Assembly: GCF_009914755.1 (NCBI RefSeq)
Contig: NC_060930.1
DNA: 64,000 nt
Direction: 5' to 3' (one strand)
Source of the DNA: the human T2T-CHM13v2.0 reference genome, Homo sapiens
Made by a program: the position numbers and the translations under genes. Position 1 is the stretch's first letter, and each line of letters begins with the position of its first letter. Below the pieces are notes generated by a model. The model was not told where the DNA came from, did not search any database, and saw only the letters and a program-made list of their open reading frames with translations. Shown here in pieces: positions 1 through 64,000 of this stretch.

Positions 1-1101
1 GTCATAAATTTGACCTGTCATTGTGTTTGCTCACTATTTTTTCCTTTAAACAACACATTACAAATTGCTTCAGATGTGATATAATCTTATTACATAACAA
101 AAAGTTTTATCATTGGAACATTTTTAAACTGAATTTTTTTATTTTTCAAAAAATAAATTTATAGGAAAGCCACATATGAATTATATATTTTATTGTAAAA
201 ATATTTTTATTTAATTCATTCATTCTATCCTTTTTTCCACATAGAATTGCAATTAAGCAGTCTCAGGCACATGAAAGCAAATTATTTTAACCATCTAAGA
301 AGTTCCAATCACAACTACCTTCATTTGATTCTTTCCAGTATTTCACAATTTTCTCTTTACAGAAATTCTGTCTAACTAATAAGTGTTTATTTTTTATCCT
401 TGGGTATTTCTGTTAAATACCCAAGCCAATTTCTTAGGTCCTGTATTCAAAGAAAATCAATATTAGTGCATCATTCCTTTTCATATATATATGAAAAACA
501 AGCTTTAAGATGCCTTGTGAAGCTTTCCTCTGTAAGATAAATAATTGTTTCTTTTTTTTGGTAGGTCTTTACTCCAAACCCTCTAAGTCAAAATAGTTTA
601 TTTACTTAAAAATTCATTTGTTTGTTCTTTCATTTAATATTAAAATCTTTTCTTGATTCCGAAAAAGCTGGAAGCATTTTACAGATTTAAAGGACAATTT
701 TTTCAGAATAAAGCACAAAGGAAAGCAAAGATGAGTAAAATGTTTAAAGAGTGTCATAAGAAAAGGAGCAAATGCCTTAAGATATGAGACAGTTAATCTT
801 TTATTATGCAATCCTGGATAAGCCAGTTTCAGTTTTTGAATTTCTAAGAGTCCCACAATGGTGAAAATCATTAAGCCACTTACGAGAGCTTAATGCTAAT
901 CATACCACACAGATTCTCGATGTTCTCTTGCCTACACTAGCTCAGGTGACATTTTATGGACCAAGTGAGCAAGAGGAGATGAGCCAAAATGGCCTGAGGA
1001 ACAAATCAGACCAGCCCAATGGGACAGTGACCCTGGCTGGGAGAGCTGGAAACAACAAAGTCACATTATGACCTGGAGAGAGAGCCTTCTCTGCAGGTTC
1101 C

Positions 1102-1698
1102 ACTTTAAGCCGTACCCCTTCCAATCTGACCGTTCTCAGCATCTCTGCCTCCATCACACTGACCCAAGGCACTAGTTTTTACCTTTCCTGTGTCACCACA
1201 GTAGTCTCCTAACTAGCTTTCCTGCTTCTACTCTTGGCCCCATGTATTATAATAATAGATATATAGTAGATAATTGGCCCCATCTATTGGCTATCAATTA
1301 TTATAATTATATATGTTTAATATATTATAATTATCTATAACATACTTAATATATTATGATTATCTATTATCCAATTATCTAGAATTAAATATATTAGATA
1401 TAATATAATTGAATATATCATATTTAATATACATTAAATGATATATTTTTAATTTATATATAATCATAATATATTAAATGTATAATATATTTAATATAAT
1501 AACAATAGCCAATAGATGAGGGCCAATTTTCTACTATATATCTATTATTATAATACATGGGGCCAAGAGTAGAAGCAGGAAAGCTAGTTAGGAGACTGCT
1601 GTGGTGACACAGGAAAGGTAAAAACTAGTGCCTTGGTTCAGTGTGATGGAGGCAGAGATGCTGAGAATGGTCAGATTGGAAGGGGTACAGTTTAAAGT
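1102..1698. repeat. Inverted repeat, ~193-bp arms (1102-1294 / 1505-1698) around a 210-bp AT-rich spacer
   Basis: The reverse complement of 1505-1698 aligns to 1102-1294 with 6 substitutions and 1 indel by manual count. Confidence 0.95.
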
Positions 1699-2425
1699 TT
1701 AATATTTAATAATTGTTAAATATATATTAAATATATAATTATTAAATATTAATATATATGATATAATTAAATATATTATATTTCCGGCTTCCACTCTTGG
1801 CCCCATCTATTATAATAATATATATAATAGTTCTTCACATAGCAGCCAGAAGAATCCACTTAAAATATAACTTGGATCATGTCACTCTCCTCCACAAAAC
1901 TCTTTGGTAGCTCTCTATTACCCCCAACATAAAATGAACCTCCTTTACTAAGACTTAAAGGACTTACTGTGAGCTAGCTCCAGCATATGTATATCAGGCC
2001 TCATTTACTACCACATTCTCTCCAGTCATACTGACTCCCTTGATCTTTCTCAAATACCTCAAGAACACTCTCACTTCAGATTCTTACGATTGCTGTCCCT
2101 TTGCCTCAAACATTCTTTCTTCAGATATTTGCTTGTTGATACTCTCACTTCAATCAAGTCTTCTAATCAAACATCTAAAAGATGTCTTCCATGACCATGC
2201 CATCTAAAATGGCTGCCACCCATCACTCTTAGTACCACACCTGCCTTTCCTTTTCTCTTCATAGCACTTACAATTATCATTTATTTGTATGAGAATTGAC
2301 TGTCTCCACCACTAGAATGTAAGATCCATGTGGACAGAAACATTGATATCTTTTCAACAGTGTCCTTCACTTAGAACAGTAACTGGTACATATGGTGCCA
2401 CTATATACTTATTGGATGAAGAAAA
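1120..2425 (+). mobile_element. L2 LINE 3' region, interrupted by the inverted duplication
   Basis: L2-type motifs 'agtctcctaactagctttcctgcttc', 'cacatagcagccaga...ttggatcatgtcactctcc' and 'ccacactagaatgtaagatccatgtggacag'. Confidence 0.7.
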
Positions 2426-2559
2426 GATTAAGTAAGAAACTCTTGATATGATAGAGAGGAATTTAAGGAAGTCTAGAGCTTCCAGTTTTCTTAAGGTGGT
2501 ATTGAACTAAAAAAAAAATTTATTTGATATTGCCTAAAGAAATATTGTTGATCTCCTGA

Positions 2560-3180
2560 CATCACAAACTGATGTTCGCATTTGGATGTTTGAAAGGTAC
2601 CGAAAACTGAAATCCACGCTTGATCTTACCCCAAAACCAGTGCTTCCAGGTTCTAGGTTACCAATTTCTGACAGTTTTATGTTCTGACCATGTTCAAGGT
2701 ACCCTATTTATCTCCATCTCTCTCATCACTTCTCAGGTCTAAGTTAGGAAAAGGCCCATCACACTCACCTGTTAACATGACATCCATCATCATCTGCCCC
2801 CAGTCTACACTCCACTGTCATCAAACTGATACCTTTAAAATGCGAATCAGGTTATCCCCACATTCACCACCACATCCCACACACATACACACAGTCACTT
2901 CCACCTAAAGTGCTTCAAGGCTTCCCAGTTCTTTTATAATAAAGGCAAAATTCTTAACACTGTCTCCAAGGCCCTACATGGCCTGGCCCTGTCGACCTCA
3001 CAATCACTATCTTGCCTTCTATGCTGGTTCTCTGTTTTCAAGGCATACAGCCCCTCACTCTCCTCACAGAGAGCCTGCAGTCCACTTTCCTTCTATGAGA
3101 ATGCCCTTCCTCCTTGTCCCTTCTCAGTCCCTCCTTCTTGGCTCAGTTGATTTCTACTCATTCCTTAGAATGAGTGGTTT
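2560..3180 (+). mobile_element. L2 LINE fragment
   Basis: Degenerate L2 motifs 'cagtctacactccactg' and 'aaaattcttaacactgtctccaaggccctacatggcctggcc'. Confidence 0.55.
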
Positions 3181-3184
3181 GTCT

Positions 3185-3710
3185 TTCACAAAAATGGCCA
3201 CAACAACACTTTTGTTCCATAAGAGCTTCCCCAGAACCTTGACTCACTCCCATAAAGAGGTGGATTCGATTTTCTCTTCTCCTTCAAGCTGGCCATAACT
3301 TTGTAACTACCTTCAGAACAAAACAGTAGAAGCAACACCATGATACAACTTCTGTCTGCCTCTTTCTCTCTCAGAATTCTCATACCTGGAACCCAGCAAT
3401 GAGAAAGTCCAGGCCTCATGGAGAGGCCCCATATGTGCTCTGGTCAAGATCCCCCTGCTAAGGTCCTTGCCAATAGCCAGGCGAATGACTAAGCTCTCAG
3501 ATGACTCCAGCTCCCAGCTATAGAATCCCCTTTCCCTGCACCCTCCAACCAGGTCTTTAAATCTTCCATTTGAGACTCAGATATCATGAAGCAGAGACAA
3601 AAATTCTATGTCCTGAACAAATTCCTGATCCACAGAATTTATGAACATAAATTTTGTTTTCTGCCACTGACTTGGGCCAATTTGTTACCAAACAGTAAAT
3701 AACAGAAAGA
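3185..3710 (+). mobile_element. MLT1 (ERVL-MaLR) solo LTR, MLT1H/I-like
   Basis: 'caaaaatggccaca', 'catggagaggcccc', 'aattcctgatccacagaa', 3' end 'gttaccaaacagtaaataacagaaa'. Confidence 0.6.
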
Positions 3711-3916
3711 GATCTCACTCAAAGTCCCCATCCTAAAGGGAGCTTCCTCTAGCTAGGACAGAATCCTCTTCCAGAGCTCCACAGACCTCTTTCACAGAAA
3801 CATTTTATGTTTATTTGTGTGATTATTTGACTTTAAATTCTCAAGTATGTTGGATCTCTCTTTTTTCTCTCTGGTTTCTGTCTATTCTTTAAGTCAGATA
3901 AAATCCAAAATCAAAA

Positions 3917-5742
3917 TGTCCATTTTCATGCTGCTGATACAGACATACCCAAGACTGGGAAGTTTACAAAAGAGAGAGGTTTATTGGACTCACAGTTCCA
4001 CATTGCTGGAGAGGCCTCACAATCATGGCAGAAGGTGAGAGGCACATTTCACATGGCAGCAGACAAGAGAAGAGAATGAGGAGGAAGCAAAAGCAGAAAT
4101 CCTTTAAAAAACCATCAGATCTCATGAGACTTATTTACTACCAAGAGAATAGTATGGGGAAAACTGCCCCATGATTCATTTATCTCCCACCAGGTCCCTC
4201 CCACAACACGTGGGAGTACAATTCAAGATGAGATTTGGGTGGGGACACAGAGCCAAACCATATCATTCCGCCCCGGTCCCTCCCAAATCTCATGTCCTCA
4301 TATTTCAAAAACAATCATGCCTTCCCAAGAGTCACCCAAAGTCTTAACTCATTTCAGCATTAACTCAAAAGTCCACAGTTCAAAGTCTCATCCAAGACAA
4401 GGCAAGTCCGTTCCACCTATGAGCCTGTAAAATCAAAAGCAAGTTAGTTACTTCCTAGATACGATGGGGGTACAGGCAAACTTCTGCCTGGGCATCCAGG
4501 TGTTTCCATACATCTCCTGAAATCTAGGCAGAGGTTCCCAAACCCCAATCCTTGACTTCTGTGCACTTGCAGGCTCAACACCACATGGAAGCTGCCAAGG
4601 CTTGGGGCTTACACCCTCTGAAGCCACAGCTTGAGCTCTATGTTGGCCCCTTTCAGCCACAGCTGGAGAAGCTGGGATGCTGGGCACAAAGTCCCTAGGC
4701 CTGGCCCAGGAAACCACTTTTCCCTCCTGGGCCTCTGGGTCTGTGATGGCAGGGGCTGCTGCGAACACCTCTGACATGCCCTGGAGATATTTTCCCCATT
4801 GTCTTGGGAATTATCATTCAGCTTCATGTTACTTATACAAATTTCTGCAGCTGGCTTGAATTTTTCCTCAGAAAATTGGATTTTCTTTTCTATCCCATTG
4901 TCAGGCTGCAAATTTTCTGAACTTTCATGCTCTACTTCCCTTATAAAATGGCACTCAAGTCACATCTTGAACACTTTGCTGCTTAGAAATTTCTTCCACC
5001 AGATACCCTAAATCATCTCTCTCAAGTTCAAAGTTTCACAAACCTCTATGGAAGGAGCAAAATGCCACCAGTCTCTTTGTTAAAACATAACAAGAGTCAC
5101 CTTTGCTCCAGTTCCCAACAAGATCCTCATCTCCATCTAAAACTACCTCAGCCTGGATTTCATTGTCCATATCATTATCAGCATTTTGGTCAAAGCCATT
5201 CAACAAGTCTGTAGGAAGTTCCAAAGTTTCCCACATTTCCCTGTCTTCTTCTGAGCCCTCCAAACTGTTCCAATCTCTGCCTGTTACCCAGTTCCAAAGT
5301 CACTTCCATATTTTCAGGTATCTTTTCAGCAGCACCCTACTCTACTGGTACCAATTTACTGTATTAGTTCATTTTCATGCTGTTGGTAAAGACGCACCCA
5401 AAGCTAGGCAATTTACAAAAGAAAGAGGTGTATTGAACTAACACCATGTTGCTAACACCATGTTCCATGTTGCTGGGGAGGCCTCACAATCTTGGTGGAA
5501 GGTGAAAGGCACATGTCACATGGCTGCAGACAAAAGAAGACAATGAGGAGGAAGCAAAAGCAGAAACCCCTTAAAAAACAATCAGATCTCGTGAGACTGA
5601 TTTAATACTATGAGAATAGTATGGGGGAAACCACCGCCTTGATTCAATTTTCTCCTACCGGTTCCCACCCACAACACATAGGAATTATGGGAGTATGATT
5701 CAAGATGAGATTTGGGTGGGGACACAGAGCCAAACCATATCA
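3917..5742 (-). mobile_element. THE1 (THE1A/B-like) MaLR element: LTR 3917-4265, internally deleted THE1-int 4266-5359, LTR 5360-5742
   Basis: Both LTRs end 'ggggacacagagccaaaccatatca' (reverse complement of the THE1 start). The internal region is homologous to 62115-63764. ORF-track peptides such as 'ETLELPTDLLNGFDQNADNDMDNE' are typical of the MaLR-int ORF. Confidence 0.9.
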
Positions 5743-5842
5743 CTTAGTAAGTTAGGAATCAAGGGAGGAGGAGGGGAACATTCTTTGGCTAATCTTGAGT
5801 TAGAAGATTCCTAGAATTCTTATTTTAAATTTAAAAAAGTGT

Positions 5843-6125
5843 GTAGTCACAAAGAGACAAATCCTATATAATTCCACTTTTATGAAGTATGTCAAATTCA
5901 TTGAGACAGAAAATGAAATGGTGTTTGCCAGGGCCTGGGGAAAAGGAGGTGGGGAAGTCATTGTTTGATGGGTTTAGAGTTTCAGTTTTGCAAGATAAAA
6001 AGAGTTCTGGGGATGGATGACAGTGATGACTGCATAACAAGACGAATGTATTTCATACCATTGAACTGCACACTTAAAAATGATTAATATGGCAAATCTT
6101 ATGTATCTTTTACCACAATAAAAAC
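5843..6125 (+). mobile_element. Old L1 (L1MB/L1ME-type) 3' UTR fragment
   Basis: 'gagacagaaaatgaaatggtgtttgccagggcctgggg...gagtttcagttttgcaagataaaaagagttctgg...cacaataaaaa'. Confidence 0.8.
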
Positions 6126-6237
6126 AATTATTGGGGGGAAACAACTGTATACTAGTCCCCTCCAAGGACGCTTATGAGGACAGTTGAGAGTTTGCAAGAA
6201 AACATCAACCACTTTGGAGTTAAAAAACATAAGTGCA

Positions 6238-6558
6238 GGCTGGGCGCGGTGACGCACTTCTGTAATCCCAGCACTTTGGGAGGCCAAGGTGGGTGGATCA
6301 TGAGGTCAGGAGTTCAAGACCAGCCTGGCCAAGATGGTGAAACCCTGTCTCTACTAAAAATACAAATAAATAAATACATACATAAATAAATAAGTCGGGT
6401 GTGGTGGCAGGCATCTGTAATCCCAGCTATTCGGGAGGCAGAGGCAGAGAATTGCTTGAACCCGGGAGGTGGAGGTTGCAGTGAGCCAAGATCGTGCCAC
6501 ACTGCACTCCAGCCTGGGCAACAGAGCAAGACTCCATCTCAAAACAAACAAACAAACA
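6238..6558 (+). mobile_element. AluS (Sg-like), full length; central A-linker expanded into TAAA/TACA repeats
   Basis: Starts 'ggctgggcgcggtg', dimeric structure, (CAAA)n tail, TSD 'acataagtg'. Confidence 0.95.
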
Positions 6559-6569
6559 CATAAGTGTGA

Positions 6570-6720
6570 CTCTTGTCTTCATTGCTTCTTAAGGAGTGGT
6601 CTTTGGCAAGTGATTTAACTATTTGAGACACAGCTTTTTTTTATTTGTAGTATGGAAATAATAATGGTATCTAACTCATAGTGTCTTGTGAGAAATAAGC
6701 TTTTGTAAGTAAATATTTTT
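6570..6720 (+). mobile_element. MIR fragment
   Basis: Core-like 'ctttggcaagtgatttaact...tgtagtatggaaataataatggtatctaactcatag'. Confidence 0.6.
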
Positions 6721-6915
6721 ATAAACTCTAAAGCTCGGTATACTTTGGAAGTATTTTAGTATCAAAAATAATGATGATAAGAAATCCAGTTACAGGAAAT
6801 TCTTGACTTTCTTCTAAGCTGCACATTCTCAAATTATACATTGATGGCTTTTAATTGCCTTTCATATGTCAAATGTGAAGTATCATTACCTCAAAATAAT
6901 CATTTCCAGCATGAG

Positions 6916-6996
6916 AATCTGCTTTCTTCTGTGACCGGCTTAGACTTCATGATGCATAATTATGAAGTCTAAGCCGGTCACAGAAGAAAGCAGATT
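6916..6996. repeat. Perfect 35-bp inverted repeat with 11-nt loop (hairpin)
   Basis: aatctgctttcttctgtgaccggcttagacttcat (6916-6950) / gatgcataatt / atgaagtctaagccggtcacagaagaaagcagatt (6962-6996). Confidence 0.97.
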
Positions 6997-7577
6997 TTTC
7001 TGTTTTGCAAATGCCCTCTACTCCCAAGAATCTCGTTCTCATGTTTGTCATGAAAACTCTTCTTACCTAAGCCTGAGCAGCTAACTATGCTGAAGAGAAC
7101 ACATAACTAAGACAGATTAGTTTAATATCTAGAGATTCCCTGACATTGAGACCTCCACTAAGGTTCTAGAAGGAAGATGTCAGCCTGATTCATTCTCCAG
7201 ACCCATTTCATGCCCTTTTCCCTTGAATTCACTTTTGGGGAGAAAATGGTATTTTATGTCACTTAACCTTAAACAAACAAACCACATCCTTCTATCATCA
7301 GATGTCTTTACCTGAGAAATGAATTTGACTTGGGGGTATGTCATCTATTGTATGGAATTGTGATTGAGCTAGGCACTTACCAAGTTGGCTATCAACCTCT
7401 TACGATGAGGAAACACTGATGTTAAGTGCCTAATCTTGGCAGTAATGACTCTGACCTTGAAGAGGATATCCTTAGATTTCCATCCTTCTCACAAAGTCAT
7501 GATTACTACCTTCTCAGTCACCTCCACAATGTTTTACCAAAACAAGCAAGCACTACATTTAAAAACAAGCCTATTCC

Positions 7578-7970
7578 TGCTGTGGTCTGAATGTTGTGTT
7601 CCTCCAAAGTTCAAGTTGAAACTTAATCCCCATTGCGGTGGAATTAAGAGGACGGACTTTTTTGAGAAGTGATTAACTTATGAGGGCTCCACCCTCATGA
7701 ATTAATGCCCTTTTAAAAGAGGCTTCAGAGAGTGACCTGGCCCTTTCGTCCCTTCTGCGATGTAAGGACACAATGTTCATTTTCTTGGGACGATGCGGCC
7801 AAAAGGCACCATCTGGGAAGCAGACAGTGGGCAGTTACCAGACGCTAAATCTGCCAGCACCTGGGACATGGACACCACAGTCTCCAGAACTGTGAGAAAT
7901 AAATTTTTATGCTTTATAAATTACCTGCTCTGTACAGTGTTTTGCATAGCAGCAGAAACGGATTAAGTCA
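7578..7970 (+). mobile_element. MaLR solo LTR (MSTC/MSTD/MLT1A-like)
   Basis: Starts 'tgctgtggtctgaatgt', contains 'ccagaactgtgagaaataaattt', ends 'gcagcagaaacggattaagtca'. Confidence 0.85.
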
Positions 7971-8424
7971 AACACTTTCATCTTTTTTCTGTCTTTGTTT
8001 TTGTTGAAATCTGCCTTAAGAATAGGGTACAGGTGTGTGTGTGTATGTGTGTGAAGAAATGAGTGGAATATTATTTTCCCACCCCCCAATAATCTTGTTC
8101 ATACTCTCAGGTACCACAGCCTATCACCTTGAGACTGCTGGGCAAATAGGAAAGAGGATAAACAAGACAAGGGGAGAAGAAGGAGGGTCTGTGGGACTAA
8201 TGAGCACTCTAAGGAGAGCAGGGACAAAGTAACACTCTAAACAGAGAGTGGGGCTTCTCTCTCTCTCACTTCCTCTGATTTTAAGTATATGAGTAACACC
8301 CAGACACACACACACAAAGAAAGCTAGGGTTACTGATAAGGGAGGAGGCAATGATGGAGCAGTGAATGGGTGACAGGGAAAGCAGAAAGAAACAGAAATA
8401 TCTATTGGTCATTGCTTGGTGCCT

Positions 8425-8992
8425 CTTTTAGTTTTCTAGTGCTGCCGTAAGAAATAACCAAGAATTTAGCTCCTTAAAACAACACAAGTTTATTATCTCA
8501 CGGTTAAGTCAGAAATCCTATGCTTGGATAGTTTCTCTGGGTCCCACGAGACTGAAATCAGGATATCCACAGGGCTGAACTCCTTTCTGGAGTCTCTGAA
8601 GATGAATCTGATTCCACCCTTGGCAGAATCGATTATATGCAGTTGTAGAACTGGGGCACTTGTTTTCTTGCTAGCTATAGGCCAGGGGTTGTTCTCAGCT
8701 TCAGGATGAGAACAGGTTACTGCCCACGTTCCTTGGCTCACAGCAACATTGGACCAAGTTTTTCACATGCTTCAACTCCCTCTGACTTCCCCATCTGCCA
8801 TATCGCTGTTTCTGCCTCCATTTTCTGCCTTTGAGAGCTCATATGATTACAGTGGGCCCAATTAGAGTCAGCTGATTGGTGACCTTAATCACATGTATAG
8901 AGCCTTTCAGGACAATATCTAGATTAGTGTTTGGTTGAATAACCAGGGGATGGAAATCTTGGGTGGACAACTTTAGAAATCTGCCTACTGTA
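8425..8992 (-). mobile_element. MLT1 (MLT1E-like) solo LTR
   Basis: 'gctgccgtaagaaataacca...ttaaaacaacacaagtttattatctcac...actttagaaatctgcctact'. Confidence 0.75.
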
Positions 8993-10849
8993 GTGTGAAG
9001 TGCCATGCTGAGATAATACATTCCATATATTATCAAATTTAATTTTCCAAAAAATAGTATAACCAGGTGATAAGTACTGTTATCACTAAAAACAATAGCA
9101 ACAACAAAAATCTTCCTATTGTTTGTTTCCAGCTGATGATAGCTATCAAGCTACTTTAAAACATCTCTAATAGGATTTTGTTTTTAAAGTTATATATTTA
9201 AAAAATAACTCTTCAAAGAACATGTCTGTTGCATAAGCAAGGGACAAGTATAACTGAGGTTATTTTGTATCATTTTAAAGAAAATCTCAACCTGCCTTCT
9301 CTCTATGCTCATTTCCATAGTGTGGCCAAAAATCCTAATGCTGAATTAGTGATCATGGCATTTCCATGGCAACATACCAGGGTGCCACCAGCATAAGGCC
9401 TTCTTCTCTTAACTGCAGCATAAACAATTCACCTGATTATGGGCTATTAAAAGGCCACACACAAGGACATGTAAGTAGAAAAAGAAAGGGAAGGTTCTGG
9501 TAATGTACATTGGAATACATTTTGGCAATCCCTAATAAGCAACCTGAGAAAGAAGATACTGAGAAAATGGTAAAGAATTCTTCCAATTGGATTTTGCAAA
9601 AATTGGACAGGTTCTCAGCCAGCTGACTTTGTGGAAGTGCTTCTGCAAGATTTTAGGATAGTTTTTCTCTGTAGAAAGTGCTGATTTTAAAATATTTCTC
9701 TTTCCTTCTCCCTCATTATCCACACACACAAAAATTCTTTTCTCACTACATAAATACAAAAGTAAGACAGTTTATGACATACTTATGTTATGTATATATT
9801 ATTTTAAGCCAAGAGAGAGAAGTAAAAGAATATATAATTTGGATTTTTTTATATCAGAAACAAAGCCCAGGAAGAAAACATCTTTTTAAAAACATCATTC
9901 ACAAAGTTTCTTTAAACCCAGCAAAACCCATACCACTGTCTTGGTAGGTGTCCTACAAATTGTGAGTAGATAAACTTTGAATTGAGCCTTTCCAGACAGA
10001 CCCCTTAGTATCATATGTATCCTTGTCTAGGCTGTCAACTAATGCAGAGATTTCTGTCTACCTTATCATTTTTTAAAATTCAAATACTCATGGGGGAAGA
10101 CATGTTTTAAGTCACATTAAAATGAGTGAGTTTTATCAAGTACAGTATCTTACTATCCAGCTGTTCAGAGCCCACCACTATCCTTAAGAAAAAGGGGTAG
10201 AACCACTTCCCTTTAGGCACATCCTTCCTATACACCCCCAGACTGCCTTTTTATAAGTTCTGCCCCCAAGGGTGCTATTGCTATGCATTTCACATTTTGG
10301 CTTTAACCCATGCTGACCCCATGTTCATATGGCGTGTTTTGCCTGTGTAAAAGGTTCCAGAAGATAAATTTTGAGGATTTATACATTTGATGACCCCACC
10401 ATTGAAAGTTTTAATACAAAAGACTCTCTCGTCTCTGACAATGTCACCATTTTACCAGAACAAGCATTTGCAAAATTATTATTCAACAAGGTTAACACTT
10501 TCATCTGTTAGAGCCTTACAGAAAAAGCAAAATATTACACAAAGAAAATACAGTCTATCAACATTATAAGAGCCTTTTGATATGACCCAGTAAAGCATTG
10601 TTGGTGATCAATATACAAAGCAACCAATGCAGCCACTTAAAGCTGTTAGCATTCATAAGTGGTTGTGTCAGCAAGACCTCTGTTTCATTTTGAAAATGGA
10701 ATTATATGTTATGTGGAATGCTGAATTGCAGTTATGACTATCTTATAAAATCTAAAAGATAAGCAATGAATCATATCCCTCAATTGGCAAGGAAGAGTCA
10801 GAAAGGCCCTGAAGACGTTTGGAAGATGTTGCAGACAGACACAACCTTG

Positions 10850-11010
10850 GCACAGTGGGAAGAGTATGGGCTTTAGGGTCAGGCAGCATTTTCTCCCAGT
10901 CCCTGTACTTGACAATTTACAAACTGGTGACCTTGGGCAAGTTGCTTAACTTTTCTGGACCTTAGTTTTCACAAGTTTAACATGTGGATAATTAGAAGGA
11001 CATATAATAC
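10850..11010 (+). mobile_element. MIR (5' part; appears to resume at ~12025-12120 after the L1 insertion)
   Basis: MIR core 'gtgaccttgggcaagttgcttaacttttctggaccttagtttt'. Confidence 0.7.
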
Positions 11011-11149
11011 ATTTTGTGAATCAAGGTTCTTCAAAGAGTGAAATAGGGGAGAGGGGTACTGTTAATAATTAAACCAGCACAACAGGATTAACCAAGACTG
11101 TGAGACAGAGGCAAGCCAGGATGTATGGCCATCCTATCAGGATAATTAA

Positions 11150-12025
11150 AAATCGGTGCCTACACTGACAACACTAAATGCTGGTAAGGATGTGGAACAA
11201 CAGAAACTCTCATTCATTGCTGATGGGAATGCAAAATGGTGCAGTCACTTTGGAAGACAGTTTGGCAGTTTCTTGCAAAAGTAAACACAATTTTACCTGA
11301 AGATCCAGCAATTGTGCCCTTTGGTATTTACCCAAATAAATTGAAAGCTTATGTCCATATAAAAATATGCACATTGATGTTTATAGTAGCTTCATTCATA
11401 ATTGCCAAAACTTAGAAACAACTAAGATGTCCTTCAGTAGATGGGTGGGTAAACTTTGGTACATCCAGACAACAGAAGATTATTCAGCATTAAAAAGAAA
11501 TGAGGTATCAAGCCATAGGAAGACATGGAAGAAACTTAAATTCATATTACTCAGTGAAAGAAACCAATCTGTAAGAGCTACATGCTGTATGAATCCAAAT
11601 ATATGACATTCTGGGGAAAGATGAAACTATGGAGACAGTAAAAACATCAGTAGTTGCCAGGGATTAAAAGCCAGGAAACAATGAGTAGGCAGAGCACATG
11701 CATTTTTTAGGACAGTGAAACTACTCTGTATGATCCTATAATAGTAATTACATGTCATTATAAATTTGGCCAACCCCGTAGAATGTACAATACCAAGAGT
11801 GAACACTAACGTAAACTATGGACTTCCAGTGATTATGTGTCAATGTAGGCTCATCAATTGTAACAAATGTACCATTTTGGTGGAGGATGTTGATAGTGGG
11901 GAAGGTTGTACATATGTAGGGGGAGGGAGTATATATATATACCTTCTGCTCAATTTTGCTGTGAACCCAAAATCACTCCAAGAAATAACATCTATTAATT
12001 TTTAAAAAGGAAGAAAGAAAAAAGT
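11150..12025 (+). mobile_element. L1MC-type LINE 3' end
   Basis: ORF2 C-terminal remnant (ORF 11367-11606 'YSSFIHNCQNLETTKMSFSRW...') plus L1MC 3'UTR 'caagagtgaacactaacgtaaactatggac'. Confidence 0.85.
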
Positions 12026-12409
12026 AAATGCCTAATACCATGAAGTTGCTGTGACAACTAATATAAACAAAATACATAAACACTTAGCATATAGTCGACA
12101 CTAAATAAAAATTAGTCTTTCTGTTTCTTTCCCTCTCTTTTGACCATGAAAAACACAAATAAGAACACAATTTTAGTACTTGTAACGATGAAGAGATTAT
12201 GTAACATGTAACAGTATTTATAACTCAGTCTATTTGCCCATTAAAATATTATAAATTAGAATCTATTTTAACAATGTATACTCTACAATCCACAAATTTA
12301 ATCACGTTTGTTGAATGAGTGACTGAATAAATAAATAAGTCACAAACTCTTCTCTTTTCTACAACACTCTTTTTGCACTTGACTGCTGTTCTTCGTGTAT
12401 TAGTGGACA

Positions 12410-12580
12410 GAGGACAGGACCTTGATGTCTGAATTTACCAGCTACATGAGCTTGGGAAAGTCACTTAAACTCTTTGTACCTCAATTTTGTCATTTGTCAA
12501 ACCAGCAATCATTAAACTCTTTGAGATAATGGCTGGGGAATACATAGTACTTTGCTTAACATATAACTACCTAATAACAT
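12410..12580 (+). mobile_element. MIR fragment
   Basis: 'gagcttgggaaagtcacttaaactctttgtacctcaattttgtcatttgtcaaa'. Confidence 0.65.
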
Positions 12581-13689
12581 TACCTTCCTTCTTTCTTCTA
12601 TCCTTATGATGTTTCCATTTGACCCCTAAAATTTTGTCTTCTAAATATAAGAATTTTTTTAGAGGTTTCTGGTACATGCAAATTGCCCCTGGTTATCACA
12701 CATTGTTTTTCAGGTAAACTGGTTAATCACTAACTATCAAAAGTAATAAATTCCAGCTACGTTTCAGAAAGTTAATTGTAAAAATATGGATGTAGGAATT
12801 CTGACATAATCTTGGAATTCATTGATAAAAACCCAGGATTTCCCATATCTACCAGTAAGCAGAAGAGGGAGCTCTAAGCCTGGAATTCAAACTCCAGCTT
12901 TCTTAAAGCTAAAACTTGATCAAATTTTTGAACCTGTATAAACAAACTCTAAACCAAAAATATCTAAACTATATAAATTCAAGAAGACAGCAAAAAATTC
13001 TGATCCATCATCCAAGGATTTAAATATGGAATAATTTATCTTTTGTCCCAAACTCAATATAAACTCCTTTAATGCCATTAACATGAAATGCTTGCTTTCG
13101 AGGCATGTTTATTTTTAAAAGTCCACTGATATATTTAAATACATACAAGTATTTGTAAGTTTTTCCTATGTATGATAATATAGCCTTTTTGTGTATAAAA
13201 ATGTTTGAGAATTTGTAAAGAATGGGGTCATTTTTCCCTTTGTTACAACTTTCTTCTAGTCTAATTCTCTGTGTTGCTAAAATTTACAGACACATTCCTA
13301 AGGCTATACAAATGTCGAATCTCTATGATTCTTGGCAGAATTAGTCTTTTATCCATTTACGGTCAAATCTGACTGATTCTTATTGTTTTTAATAGCTATA
13401 TCTATATTTATCTTTCTCCTTCTCTCTCTCTCTCTCTCTAATTTTATCAGTTCAGACCTCGCAATCTATATATTAGTAATTTTTCAGACATTACCAGAAA
13501 CTATGAAAACCATAATTATTTCACAACTTAATTCCAGCATAGTTACATACAAAAGAGAAGGAGTAAAGGGTTAGAGCATGTACTACTTCAGTCAATTACA
13601 TTATCTGAAGCACCAAGAAGAGAAAAAATTCATCTCCATTCAATCAATATTATGGCTTAATCACATTTTCTATAAGGATGTAAAAATGA

Positions 13690-13880
13690 GGGACTGGGGA
13701 TTTGAAAATGGCTCTGTCACTATCTCTGTGACACTTGAAACATAGAATTTTGCTTAACTTTTTAATGAGAAGAATAATTACTATTATACAAGGCTGTTGG
13801 GCAGATTAAATGAGATAATATATGTGTACAAGTTTCTTACACAGTGCCTGTAACACAGCTGCTCAATATAAATGACTGTC
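13690..13880 (+). mobile_element. MIR fragment
   Basis: 'ggctgttgggcagattaaatgagataatatatgtg...acacagtgcctg...gctcaatata'. Confidence 0.7.
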
Positions 13881-13891
13881 TTCTTTTCTAA

Positions 13892-14354
<463 letters not shown>

Positions 14355-16069
14355 CTAACAAAACCTAAAACTTTTTGGAGCACTAACTGCCTATCAGGCA
14401 TTGTATAGCACAGGCTATAGTTAATTTAATCTTCATTATTATCCTTCAATATACGTCCTGTTATTGTCTTCCACTTACCCATGAAGGCATGGAGAGGCTA
14501 CTTAATTGTCTCAAAACCTCACAGCTACTGCTCAACAAAGCAAATGTGTTTGACCACAAAACTAGAATTCTTAACCATTGCCCCTCACTGCTCAAGAATC
14601 TTCTGAAACAGAAGGTTCGTGTACACATGATTTGCATAAGATTTCAACTCTCCATACATTTTAACAAGCTCCTAAGCAAATTTATTGTGTCTATGTTCCA
14701 ACCCTGCTAATCTGACTAATCTATACATCACAATCTCCAGCCCCATTATTTTAGATAGATTCCTATACCATTACCTACTACGATTTTGTCCTACAAAACA
14801 GAAAATCTAGTAAGTAGAAGTAAATTAATAGTAAAGTTCTAAATGTATTGACACTGATACAGCATATTAATGTATAAATGAGCAAATATATCCTTTTCAT
14901 TCTTTAATGCTTAAAATTCAACAGACATTACTTGCAAAAACGTTCATTCTGTTTGAATAATACTGAAAATGAAATTATGTTGACCAGTGATCACTTCCCT
15001 AAAACCAACCATCATTAACTCTAGCAATTTGCTCCTTACTCTTATCAAGAATAACCTAGTAACTACCTCCAAAGCAGCTAATTTATTTCATTTATTCTCT
15101 AAAAATAATTATACTTTAATGATCTACTTTTCAGGGTAAGATGCTCATTTATTGCAGTGTATCAAAAGCTTTTATGTAACTGAACCATTAGGCTACACCT
15201 TATCATATGGTCCTCTTAAAAGTCTGGGCAAAAACAAATACTTTTAATACTGATTTCTATCTACTCCACGCTCGGCTTGAGTTAGTTGTCTGTAAATCAA
15301 TCCTTCTGACATGTAGGTGTAAATCTCTGTTCTTCACTTCAGGAAAGTTTCCACCACATTTCTGGGCTTTAGTTTTCTTCTAGGTCTTTCCAGTGTGTTG
15401 CTCGCCCCTGAAGCCCAGGTTCATAAACATAACTGAATACTGTGCATCATACTGAAATTTTCTGCAGATACCTCAAATTCCCAATGTCTTCCAAAATAAA
15501 GATCTCACATCCATTGTCAATCCTCTCTCTCACAATTCCCACACACCTTTCATAATCAAACTCTAAATTCTACCAGTGTTTTGAGTCCATTCTCTTCTTT
15601 GTGTTCTTTAATTACAGCTTTTATCATCTCTTAATTTTTTTGTTTGTTTTTACAGTTTCCATGTCCTTATCTTTCTGTACTACATTCTGGTTTGTTTCCT
15701 CATCTCTCTCATCTAGTCATTAAATTTATCTTGAGTTCTTTTTGATCTTCTATTTTAACCTCTTCACAAAATTCTTTATTAGATATACTTTTATAGCTAT
15801 ACTTTCTAGTTGGTTCTTTTTTCAATCCTCCTGATATTTTTCCAGAATATTCTTGTCATTGATTTATGGCTTCTTTTTTTCCCACCATTTCCTAAAAAAT
15901 TTTAGACAGACAAGTTTGACAGGTTTTTTTCAAATTCTTCCATCTTGAATTATTGGATGTGAACCTCACACGTATTGCATTTTCTGACATTCTTTTGTAG
16001 TGGTTCATTTTTTCATAAGCCTTACAATTTTAAACATGCAGGCCTTTTCAGCAGTGTTATGGAGCTCTC

Positions 16070-16313
16070 AGGAATGGGGTTATGCTCTTAAGAAGGAGAT
16101 CCCAGAGAGCTAGCTCCCCACTTCTGGCATGTGAGGACATGGCTAGAAGATGCCATCTGTGAACCAGAAAGCAGGCCCTCACCAGACGCCAAATCTGCCA
16201 GTGCACTCATCTTGAACTTCTTAGACTGTAGAATTATGAGAAATAAACTTCTGTTGTTTATAAGTCACTCAATGGAAGATATTTTGTTATAGCAGCTTGA
16301 ATGGCCCAAGACA
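16070..16313 (+). mobile_element. MLT1A-like MaLR LTR, 3' part
   Basis: 'gaaccagaaagcaggccctcaccagac', 'gagaaataaacttctgttgtttataag', ends 'aatggcccaagaca'. Confidence 0.75.
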
Positions 16314-16429
16314 GAGTTGTTTTCATGAGCTAAGAGTGTGAAGGGGCTTCTTATTGGAAGCATTTCTACACAGTAGCTTCTCACTTTTCTCTGCCAAGGT
16401 GCTATTGGTTTTGCCAGTTCAGGGCCAAT

Positions 16430-19400
16430 TTTTTAAATTGACATTCTTATTGAGATAATTATAGATTCATGTGCAGTTTTAATAATACTGAGAGATCCTC
16501 TGTACCTTTTACCCAGTTTCTCTCAATGGTAACATCTTGCAAAATAATAGTATAGTTTCACAACCAGGATACTAATATTATACAATTCACTGTGTTTGCT
16601 AAGATTTCCCCAATTACTATACTCATTGCTGAATGTGTTTTATATATTATTTACATATATATGCTTATATATTTAGTTTTTAAATTGTATCTATTACATT
16701 TAGGTCTATTTTAAGTTTTGTAGGAAGTGTGAGGTTTAGGTAGAGATTTATTTTTTGTCTGTGGATAGTCAATTGCTCCAACACCATTTGTTGAAAGGGC
16801 CATCCTTCCTTCACTTAATTGTTTTTGCATCTTTGTCAAAAACAAGTTAAGCACATTTGTGTGAGTCGTTTTGTGGTTTCTCCACTCCCTTCTATTGATC
16901 TCTGTCTGTCCCTCTGGCAACTCACTGTCTTGATTACTGTAGCTCTATAGTGAGCATAATCGTTAGATTGGGTGAGTCCTCCTACATATTCTTTGTAAAG
17001 ATTATTTTAGCTATTCTAGGCCCTGCACCTCTCCATATAACTTTTAGAATATACTTGTATGTGCCTAAAAAATATGTCACTGTAAAATGTAAAACCCAAG
17101 ACTATAAAATCCCCCAAAGACAACCTACGCAATATCATTCTGGACTCAGGAGAGGGCAAAGAACGAAGACGGCAAAAGCAATTGCAACAAAAGCAAAAAT
17201 TGACAAGTGGAATCTAATTAAAGATTCCCAGCACAAAAAGGAAGCTATCAACAGAGTGAACAGACAACCTACAGAATGGGAGAATATTTTTGCAAACTGT
17301 GCACCTGACAAAGGTCTAGTATCCAACATCTATAAGGAACTTAAACAAATTTATGAGAAAAACATAAAAAACTCCATTAAAAAATGGGCAAAGGATATGA
17401 ACAGACCACTTTTCCAAAGGGGACATACATGTGGCAAACAATCACATGAGAAAAAAAGCTCAGCATCACTGATCACTGGAGAAATGCGAATCAAAACCAC
17501 ATGAGATACCATCTCACACCAAATTGGCTATTATTAAAAAGTCAAAAAATAACAGATGCTGGCAAGGTTGTGGAGAAAAAGGAATACTTATACACTGTTG
17601 GTGGGAGCGTAAATTAGTTCAACCATTGTGGAAGACAATATGGTGATTCCTCAAAGACCTAAAGAGAGAAATACCATTCAACCTAGCAATCCCATTACTG
17701 GGTATATACCCAAGGAAATATAAATTATTATAAAGACATAAGTACTTGTATGTTCATTGCAGCACTATTTACAATAACAAAGACATGAAATCAACATAAA
17801 TGCCCATCAATGACAGACTGGATTAAAAAATGTGGTGCATATATACATAAAATACTATGCAGCCATAAAAAAGAATGAGATCATGCTCTTTGTAGTGATG
17901 TGGATGAAGCTTGAGGCCACTATCCTTCACAAACTAACACAGACACAGAAAACCAAATACTGCATATTCTCACTTATAAGTGGGAGCTAAATGATGAGAA
18001 CACATGGAGACATATAGGGGAACAACACACACTGGGGCCTGTTGGAGGGTGGAAGATGGGAGGAGGAGAAGAATCAGAAAAAATAACTAATAGGTAGTAT
18101 GCTTAATACCTGGGCAATGAAATAATCTGTACAACAAACCTTCATGACACAAGTTTACCTATACAACAAACCTGCACATGTACCCCTGAACTTAAAGTAG
18201 AAGTTAAAAAATAAATAAATAAAATTTAAAAATACAATAATGTCACTAGAATTTTTATTGAAATTGTAATGAATCTGTACACGGATTTGAAGAAAACTGC
18301 CATATTTTACTGTGTTGAGCCCTTCAATACACGAATGGAATATGTCCATTATTTAGGTCTTCTTTGAGTCCTTTCATTAACATTTTTAAAAATTTCCATC
18401 ATATAGATACTTTACATGTTTCATTAAGTATATACCTAAGTATTTAGTTTTCTCTTGGGTGATTATACATGTTGTTTTTATTTTTTTCTGTATCTTCATG
18501 CATGTGGAAATTCCATTAATTTTTGGGTGTTTTTTTTGTATCCTACAACCTTGTTGAACTCACTTGTTAATTGTAGCAGGGATTTTTTGATGTTTTGTAG
18601 ATTCATTGGTATTTTCTACATGGACAATTATTTTATCTTCATAAAGATAGAAACCACTTTATTTCTTCATTTCTAATCTATATGCATTTTATCTGTTTCT
18701 TGTTTTGTTATTGTGTCTGGAATTTCCATTACTATTTTGAATTAAGAGTGAGAATAAAGGAAACCTTTGCCTTGTTTCCCATGTTATTCAGTCTTTGAAA
18801 TTAAGTGTGAAGTTAGGTATGGGTATTTTTGTATGTATACCTTAACAAATTGAGGTAATTTCCTTCTAAACCTAATAGTTAGATTTTTTTTTATCATGAA
18901 CAACTGTTAGATTTGACCAAAATTAATTTTCTGTGAATTGATGTGATCATATTTTTCTTCTCCAGTCTGTTAGTATGGTAGACTGCACTGATTGATTTTC
19001 AAATGTTGAACTAACCTTGTATACCCAGAACAAATTCCACTTGATCATGGTATGTAATTTTTCATACATTGTTAAATGCAGTTTGCTAATATTTTGCTAC
19101 AGATTTTTGCCTTTAAGTTCACGAGAGTTGTTTGTCTGCAGTTTGCTTTCACTTTTTTTATTGTACTTGGCTAGTTTTGGTATCAGAATAATACTGACCT
19201 CATAAAATAAGTTGGTTAAGTATACCCTCCTTCTCTGAAAAATATTGTGTAAAATTGATATTCATTCTTCTTTAAATGTTTGGTGGACTTCACCAGTGAA
19301 ACCATTTGGACCTGGAGATCTTTTTAAGCTCCTACTTCATTTCTGATATTATTTCTGTTTTTTGCTTTTCATGTATATTAGTTTTGTTATATTTGTTATC

Positions 19401-20270
19401 TATTTTATTGATTTTTTTGTGAAAAAACAGCTTTTTGTTTCATTAATTTTCGCCACCGTTTTTCTATTTTTAATTTTATTGATTTGTTTTTTACTTTATT
19501 TCTTCTGCTTGTTTTGAGTTTATTTTGCTCTTTGTTTTCTAGTTTCTTGAGCCAGAAACCTAAAATACTGATTTGCAAACTTTCCTTACTTCTCACGTAA
19601 GCATTTAATGCTATATCCCATAGTTTTTATATGGTGTATTTTCATTTCACGCTGTTTTTTTTTTTTCTGTAGCTGTTGTTTGTTTTGACTTGCTCTTTGA
19701 TCCATGAATATTTGTAAGTGTGTTGTTTATTTTAAAGTGCTTGGAGAGGTTCCTTTTGTCTTTACACTGTTAATTTCTAATTTGATTGTACCATGGTCAG
19801 AGAGTACACACTATATGATTTCATGGCCCAGGATATAGTCTATCTTGGTTAGTCTTCTATGGAGGCTTTAAAAATACATTCCAGTATTATAGGGTGAAGT
19901 GTTCTGTATGTCAATTACATCTGTTGGTGGATCATATTGTTCAGGTCTTCTATATACTTGATAACTATAATTTTGGATTTGTCTACTTTCTTTTTCAGCT
20001 CTATCAATTTTTGCTTCATGTTTCTTTTCCCTTCATATATGTTTTTCTGTGTGTACACAGTTAAGTTTGTTATGATATCATGTAATGTCCATCTTTTTCT
20101 CCAGTAATTTTTATTGCTCTGAAGTCTACTTTATGAGATATTAAACCATTCCTTCCTTTTCCATTAATACTGGCACGATATATCTTTTTTCATCTTTTTG
20201 CTTTCAACCTACCTATGTCACTGAATATGAAATGTTTTTTACACATAGCATGTAGTTAGGTTCATTTTAT
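16430..20270 (-). mobile_element. Old L1MC-type LINE (3' end at ~16430, ORF2 remnants to ~20270), interrupted by a younger L1 at 17082-18238
   Basis: T-rich antisense ORF2 motifs ('caacaccatttgttgaaa', 'tgattactgtagct', 'ggacttcaccagtgaaaccatttggacctgg'). Minus-strand ORFs at 16711 and 19405 read as L1 ORF2. Confidence 0.8.
17082..18238 (+). mobile_element. 5'-truncated primate L1 (L1PA13-16-like)
   Basis: ORF2 peptide '[16 protein letters not shown]...[16 protein letters not shown]', L1PA 3'UTR, A-rich tail, flanking 'atgtcact' duplication. Confidence 0.9.
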
Positions 20271-20407
20271 GGGCCTAAAATCTTCATAAATTGTGGAAAA
20301 AATTAATTAGGACCCAATAGCTGTTTTGCACATCTATTTTTTGAAGGTGACAGTTTTTCATCTATGAAACTGTTGGGAATAAAAATGTTCCTTTCAAGAT
20401 CTGAGTA

Positions 20408-21150
20408 GATTTCTCAAAAGAAGATTATACAAATGGCAAACAAGTATAAGAACAGGTGTTCACTATCATTTTTCATCAGAGAAATGCAAATCAAAGCTAT
20501 GATGAGATATCATCTCACCCCAGTTAAAATGGCTTTTAGCCAAAAGACAGACAATAGTGAATGCTGGTGAGGATGTGGAGAAAAAAGTCCTCATACACTG
20601 TTGATGGGAATATAAATGAGTACAACCACTATGGAGAACGGTTTGGATGTTCTTCAAAATCTAAAAAATAGAGCTACCATATGATCTAGGAATCCCACTA
20701 CTAGGTATACACCCAAAAGAAAGGAAATCAGTGGATCAAAGAGACATCTGCATTCCAGTGATTATTGCAGCACTATTTATAATAGCCAAGTTTGGAAGCA
20801 ACCTGAGTGTCCATCAACAGATGAACGGATAAAGAAAATGTGGTACATAGTACAATGGAGTACTATTCAGCCATTAAAAAGAATGAGATCCTGTCATTTT
20901 CAACAACATGGATGGAATGGGAGGACACTATGTTAAGTAAAATAAGCCAGGTGCAGAAAGATAAACTTCACGTTCTCACTTATTTGTAGACGGCAAAAAT
21001 TAAAACAATTTACCCTGATTTGATTATTATGCATTGTATGCCTGTATTACAATATCTCATGTACTCCATAAATATATACACCTACTATGTACCCACAAAA
21101 ATTTAAAATTAAACAATTCAAAAATAATAATAATATAATTAAATAATTAA
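20408..21150 (+). mobile_element. L1MA-type 3' fragment
   Basis: 'ttctcaaaagaagattatacaaatggc...gagatatcatctcaccccagttaaaatggc...tactatgtacccacaaaaatt' followed by an A-rich tail. Confidence 0.85.
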
Positions 21151-21190
21151 ATAATATTTTCATATCCGCAAGGCCAGAGGATATTTTCTG

Positions 21191-22852
21191 AATTCCAGCC
21201 AATATGTCCGACTAGAAGCAGCTAGTGCATGCTGCTGTCCCAGAGAGAAAAAAGACTGCTGAGTAAACATTAGCTCTTCAACTAGATCATCCAGGTGGAC
21301 ACATTGGGCTCATCAGGGAAGCAACATGACTCACAGAGAATGGAGGAGAGCAGCAGGACAATCATCCACCTGGGAGTGGTGCAGAGCCAAGGCAGGCCCC
21401 CCACCCCTGAGAAACAGTGAGTGAGCATCCCTGGGGATTCACACTTCTGCCATGGACTTTTATGACCCTAGGCTTGGAAGAACCCCAGTGACTACCACCT
21501 CCCCACCCCCTCAGGCCTTCAGACTGACAGGGAGAGCTACATGGAGTCTGGACAGAGCCACCACTCAGGCACATGAGAAGTCTTTGGAGCCTTGGATCCC
21601 TGGGCATCCTGGCACCAGCAGCTGCAGCTCTGGAGCCAGGGGAGGCCAGGCTCCCTCATACAACCCCTGGACAGGGGCTGAATCCATGGGGCTGAGCAGC
21701 AGATAGACTATAGGCCTAGCCTCCACTGTACTTCATCAGGTAAGGCCCAGTGGCCTGGGACTCTACTGTGGCCACCCCAGCCCTGCCTCAGCTTTCTGGC
21801 CAGAAGCAGCTCTGCATTTCCCTGGGATGGATCTCCCAGACGTAGCAGTCAGGGTGCCTTTTTTTCTGCTCCACAGCCCTAACTCCTGTTACCCTCAGGC
21901 TCTAGAAGGAACGCAGTGATTAGAGACTAATATGGGTTCCCAGCACAGAGCAGCTGCCTTACAGAAAAGTGGCCAGACTGCTTTACATGCGGGTCCCCAC
22001 CCCACTACTCCTCAATGGACAGGGTCTCTTGACCTGGGCCCCTCATCACAACCACCTTGCCCTAGCCTGAACATTTCAGTTGGTGGCAGCTCTGTGTTTC
22101 TCTGGGGAGGAAATCCCAGAGACAGCCCACAGTCCTCTGCCTTTGCAGCTGCGGTGACTGCCTTTATTGCCCTCAAGCTGGGGAGAGAACTAAGAGCCTG
22201 GTCATTATGCTGGCACCTCCAGCATGCCACAGCCACTGTGTGGAAAGAAACCCAGTCTTTCTTCTCTGTGAGTCCCCAGCCCCCACTTGATATGAATCAT
22301 TCTACCATAAAGACAACATATGTGTGTATTCATCGCAGCACTACTCACAATAGCAAAGACATGGAATCAACCTAAATGCCCATCAACAGTAGACTGGATA
22401 AAGAAAATGTGGCATATATACACCATGGAATACTATACAGTCATAAAAGAAGAATATGATCATGTCCTTTGCAGCAACATGGATGGAGTCGGAGGCCGTT
22501 ATCCTAAGGAAACTAACGCAGGAACAGAAAACCAAATACTGCATGTTCTTACTTATAAGTGGGTGCTAAACATTGAGAACCCATGGGCACTAAGAAAGGA
22601 ACAAGAGACACTAGGATGTACTTGAAGGTAGAGGATGGGAGGAGGAAGAGAACTGAAAAGCTACCTATTGGGTATTATGCTTATTACCTGGATGACAAAA
22701 TAATCTGTACACCAAATCCTCATGACATGCAATTTACCTGTATAACAAACCTACACATGTACATTTGAACCTAAAATAAAAGTTTACAAAAATAAATTAA
22801 ATTAAATTAATGGACACAAGATGAATCATTCAATAAATATTTCTAGAAAAAA
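21191..22852 (+). mobile_element. L1PA15/16-like element: 5'UTR (~21195-22289) joined directly to the ORF2 end and 3'UTR (~22290-22810)
   Basis: L1-type start 'agccaatatgtccgactagaagcagc' (cf. 'agccaagatggccga'), GC-rich 1.1 kb, then 'FIAALLTIAKTWNQPKCPSTVDWIKKMW'. Candidate TSD 'atattttctg' at 21181-21190 and 22853-22862. Confidence 0.75.
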
Positions 22853-22972
22853 ATATTTTCTGGCCTTATTCTTACAGCTTGAGCAGCCTTAATAGCTTCT
22901 AGCTTTATAGAGATAGCTTAATTTTGACTATGTGCACGTCTTGAAGCTTAGCTTCTTCATCTCTTTATTGCC

Positions 22973-23029
22973 TATTATTACACCAATAATATATAATAAA
23001 TAATATTATTACACCAATAATATGTAATA
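22973..23029. repeat. Tandem duplication, 31-bp period
   Basis: 'tattattacaccaataatat(a/g)taata' occurs twice. Confidence 0.85.
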
Positions 23030-23379
23030 TAGCAGAGCTGAAAGAAATCCATAAGTGAAAACCAATGATGCATACCACATGGTTCATGTACTCTGAATCT
23101 TGAAGATTGCACACCAGACTCTTACCAGGAAAATCTGCTATATCTGTGACATTAGAAGACCTGAGGACTGGAGGTCAGCCATTAGAATCAGTTGCTATTA
23201 TGAAAATGTCTTGAGGACAGAGACCATACCTTAGTACCTCCAATGCATGCAACATTTATGTTATTAAAGGTGAGGATAAAAGAAATGGATAGGACAGTTC
23301 ATTCAGTCTTTTCTTTTTCTCCAAGAATAACAATGTTCTCTTTCATCCAAAGCTCCTGCTGAAAGCATCCAATTTATTT

Positions 23380-23520
23380 GTTTGCTTATTCATTCATTCA
23401 TGCTTTCCTTCAATAAATATTATATGATTAGGATTCCTACCTTAGGCAGGCACTGTCCTATGGACCTGAGACAGAGAAAGAGCAAAGCAAAAAACATCCG
23501 TGCTTAGGTAACATGCCCAT
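23380..23520 (-). mobile_element. L2 3' end
   Basis: 'attcattcattca...caataaatatt...cctaccttaggcaggcactgtccta'. Confidence 0.6.
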
Positions 23521-23875
23521 GTCCTCTTCCTTAGAAGTAAAGTCTCCTGAAGTGTAAGTTGAACACATTAGGACTTTAATTTCTCTGTTTTTGCTTTTGA
23601 TTAATGCAAACCCTACTAGTTGATCAAAGAATTCAACTAACTTTCAAACATCTTAAATATCTCTTAGGTTAAAGGTCAAGATCCTCAGTCAAAAGAACAA
23701 GGAAGAATTATGGTCTTTAAAACTTTGAACTCTGTGATATAATCTTAAGTTATCATGTTCAAACTTTCTAAGTGACAAAAACAGCAAACTTGGGAAATAG
23801 CTATAGAAGGAGAGAACCAGATTTGGGAAATGCAAAACTGGCTGGCCTTCTTTACAAAGAAAAGCAACTTGAGAG

Positions 23876-25477
23876 TGAGTCACATTTGAATACCCAGTAG
23901 CCAATATAGACAAATTCATATAATATAAAAAGGCATCATTTTCTATCCCTGAACTACAATAATAATACTTCCACACAAATTTGAACTAGAGCAATTGATT
24001 AACTTGCTAATTCTTTATTCCCAGGTGACAATAAATGGCCCTTATCCTGCCCAAGGATGGAATAGGTTATAGGGTGAACATAAATGGTTGAAAGTTATTG
24101 GAGAATAGATGTGCTGCCAGATTACCATTTACAGAACTGACTCACTATGTTTCTTAGACATCCTGGGTAGGTTCCCTATTTATCACATGGGGTTCATAGA
24201 ACTTGTAGGTAAAAATAGATGAACCCTCACGTAAAATTTAGTACATGGCATCTAACACTCAAACAGTAATCATATTAGTATCCAAATTGGAATTGACTTT
24301 GTGACAGATTTCAAATAGCAGAGTCCTGCAAAGCAATTGCAACATGTCTGTGCATTCCTAGCAAATCTGAAAGCACATTCAAAATACTGATGCATCTGGT
24401 TTTCCCTCAGGCGACAGCTGCAGCTGCTCAAGTTTGCTGGAGAGTCTGAAGTGACAGCCCCCTCCTGGCTGGCAGCATCACTCTCATTCAGAAGAGAGAT
24501 CACAGAGCCTAGATCATTTCTGCCTTTGATGTGCATCTCCTAGACGTCAGCAGGAGACTAGACGGCTTGTCAGGAATGAGATTAGAAACCTGCAAAGCAA
24601 GAACCTTTTCCTAAGATTTTTCAACTATCCCTGTTGTTACTGGACAGACTCAGGAAAGAGAGAAAAATGCATCTGAAATCTCTACCTTCTAAGGCTTTCG
24701 TTGAGAAGAAAAAAGCAAGCCCAAATGTATGAGCCTTTGTGCTGAAATCTATGTGAAAGAAAGAAAAAGATAAGAAAAGCAAAGAAAGAGAGAAAAAAGA
24801 AAAAGGAAGGAAGGAGAAAGAGAAAGAAAGAGAGAGAAAGAAAGAAAGCAAGCAAGCAAGCAAGAAAGAAAGAAAGAAAAAAGAAAAAAAAGAAAAAAAA
24901 AGAAAGAAAAGTGAGATTGTATCTTAAATGGCTCCAGGGTGGGGCAGGAGGAGTTTAAGAAAACATAAGCAGGCTACACTTTTCCCTTTTTTTTTCAGCG
25001 ACTTTTTTCTACACAGGATTTCCTGATCACATCATGAGGAACTATGTAAATATGCCCTCTTTGACTCAGTGGAAATAATCATTTCCTGTCAAGTTATTTC
25101 AAGGAAGGAAAAAGACCCCCAAACAGCCAAAACCAGAAAAGTACAAATTGTCAAATGAAATTTCATAAGGGACAGTTTTCAAGTGAGTCAAGCATTATTC
25201 TGTAATTCGTTCTTAACTTGGTTGCCTTTGTTTTGTATTGTTTTGTTGGTCAAATACATTACTTACATTGCGAAATACCCTGGCATCTCATCTTGTAATC
25301 ATTGCTCAAAATAAAGTTCACTTCTTGAAAGGTTTGGAATTTATACCAAGCCTGTAGTGATTTATAGTTCAAAAACACTTCCTCTTTCTCTCCATTCTCA
25401 TCCTCACACTGTTTTGTTTATTGTGAAAGTGGTAGATACAGGTGTGAGTGTCCAGCTTACGACAGGAAAATTTTTCC
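23876..25477. promoter_or_regulatory. Candidate enhancer: 4 AP-1 consensus sites plus FOX, NFAT, C/EBP and kB-like motifs in non-repeat DNA
   Basis: TGASTCA at 23876, 24138, 25062, 25184; GTAAATA at 25046; ATTGCGAAAT at 25267; GGAAAATTTTTCC at 25465. Motif evidence only. Confidence 0.45.
24755..24910. repeat. Polypurine (GAAA)n/(GCAA)n compound microsatellite
   Basis: About 155 bp that is almost entirely A/G. Confidence 0.95.
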
Positions 25478-25686
25478 ACACTAGAACAAAACAAAATTAA
25501 CCCATGGAAATAGATTGATCATTTGCCTTTTCATCTAGACAATTATCTTTCTGTCTTTCTCTCTTACTCTATCACTAACTTACAACATTTAATACTTTTA
25601 TATCTGTGCTATTCAAATCTTTTGAGCAGTAGCCTGAGGGAGTCAGCCATTTCCACCTTCTTGAAGTGTACTTAGTATTTCTTTAG

Positions 25687-26036
25687 CATATCATTGGCAA
25701 ACAGAGGTAATTTGACATTCTCTTTTCCTATTCGGATGCCTTTTATTTGTTTCTCTTGCTTGGTTGCTCTGGCTGGGATTTCCAGTACTATGTTAAATAG
25801 GAGTGGTGAAAGTGGACATCCTTGTCTTGGACATAAAGATGGAAACAATAGACACTGGGGACTCCAAAAGGGCGGAAGGAGGGAGAGGGACAAAAGTGGA
25901 AAAACTACCTACTGGGTACTATGTTCACTATTTGGGGCTCAATAGAAGCCCCAAACTCAGCAGCATGCACTTTACCCATGTAAAAAACCTGCACAAGTAC
26001 CTCTTGAATCTTAAAAAAAAAAAAAAAAAAAAAAAT
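25687..26036. mobile_element. 5'-inverted (twin-primed) L1PB/L1PA17-like insertion: antisense RT fragment 25687-25829, sense 3'UTR 25828-26012, poly(A)
   Basis: Minus-strand peptide '[16 protein letters not shown]...[10 protein letters not shown]' abuts plus-strand 'ggacataaagatggaaacaatagacactgggg'. Confidence 0.8.
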
Positions 26037-26039
26037 CTA

Positions 26040-26357
<318 letters not shown>

Positions 26358-27749
26358 TTACAGCTGTTCACGGCTCCCTTAGGCAAATGGTCTCTCTCTC
26401 TTTCTCTCTCTGTCTCTCTCTCTTTTCCCATCACATCCTGGGAAGCTGTCTCTTATATTGGCACTCACCTGGATATAAATTATAGAGGCACTTACTCTTC
26501 TGTCGTCCCCTGATTTAAAATAAAAAAAGAAAAATAAACAAAGATTCAGGCTAGCTGATATTCCACAGTGTTTTTTTTTTTTTAAAAAAAAAAAAAGATA
26601 GCAGAGAGATTTTTAAAAAACATCTTTGAAGAATATTCATTCATAGCCTGGCTAGCAAAAATGAGAAGCTAGAGGCTGCATACTTAGTCCTTATACACAT
26701 TTGCTTGACAGAAAATGTTACAACTGGTATAATATGTAGTGTACTTGTAGGCAACTAAGTTCTTACAAAGCTCCTAATTTAGAACAGCATTTCTCAGTGT
26801 TTTGTTAAACAATAGCACCCCTAGATACATTACAATAGAGAGAGAAGAGGCTCTTGTCAAGAAAATTTAAACTGCTTTATACCATGTACATACATCTCTT
26901 GGAGATTTATAACGTACATTCGGGTAGGAAAAACAATACTAGAAAAGCCACCTTAATTCTTTTTAACCACATTTTTCCCAAAGTTGACAATGAAATTCTT
27001 TTTAAACATAATTCTTACTAATATTCTACAGAACCTGTGTTTTATTAAACTCCCCTTTAGGAATCACAAATTTAGAGCATATCTAAACTGCACTAGAAGA
27101 AAAGAGTCTAATCAGATTAAAAGCATTTGGCATTCATTTCTAAGATTATAAATTATGTATATTTTTCCCAATTAATCTAATCCCCTTGGCTTGCTATAAT
27201 GCTTGCTACTACTTTAAAGTAAATGATATCCAGCGGCTTTATTGTTCTTCCACACATATTCTTCCACTGAAGTAACTGAATGATTCCACCACCACAGGTG
27301 ATCCAAAACATAAGGTGTATGCCTTATCAGAGAATGAGACACCAAAAACTAGCTCACTCTCGTTGAACTGTTGAAGTCAACTGTACATCAACTATTTGAA
27401 AAATGGAAAAACTAGAGCAAATTCTTTGGAGACATAAACAAACTTTGCTAGTTTGCTTACTCATCCTTAGGCCTGTCCTCATACCTCAGCCCTTTTCCAA
27501 TTCACCTCACACCAATCATATAGTCATTTCTTTCTTCAGCAGGCAGTAGGTTTATAGATTAAATGATGCTTGGTATTAAAATATCTGGAGGCTGTCACCC
27601 ACCCACAGAGATTATTGAGGCAGGATCCTTTACCTCAATGAGCTTAAAAACTAGAAGCAGAGAAAATGCATAAACAATGAATGGAGTAATACCCATTATG
27701 GTAGGAGTTTCTAGGAAGTTCTCTGCAAGCCCGGTGGAAAGTGGCTCAG

Positions 27750-28108
27750 TGCTATGAACTGAATGTTTGTGTCTCCCCAAACTTCACATGTTGATATCCT
27801 AACCCCTAGTGCAACGATATTAAGAGGTGGGGTGGGAGATAATTTAGATCATGAAGGTACAGCCCTAAAACAATGGGATTTGTGCCTTTCTAAAAGGGAC
27901 TCCAGAGTACTCTCTTGCTCTCTTTCTGCCTGAGGAACCAAGGAGAAGTCAGTCTGCAGCCTGGAACAGGGCCCTCAGCAGACCCTGACTATGTGGGCAC
28001 ACTGATTTCAGACTTCTGGTCTCTAGAACTGGGAGGAGTAAATTTCTGTTGTTTATAAACCACCCAATCTACGATATTTTATTACAGCAACCCTAATTGA
28101 CTAAGATT
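27750..28108 (+). mobile_element. MLT1A0-like MaLR solo LTR
   Basis: Starts 'tgctatgaactgaatgtttgtgtc', ends 'attacagcaaccctaattgactaagat'. Confidence 0.8.
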
Positions 28109-28117
28109 CTCAACCTC

Positions 28118-28760
<643 letters not shown>

Positions 28761-29425
28761 TGCTGTCCATCTTCTTTAAATTGTTTGTAAAGGGTTTCCC
28801 TTAGTTTATCTTTTTAGAATCTTAAATCAGACTTATTGCCTCTGACTCCCGTCTTACATTCTCTAATGCACACAGCAGAAACAGAAATTTTAAAAAGTCG
28901 CTAATCCATGTCTCCAATGAGAAAACTACTCTTGATTAAAGCTCTTACATAAGAATTGCTGCTCTGTTTTACTCTTAAAGTAATATACTTCTCTCGACAC
29001 TTTTTGTTTTTTGTGGGAGTTACTAGTAAGGTACAGCTTCATCTACTAAAATTTTACTTTAATACCCCGAACCTTGTTGCTAGCAGTAGGGGCTGGAACT
29101 CCTCATATCCTTCTATGACAAAACAGCCTTGGTGACATTAGAAAGACACAAAATCTACCCTGGCATAAGGTACCTCCAATAGGTTTAAGCCAAAATATAA
29201 ACCAATTTTGTGACACAGAAACCTAAAGAGGCTAGTACCTTGGAAACTCTTTTTCTATTTTTTCAGGCCAAGGCTGAACTTTTAGAATATTACATAGTTC
29301 TAGGGCAAACAGATTCTAGTCTGCAAAATTGCTGGTGGGTCCAAAAAAACCAGACAGGTTTAAGCTTGTTGTTGTAAGAAAAACATGTTACACAGTCCCT
29401 AAATACAGCCTAAAGCCTGTGGAAA

Positions 29426-30256
29426 TAATATGGGAGTGCTGGGAAGGGAAGAGCGTGGTCCCTTTAAATAATACGGAAGTGGGGAAGGGAAGTGCTGGCT
29501 AGAGGAGGGCATGGTCCCTGGGTAGGGCTCCACCCCCATGGACCTAGGTAAGGATGGGCACTCCTGCCTTCGCGCCCAAATGTTGCATTTCCCAAGACCA
29601 TCCTGGCCTGCCACACCCCCATCCTGTGCCCCTAAACGCCCCCCGAGACGCTAGCAGGCAGACACACAGGAGGCCAGACGTCAAGAGCAGCACATTGGCA
29701 GAAGAAGATTCAAGAGGCAGGTTGTCTAGAGTGGGCATCCAGAAGAACACACTTGTCAGCACCAGCATGCAGTCAGGCCATCCACCAGTGGGATGAGGCA
29801 GAGTTTGGCCAGGGCAGTCAGAGGAGAGCTGGGGCCCAACTCCACAGGAAGACCATCTCCCTTGTGGATCCCCCATTGGCTAAGAGCTACTTCCACTCAA
29901 TAAAACTTTACACTCATTCTCCAAGCCCACAAGTGATCCGATTCTACCCGTACACTAAGGCAAGAACCCCAGGATCAGAAATCCTTCTGTCCTTGTGATA
30001 AGGAGGGGGGTCTAATTGAGCCGGTTAACACAAGCTGCCTATAGATTGGCAAACTAAGAGAGCATCCTGCAACACACGCCCCCTGGGGCTTCAGAAGCCG
30101 TAAACATTCACCCCTACACACTGCTGTGGGGTCGGAGCCCCACACCCTACCTGCCTGTATGTTCCCCTAGAGGTTTGAGCGGTCGGGGAGGGAAGAAGCG
30201 AGCCACATCCCCATCACATACCCTGCGAGGGGGACAAGGGAATCTTTCATGTTTCA
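29426..30256 (+). mobile_element. ERV1 solo LTR, LTR1 family (LTR1B-like)
   Basis: 831 bp, starts 'taatatgggagtgctgggaagggaag', internal AATAAA near 29899, ends 'gtttca', 4-bp TSD GAAA (29422-29425 / 30257-30260). Confidence 0.8.
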
Positions 30257-30349
30257 GAAAGAAGGACTGAAAGGACTGCAGAAGATAAAGCTGACATTTA
30301 GCTTGTTGTCTGTTGCTTCCTGTTATACCCAGACAAATAATAATCTTCT

Positions 30350-30490
30350 TAGTTCATTCATTGACCATCTGTGAAATGGGAGTGAGAGTACTGCCTTCTT
30401 CACAGGCTGCATGTTAGAGCTTAAATAAGATAATATGCTCAAGGAAAAGACCTCTGGAAACAATAAGTGCTTTACAAGTTTTAGTTGTTC
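30350..30490 (+). mobile_element. MIR fragment
   Basis: 'catctgtgaaatgggagtgagagtactgccttcttcacaggctgc...ttaaataagataat'. Confidence 0.65.
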
Positions 30491-31664
30491 TTACTGAATA
30501 ACTAAATGTATGCCTCAGCTCTTTTAAACCCTGGCTTAATCATTGAACCATATACCCTCTGATGTCACCTCACAAATTTGTGTGCATATCTTTCTTATAT
30601 GAAAAGTCCCAATTCCAGAATTTCTATCTGGTTCACCATATTTTAGGGCCAAGGTATTTCTTGCCTTCATATTCAAGCACTAAGAGAAAAGTTTTCAGTG
30701 AGGTAGTTAAAGTTACAGATCTACTCATTTTCTATTTTTATCTCAAAGTTTTTTTCTACCCATGGTTCTCTGTGTTTTTCCTTTCCCCTAAGATCTTCCT
30801 ACTAACTTTCAGAAGTGTCTGTCTTCTGGGCATTTCACACCTTACTGACACTTTCTTTTGCATTCCTCTTAACATTGCTTTTCTTTCCTCTCACTGAGCA
30901 GAGGGTCCCTTCAAACAAGGATTCTGTTGATTTTCTTCCTTCCTTGAGAAAATCCATCTGTTTCAGGTCTTTTGCTTTCTTTTTCGGTGAATGATTTACT
31001 CACTGACCCCCGGCTGCACCAAATCCCACATTTCTTCCTGTTTTCTGATGGTGACATACTCTAAGCCACCCTCTCAGTTGAAAAGCATGAACACTCAAGT
31101 GTCTGTTTCCTCTTAAGTTTTCACCAGTCACAAAAAGGACCCCTCTCAATTGCACTAGCTCTGCAGAATTACCTCTCCTTTCTCTTCTGTCTTCTAGGAG
31201 CTTTTGTTTCCTTATCACATTTAATCAGTTACCATATTTGGTTGTTATTTCATCTGTATTACCTCGGAGGTCTGCCTCTTCCTCTCAATGCGCAGAGGAA
31301 TACCTGAATCAGATTTTCTCATATTTGACTTAATAGTCTCTCATTTTCTGATGAGCCACGAGTCCTCATTTTCAAGGTTTCCAATTTTTTTTTAGTTATC
31401 CCTATCAGCTTTTCTACCTTCTTATTTGTTCACATTTTCCTGCAGCCTTTCTTTTCATTCTGCAGTCAGTTCCCAGTTATTTATTTGTACGTGGTTTGGA
31501 GATCTCTCTCCAAAGCAATCTGCAAACACTATCTGTCTTCTTCATACCCTTTTCCTTTACAATCTCACTGAGAGAACTTTCTCCCACTATGTCATACCTA
31601 ACTCAATTTGTAGCGTGAAGATAACATCAATGTTTGTAATTCCACAGCTAAGATTGGGTTAGAT

Positions 31665-31845
31665 CAATGATGTCCAGTAAAACTTTCTCAATGATGCAGA
31701 TGTCTCATATTTGTGCTCTTCAATATGGTAGGCACTGGACACTTGAAATGTGGCTATTGCATCTGGGGAACTGAATTTTTAATTTTCATTAATTTAAATT
31801 TAAATAGCTGTATGTGGCTAGTGGATACTCCACTGGACAACAAAG
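31665..31845. mobile_element. MER3-like hAT-Charlie MITE
   Basis: 'tgtccagtaaaactttc...cacttgaaatgtggcta...gaactgaatttttaattt...tgtggctagtggatac'. Confidence 0.75.
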
Positions 31846-32061
31846 TATAAGTCTAGGCCCAAGAATATCAAATTATACTGTAAGAATTGAGCCCATTGTA
31901 CATAATATAAACTTTTCAAAGGACCTAGGAAAATATATGAGATCTGAAAACAATATTATTGCAAAATTTAAACAAGCCTCAGATTCACAAATAATAAATA
32001 TTTTGATATAATATAATTAAATATTATTAAGTATGTTCTGTCAGTTTTAAATATTTTTAAT

Positions 32062-32363
32062 ATATTTTTTTGAGGCAGAGTCTCATTCTGTCTCCCTAGA
32101 GTGCATTGGTGTGATCTCAGCTCACTGCAGCCTCGACCTCCTGGGTTCCAGCAATTCTCATGCCTTAGCCTCCTGAGTAGCTGGGATTACAGGCATGGCC
32201 CACCATGCCCCAGCTATTTATTTTATTTTATTTTATTATTTTTAGTAGACGTGTGGTTTCGCTATGTTGACCAGGCTGGTCTCGAACTCCTGACCTCAAG
32301 TGATCTGCCCACCTCAGCCTCCCAAAGTGCTGGGATTACAGGCACAAGCCACCATTCCTGGTC
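32062..32363 (-). mobile_element. Alu (Sx/Jb-like), antisense
   Basis: Antisense Alu dimer; TSD 'atatttttaat' at 32051-32061 and 32364-32374. Confidence 0.93.
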
Positions 32364-32466
32364 ATATTTTTAATTTAAAAAAATGAACAAATTGCATTGT
32401 TTCCAAATAATTTGTTGGTTATATTTTTCCTTTTCTGAAGAATTTCCAAGTATACAAAATAATTGC

Positions 32467-32900
32467 TGTCAGGCCTCTGAGCCCAAGCCAAGCCATCACA
32501 TCCCCTGTGACTTGCACCTATACGCCCAGATGGCCTGAAGTAACTGAAGAATCACAAAAGAAGTGAAAAGGCCCTGCCCCGCCTTAACTGATGACATTCC
32601 ACCACTGTGATTTGTTCCTGCCCCACCTTAACTGAGTGATTAACCCTGTGAATTTCCTTCTCCTGGCTCAGAAGCTCCCCCACTGAGCACCTTGTGACCC
32701 CCACCCCTGCCCACCAGAGAAAAACCCCCTTTGACTATAATTTTCCATTACCTTCCCAAATCCTATAAAACGGCCCCACCCCTATCTCCCTTCACTGACT
32801 CTCTTTTCGGACTCAGCCTGCCTGCACCCAGGTGAAATAAACAGCCATGTTGCTCACACAAAGCCTGTTTGGTCGTCTCTTCACATGGACGCGCATGAAA
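32467..32900 (+). promoter_or_regulatory. HERV-H 5' LTR (LTR7 family, LTR7Y-like); TATA box at ~32764
   Basis: 'tgtcaggcctctgagcccaagcc...gcgcatgaaa', 434 bp. The 'tgtgatttgttcctgccccacc' repeat type matches my recollection of LTR7Y. Confidence 0.9.
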
Positions 32901-33475
32901 TTTGGTGCCGTGACTCGGATTGGGGGACCTCCCTTGGGAGATCAATCCCCTGTCCTCCTGCTCTTTGCTCCATGAGAAAGATCCACCTACAACCTCAGGT
33001 CCTCAGACTGACCAGCCCAAGAAACATCTCAACAATTTCAAATCCAGTAAGTGGCCTCTGTTTACTCTCTTCTCCAACCTCCCTCACTATCCCTCAACTT
33101 CTTTCTCCTTTCAATCTTGGTGCCACACTTCAATCTCTCCCTTCTCTTAATTTCAATTCCTTTCATTTTCTGGTAGAGACAAAGGAGACACGTTTTCTCC
33201 GTGGACCCAAAACTCCGGCGCCAGTCACGGACTGGGAAGGCAGCCTTCCCTTGGTGTTTAATCATTGCAGGGACACCTCTCTGATTATTCACCCACGTTG
33301 CAAAGGTGTCAGACCACGCAGGGACACCTGCCTTGGTCCTTCACCCTTAGCGGCAAGTCCCGCTTTTCTGGGGAAGGGGCAAGTACCTCAACCCCTTCTC
33401 TCCTTGTCTCTACCCCTTCTCTGCTTTTCTGGGGGAGGGGCAAGTACCCCTCAACCCCTTCTCCTTCACCCTTAG
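32885..33475 (+). CDS. Candidate 196-aa HERV-H leader ORF, ESRG-like (translation unproven)
   Basis: Open frame 'MDAHEIWCRDSDWGTSLGRSIPCPPALCS...ASTPQPLLLHP'. The ATG is present only in the 5' LTR (the 3' LTR has ACG). Similarity to ESRG is from memory. Confidence 0.3.
   Translation: MDAHEIWCRDSDWGTSLGRSIPCPPALCSMRKIHLQPQVLRLTSPRNISTISNPVSGLCLLSSPTSLTIPQLLSPFNLGATLQSLPSLNFNSFHFLVETKETRFLRGPKTPAPVTDWEGSLPLVFNHCRDTSLIIHPRCKGVRPRRDTCLGPSPLAASPAFLGKGQVPQPLLSLSLPLLCFSGGGASTPQPLLLHP
32903..32920 (+). other. Primer binding site, tRNA-His
   Basis: TGGTGCCGTGACTCGGAT immediately 3' of the 5' LTR. Confidence 0.95.
33044..33052 (+). promoter_or_regulatory. HERV-H major splice donor (CCA|GTAAGT)
   Basis: Located ~145 nt after the 5' LTR, at the known HERV-H donor position; GT at 33047-33048. 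Confidence 0.7.
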
Positions 33476-33851
33476 CGGCAAGTCCCGCTTTTCTGGGGGA
33501 GGGGCAAGTACCCCTCAACCCCTTCTCCTTCACACTTAGTGGCAAGTCCCTCTTTTCTAGGGGGCAAGAACCCCCAATCCCTTATTTCTGCACCCCAACC
33601 TCTTATCTCTGTGCCCCAATCCCTTATTTCTGCACCCCAACCTCTTATCTCTGTGCCCCAATTCCTTATTTCCATGCCCCAACCCTTTCTCTGCTTTTCT
33701 GGAGGGCAAGAACCCCCAACCCCTTCTCCGTGTCTCTACTCTTTTCTCTGGGCTTGCCTCCTTCACTATGGGCAAGCTTCCACCTTCCATTCCTCCTTCT
33801 TCTCCCTTAGCCTATATTCTTAAGAACTTAAAACCTCTTCAACTCTCACCT

Positions 33852-35400
33852 TGAGAGGTGACAGCGTGCTGGCAGTCCTCAGAGCCCTCGCTTGCTCTTG
33901 GCACCTCCTCTGCCTGGGCTCCCACTTTGGTGGCATTTGAGGAGCCCTTCAGCCCACCACTGCACTGTGGGAGCCCCTTTCTGGGCTGGCCAAGGCTGGA
34001 GCCCACTCTCTCAGCTTGCAGGGAGGTGTGGAGGGAGAGGCGCGAGCAGGAACCGGGGCTGCATACGGCGCTTGCGGGCCAGCTGGAGTTCCGGGTGGGC
34101 GTGGGCTTGGCAGGCCCCACACTCGGAGCAGTCGGCCAGCCCTGCTGGCCCCGGGCAATGAGGGACTTAGCACCCGGGCCAGCAGCTGCGGAGGGTGTAC
34201 TGGGTCCCCCAGCAGTGCCAGCCCACCAGTGCTGAGCTCGATTTCTCACCGAGCCTTAGCTGCCTTCCCGCGGGGCAGGCCTCGGGACCTGCAGCCCGCC
34301 ATGCCTGAGCCTTCCCCTGCCTCCGTGGGTTCCTGTGCAGCCCGAGCCTCCCCAGTGAGCGCTGCCCCCTGCTCCACGGTGCCCAGTCCCATCAACCGCC
34401 CAAGGGCTGAGGAGTGCGAGTGCATGGCGCAGGACTGGCAGGCAGCTCCACCTGCAGCCCTAGTGCGGGATCCACTGGGTGAAGCCAGCTGGGCTCCTGA
34501 GTCTGGTGGGGATGTGGAGAGTCTTTATGTCTAGCTCAAGGTTTGTAAACACACCAGTCAGCACCCTGTGTCTAGCTCTGGGTCTGTGAGTGCACCAATC
34601 CACACTCTCTATCTAGCTACTCTGGTGGGACCTTGGAGAACCTTTATGACTAGCTCAGGGATTGTAAATACACCAATCGGCACTCTGTATCTAGCTCAAG
34701 GTTTGTAAACACACCAATCAGCACCCTGTGTTTAGCTCAAGGTTTGTGAGTGCACCAATGGACACTCTGTATCTAGCTGCTCTGGTGGGGCCTTGGAGAA
34801 CCTGTATGTCAAAACTCTGTATCTAACTAATCTGACCGGGACGTGGAGAACCTTCGTATCTAGCTCAGGGATTGTAAACACACCAATCAACACCCTGTCA
34901 AAACAGGCCACTCAGCTCTACCAATCAGCAGGATTTGGGTGGGGCCAGATAAAAGAATAAAAGCAGGCTGCCCGAGCCAGCATTGGCAACCCGCTCGGGT
35001 CCCCTTCCACACTGTGGAAGCTTTGTTCTTTCGCTCTTTGCAATAAATCTTGCTGCTGCTCACTCTTTGGGTCCACACTGCTTTTTTGAGCTGTAACACT
35101 CACCGCGAAAGTCTGCAGCTTCACTCCTGAAGTCAGCGAGACCACGAGCCCACTGGGAAGAACGAACAACTCCAGACGCCCCGCCTTAAGAACTGTAACA
35201 CTCACCGCGAAGGTCTGCAGCTTCACTCCTGAGCCAGCGAGACCAAGAACCCACCAAAAGGAAGAAACTCCGAACACATCCAAACATCAGAAGGAACAAA
35301 CTCCAGATGCGCCACCTTAAGAGCTGTAACACTTACCGTGAGGGTCCGCGGCTTCATTCTTGAAGTCAATGAGACCAAGAACCCACCAATTCCGGACACA
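33852..35400 (+). mobile_element. Solo LTR12C (ERV9 LTR) nested in HERV-H
   Basis: 'tgagaggtgacagcgtgctggcag...ccaattccggacaca', 1549 bp, TSD ACCT (33848-33851 / 35401-35404), CpG-rich U3, ~41-bp enhancer repeats, tandem U5 repeats. Confidence 0.96.
34530..35047 (+). promoter_or_regulatory. LTR12C enhancer/promoter: six CCAAT boxes, TATA-like AATAAA at 34956, poly(A) signal at 35042
   Basis: CCAAT at 34595, 34673, 34714, 34755, 34883 and 34921; GATA motifs (TATCT) within the repeats. Confidence 0.8.
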
Positions 35401-35404
35401 ACCT

Positions 35405-36530
35405 GACCTAAAACCTAAATGCCTTATTTTCTTCTGCAATGCCACTTGACCCCAATACAAACTCGACAGTAGTTCCAAATAGCCAGAAAATGGCACTTTC
35501 AATTTTTCCATCCTACAAGATCTAAATAATTCTTGTCGTAAAATGGGCAAATGGTCTGAGGTGCCTGACGTCCAGGCATTCTTTTACACATCAGTCCCTT
35601 CCTAGTCTCTGTGCCCAGTGCAACTCATCCCAAATCTTCCTTCTTTCCCTCCCGCCTGTCCCCTCAGTCCCAACCCCAAGCGTCGCTGAGTCTTTCTAAT
35701 CTTCCTTTTCTACAGACCCATCTGACCTCTCCCCTCCTCGCCAGGCCGAGCTAGGTCCCAATTCTTCCTCAGCCTCTGCTCCTCCACCCTATAATCTTTT
35801 TATCACCTCCCCTCCTCACACCTGGTCCGGCTTACAGTTTCGTTCCGTGACTAGCCCTCCCCCTCCCGCCCAGCAATTTACTCTTAAAAAGGTGGCTGGA
35901 GCTAAAGGCATAGTCAAGGTTAATGCTCCTTTTTCTTTATCCCAAATCGGATAGCGTTTAGGCTTTTTTTCATGAAATATAAAAATCCAGCCCAGTTCAT
36001 GACTTGTTTGGCAGCAACCCTGAGACACTTTACAGCCCTAGACCCTAAAAGGTCAAAAGGCCGTCTTATTCTCAATATACATTTTATTACCCAATCTGCT
36101 CCCGACATTAAATAAAACTCCAAAAATTAAATTCTGGCCCTCAAACCCCACAACAGGATTTAATTAACCTCGCCTTCAAGGTGTACAATAATAGAAAAAA
36201 GTTGCAATTCCTTGCCTCCACTGTGAGACAAACCCCAGCCACATCTCCAGCACACAAGAACTTCCAAATGCCTGAACGGCAGCGGCCAGGCGTTCCTCCA
36301 GAACCTCCTCCCACAGGAGCTTGCTACATGTGCCGGAAATCTGGCCACTGGGCCAAGGAATGCCCGCAGCCCGGGATTCCTCCTAAGCCACATCCCATCT
36401 GTGTGGGACCCCACTGAAAATCGGACTGTTCAACTCACCTGGCAGCCACTTCCAGAGCCCCTGGAACTCTGGCCCAAGGCTCTCTGACTGACTCCTTCCC
36501 AGATCTTCTCGGCTTAGCGGCTGAAGACTT
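35405..36530 (+). pseudogene. gag: HERV-H gag remnant with nucleocapsid zinc knuckle
   Basis: CYMCRKSGHWAKEC (CX2CX4HX4C) at 36322-36363. The second knuckle is broken ('HPICVGPH*'). Confidence 0.85.
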
Positions 36531-36569
36531 GACACTGCCCGATCGCCTCGGAAGCCCCCTAGACCATCA

Positions 36570-36871
36570 CAGACGCCGAGCTTCGGGTAACTCTCACAGT
36601 GGAAGGTAAGCCTGTCCCCTTCTTAATCAATACGGAGGCTACCCACTCCACATTACCTTCTTTTCAAGGGCCTGTTACCGTTGCTTCCATAACTGTTGTG
36701 GGTATTGACGGCCAGGCTTCTAAACCTCTTAAAACTCCCCAACTCTGGTGCCAACTTAGACAATACTCTTTTAAGCATTTCTTTTTAGTTATCCCCATCT
36801 GCCCAGTTCCCTTATTAGGCCGAGATATTTTAACCAAATTATCTGCTTCCCTGACTATTCCTGGACTATAG
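36570..36871 (+). pseudogene. pro: HERV-H protease remnant, catalytic motif lost
   Basis: 'VPFLINTEATHSTL' in place of D-T-G-A; 'CPVPLLGRDILTKL'. Confidence 0.88.
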
Positions 36872-36959
36872 CCTCATCTCATTGCCTCCCTTCTTCCCAA
36901 TCCAAAGCCTCCTTTGCATCCTCCTCTCGTATCCTCCACCTTAACCCACAAGTATAAGA

Positions 36960-38780
36960 TACCTCTACTCCCTCCTTGGTGACCGATCACACACCCCTTA
37001 CCATCTCATTAAAACCTAATCACCCTTACCCCACTCAATGCCAACATCCCATCCCACAGCATGCTTTAAAAGGATTAAAGCCTGTTATCACTCGCCTGCT
37101 ACAGCATGGACTTCTAAAACCTATAAACTCTCCTTACCATTCCCCCATTTTACCTGTCCTAAAACCAGACAAGCCTTACAAGTTAGTTCAGAATCTGCGC
37201 CTTATCAACCAAATTGTTTTGCCTATCCACCCCGTGGTGCCAAACCCATATACTCTCCTATCCTCAATACCTCCCTCTACTACCCATTATTCTGTTCTGT
37301 ATCTCAAACATGCTTTCTTTACTATTCCTTTGCACCCTTCATCCCAGCCTCTCTTTGCCTTCACTTAGACTGACCCTGACACCCATTAGGCTCAGCAAAT
37401 TACCTGGGCTGTACTGCCGCAAAGCTTCACAGACAGCCCCCATTACTTCAATCAAGCCCAAATTTCTTCCTCATCTGTTACCTATCTCGGCATAATTCTC
37501 ATAAAAACACACGTGCTCTCCCTGCCTATCGTGTCCAACTGATCTCTCAAACCCAAGCACCTTCTACAAAACAACAACTCTTTTCCTTCCTAGGCATGGT
37601 TAGCGCGGTCAGAATTCTTACACAAGAGCCAGGACCGCACCCTGTAGCCTTTCTGTCCAAACAACTTGACCTTACTGTTTTAGCCTAGCCCTCACGTCTG
37701 CGTGCAGCGGCTGCCGCTGCTTTAATACTGTTAGAGGCCCTAAAAATCACAAACTATGCTCAACTCACTCTCTACATTTCTCATAACTTCCAAAATCTAT
37801 TTTCTTCCTCATACCTGACGCATATACTTTCTGCTCCCCGGCTCCTTCAGCTGTACTCACTCTTTAAGTCCCACAATTACCATTCTTCCTGGCCCGGACT
37901 TCAATCTGGCCTCTCACATTATTCCTGATACCACACCTGACCCCCACGACTGTATCTCTCTGATCCACCTGATATTCATCCCATTTCCCCATATTTCCTT
38001 CTTTCCTGTTCCTCGCCCTGATCACGCTTGATTTATTGATGGCAGTTCCACCAGGCCTAATCGCCACACACCAGCAAAGGCAGGCTATGCTATAGTACAA
38101 GCCACTAGCCCACCTCTTAGAACCTCTCATTTCCTTTCCATTGTGGAAATCTATCCTCAAGGAAATAACTTCTCAGTGTTCCATCTGCTATTCTACTACT
38201 CCTCAGGGATTATTCAGGCCCCCTCCCTTCCCTACACTTCAAGCTCGAGGATTTGCTCCCACCCAGGACTGGCAAATTAGCTTTACTCAACATGTCCTGA
38301 GTCAGGAAACTAAAATACCTCTTAGTCTAAATAGACACTTTCACTGAATAAGTAAAGGCCTTTCCTACAGGGTCTGAGAAGGCCACCACAGTCATTTCTT
38401 CCCTCCTCTCAGACATAATTCCTCAGTTTAGCCTTCCCACCTCTATACAGTCTGATAACAGACCAGCCTTTATTAGTCAAATCAGCCAAGCAGTTTTTCA
38501 GGCTCTTAGTATTCAGTGAAACCTTTATATCCCTACGGTCCTCCGTCTTCAAGAAAAGTAGAATGGACTAAAGGTCTTTTAAAAACACACCTCACCAAGC
38601 TCAGCCACCAACTTAAAAAGGACTGGACAATACTTTTACCACTTTCCCTTCTCAGAATTCAGGCCTGTCCTCGGAATGCTACAGGGTAGAGCCCATTTAA
38701 GCTCCTGTATAGACGCTCCTTTTTATTAGGCCCCAGTCTCATTCGACACCAGACCAACTTAGACTGTGCCCCAAAAAACT
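36960..38780 (+). pseudogene. pol: HERV-H pol remnant (RT, RNase H and integrase fragments with stops and deletions)
   Basis: RT 'SPYHSPILPVLKPD...LVQNLRLIN...LKHAFFTIPL'; RNase H '*FIDGSS' at 38029; integrase 'CSIC...QDWQISFT'. Confidence 0.9.
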
Positions 38781-38799
38781 TGTCATCCCTACTATCTTC

Positions 38800-39335
38800 T
38801 GTCTAGTCATACTCCTATTCACCATTCTCAACTACTCATACATGCCCTGCTCTTGTTTACACTGCCAGTTTACACTGTTTCTCCAAGCCATCACAGCTGA
38901 TATCTCCTGGTGCTGTCCCCAAACTGCCACTCTTAACTCTTGAAGTAAATAAATAATCTTTGCTGGCAGGACTATGCTGAATCTCCTTAGGCACTCTCTA
39001 ATCAGATGTCCTAGGTCCTCCCAATTCTTAGACCTTTTATACCTGTTTTTCTCCTTCTCTTATTCCATTTAGTTTTTCAATTCATACAAAACCGTATCCA
39101 GGCCATCACCAATCATTCTATACGACAAATGTTTCTTCTAACATCCCCACAATATCATCCCTTACCACAAAATCTTCCTTCAGCTTAATCTCTCCCACTC
39201 TAGGTTCCCACGCTGCCCCAATCCGGCTTGAAGCAGCCCGGAGAAACATCGCCCATTCTCTCTCCATACCACCCCCAAAAATTTTCGCTGCCCCAACACT
39301 TCAACACTATTTTGTTTTATTTTTCTTATTAATAT
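38800..39335 (+). pseudogene. env: Heavily deleted HERV-H env remnant
   Basis: Lies between pol and the polypurine tract, only ~0.5 kb, no long ORF. Confidence 0.6.
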
Positions 39336-39348
39336 AAGAAGGCAGGAA

Positions 39349-39782
39349 TGTCAGGTCTCTGAGCCCAAGCCAAGCCATCGCATCCCCTGTGACTTGCACG
39401 TATACGCCCAGATGGCCTGAAGTAACTGAAGAATCACAAAAGAAGTGAAAAGGCCCTGCCCCACCTTAACTGATGACATTCCACCACTGTGATTTGTTCC
39501 TGCCCCACCTTAACTGAGTGATTAACCCTGTGAATTTCCTTCTCCTGGCTCAGAAGCTCCCCCACTGAGCACCTTGTGACCCCCACCCCTGCCCACCAGA
39601 GAAAAACCCCCTTTGACTATAATTTTCCATTACCTTCCCAAATCCTATAAAACGGCCCCACCCCTATCTCCCTTCGCTGACTCTCTTTTCGGACTCAGCC
39701 CGCCTGCACCCAGGTGAAATAAACAGCCATGTTGCTCACACAAAGCCTGTTTGGTCGTCTCTTCACACGGACGCGCATGAAA
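39349..39782 (+). mobile_element. HERV-H 3' LTR (LTR7Y-like)
   Basis: 434 bp; 7 substitutions relative to the 5' LTR by manual comparison. Confidence 0.95.
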
Positions 39783-40011
39783 ATTGCCAAAAAAAATCAA
39801 ATCATAAATTAAATGAGAGTTTCTCATGGCCAAATTCTAGCAAGAACAAAACTACAAAGATGTCCCAAAATTTTTATAGCAAAAATTAACATTTACTGTG
39901 GTATATTTTTGGTGTTTGATGTGATGTGAGGTGAGATGTCTACAAAAGTGCCTAGTCTATGTTTGACTATAACTTACTGTTTTTCTCCATTGTAAATAGG
40001 CCTAAACTTAG

Positions 40012-40303
<292 letters not shown>

Positions 40304-41029
40304 AGGCCTACTCTTAACATTTGCAGGAAAAGGCAAAAATACAAATTCAGCCTCCTGCCCCATGCCCACCTTCCTTCCCATCCCACTTCATCCCAAAGAA
40401 AAGCCTTGCACTAGTATCTATGTACAGCTCAGTCCAGCCTCCCTGCTTTGCCAGACAGTCCTGGGAGTGTTCACCCTGTGCCTCTTGGCCCCAGGGAGGC
40501 TTTGTAAGCAGGGGTGAGACAGCAGGGTAACAGTGGAGCCCTTTAAAGTATGAGGCCTTGGTAGTACCACTCTAACATTTCTATATTTCTATTATAGGAT
40601 TTAGTACTATCTAAAGTATTATTTTGCTCGTTTTATCTACTTTTAAAAAGATTTCTTACCACTGCACTAAAAGAAGACTCTATCTATTGTACCTAGAATC
40701 ACAGGGATTCTGATGCTAGAAGAGCATCTTGCTTATAGCAGATACTAAGTAAATATTTTTTGAAAAAAATAATTATTTTTGATATGATTTTCTTATGAAA
40801 TGATGGCATTCATATTGGAAAGAATAAAGGCTTTGCAATTGAATAAACTTAAATTTAATTCCATCTCATCCCATTATTAGCCATGATTTTAGTGGATGGG
40901 GACAAAATTAAAATCCAGCCCGAGGATTTTTTTATTTTCTCCAAATTTCTATCTTTCAAAATTTCCTGCCTTAGCATGCTCTGTGTATCAAACTGTGGTT
41001 TCCACCTGATAGTGGGTTGTCAAAACAAC

Positions 41030-41925
41030 TTGTAATTCCCAAAGTGTGGTCTATGGGGCCCTGGGGGTCCCAAGACTTTTCAGGAAATCTATGAAGTCAA
41101 AATTGTCATAATAATATTAAGATGCGAGTTGCCTTTTCCACTATGCTGACATTTGCACTAATGGTGGTACCACACTGTACCAAGTATTTATTCTTCACTG
41201 CTGTAATTCACAGTTTCAAAGAAAAATGCCTTTCACTTTAAAATGTCCTTAAAAAAACAGAAAAAGTATTATTATTAATCTCAACCTTTAGTATATATCT
41301 TTCCAATATTCTTTGTGACAAAATGGGAATAGTGAAGTAAGATTTTATCTTGAGAGAAATTATTCAATTCAATTGCAAGCTGAACTAGGTACTTTTTTTG
41401 GTAGAACACCATTTTTACTTTCAAGAATGACTGACACTTACTGTTATGCAGACTAGGATATTTGGCTGAGATTTTCTTTAACATGGACAAAGTTATTTTG
41501 TATCATTTTTGCCCACGAGAAAGTTTAAGTTTCAAGGAAAACCGGAACTTTAGAAACGTATCCAACACTGTGAGCTTGACAGCTTCCCAAAAACTTAATG
41601 ACTCTTTGGAAGAGATAGATGGTGATATTAACAAATGTGATTTTTAACTATTATATAATGAAGTTTGCAAATATTTGGAAAATCTTCATAACTCAGTGAA
41701 CCAGTATTTTCCAAACGGCCAATGCATGATAATCCAAAATCGTATATGGGTAAAAGATACATTCACAGTACAAGATAAGCCAATGAATTTTAATGAAAAT
41801 GTACTTAAAGTTTATTGACAGTTTTAGATTCGATGCTGCAAGTAACTTTTAAGAAAGCTTTTTATGGTCCTCAGCAATTTTTAAGTGAGTAGAGTTCCTG
41901 AGATCAAAATGTTTTAGAATAACTG
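41030..41925. mobile_element. Charlie1-like hAT DNA transposon fossil, probably nested in another hAT MITE (~40975-42160)
   Basis: 'cccaaagtgtggtc...ccctgggggtcccaagac', transposase-like 'ctcagtgaaccagtattttccaaa', end 'cctgagatcaaaatgttttagaataactg'. Confidence 0.7.
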
Positions 41926-42171
41926 ATTTAATGAATTGTGACCAGCATTTTGAAAATGAAGTACAAAATAACATTGTATTTTAATACTATTAAGGTCATA
42001 TTTTAAATTTACCTTATGTTTCATATTATTATATATTGCATTGGTAAATATAGTTTTTTTGAAACTTTTGTTTCAGTTTTGCAAACACAAACATACACAT
42101 GTGGGTACTAGGGCACAAGATAAAATTTAGCTTTTACTGTTGCAGTAAAAAGTTTGAAAAAAATATATAGA

Positions 42172-42682
42172 TGCCAAGACCAGCTTGGTAGGGGAGACCT
42201 AACCCAGCAGCGCTAGAGGAATTAAAGACACACACACAGAAATATAGAGGTGTGAAGTGGGAAATCAGGGGTCTCACAGCCTTCAGAGCTGAGAGCCCTG
42301 AACAGAGATTTACCCATGTATTTATTAACAGCAAACCAGTCATTAGCATTGTTTCTATAGATATTAAATTAACTAAAAGTATCCCTTATGGGAAACGAAG
42401 GGATGGGCCGAATTAAAGGAATAGATTGGGCTAGTTAACTGCAGCAGGAGCATGTTCTTAAGGCACAGATCGCTCATGCTATGGTTTCTGGCTTAAGAAC
42501 GCCTTTAAGCGGTTTTCCGCCCTGGGCGGGCCAGGTGTTCCTTGCCCTCATTCCCGTAAACCCACAACCTTCCAGCTTGGACATTAGCGCCATTATGAAC
42601 ATGTTACAGTGTGGCAGAGATTTTGTTTCTGGACAGTTCGGGGCCAGTTTATGGCTAGATTTTGGGGGGCCTGCTCCCAACA
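42172..42682 (-). mobile_element. MER9 solo LTR (HERV-K HML-3)
   Basis: 511 bp; reverse complement starts 'tgttgggagcaggcccccc'; 6-bp TSD TATAGA (42166-42171 / 42683-42688). Confidence 0.9.
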
Positions 42683-42868
42683 TATAGATCATCTGCTTTT
42701 TTATCTTTCTATGCCAAGATACTTAGCACTATGTCTGATACATATATTGACTCAATAAATATAGAATAAACTGCCTCTTTTCTCTCATTTTCCACATTTT
42801 GTATTAGCATATCCTATCACCTCTGGCTTCAAAACCTTCATTCAACTTTTCCCCTATAGTCTATTCTT

Positions 42869-42962
42869 TTTTTTTTTTCAGATGGAGTCTTGCTCTGTCG
42901 CCCAGGCTGGAGTGCAATGGTGCAATTTTGGCTCACTGCCTCCCAGGTTCACGTCATTCTGC
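42869..42962 (-). mobile_element. Severely 5'-truncated Alu
   Basis: T tail plus ~80 bp of right arm; degenerate TSD 'ctatagtctattctt' / 'ctagagtccattctt'. Confidence 0.85.
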
Positions 42963-43753
42963 CTAGAGTCCATTCTTAACACAGACACTCGAGTGATCCT
43001 GTTACCTCTCTTTATTTAGAAGTTTACCTATTTTTGATACCAATTTCCATCTTCTTTCCATTTGCTCATTCCTTGCTGTCTACCCTGGCCTACCCCTTGT
43101 TCATAGAACATACAAGCCTATCACTAGGACTTAGATTTCATTATCATAAATTCTCCATTTGTATCAAGAACAACCAATTACCACCCCATGCCATTGCTGC
43201 CTTTATTACCTGCTTCCATATACCACACTTTCCATCAGTGACACCATGTCTTTTCATGAGTCCTTCCACTATTCCCTTGAACTCTACATTGCCAATTGTA
43301 TTCATCTTAGTAATGAATCAATGGTAATACTCATGCTTGTCATGAATCACTTCAACTAAATGCTAATGAGAAGTTGGCAGAAAGCAGTTAAGAAACTGCT
43401 TGCATCTGGATATTGTCTGTAAATCAGCTCTCAACATACATCAAGAGGGAAGTTTAGCTGAAATAATATGAAATACAGTAATAAGCCAAATACTATTTTC
43501 TGGAATGAAAAGCAAAATTCTTCAGATGCACCAGTTCTAAAACAGACAGTAGGAAAGTTAGAAATGTGAATCAAGATTTTAAGGAAACAATTTTAACAAA
43601 TTATTCTATGTCTAAATTGAGTGAGCTCTGAGATTGTTGATAAACTGATGCTAGAAAAAAAATGGTTAGGAACACAGAGGTGCTGTCTCTCTATTCTTTC
43701 CATCACATCAACCAAATTCTTAAAGTTCTTATTATTAATATTGTAAAAGCAAC

Positions 43754-44150
43754 TTTATTAGGGTGTTCTTGCATTGCTATAAATAAATACCTGAGACTGG
43801 ATAATTTATAAAGAAAGGTTTAATTGGCTCACAGTTCTGCAGGCTATACAAGAAACATAGCAGCATCTGCTTCTGGGAGGCCTCAAGAAGCTTCCAATCA
43901 TGGCAGAAGGCAAAGAGGGAGCAGGACATCACATGGCAAAAGCAGGAGCAGGGTGGAGGGGTTGCACCACATTGTACAACAACCAGATCTCACTCGAACT
44001 CTCTCACTATCACGAGGACAGCATCAAAGGAATGGCGCTAAACCATTCATGAGAACTTCACCCCGATGATCCGATCACCTCCCATCAGGCCCCACCTCCA
44101 ACATTGAGGATTACATTTCAACATGAGCTTTGGGTGGGGCAACTATATCA
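43754..44150 (-). mobile_element. MSTA/MSTB solo LTR
   Basis: 'ttgcattgctataaataaatacctgagactgg...aactatatca', 5-bp TSD GCAAC. Confidence 0.88.
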
Positions 44151-44552
44151 GCAACTTTGAGTTTAGATGTTAAATTGTCTGACCAACTAGTGTTAAAAAA
44201 TTTTTTTTAATTATACTTCTATATTCTCTGAATTTATATATATCCTTCTGCCAAAAGGAGATAATAGTTAGAACAGCTGCTTTTCCTGGAATTAATATAT
44301 AATCCTAAATTTAATTTCTGTGATAATAGAAAGTTGTTAAATAAATAATTAAAAGCTAGTATTACTACAGTATTTTTTAAAAAAATCTTTTCAATATTGA
44401 AAGTAAATTTTACTTTCAAAACTACCATAATTCTTTCTTGCAAAAGTTGCCAGAAAATCACAGAGAATAGATTTAATAGTTATTTCCCAGATTGCAGAAA
44501 ATGAAATGCTTTTTTATACATGACTAACTAGTAGTCCTATTCCAACCCCCAA

Positions 44553-44721
44553 ATGATTATAAATCACATCTGATTTCTGCAACGTTTATTTCACATAATA
44601 CTATAATTGTACTTTATGAATACTTTTATAGGCTTGGTTATGATTATAAATCACATCAGATTTCTACAACGTTTATTTCACATAATATTGTAATTGTACT
44701 TTATGAATACTTTTATAGGCT
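44553..44721. repeat. 82-bp tandem duplication with a 5-bp insert (tggtt)
   Basis: 44553-44634 vs 44640-44721, 4 mismatches. Confidence 0.95.
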
Positions 44722-44932
44722 AGGAGGAACAGAAAACAATGGTAGAAGAAAATTTTACCTTATTTATGAGAAAGGAAATGACCAAAAAAGAGAAAGTGAG
44801 GGGAGAAAAATTAATGTAAAAAAATTACTGATTAAGATGGTTTAAGATAAAGCAAGATCATCATAGGAAAAAAAAGACCAGTTTTCAAAGAAGTCTGATA
44901 CCCACTGATGTCACCTTAAGCCCAGAACCTAG

Positions 44933-45303
<371 letters not shown>

Positions 45304-46089
45304 GAATGTTCTTAATCAACACAGGCAATATAACTAAAATTATAACACAGAATTATAACTAAAAGTAAATCTGATTTCGTAGAAACAGAGATATTGGGCC
45401 TGGGATAAAGGGATGCCCAAAATTGTGGCATTATTGCTCTAAGGCCATTAGACAACACTTTCTAAGATCCACATTTAACAAATCAAGTCAAGCTAATTCT
45501 GTATCCTAAATATATCTCTTTTCAATGAACACAAAAAGGGAACTTCCGCTTTGGGGAAAATCGAATAGACATACTTTTATCTATTTCTCCCCTGAAGTAC
45601 AACTAAAATTTCTGAACATTATATATAAAACAAACACAAAAAGACTCTGAAAGTGGGAGAGAAGATGGCAGACTGGCTAGGGACATTGGAAGTGAAGAAA
45701 AATGTTGTGAGTCCCCTGCATTTTTTTTTTTTTGTATTTGCTTTTGCCTTATAGATCTCAGACTTAGAGCTGAAGAACCTGACTACATAGCAATGCCAAT
45801 AGGTGCAGATGAAAACCCCCAACAAAAAGCTGTTCTCTCTAGTCAAAGAGCTAGAAAAACCAAAAATTCTTGGACAATAACCTCTCTGTTCAAGCCAGAC
45901 ACCACAGAAAAAAACTATGGTCCATTCCCACACAAGCCAGCAAAGGCCCAGTGGGAGCTTAGACTTCCACTCTTGTGAGCCTCAGGCTAGATGCCCAAAC
46001 CACCACCTCACATTCCCCACTAGGGTGGTGTCAAAGGGATGACAGTAGGGAACTGGTACTTTCACCCTCACCAGGAAGTAGTAAGCCTC

Positions 46090-46309
46090 TTCCCTTTCAT
46101 AAGCATCTGGCATTTCCCCTGCTTGCACTCAACTCTGTCCTGCCACCCTGTGAAGAAGGTGCCTGCTTCTCCTTTGCCTTCTGCCATGATTGTAAGTTTC
46201 CTGAGGGTTCCCCAGCCATGTGGAACTGTGAGTGAAGTAAACCTCTTTCCTTTATAAATTACCCAGTCTTGCATATTTCTTCATAGCAGTGGGAGAATGG
46301 TCTAATACA
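46090..46309 (+). mobile_element. THE1/MST LTR, 3' half, within the L1
   Basis: 'ccatgattgtaagtttcctgagg...ggaactgtgagt...gaatggtctaataca'. Confidence 0.85.
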
Positions 46310-47458
46310 CCAGACAATCAACAGATGTCAACACTGAGCTAATAGAAATGTTAGAATTATCTGAAAAAAGGTTTTAAAGCAGCCATTATAAAAATTATTG
46401 CTTCAAATGGAATAATAAATAGCAATAAAAAGCAAATAAAAGAAAGTAAAGAAGTAGGAGATATAAATAAAAACCAATGTGAATTTTAGAACTAAAACAA
46501 CAGAAGAACCAAATTTTAAAACTCAGTGGAAGAGCTCAGCAGCAGAATAGAGAAGACAGAAGAAATAATCAGTGAACTTGAAGATACATCAATAGAAATG
46601 ATACAATATGGATAACAGAGAGAAGGTAGACTAAACAAAAAGTGAACAGAGCCTCAGGGACCTTTGAGATCATAACAAAAGATTAAACATTACTGTAATT
46701 AGAGTCTTGAAGGGAGAGGAGAAAGACAGCAGAGCTGGTAAATACTCTAACAAACAATAGCTAAAAACATTCCAAATTTGGCATAAGATATAAATGTACA
46801 GATTCAAAAAGTTAAGTGGACCCCAAAAAGGAGAAGCCCAAAGAAATTCATACCAAGACCTATAATCGTCAAACTTGTAAAAACTAAAGACAAAGAAAAA
46901 AATCTTGAAAGCAGAGAGACAGAAATGACACCTTATCTATTAGGAAAAACAATTTAAATAAAAAAGGCTTTTCATCAGAAACCATGCAGGCCAGAAGGAA
47001 GTAGAAAACATTTTTTCAAGTTCTGGAAGAAAAAAAAAAGAATTATCAACCCCAAATCCTATACCCACCAAAAATATTCCTCATGAATGAAGAAATCAAG
47101 ACATTATCAGATAAAGAAAAATAAAGAAAATTTATCATCAGCAGACCTACCCTTTAAAAATTCCTGAAAGAAGATTCCTAAACAAAAATAAAATGATAAA
47201 AGAAGAAATATTTTTGAAAGATTACAATTAAAGAACATGGTAAGCAAAAATATGGGTAAATAAGGTAGACTTTTTTTCTCCTCTTGAGTTTTTTGAAGAA
47301 TTCTGGCTGTTGAAGCAAAAATTAAAACAATCTGATGTGGTTATAAATATAGATTGTGGAAATATTTAAGACAAAAAATGTAAAAGCAGATATGATTTCT
47401 ACACTTGACTCAGACTGGAAAAATGACAACATTAATAGGCTATGGTAAGTTTTACATT

Positions 47459-47497
47459 TATATATATATATATAGTGGCTATATATATTTAGTGGCT

Positions 47498-47542
<45 letters not shown>
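47459..47542. repeat. (TA)n microsatellite, interrupted
   Basis: About 20 pure TA units at 47503-47542, preceded by repeated 'tagtggcta' units. Confidence 0.95.
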
Positions 47543-47545
<3 letters not shown>

Positions 47546-47984
47546 CAACCACTTTAAAAAGCTATACAAAGATATATACTCGAAAAAATGGTATGTGTAC
47601 ATCAAAATGGAATTCTAAAAAATGTTTAAGTTACTTGCAGAATGGCAGGAAAAACAAAACAAAACAACAGAAAGAACAAACAGTAAAATATGGAAGACTT
47701 AAGTTTCAACATACCAGTATTTACATTGAATATGCATGGCCTATATACACCCATTAAAAGATAGAGATTGGAACAGTTTGTTAAAAACATGACCAAAATA
47801 TATGCTTTTTATAAGAAACTCCCTTCAAATATAACAATATAGGCAGATTTAAAGTGAAAGGGTAGAAAAAGATAAACCATGCAAATATTACTCAAAGGAA
47901 AGTAGGAGAGCTATATTAATATCAGATAAAGTGGACCTCAGGGCAAAGAAAACAAAACGAACAATACCTTAGGTCTGCCTAGGT

Positions 47985-48780
47985 CTGATATTGTTCCCCC
48001 TCAATCCATTTTCCTCAGTGTGAGAAGAGTGTTCTTCCTAAAATGCAGATTCTGTCCTGTCATTCCCTTGCTTAAAATCCTCCCATTCTTTTAGGATGAA
48101 GGCTGAACTCCTTATCAAGGTTTAGAGATGCCTCATGATTGTGCTCCTGACTGCTGTCTTTCCTGATTTCTAGCTTCTCCTCTAGCATTTAATGTATGCT
48201 CCAACCATACTGAAACAAATAAATTTAGGTGCTGTGCTCTATCTCAATATCATAACTTTGCAAATAACTTTGCAAATGATTTCCCACTGCCAGAGATTTC
48301 TTACTGTGGCTTTTCCACCACTGTCCAGTTGGGTAATTATTTCAAGTTTTAGATAAATGCCATTTCTGCCATAAGTTTGTGTTCCACACTAAGTTAAGAC
48401 CCCTGCAGCTATGTACTGCCATAACACCTTACAGTCATAACAGAACACTAGTCATACCTTACTGTAATTGCATGTTTAATCACACACCTCCCCTCGATGC
48501 AGTAAAGGGAATGCTCAATAGATGTTAATGTTTATCCATACTCCTTCCTTTCCTTTGATCTGAATGTAGTCCACCTCCTGAGAGTCACTGCAGCATCTTA
48601 GACTCTGAAATGCGGCCTTTCCTGTTAAGTGATAGGCTATGATGAATTATTTGATGGTAGGAGCCATGCTATATTCATCTATTTATTCTTACCTTCTGGC
48701 ACATAGTAGATGCTCAGTAAACATTAATCATATGAACAAATGCATAAGTAAATAAACAAATGAGTAGAATTAATGCCAGA
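47985..48780 (+). mobile_element. L2 fragments
   Basis: 'cctgtcattcccttgcttaaaatcctccc', 'tggcacatagtagatgctcagtaaac'. Confidence 0.65.
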
Positions 48781-48829
48781 AAACAAAGGAGACCATTGAA
48801 TATAGATATGGTTGTCATTAATTTATAAT

Positions 48830-49250
48830 ATAACTTTTCCTTTTAATTTTGAAAAATTAAAAGCTGCTAAAGAGTTGAAAGAATAAGACAATGAACACCT
48901 ATATAACCTTCACTCAGATTTACCAATTGTCAACATGTTCTAAGATACAATTTTCCTCACTCTATATGTATTTATTTTTCTAAAACATTTGAAAACACAT
49001 TGTAGATGTCAAGACACTTCACTCTTAAATACGTGGGCACATATGTCCTAAGAAAAAGACATTCTCCTTTATATCTACAGTGTAATTACCATACCCAAGA
49101 GGGTTAATAACAATTCAATAATATCATCAAATACATGGTCAATATTTAAAGTTTCCCATTTTTTAAACAGTATGCGTACTTGCACTTTTTAAATCGAGAA
49201 ATTAATAAAAGTTTATGCACTGTATTTGGTATTCATCTGTTTTTAGCCTT
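48830..49250 (-). mobile_element. L1ME-type 3' end
   Basis: 'aagagttgaaagaataagacaatgaacacctatataaccttcactcagatttaccaattgtcaacat'. Confidence 0.65.
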
Positions 49251-49545
49251 AAAGTAATTTTAAAATAAATAGCAATATGGTTAATGCTCACAATTTTAAG
49301 GCTGAGCTTCTTAGAGTGGTTATATAGTACAGTATATTGATTGAAGAGGAGTCACTATGTTCCAGAATTTGATTAACATATTTGCAAGTTCAGAAACTTA
49401 ACATTATCTATCATCAAAAGATCATGCTCTGAGATATAAAGTACCTACTTGTCAACTTACCTCCTTATTTTCTACTGTATCTAGATGCTACCTTCCACAA
49501 GGCAATCTATTTTTGCTGATAAACAGTTCTGTTACTGTTATGTAA

Positions 49546-49796
<251 letters not shown>

Positions 49797-50269
49797 TGAG
49801 CACTGAGACATACCCACCTGGTGTTTGTCTTCCATGAGTTGACTCATTTAAGGAAGATGACTCTGCCTAAGTGAGATGACATTATAATATTATGGTCACC
49901 TATCCCTAAAAGAGGATGCATTTTGGAATCAGGAATGATATGGGGCTGTACCACATGAGCAAGTTGTTTGGTCTCCAAGTGGCTGACTCTGAATCCCTAC
50001 TATTGTATTACAAACTAGAGTCTCCCTGCCATCTTTAGATGAGGCAGGACATTAAAAATATGGTATCTTTCTTGCCTGTGTCAGTGAATCTTCAGATAGG
50101 AAATTGTTTTTAATTTCCTTAGCCTAAAAGAATAATTAGTTTCCTCATCTGGAATGAGTATCATTATGAAATTATTATTAGCTTTGCTTTAGTAAATTAT
50201 CTATAAAATATGAGAGAGAAGATTTGACTATAAAGCTAGTTTCAGCACACAGATTCAACTATGGCATCT

Positions 50270-52185
50270 TTTTAATAGCTTTATTGAGATATAATTTGTG
50301 TACCATACAATTAAACCATTTAAAGTACACAACTCTTTGGTTCTTAGTATATTCACAGTTATACAACCATCACCACAATCAATTTTAGAACATTTTCATC
50401 ACACTGAAAAGAAATCATGTATCTATTAGCAGTCACTCCCCATTGCCTCCCAGAATCTTCCTGGCCAGGCCTGGCTAGGCACTATTCTACTTTCTGTCTC
50501 TATAGAGTTCCCTGTTCTGGATATATCACATAAAAGGCAGTACACAATATATGGTTTTTGTGAGTGGCTTCTTTAATGTAGCATAATGTTTGCAAGATTT
50601 ATTCACTTTGTAGAATCCATGTTGTTGAAGCATCAGTACTACATTCATTTTCAGACAATAATATTTCTGTGTATTGAATATATAATATTTTGTTTATCAA
50701 CTGACAGACTTTGGGTTGTTTTCACATTTTGCCTGCTATGAATAATGCTGCTATGAAGATTTATGAACAAGTTTTTATTTGAGCATGTTTTGCTTTCTCT
50801 TGGGTATATACCTAGGAGTGGAATTACTGGACCACATGGTTACTCTTTTTAACATTTGAAGGAAGTACCAAGCTGTTTTCCAAAGTGGCTGTATAAGTTT
50901 ACCTTTCCACAAGCAATGTATGAAAATTCTAATTTCTCTACACCTTTGCCAACCCTTGTTATTATTTGTCTTTTTGATTATAGTCATTTTAGTGAACATA
51001 AATTGGTATCTCATTGTGGCTTTGATTTTTATTTTTCTAATGACTGATGATGTTGAGTATCTTTTCATGGGCTTTTTGTCATTTGTATGTCTTCTTTAGA
51101 AAAATGTCTATTCAGATTATTTGCCTATTTTTTAATTGGGTTGTCTTTTTACTGTTGAGTTCTCAGTGTTCTTTCATATTCTAAATTCAAATCCCTTATC
51201 AGATATCATGATTTGCAAATATTTTCTTTCTTTCTGTTTCTCTTCACTTTCTTGGTATTGTCCTTTGAAGCACAAAGGTTTTTTATTTGAATAAATCTAA
51301 TTTATCTATTTGTTTGTTTTATTCCTTGTGTGTTTGGTGTCATATCTAAGAAATCATTGCCTAACAACAGGTCACAAAGATTTATGCCTATATTTTCTTC
51401 TAAGGGTTTTCTAGTTTTAGCTGTGACATTAGAGTCTTTGATCAATTTTAAGTTGATTTTTTTATATGGTGTGAGCTAGAAGTCCAACTTCATTCTTTTG
51501 CAGGTTGATACTCAGTTGTCCCAGCATCATTTGTTGAAAAGAATATTCTTCCTCCATTAAATTGCTTTTGACGTCCATGTTGAAAGTCAGTAAGTCATAA
51601 ATGGGAGGCTATATTTTTGGCTCTCACTTTTATTCCATTCATCTATATGTCAAATTTTATGCCAGTTTCATAATGTCTTGATGATTGTAGCTTTGTAGCA
51701 CGTTTGAAATTGCAAAGTGTGAGTACTCCAACTTTTTTGTCTTTCAAGACTGTTTTGACTATTATGGATTCTTTCAATTCCCATACAAATTTTAGAGTTG
51801 GTTCATCAATTTCTGCAAAAATGTGAGCTAAGATTTTGATAGGGATAGTAATGAATCTGTAGATCAATTTGGAAAGTATTGTCTTCTTAAAATATTGAGT
51901 CCTTCAGTCCATGAACGTGATATATCTTCCCAGTTATTTAGGTCTGTTAACATTTCTTTCAGCATTATAAATGAGAATATAAGTTTTGCACTTCTTTTGT
52001 AAAATTTATTCCTGTTTTATTATTTTGGATGCTATTGTAAATAGAATTGTTTTCTTAATTTTATTTTCAGATTGTTCATTACCATCGTATGAAAATACCA
52101 CTGATTTTTGTATATCGTATATTGATTTTTGTATTTTGTTTAGTTATCTTATACTTCACTGAACTTATTAGTTCTACATGTTTTT
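50270..52185 (-). mobile_element. L1MB-type LINE 3' portion
   Basis: 'gctttattgagatataatt' 3' end; minus-strand ORF2 peptides at 50775 and 51643. Confidence 0.88.
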
Positions 52186-53368
52186 GGTATCTCAATGCAA
52201 CAGTTTTTATTCTTTGTGTAACCCTATGGAAATAATTTTATTTTTCTTTTGGAACTAAAATACATGGTTGGTTTCATTTGCTAAGTAAAATTTGTTATGA
52301 AATTGGAGCAGCATATGTTAGGACTTGAAAATCTGCATCCAAATATTTGAAAAGCTGCTGTAGATATAGGCTGCATATTGGGCATCAGTTTGGACATTAG
52401 TGTGCATTTTACAGAGTTTTAAAATGCAAACTATTTTTTAATCTAAAAAAAGTACTTTTTATGTAAAGGATTTCATTAATCCTTAAGTACTTGTTAAGGA
52501 AAGAACTTGATCAAAATGATAGTACAATTAGATCAAACATACATTTAGAAAATAATTAAGACCATTTGGTTTCACTGAACAATGAACAGCCAGCTTATTG
52601 TTATTTCTCTATTAGTTCTTTTACTTATTTGACCATTCAATGATAATCTATTATGTGCCTACAACTCTAGTTAGAGAAGCAGAGATGAGACAATGTTCTT
52701 TTCCTCAAAGATCTTAGTCTAGCATCTGGTTGTAACTGGAAACCCCAAATTACTGTAGCTAATAAGTTTCTAATAAGCATAAATAATTATTAATAAGCTT
52801 GCTATTTAATACTTCTTAATCTTTCAAATACTATACAGAATACCTAAGAATAATATCTCTCAGCACAATTTCCCAGACATTTGAGGCAGTGATTTGGTGA
52901 ACAAAATCTATATATAAGAAAAAAGTTTAAAAAGTATATAGCACAATTTTATAGTTTTGGGGTTGTGATAGCATGGCCATTCGGCAAATTTCGACTGCTC
53001 CATTTTTTAGAATAAAAGAATCAGAAATAATAAGAGGATCATTCCACAGGGCGGTCTAAAAGTAGAAATAGCTTCTGAAAAAGGTAAATCTAATATCATT
53101 TGCAGTTTAGCATAACCCAGGAAGTGACCACTAAAAGATCCTTTTGAAATTTCCTGAACCTTTGCTCCTGCCCAACATATTATTTCTGTTTGTTTTTCTA
53201 TATGAATATCAATAAAACCCTTAAAATGGAAAGAATCACCAGGGAAGGGAGATCTGAGAGATACGTGCTTTTGCATGGCTGGCCCTGGAGAGACAGGAGC
53301 CACAAGGGAGAGGGCAAAGACCCTGGACTGAGGAGCCTGTTGAGGAGTCCCTTTAAAAGAGGTCTCTA

Positions 53369-53989
<621 letters not shown>

Positions 53990-54899
53990 CTCTAGAGGAT
54001 TACTCCAGCTCCTGTGCTCCTACTTATTTCTTTTCACAAGTGTTTCCATCTCTCAGGGGAAAATACTTATTTTTTTCTTCAAGACTGTATTTCCATAAAC
54101 CCCTGCCTTGTGTTCTGATGAATTCAAGAAAAGCAAACAAAAAACAAACTCATTTTTTCCTTATGGAATAAATCACTTTGGATTACATAGCAAAGGCTAA
54201 CATTGATAGACTGCATATCCCATGCCAGACACTCTATATTTGCTATTTCACTGAATCTCCTAGGAGCTCCATGGTATATGGTATGTCCTGCAATTCCAGT
54301 CAATTTGCAGAAGACAGAAGTGAATTGTTTAGTTGGTCTTACAACTACTGAGTGCTGTGGCTAGGAATCAAAGGCTTCATAATCTTAAAACATAACCACC
54401 TTGAAGCTTCTTTCAAGCCCTTTCTTAATCCTGTTTTTCTAATGGCTATCTTGTTTACTGAATTCATCAGTACTTTGCTTTCTTGGCTAATATGATTTGC
54501 CCAAGTAGTAAACAGACTGTAAACCTCCCAGCTTCTGTTAAAGCAGTAATGCCAAGGGACTTACTGCCTCAGAGAACAGCTGTGTTATCTTCTCAAGTCA
54601 CGATATTCCCCCAGGTCTCCGCATCTTTGTCTGTGAAACTCAGGAGTTAGATTTGATTATCTTTGAGCTCAAGGATTCTGTTGCTGATTTTCCGTTCTGG
54701 GAAAAATTATAGACGTCACAAATGCTTCCAGAGTATAATTGATTAAATCTCACTAGATCATTTTTGTTCCAGAACAAGGTCCAGAACGACCTTGTTCATT
54801 AAGAGAAAATTTTAAGGTCATTAAGAGAAAAATTTTTTCTTATCAAATCTTCTTTTAGGCAGCTAGGAAAATAAAAAATGTAAGCCTGAAAAAAAAATC

Positions 54900-56835
54900 A
54901 AAATTTTTGTGGTAAAATATACAAAACATAAAATGTGCATGTTAAGCATTAGGCACACAGTTCTTTGTCATTAAATATATTCACATCATTATGAAACCAT
55001 CACTATCATCCATCTTCTGCCATCATCTTCTCCACTGAAACTGTACCCATTAAACACGAACTTCTCATTTCTCCCTCCTCCCAGCCCCTGACAGCCATAT
55101 TTGATTTTTTGTCTCTGTGAATTTGACTCCTCTAGGAACCTCATATAAAAAAATGCAATCTTTCTCCTTTTGTGACTGGCTTATTTTACTTACCATAGTG
55201 TTTTCAAGTTTCATCTGTATTGTAGCTTGTGTCAGAATTTCCTTCCCTTTTAAGGCTGAATCATATTCCATTGTACAGCACATATACATACCAAATTTTG
55301 CTTATTCATTCATCTGTTGATAGACACTAGGGTTGCTTCCATTTTAGCTATTGTGAATAATGCTGCTACAAACATGGGTGTAGAAATATCTGTTTGAGTC
55401 CCCGCTTTCATGTTTTAAGGGTATATATCCATGTGGCATTTATATTTTGTGATAATTCTATGTTAAAATTTTTTGAGGAACTGCCATACCATTTTCTACA
55501 GTGCTACACCATTTACATTTCCACCAACAATGCAGAAGCGTCCCAATTTCTCCACATCCTTGCCAATACTTGTTACTTTCTGTATTTGTTTTGTTTTGGT
55601 TTTGATAATAGCTATCCTAATGGGTGTAACATGGTATCCCATTGTGGGTTTGATTTGCATATCCCTAATGACTAGTGATGTTGAGCATCTTTTCATGGGA
55701 TTGCTATTTGTATATCTTTTTTGAAGAAATGTCCATTTAAGTCCTTTGCCCATTTTTAATTGGGTTATTTGGTTTCTTGTTCTTGAGTTGTTAAAAACTA
55801 CTATAGTTTGAATGTGTCCCCTCCAAAATCCATATTGAAACTCCATTCCCATTTGGCGGTGTTAAGAGGTGGGGCCTTTCAGAAAGTGACAAAGTCATGA
55901 AGGATCCACCTTCAAGAATGGATCCGTGCCTTATAAAAGTGCTGGAGGAAAGTAGTTTAGGCCTTTTGTTCTCCTGCTGTTTCTCCACATGAAGATACAT
56001 ACACAGCATCATGCATGAGAAATGGGCCTTCACTGCTTGCTCTTGATCTTGGACTTCCCAGCCTTCAGAACTGTGACAAATAAATTTATGTTCTTTATGA
56101 ATTAGCCGGCTTGTGGTATTTGGTTACAGTAACACAAATGGACTAAGACAGTAAGACAGGAGTTTTTTTAAAAAGATATTCTTGATGTCAATCCTTTATC
56201 AGATATATGACTTGCAAGTATTTTTTCCCATTCTGTGGGTTGCGTTTTTCACTCTGTTGCTAGTATCCTTTTATGTACAAAAAGTTTTAATTTTGATGAA
56301 GTCCAACCTATCTGCTTTTTAAATTTTGCTTCTTGTGTTTTGGTGTCATATCCAAAAAGTCATTGCCAAATTCAATATTATGAAGGGTTTTTAAATTTTT
56401 CTTCTATGAGTTTTATAATTTTTATCAGTTATATTTAGGTCTTTGATTCATTTTGAGCTCATTTTTGTATATGGTGTAAGATAAGCCTCCAACTTTCTTT
56501 CTTTCTTTCTTTCCTTCTTTTGTTCTTTTTGCATGTGGATATTCTGTGTTCTCAGCATAATTTATTGAAAAGATTGTCTTTTTCCATTGAATGGTCTTGG
56601 CCCACTTCTCAAATATATGCAAGCTTGTCAAATATATGCTTGTGGAATATACACTTGACCGTACATGCAAGATTTTACTTCTGGTCTGTCTGTTCTACTC
56701 CATTCCTCTATGTGTCTGTCTTTATGGCAGAACCACACTATATTGATTACCATGGCTTTATAGTAAATTTTAAAATCAGAAAGTATGGGATCTCCAAACT
56801 TGTTCTGAGTCAAGATTGTTTGGTTATTCGGGAAA
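54900..56835 (-). mobile_element. L1MB-type LINE 3' portion, interrupted by a MaLR LTR
   Basis: 'ttgtggtaaaatatacaaaacataaaat'; minus-strand ORF2 peptides at 55065, 55496 and 56628. Confidence 0.85.
55799..56150 (+). mobile_element. MSTC/MSTD/MLT1A-like solo LTR inside the L1
   Basis: 'ctatagtttgaatgtgtcccctccaaaatc...cttggacttcccagccttcagaactgtga...ggactaagaca'. Confidence 0.8.
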
Positions 56836-57818
56836 AGTTAATTTTTTCATGTGAAAGTAAATGAACTTAAAAGTATGATTAAAATAAACATTTTATCACA
56901 GGAATACAATTACATATTTTATTCATGAATGAATGGGAACTTGTTGTCAAGGACCTATTTCTTCGGTGGGGGAGATGGGTTCTAAATGAGATACAAAGTA
57001 AACGTGAAGTAAAAGAAACTATTAACCAAGCAAATTTCAAAGAAGTAAGAAATTATTTCTGCTGAAGGTTAACAAAGAACATTTCCTTGAGGAGGAAGTG
57101 AAATTTGAACTCGGTACAAAAAACTTAGAAAGCCAAGTGGGGTAGGGGTATATTTGTTAATTAATTTGTTATTCTACTTTCTACTTCTACTTTAGTTCTA
57201 TATGCAATGTTGGATACTTCTAATCTGTTTTTACATTATTTTTAAAGCTGTGGTTAAAAAAGAAAGCTCAAATAGCTACTTACGTAGTATCTATAATTTG
57301 TCTCTTCATGTACTTTTCCAACTTTGAAAAATAATTCCACAAATGTTTTCAACATGCTTTCAGAATTAATGATTTTTAAAGTCTCATTTAAAAAAATTAT
57401 TTTGAGTTTCTATTTGGGGTGATAGAAGAGTTCTAGAAATAGATAGTGGTGATGATTACACACATTTTAAATGTATGTATTGCCACTGAATTGCAAACTT
57501 TAAAATGGTTAAAATGATACATTTTGTTATATCTATTTTACCACTATTTTTATAGAGACTAATTCACTGTCTCAGATATAATAATGTTTTATGAAATGAA
57601 AACTTCTTTAGATGTCGTCCAGAATAAAAAGAAACTATTATGTGTGTAGTTGACTACCTATGGGAAGTTTGAAACTTATTATAGGGAACATGGAAATATT
57701 GATAATTTCTGCTTTTATGGGTGGATTTATGCTTCAACGTAGGGAAACTGATGATGTGGCACTACGAATAAATAAAAGGGCATCCAAGAAATTCTGGAAA
57801 GTAAACCGGAAGATTTTT

Positions 57819-57915
57819 GTTTGTTTGTTTGTTTGTTTGTCTTGTTTGAGACAGAGTTTCGCTCTTGTTGCTCAGGCTGGAGTGCAATGGCGCGATCTTG
57901 GCTCACCGCAACCTC
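57819..57915 (-). mobile_element. Severely 5'-truncated AluSp-like insertion
   Basis: 'gagtttcgctcttgttgc', 'ctcaccgcaacc'; 15-bp TSD aac(c/t)ggaagattttt at 57804-57818 and 57916-57930. Confidence 0.9.
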
Positions 57916-58799
57916 AACTGGAAGATTTTTATGTAAATGATACATTTAAAAGCAACTTAAGAGGAAAATGATTATTTAATTTCTCCAGATAAATACGAGA
58001 AGATATACACCCAAGTTGGAAAGTCAAGTAGATTGAGTAATTTTTCAAATGAAAATGAAGAGTCAATACCTTGTGCCTAGTCAAGATTTTTTGCTCCAAA
58101 AATGCAGAGGGCTTGAAGAGAGAAGTCAATCCAGGCCTGGTGGCCAACCAGAAAAGACCCCAGAGATCTTTGGCTTTTCCTCAACTCTATGAATTCTCTC
58201 TCCCTTGTGGGTTCTTTCAAAGATAAATCATAATCCTGAACATCAGATCCCCTTTCCTTGGTAGTCTCCAAGCAAGCATTCTAGATCAAAATGTCAGAAG
58301 GACCTAGAAAGGATTATTCAGCTCTTTAAAAGAACGGCAGATTGCCTGAGATGAATAAGGCTGTGAGGCGCTCCTTCTACTCCACAGTCAGCCTTTAGAA
58401 TGTGCTCCTTTCAAATTTCTTATGCAGAAGTAAAGAGTAGCTCTAAGTTTGACTAGATTAGGAGCATGCCTGTGTTTACGAAATATTGGTTAAGGCCTAC
58501 TTTGTGTGATGTAGAGTAAAAAAAATGAGTGAGACAAGGAAGCCACTGTCTTCAAGGAGCTTTGAGAAGAAAAGGAGACAAACTGACATAATAAATATTT
58601 GCAAAGCAGCTCAATAAGTATTAGACTCATGGTGTGTTCATTCATTCAGTGATCACTGATTAAGCGTCTTCCATGAACCGTTACTGATTCTAGGATATGG
58701 GCTGATATAAATGGATAACATGCACTTGTGCAACTACATATAGAACACTGAAAGTGCACTGCAACCAGAGAAGTGAAAAGGAGCAAGAGCCCTGGATAA

Positions 58800-58965
58800 C
58801 TAACATGCAGCATTTATTGAACCTTTTCCATATTTCAGTCACTTTACTAAGCACTTTGCTTTTAACTCATCTATTCCTCATCATATTTTTTGAAATAGGA
58901 ATTAACATCCTCACCTTATAGTCGAGGACACTAAGGCTTAAAGAGTTTAAGTAATTCACTCACAT
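58800..58965 (-). mobile_element. MIR fragment
   Basis: 'catttattga...tttactaagcacttt...ttaactcatctattcctca...gaggacactaaggcttaaagagtttaagtaa'. Confidence 0.7.
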
Positions 58966-59157
58966 AATTGCATAATTTTCAGAAGTATTTTTGTCAAACA
59001 AATATAATCTGGTATTTGTTGTTTTTAAAATTAGTATCTACATGACAGAAAAAGAAGATATATGAAGAAAGTTCCTATGGACATACTGTAAATATGGTTT
59101 CCTCTGGGCAATAAGACTGAAAGAGAAAATAGATGATCAATTTTTACCATTTGTTTC

Positions 59158-59575
59158 TGATATAGTTTGGTAATTTTTCCCCACCCAAAGCTCATGTTGA
59201 ATTGTAATCCCCAATGCTAGAGGTAGAGCCTAGTGGGAGGTGTTTGGGTCATGGCAGTGGATCTCTCATGGCTTGGTGCTCTCTTTGCAAATGAGTGAGT
59301 TTTCACAAGATCTGGTCATTTAAAAGTGTGTGGCACCTCCCCCACCCCACTTTCTCTCTCTGTGGCTCCTGCTTTGTCCCTGTGATGTACCTGCTTCCAC
59401 TTTGCCTTCTGTCATGAGTAAAAACTCCTTAACGCCGCCCCAGAAGCTGAGCAGATGCTGGAGTTATGTTTTCAGCGTACAGCCTGCGGAACTGTGAGCC
59501 AATTAAACCTCTTTTCTTTATAAATTACCCACTCTCAGGTATTTCTTTTTAGTAATGCAAGAATGACTTAATACA
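59158..59575 (+). mobile_element. MSTB-like solo LTR
   Basis: 'tgatatagtttgg...gaactgtgagccaattaaacctcttttc...taataca', TSD gtttc/atttc. Confidence 0.88.
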
Positions 59576-59806
59576 ATTTCTTAGTGATGTTTTGAATATT
59601 TTTATGACAACTGTCATACATTATTTTGTAGTAAAAAATGTTTTGCTTTAAAAAATGGGGAGGTGGGGAGTTCTCTAAAGTCACACGACAAGAGTTATTC
59701 AAACTCTGGGTTTTTTTACTGCAAATATTATATCCTTAGGCACCACATTGTTTTGCATCTAAACTCCAGTATAAAATATGTATAAGCTTCTACCTCCTTT
59801 ACCTTC

Positions 59807-60211
59807 TGTAGGGCAGTTCTCTGGGTGCCCCTTTGGACAAACCCAGTTTTTCTGCCTTCCTCCCTTTTAGTTCTCAAGAATAACTGTAGAATGTGCTGGG
59901 ATAAGGGGGAGCTAGTCCAAATAGCTCTGGCTTGTTCTAACCCCCCAGAAGAGGATGTTCATTAATACTTTAGCTCAGCATGTCATAATCCCCTGGGGCA
60001 TAAAACCAGGGAAGGCTGTTTTCTGGGGTTTCTCAACTGCCTTGGGTGACTTTCCTGAGCCGTGAAGAACTGGCTCACAATGAATCCCAGGTTTCTGTAA
60101 ACTCTTGCTGCTATCTATAATAAAATATCTAAATATAACTTGTGTGAGGGGTATTCTGTCTCACTAGATTCAGACAAATTGGTAATCAATGCACAGTGAA
60201 CCTGTTTCACA
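59807..60211 (+). mobile_element. ERVL solo LTR (LTR32/LTR47-like)
   Basis: TG...CA ends, 'gttctcaagaataactgtagaatgtgctggga', end 'gcacagtgaacctgtttcaca'. Confidence 0.6.
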
Positions 60212-61748
60212 ACCCTTTTTGAATAATTCATCAGATATAGTTCTAGAGGCCCTGTTTGATGATAATAAAACTTTGTTAATTGAAAGAAAATTAAAAAGCT
60301 CTTACTATATTAAAACATGTTCAAACATTCCAACTAAGTCTTTAGAGGCTGGTAATAGAGGTCCCTTAGGAGGCCTGAGTTGCAGAGATCTTGCCTTGTG
60401 AGAGACATAGAGCAGACATTATGCTCAAAGAGTGCACAAGAAGTTCTGTAGCATTCTTTAGTTGTTACTTTGGTTTCGGTTTTGTTTTCCTGACAACAAT
60501 TAATCTATATAATTCTCCAGGAATTATTTACTACCACTTCCATAATGAAGAGAGCTAGAAAAGAAGGAAGTGAATGTGGCAAGAGTCTTTTACATTTGTG
60601 AATTTATATTCTCTGTAGGAAAATAAAAGTCTATTTCTTTTGTGTCCTCCATCTAAGCTAGGTTAGAGTTATCTTCCCTTAGAAATCAAAATAATGGGAA
60701 AATGAAACAATTGGCATTCAATTGAAGCAAAAAATAAATAAATAAATGAGTATTAAGTTTGAGAAGCTTGTTGTTCATTGGGTCTAACCACGAAGTGATT
60801 AGCTTTCTATATTTAGTTGTCAGAAGAGGGATTTTCACTGGATACAAATATTTAAATGGCTTATTAATGGAAAAAACCAAACTAGAGATTTCAGGATTTG
60901 GGATGTGACTTCAAAATAGCAGTAAGAACATTTATTAAATGGTCAACTTTTTAATGCATAAATAAGCTTAGAATTAGAATACTGTAGTATAACTTCTCTT
61001 GAGTGTCCTTGTTGCACTTGAGTACAAGCAATCATCACTGCATCCATTTTCATTTTCCCTTGAGCTTGCTTTCCCTAATTAAGAGGGTTAGTAATGGCAC
61101 TTACAGTTCATCTAATCTGGCTTTAAGTAATTATGGTTCATTGCAGCAATTACAAGTTACATTTATAAAGAACAATAAAGGGGAAAACCTTTCAAATGCA
61201 GTTTATTAGGCTTTGAAAACCTGCTACAGAATGGACACTCAATATATATTTACTAGGCAATCAAATACTTTAGTGAGAATATGAATTAAGACTAAGAAAT
61301 TCACATCCATGACTGTCTTTAAACTGTGACTCCAAACCCATTTCTTCCACAATACTCTCCTAATACCAGAAAAGCACAGCCACTCTAATGCTTCTTCAGC
61401 ATTGCATATAGACAACCCATAATATTAATTAACATAGTCCATAAAATATGGTTCTTTTAAATATTTCATGTTTTCTTTTCTGTTTATAGTGTTTTCATTT
61501 ATACGTAAGTTCCATGAGGACAGAAATCATCATCTCTATTTCTTTTGCTTCTTTTGGCAGCTCCTATGCAAAATCTGCCTTGTGCCTTCCTTTTTCCTCA
61601 CATTTCATTTAAACTCCCCTCCCACTTGGTCATCTTAATATCCTACTAGGGCCCTATTCTTTTGATACGGCCTTCCTGACCATTCTAAAACTGGTTCCTT
61701 ACTCTATTGATTGCCTACAACATTTTCCACATCTACTACTTTGATTCC

Positions 61749-64000
61749 TGTATTAGTCTGTTCTCACACTGCTAATAAAGACATACCCGAGATTGAGTAA
61801 TTTATAAAGAAAAAGAGGTTTAATGGACTCACAGTTCCACACAGCTGGTGAGGCCTCACAATCATGGCAGAAGGCAAAGGAGGAGCAAAGGCACGTCTTA
61901 CATGGGAGCAGGCAAGAGAGCATGTGCAGGGGGAACTGCCCTTTCTAAAACTGTCAGATCTCATGAGACTTATTCACTATTACAAGAACAGCATGGGAAA
62001 AACCTGCCCCATTGATCCTATTACCTCCTACCTGGTTCCTCCCATGACACATGGGGATTATGAGAGCTGCAATACAATATGAGATTTGGGTGGGGACACA
62101 GCCAAACTATATCATTCCACTTCTGGCCCCTCCCAAATCTCATGTCCTTACATTTCAAAAACAATCATGCCTTCCCAACAATCCCCCAAAGTTTTAACTC
62201 ATTCTAGGATTACCTCAAAAGTCCACAGTCCAAAGTCTCATCTGAGACAAGGCAAATCCCTTCCGCCTATAACCCTGTAAAATCAAAAGCAAGTTAGTTA
62301 CTTCCTAGATACAGTGGGGGTAGGGTACAGGTATTGGGTAAATGCACCCATTCCAAATTGGAGAAATTGGCCAAAATGAAGGACTACAGGCCCCAGGCAA
62401 GTCTGAAATCCAGCAGGGCAGTCAAATGATAAAACTCCAAAAGGACCTCCTTTGACTTCATGTCTCACATCCAGATCATGCTGATGCAAGAGTTGGGCAC
62501 CCACAGCTTTGGGCAGCTCCACCCCTGTGGCTTTGCAGGGTACAGCCCCCCTCCTGGCTGCTTTCACAGGCTGGCATTGAGTGTCTATGGCCTTTCCAGG
62601 TGCACGATGCAAGCTGTTGGTGGATCTACTACTCTGGGCTCTAGGGAATGGTGGCCCTCTTTTCACAGCTCCACTATGCAGTGCCGCAGTGGGGACTCTG
62701 TGTAGGGGCTTCCACCCCACATTTCCCTTCTGCACTGCCCTAGCAGAGGTTCTCTGTGAGGGCTCCAACCCTGCTGCAAACTTCTGCCTAGACATCCATG
62801 CATTTCCATACATCCTCTGAAATCTAGGTGAAGATTTCCAAACCTTAATTCTTGACTTCTGTGCACCCACAGGCTCAACACCACATGGAGGCAGCCAAGG
62901 CTTGGGGCTTGCACCGTCTGAAGCAACGGCCTGAGCTGTACGCTGGCCCTTTTAGCCACTGCTGGGACACAGGGCACCAAGTCCAGGGGACTTCACAAAG
63001 CACCAAGGCCCTGGGCCTGGCCCACAAAACCATATTTTTCCTCCTAAGCCTCCTGGCTTGTGATGGGAGGGGCTCCCTAAAGACCTCTGGCATGCCCTGG
63101 AGACATTTTCCCTAGTGTCTTGGTGATTAACATTTGGCTTCTTGTTACTTATGCAAATTTCTGTAACTGGATTGTATTTCTCCTCAGGAAATGGATTTTT
63201 CCTTTCTATTGCATTATCAGGCTGCAAATTTTCCAAACTTTTATGGTCTGCTTCCCTTTTAAATATAAGTTCCAATTCCAAACCATATATCTGTAAATAC
63301 ATAAAACTAGATTTTTTTTTAACAGCACCCAAGTTACCTCTTGAATGCTTTGCTGCTTATAAATTTTTTCCACCAAACACCCTAAATCATCTCTCTCAAG
63401 TTCAAAGTTCCACAGATCTCTAGGCCAGGGGCAAGAACATAGCAAGAGTCACCTTTATTCCAGTTCCCAAGAAGTTCCTCATCTCCATCCAAGACCCCCT
63501 CAGCCTGGCCTTTATTGTCCATATCATTATCAGCATTTTGGTTGAAGCCATTCAACAAATCTCTAAGAAGTTCCAAACTTTCCCACATCTCCCTGTCTTC
63601 TGAGACCTCCAAGTCTCTAGGAAGTTCCAAAGTTTCCTTCATTTTCCTGTCCTTTGCTGAGCCCTCTAAACTGTTCCAACCTCTGCCTCTTACCAGTTCC
63701 AAAGTCATTTCCACATTTTCAGGTATCCTTGTAGCAGTATCCCACTCTATTGGCACCAATTTACTGTATTAGTCTGTTCTCAAACTGCTGATAAAGACAT
63801 ACCTGATACTGGGTAATTATTAAAGAAAAAGAGGTTTAATTGATGCACAGTTCCACATGGATGGGAAAACCTCACAATCATGGCAGAAGGTGAAAGAGGA
63901 ACAAAGGCATGTCTTACATGGCAGCAGGCAAGCAAATGTGTGCAGGAGAACTGCTATTTATAAAACCATCAGCTCTCATGAGACTTATTCACTATCATGA
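61749..64000 (-). mobile_element. THE1 (THE1B/C-like) MaLR: LTR 61749-62114, THE1-int 62115-63764, LTR from 63765 (runs off the window)
   Basis: Two 'tgtattagtctgttctca' LTR ends; ~1.65-kb internal region with broken MaLR ORF fragments. Confidence 0.92.

What the first reader, a model, noticed from the sequence alone, without database searches (positions are those of the whole stretch)
32467..35070. Candidate de novo gene built from two nested retroviruses: LTR7Y promoter, newly gained ATG, 196-aa ESRG-like ORF, LTR12C poly(A) site
Seen in sequence: the 5' LTR reads 'cacATGg' at 32885 while the 3' LTR reads 'cacACGg'. LTRs are identical at integration, so the ATG most parsimoniously arose afterwards by CpG deamination. 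It opens an uninterrupted 196-codon ORF ~120 nt downstream of the LTR TATA box. The nested LTR12C provides AATAAA at 35042, which would give a ~2.3-kb unspliced transcript. Recalled knowledge (to verify): the HERV-H-derived ESRG/HESRG predicted protein uses the same frame ('DAHEIWCRDSD...ASTPQPLLLHP') but starts further upstream, at a position that reads CTG here. Inference: independent start-codon gain in the same latent frame. Caveats: the Kozak context is moderate (+4 G, -3 C), and an out-of-frame ATG at 32847 opens an overlapping ~42-codon uORF.
Basis: partly seen in the sequence, partly recalled or inferred. Interest (0 to 1): 0.8.

Follow-up and report, generated by a model that had tools for sequence, protein, structure and literature searches.

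The report
Ordinary HERV-H provirus with ESRG-like ORF
The start codon and 196-codon reading frame are real, but the same mutation has arisen independently in about a third of human HERV-H copies, so this locus is an ordinary decaying retrovirus and not a convincing new gene.

Summary
The element is a 7.3-kb HERV-H provirus (32467-39782). Its 434-bp LTRs differ at 7 sites. The 5' LTR reads ATG at 32885 and the 3' LTR reads ACG at 39767. The ATG opens a 196-codon ORF that is 82% identical to ESRG_HUMAN in the same frame. A 1,549-bp solo LTR is nested at 33852-35400 and carries AATAAA at 35042.

The ATG did arise after integration: all 11 published LTR7 subfamily consensuses read ACG. But the gain is not special:
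- Genome-wide, 99 of 329 HERV-H 5' LTR-primer-site junctions read ATG here.
- 18 of those 99 open at least 196 codons.
- In 12 of 13 other such proviruses tested, the 3' LTR lacks the ATG, so these gains are independent.
- The frame is just as often open in copies without the ATG.
- Substitutions among paralogues show no codon-position bias.
- An out-of-frame upstream ATG precedes the start.
- I found no locus-specific evidence of transcription or translation.

The best reading is a neutral by-product of CpG decay on an ancestrally open leader frame. In T2T-CHM13, ESRG's own annotated start codon reads CTG.

The parts
32462..32466 (.). 5' copy of the 5-bp target-site duplication ATTGC of the HERV-H provirus
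   Evidence: Read. The same 5 nt follow the 3' LTR at 39783-39787.
32467..32900 (+). 5' LTR, 434 bp. RepeatMasker label LTR7Y; LTR7u2 in Carter et al. 2022.
   Evidence: Direct repeat with 39349-39782. Listed at hg38 chr6:124890407-124890840, also 434 bp, with a matching start of sequence.
32764..32770 (+). TATAAAA box of the 5' LTR
   Evidence: Read. It lies 121 nt upstream of the ATG. The start site about 25-30 nt downstream is inferred.
32836..32841 (+). The LTR's own AATAAA (end of R). Transcripts that begin in the 5' LTR must read through it.
   Evidence: The read-through is inferred from general retroviral LTR organisation.
32847..32975 (+). Upstream out-of-frame ATG opening a 42-codon ORF that overlaps the main ATG
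   Evidence: It is present in both LTRs and in 43 of 99 ATG-bearing copies.
32885..33475 (+). 196-codon ORF in the ESRG frame. The ATG was created by a C-to-T change at 32886.
   Evidence: No Pfam family matched.
32903..32920 (+). Primer-binding site for tRNA-His
   Evidence: Identical to the PBS-tRNA-His primer printed in PMC3253121, compared.
33047..33052 (+). GTAAGT splice-donor-like site inside the ORF, after codon 54
   Evidence: Read. Its use at this locus was not tested.
33337..33693 (+). Tandem repeat arrays of the leader (64-nt and 42/21-nt units). The ORF stops inside the 64-nt array.
33769..33771 (+). gag-start-like ATG. It is in frame +2 relative to the ORF.
33852..35400 (+). Nested solo LTR, 1,549 bp, TG..CA ends, sense orientation, flanked by ACCT at 33848-33851 and 35401-35404.
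   Evidence: The empty site is seen at the ESRG paralogue. It has 41-nt tandem repeats and seven CCAAT motifs. The family name was not tested.
35042..35047 (+). AATAAA in the nested LTR, the candidate poly(A) signal
   Evidence: A second AATAAA lies at 34956. Use of either was not tested.
35401..39348 (+). Remainder of the HERV-H internal region, with heavily broken genes
   Evidence: The longest stop-to-stop run is 136 codons.
39349..39782 (+). 3' LTR. It reads ACG at 39767-39769.

Best explanation
This is a young, defective HERV-H provirus. It is annotated LTR7Y by RepeatMasker and LTR7u2 by Carter et al., and was later interrupted by a sense-oriented solo LTR.

The leader of HERV-H carries one reading frame that was already largely free of stop codons in the ancestral element. 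A methylated CpG in U5 of the 5' LTR deaminated after integration (ACG to ATG). That put an AUG at the head of the frame.

The same event has happened independently in many HERV-H copies. The 196-codon ORF is a neutral by-product of CpG decay. It is not a selected coding gene.

If the 5' LTR fires, which published subfamily-level data place in epiblast or naive cells, the RNA is most likely a non-coding HERV-H transcript. Scanning ribosomes would meet the out-of-frame AUG at 32847 first.

**Shown:** the anatomy, the polarity of the mutation, its recurrence, and the lack of any coding signature.

**Inferred:** the transcription start site, poly(A) use and low translation.
For: 1. **The ATG is derived.** The 3' LTR reads ACG. 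All 11 published LTR7 subfamily consensuses read ACG.
2. **It is recurrent and common.**
   - The 33-mer spanning the site and the PBS, with the other CpGs allowed to decay, gives ATG 99, ACG 161 and ACA 69. That is 30% ATG.
   - Among the 57 zero-mismatch rows, 25 read ATG and 32 read ACG.
   - In Carter's alignment the counts are ACG 533, ATG 303 and ACA 178.
3. **The gains are independent.** Of 13 other proviruses with a 5' ATG, the 3' LTR reads ACG in 9, ACA in 2, ACT in 1 and ATG in 1.
4. **The locus is not unique.** 18 of 99 ATG copies have ORFs of at least 196 codons, and 5 have exactly 196.
5. **The open frame is a family property that does not depend on the ATG.**
   - At least 196 codons are open in 18 of 99 ATG copies and 5 of 32 ACG copies (Fisher p = 1).
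   - Frame +0 is open in 23 of 131 copies, against 1 and 0 of 131 for the other two frames.
6. **There is no coding signature.**
   - Differences from 130 paralogues fall 1681, 1765 and 1758 on codon positions 1, 2 and 3.
   - pN/pS is 0.71, against 0.90 and 0.79 in the shifted frames.
7. **The protein shows no known domain.** No Pfam family matched. Leu, Pro and Ser make up 41% of residues.
8. **The start is poorly placed.** The upstream out-of-frame ATG has G at -3, while the main ATG has C at -3.
9. **There is no gene model.** RefSeq has none here (hub table).
10. **ESRG, the closest relative, gives no support.** It shows no evidence of selection (PMC8184003, passages). The function of its ORF is called unclear (PMC12228294, passages).
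Against: - The frame is more open than composition predicts: 0.86% of simulations reach 196 codons. At 244 codons stop to stop, it is the longest open run in the provirus. The internal genes reach at most 136 codons. Something other than chance may have kept the frame open in the ancestral virus.
- TG outnumbers CA at this CpG: 99 to 69 (p = 0.025) and 303 to 178 (p = 1e-8). The two neighbouring CpGs are symmetric. Flanking-base context could explain this, but that is recalled and not tested.
- The paralogue comparison cannot detect selection that acted on this locus only after the ATG arose.
- No ape orthologue, human variation, CAGE, Ribo-seq or proteomic data could be examined.
Confidence: 0.8

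Rival explanations
1. **Locus-specific de novo protein-coding gene.** The LTR promoter, the new AUG, the 196-aa ORF and the nested-LTR poly(A) site together produce a functional ESRG-like protein.
For: - All four sequence elements are present and correctly ordered.
- The ATG is derived.
- The subfamily is active in epiblast and naive cells.
- A review cites ESRG as a human-specific de novo gene (PMC12051474, passage).
Against: - The ATG is present in 30% of copies, and 18 of 99 ATG copies have equally long ORFs.
- The frame is no more often open in ATG copies than in ACG copies.
- There is no codon-position bias.
- An overlapping upstream ATG precedes the start, and a donor-like site lies inside the ORF.
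- No domain was found, and RefSeq has no model here.
- In the one expression table that lists this locus, the ORF-bearing fragment scores 8.6 against 322 for ESRG.
Confidence: 0.04
2. **Vestige of an ancestral retroviral leader ORF.** The frame is open because the exogenous HERV-H ancestor used it. It could have been a pre-gag or glyco-Gag-like extension, or another leader product started at a non-AUG codon. The ATG gain would then re-head an old viral frame and would not create a gene from non-coding DNA.
For: - Frame +0 is open for at least 196 codons in 23 of 131 copies, against 1 and 0 for the other frames. This exceeds composition-matched simulations.
- After the stop, the same frame continues through a Pro/Ser-rich repeat.
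- Jern et al. [quoted passage not shown]
- I recall, but could not verify, that the Jern abstract also mentions another ORF starting inside the 5' LTR. That paper is not held.
Against: - The frame has no fixed relation to the gag start. In the 58 copies where it could be measured, the split is 22, 20 and 16.
- It stays open 43-48 codons upstream of the site, through the TATA box and into U3. That looks like a compositional effect.
- The sense strand is pyrimidine-rich (61% C+T). Stops number 2, 8 and 6 per ~320 codons on the sense strand, against 14-17 on the antisense strand.
- There is no third-position excess among copies.
Confidence: 0.15
3. **Translated but functionless.** The RNA is made in some cell states, and leaky scanning past the upstream AUG yields some polypeptide. 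This would be translational noise or a source of presented peptides, with no selected function.
For: - The AUG has G at +4.
- The upstream ATG has T at +4, so some leaky scanning is plausible by the general scanning model.
- Translation of lncRNA ORFs is widely reported (PMC6735797, passage).
Against: No data exist for this locus. The ORF-bearing fragment has a low value in the only table found. Reads and peptides from HERV-H paralogues are hard to assign uniquely.
Confidence: 0.15

Closest known systems
ESRG / HESRG (UniProt Q1W209, 222 aa; HERV-H locus at 3p14.3)
   Same: - Same reading frame of the HERV-H U5-PBS-leader.
- 161 of 196 residues identical by BLASTP to the ESRG-locus frame; 82% identity to ESRG_HUMAN.
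- Same stop, inside the 64-nt repeat array.
- Both are driven by a HERV-H 5' LTR.
   Different: - The ESRG model starts 30 codons further upstream, on a codon that reads CTG both in the window and at the T2T-CHM13 ESRG locus. That locus has no ATG anywhere in this frame.
- The window starts at a new ATG in U5.
- ESRG's LTR is listed as LTR7 and the locus is very highly expressed, at 322. This locus is LTR7Y/7u2 and has no comparable evidence.
- ESRG has no nested LTR and serves as the empty site.
Other HERV-H proviruses with ATG at the same U5 site
   Same: The same C-to-T change at the same CpG, heading the same frame. There are 98 other loci. 17 of them open at least 196 codons, and 4 open exactly 196.
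   Different: Private substitutions, and the nested solo LTR that could end the transcript early. Whether any of the others is expressed was not examined.
HERV-H pre-gag ORF / MLV glyco-Gag
   Same: An open frame in the long gammaretroviral leader upstream of gag. The literature describes it as rich in Pro and Ser (PMC6995185 quoting Jern 2005).
   Different: No consistent frame link to gag was found in the copies examined. Whether the published pre-gag frame is this one could not be checked, because Jern 2005 is not held.
Solo LTRs of the HERV9/LTR12 group supplying promoters and poly(A) sites
   Same: The nested element has TG..CA ends, a 4-bp duplication, 41-nt tandem repeats with CCAAT motifs, and a sense AATAAA.
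   Different: No repeat library was available to test it.

Membership tests
HERV-H provirus | Two near-identical LTRs flanked by a short target-site duplication | tested here: met
   434-bp LTRs with 7 differences. ATTGC lies on both sides.
HERV-H provirus | tRNA-His primer-binding site just after the 5' LTR | tested here: met
   32903-32920 equals the PBS-tRNA-His primer printed in PMC3253121.
HERV-H provirus | Listed as full-length HERVH in a curated annotation | tested here: met
   Carter et al. supplementary file 2 lists chr6 124890407-124897762, +, 'full', LTR7u2. Their alignment file names the 5' LTR LTR7Y.
LTR7Y / LTR7u2 subfamily | Subfamily assignment by a repeat library or phylogeny | tested here: met
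   Taken from the published annotation and not recomputed. By eye, the LTR body matches the published 7u2 layout, while the R region (…CAGCCATGTTG…) matches the 7y/7up1 form.
ESRG-like ORF | Same frame and high identity to ESRG_HUMAN | tested here: met
   82% identity over 99% of the query. 161 of 196 residues identical to the ESRG-locus frame.
De novo protein-coding gene | The ORF-enabling mutation is derived relative to the ancestral non-coding state | tested here: met
   ACG in the 3' LTR and in all 11 subfamily consensuses.
De novo protein-coding gene | Locus-specific transcription that includes the ORF | tested here: inconclusive
   - The only data found are table values: 8.64 for the ORF-bearing fragment and 44.5 for the part after the nested LTR. 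The units are not stated, and most full-length loci cluster at 40-57, which suggests shared multi-mapped reads.
- The subfamily is expressed in the epiblast.
- The supplements of a long-read hPSC paper do not list the locus.
De novo protein-coding gene | Evidence of translation (ribosome phasing, peptides) | not testable with these tools
   No such data could be reached. Literature searches on ESRG with Ribo-seq and on HERVH with ribosome profiling returned nothing on this ORF.
De novo protein-coding gene | Signature of coding constraint | tested here: not met
   - Codon-position counts are 1681, 1765 and 1758.
- pN/pS is 0.71, against 0.90 and 0.79 in the control frames.
- This is a paralogue-level test only. 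Orthologues and human variation could not be tested.
   ATG in 99 of 329 5' junctions and in 303 of 1,014 LTRs.
LTR12C solo LTR | Solo-LTR structure: TG..CA ends, a target-site duplication and an empty site in a paralogue | tested here: met
   33852-35400 with ACCT duplicated. The flanks overlap by 4 nt on the ESRG locus.
LTR12C solo LTR | Match to the LTR12C model of a repeat library | not testable with these tools
   No Dfam or Repbase library was on hand. The hub table gives masked intervals without family names.

The most novel reading that the evidence does not exclude
CpG decay at one U5 site has independently placed an AUG at the head of the ESRG frame in about 100 HERV-H proviruses, and at least 18 of them still open 196 or more codons. 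ESRG itself has no AUG in this frame in T2T-CHM13. If some of these loci are translated in epiblast or naive cells, the 'ESRG protein' would really be a dispersed family of parallel-born, retrovirus-leader polypeptides. This locus, from the epiblast-specific 7u2 subfamily, would be one member.
Probability: 0.1. Interest if true: 0.55.

Novelty: new member of a known kind. Interest (0 to 1): 0.2.

Why it matters
As a single locus it matters little. It shows how easily a long ATG-headed ORF appears in a HERV-H leader with no selection involved.

The family-level numbers are useful as a null model for claims of retrovirus-derived de novo genes, ESRG included:
- 30% of copies carry the ATG.
- 18% of those keep at least 196 codons.
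- ACG copies keep the frame open at the same rate.

Any Ribo-seq or peptide signal attributed to ESRG could come from about 18 near-identical ORFs elsewhere, so locus-specific variants must be used.

Tried and rejected
- **Jern et al. 2005 (PMC1091717):** this is the paper that would say whether a 5' LTR-initiated ORF is already described in HERV-H. It is not held. I saw only what PMC6995185 quotes from it.
- **Link between the ORF frame and gag (glyco-Gag-like idea):**
  - Of the 131 copies, 52 had no gag-start motif in the fetched 897 nt.
  - 21 had the motif without ATGGG.
  - The remaining 58 split 22, 20 and 16 across the three frames. The result is inconclusive and leans against the idea.
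- **Locus-level expression:**
  - The supplements of PMC12361454 do not list the locus.
  - Table S1 of PMC12228294 lists it, but probably with multi-mapped values.
  - Carter's per-locus files give only the subfamily label.
- **3' LTR state for 20 more ATG proviruses:** The test therefore rests on 13 of the 98 other ATG copies. Ten of those 13 are long-ORF copies.
- **First pairwise-alignment script:** it failed and was rerun with local alignment.
- **Splicing in PMC3253121:** a search of the paper for splicing, donor and exon terms found no passages.
- **ATG as a lineage marker:** rejected. The closest paralogues mix ACG and ATG, and the 3' LTRs mostly lack the ATG.
Full report
**What is in the sequence**

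The region holds a HERV-H provirus from 32467 to 39782.
- Its LTRs (32467-32900 and 39349-39782) are 434 bp each and differ at 7 positions.
- ATTGC flanks the element on both sides.
- A tRNA-His primer-binding site follows the 5' LTR at 32903-32920. It is identical to the PBS primer printed in PMC3253121.
- The 5' LTR reads ATG at 32885 and the 3' LTR reads ACG at 39767, inside an otherwise identical 14-mer.
- The ATG opens a 196-codon ORF that ends at 33475, inside a 64-nt tandem array.
- An out-of-frame ATG at 32847 opens a 42-codon ORF that overlaps the main start.
- A GTAAGT donor-like site lies at 33047, after codon 54.
- TATAAAA lies at 32764, and the LTR's own AATAAA at 32836.

A 1,549-bp element with TG..CA ends sits at 33852-35400 in the sense orientation. 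ACCT flanks it on both sides. When the two flanks are aligned to the ESRG paralogue they overlap by exactly those 4 nt, so that paralogue is an empty site. The element carries 41-nt tandem repeats, seven CCAAT motifs, and AATAAA at 34956 and 35042.

**Identity of the locus**

Supplementary file 2 of Carter et al. 2022 (PMC8912925) lists hg38 chr6:124890407-124897762, +, 'full', as LTR7u2. Their alignment file names the 5' LTR 'LTR7Y…chr6_124890407-124890840'. That entry is 434 bp and begins with the same sequence as the window. So 'LTR7Y' is the RepeatMasker label and 7u2 is the refined one.

In passages of that paper:
- 7u2 belongs to the youngest wave of HERV-H.
- Its preimplantation expression is restricted to the pluripotent epiblast.
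- It prefers naive lines and is weak in H1.
- 0% of its loci bind NANOG.

I could not test the name LTR12C for the nested LTR.

**Polarity of the change**

Five of the 7 LTR differences are CpG transitions. All 11 published LTR7 subfamily consensuses, including 7u2 and 7y, read ACG at this site.

**How common is it?**

I searched the window's own genome with a 33-mer spanning the site and the PBS. The other three CpGs were allowed to decay and all else was exact.
- The counts were ATG 99, ACG 161 and ACA 69, so 99 of 329 (30%) read ATG. The tool warns that its counts are lower bounds.
- Among the 57 zero-mismatch rows of a looser search, 25 read ATG and 32 read ACG.
- An exact 24-mer with ATG, which also finds 3' and solo LTRs, occurs 89 times.
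- In Carter's LTR alignment, the 12-mers give ACG 533, ATG 303 and ACA 178, which is 29.9% ATG.

I fetched 8 kb downstream of 13 of the other 98 ATG proviruses. Ten of these were long-ORF copies. In the 13, the 3' LTR reads ACG in 9, ACA in 2, ACT in 1 and ATG in 1. The ATG is therefore a recurrent, independent, post-integration event.

**How common is the open frame?**

I fetched all 98 other ATG junctions and 32 of the 161 ACG junctions. The 32 were the zero-mismatch ones, including ESRG.
- From the ATG, the median ORF is 84 codons.
- 33 of 99 reach 100 codons, 20 reach 150, and 18 reach 196.
- Five have exactly 196 codons, and two run off the fetched 897 nt.
- In the ACG copies the same frame is open for at least 196 codons in 5 of 32 (Fisher p = 1 against 18 of 99).
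- Across all 131 copies, frame +0 is open for at least 196 codons in 23. Frames +1 and +2 manage 1 and 0.
- The commonest first stops fall at codon index 35 (34 copies) and 84 (22 copies).

The open frame is thus an inherited property of the HERV-H leader that is being eroded. It does not depend on the ATG. It does exceed composition:
- 0.86% of 5,000 first-order Markov simulations reach 196 codons.
- At 244 codons stop to stop (32741-33475), it is longer than any run in the internal genes, where the maximum is 136.
- It also extends upstream through the TATA box into U3.
- The sense strand is pyrimidine-rich and poor in stops in all three frames: 2, 8 and 6 per ~320 codons, against 14-17 on the antisense strand.

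**Coding signature**

Each of the 130 paralogues was aligned pairwise to the window ORF; the median identity was 93%.
- Differences fall 1681, 1765 and 1758 on codon positions 1, 2 and 3.
- Pooled pN/pS is 0.71, against 0.90 and 0.79 in the two shifted frames.

This is not a coding pattern. The test compares paralogues, so it cannot see selection that acted on this locus alone after the ATG arose. No Pfam family matches, and Leu, Pro and Ser make up 41% of the protein.

**Relation to ESRG**

- A database search returned ESRG_HUMAN (P0043, 222 aa) at 82% identity, among 542 hits. Most of the 120 listed hits are unnamed predicted ORFs.
- The frame at T2T chr3:54.67 Mb matches P0043 at 221 of 222 residues. 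Only residue 1 differs: M in the database entry against a CTG codon in the genome.
- That locus has no ATG anywhere in the frame.
- The window also reads CTG at that codon.
- ESRG is listed as the top HERVH locus, at 322, in Table S1 of PMC12228294.
- The ESRG literature is split. A review calls the ORF's function unclear (PMC12228294). Another paper finds no evidence of selection and finds ESRG dispensable (PMC8184003). A third source calls it a de novo gene (PMC12051474).

**Expression of this locus**

The same Table S1 (hg19) splits the provirus at the nested LTR.
- chr6:125211553-125212937 is the 5' LTR plus leader, and contains the ORF. It scores 8.64 in control and 8.74 in TRIM28-knockout cells.
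- chr6:125214528-125218909 scores 44.5 and 29.3 and sits in row 81.
- The units are not given. Most full-length loci cluster at 40-57, which suggests shared multi-mapped reads, so I draw no conclusion from these values.
- The supplements of a long-read hPSC study that I searched do not list the locus.
- RefSeq has no model here (hub table).

**Verdict**

The most likely account is neutral. A methylated CpG decayed, as it did in about 100 other copies, on top of a leader frame that was already open. The RNA, if it is made in epiblast-like cells, is a HERV-H non-coding transcript, and its first AUG is the out-of-frame one at 32847.

An older viral origin for the open frame remains possible (PMC6995185 quoting Jern 2005). 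I found no consistent frame link to gag: the 58 measurable copies split 22, 20 and 16.

**One point stays unexplained**

TG outnumbers CA at this CpG (303 to 178, p = 1e-8), while the two neighbouring CpGs are symmetric (28 to 38 and 51 to 45). Flanking-base effects on CpG mutation could account for this, but that is recalled and not tested.

Noticed in passing
L139:8192-8857 (-), T2T chr3:54.67 Mb (ESRG locus): The 222-aa UniProt ESRG model matches the genome at 221 of 222 residues. Its initiator Met lies on a CTG codon in T2T-CHM13, and the frame holds no ATG at all over its 235 open codons. The canonical 'ESRG protein' therefore has no AUG start in this assembly.
   Followed up: partly
window 32885-32887 and its paralogues genome-wide: TG outnumbers CA among decayed states of this CpG: 99 to 69 in my count and 303 to 178 in Carter's alignment. 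The two CpGs just downstream are symmetric (28 to 38 and 51 to 45). Flanking-base context or a few inherited ATG lineages may explain this. It is not resolved.
   Followed up: partly
window 32741-33475 versus 35401-39348: The leader frame is open for 244 codons stop to stop and is the longest open run in the provirus. The former gag-pro-pol region has none above 136 codons.
   Followed up: partly
window 32467-33851 versus 35401-39782: In Table S1 of PMC12228294 the part of the provirus after the nested LTR scores about five times higher (44.5) than the part before it (8.64). Per kilobase that is about 10 against 6. Transcription starting in the nested LTR is one possible reading, and shared multi-mapped reads is another.
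   Followed up: no
window 32836-32860 and 32869-32879, both LTRs: The LTR body follows the published 7u2 layout. The R region, however, carries the …CAGCCATGTTG… form, seen in the 7y and 7up1 consensuses but not in 7u2. This form supplies the upstream ATG. Both LTRs also read GGTCGTCT where all 11 consensuses read GGTGGTCT.
   Followed up: no
G000:C12:95728419 and 95734025; L148 (C7:122.88 Mb): Two proviruses carry ATG at this site in both LTRs. Either their source element already had it or the LTRs exchanged sequence. These are the exceptions to independent gain.
   Followed up: no
window 32096-32314 and 40097-40301: Two 74-76% similar direct repeats flank the provirus about 8 kb apart (families D6 and D7). 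They look like unrelated copies of a common short interspersed repeat and not part of the element.
   Followed up: no
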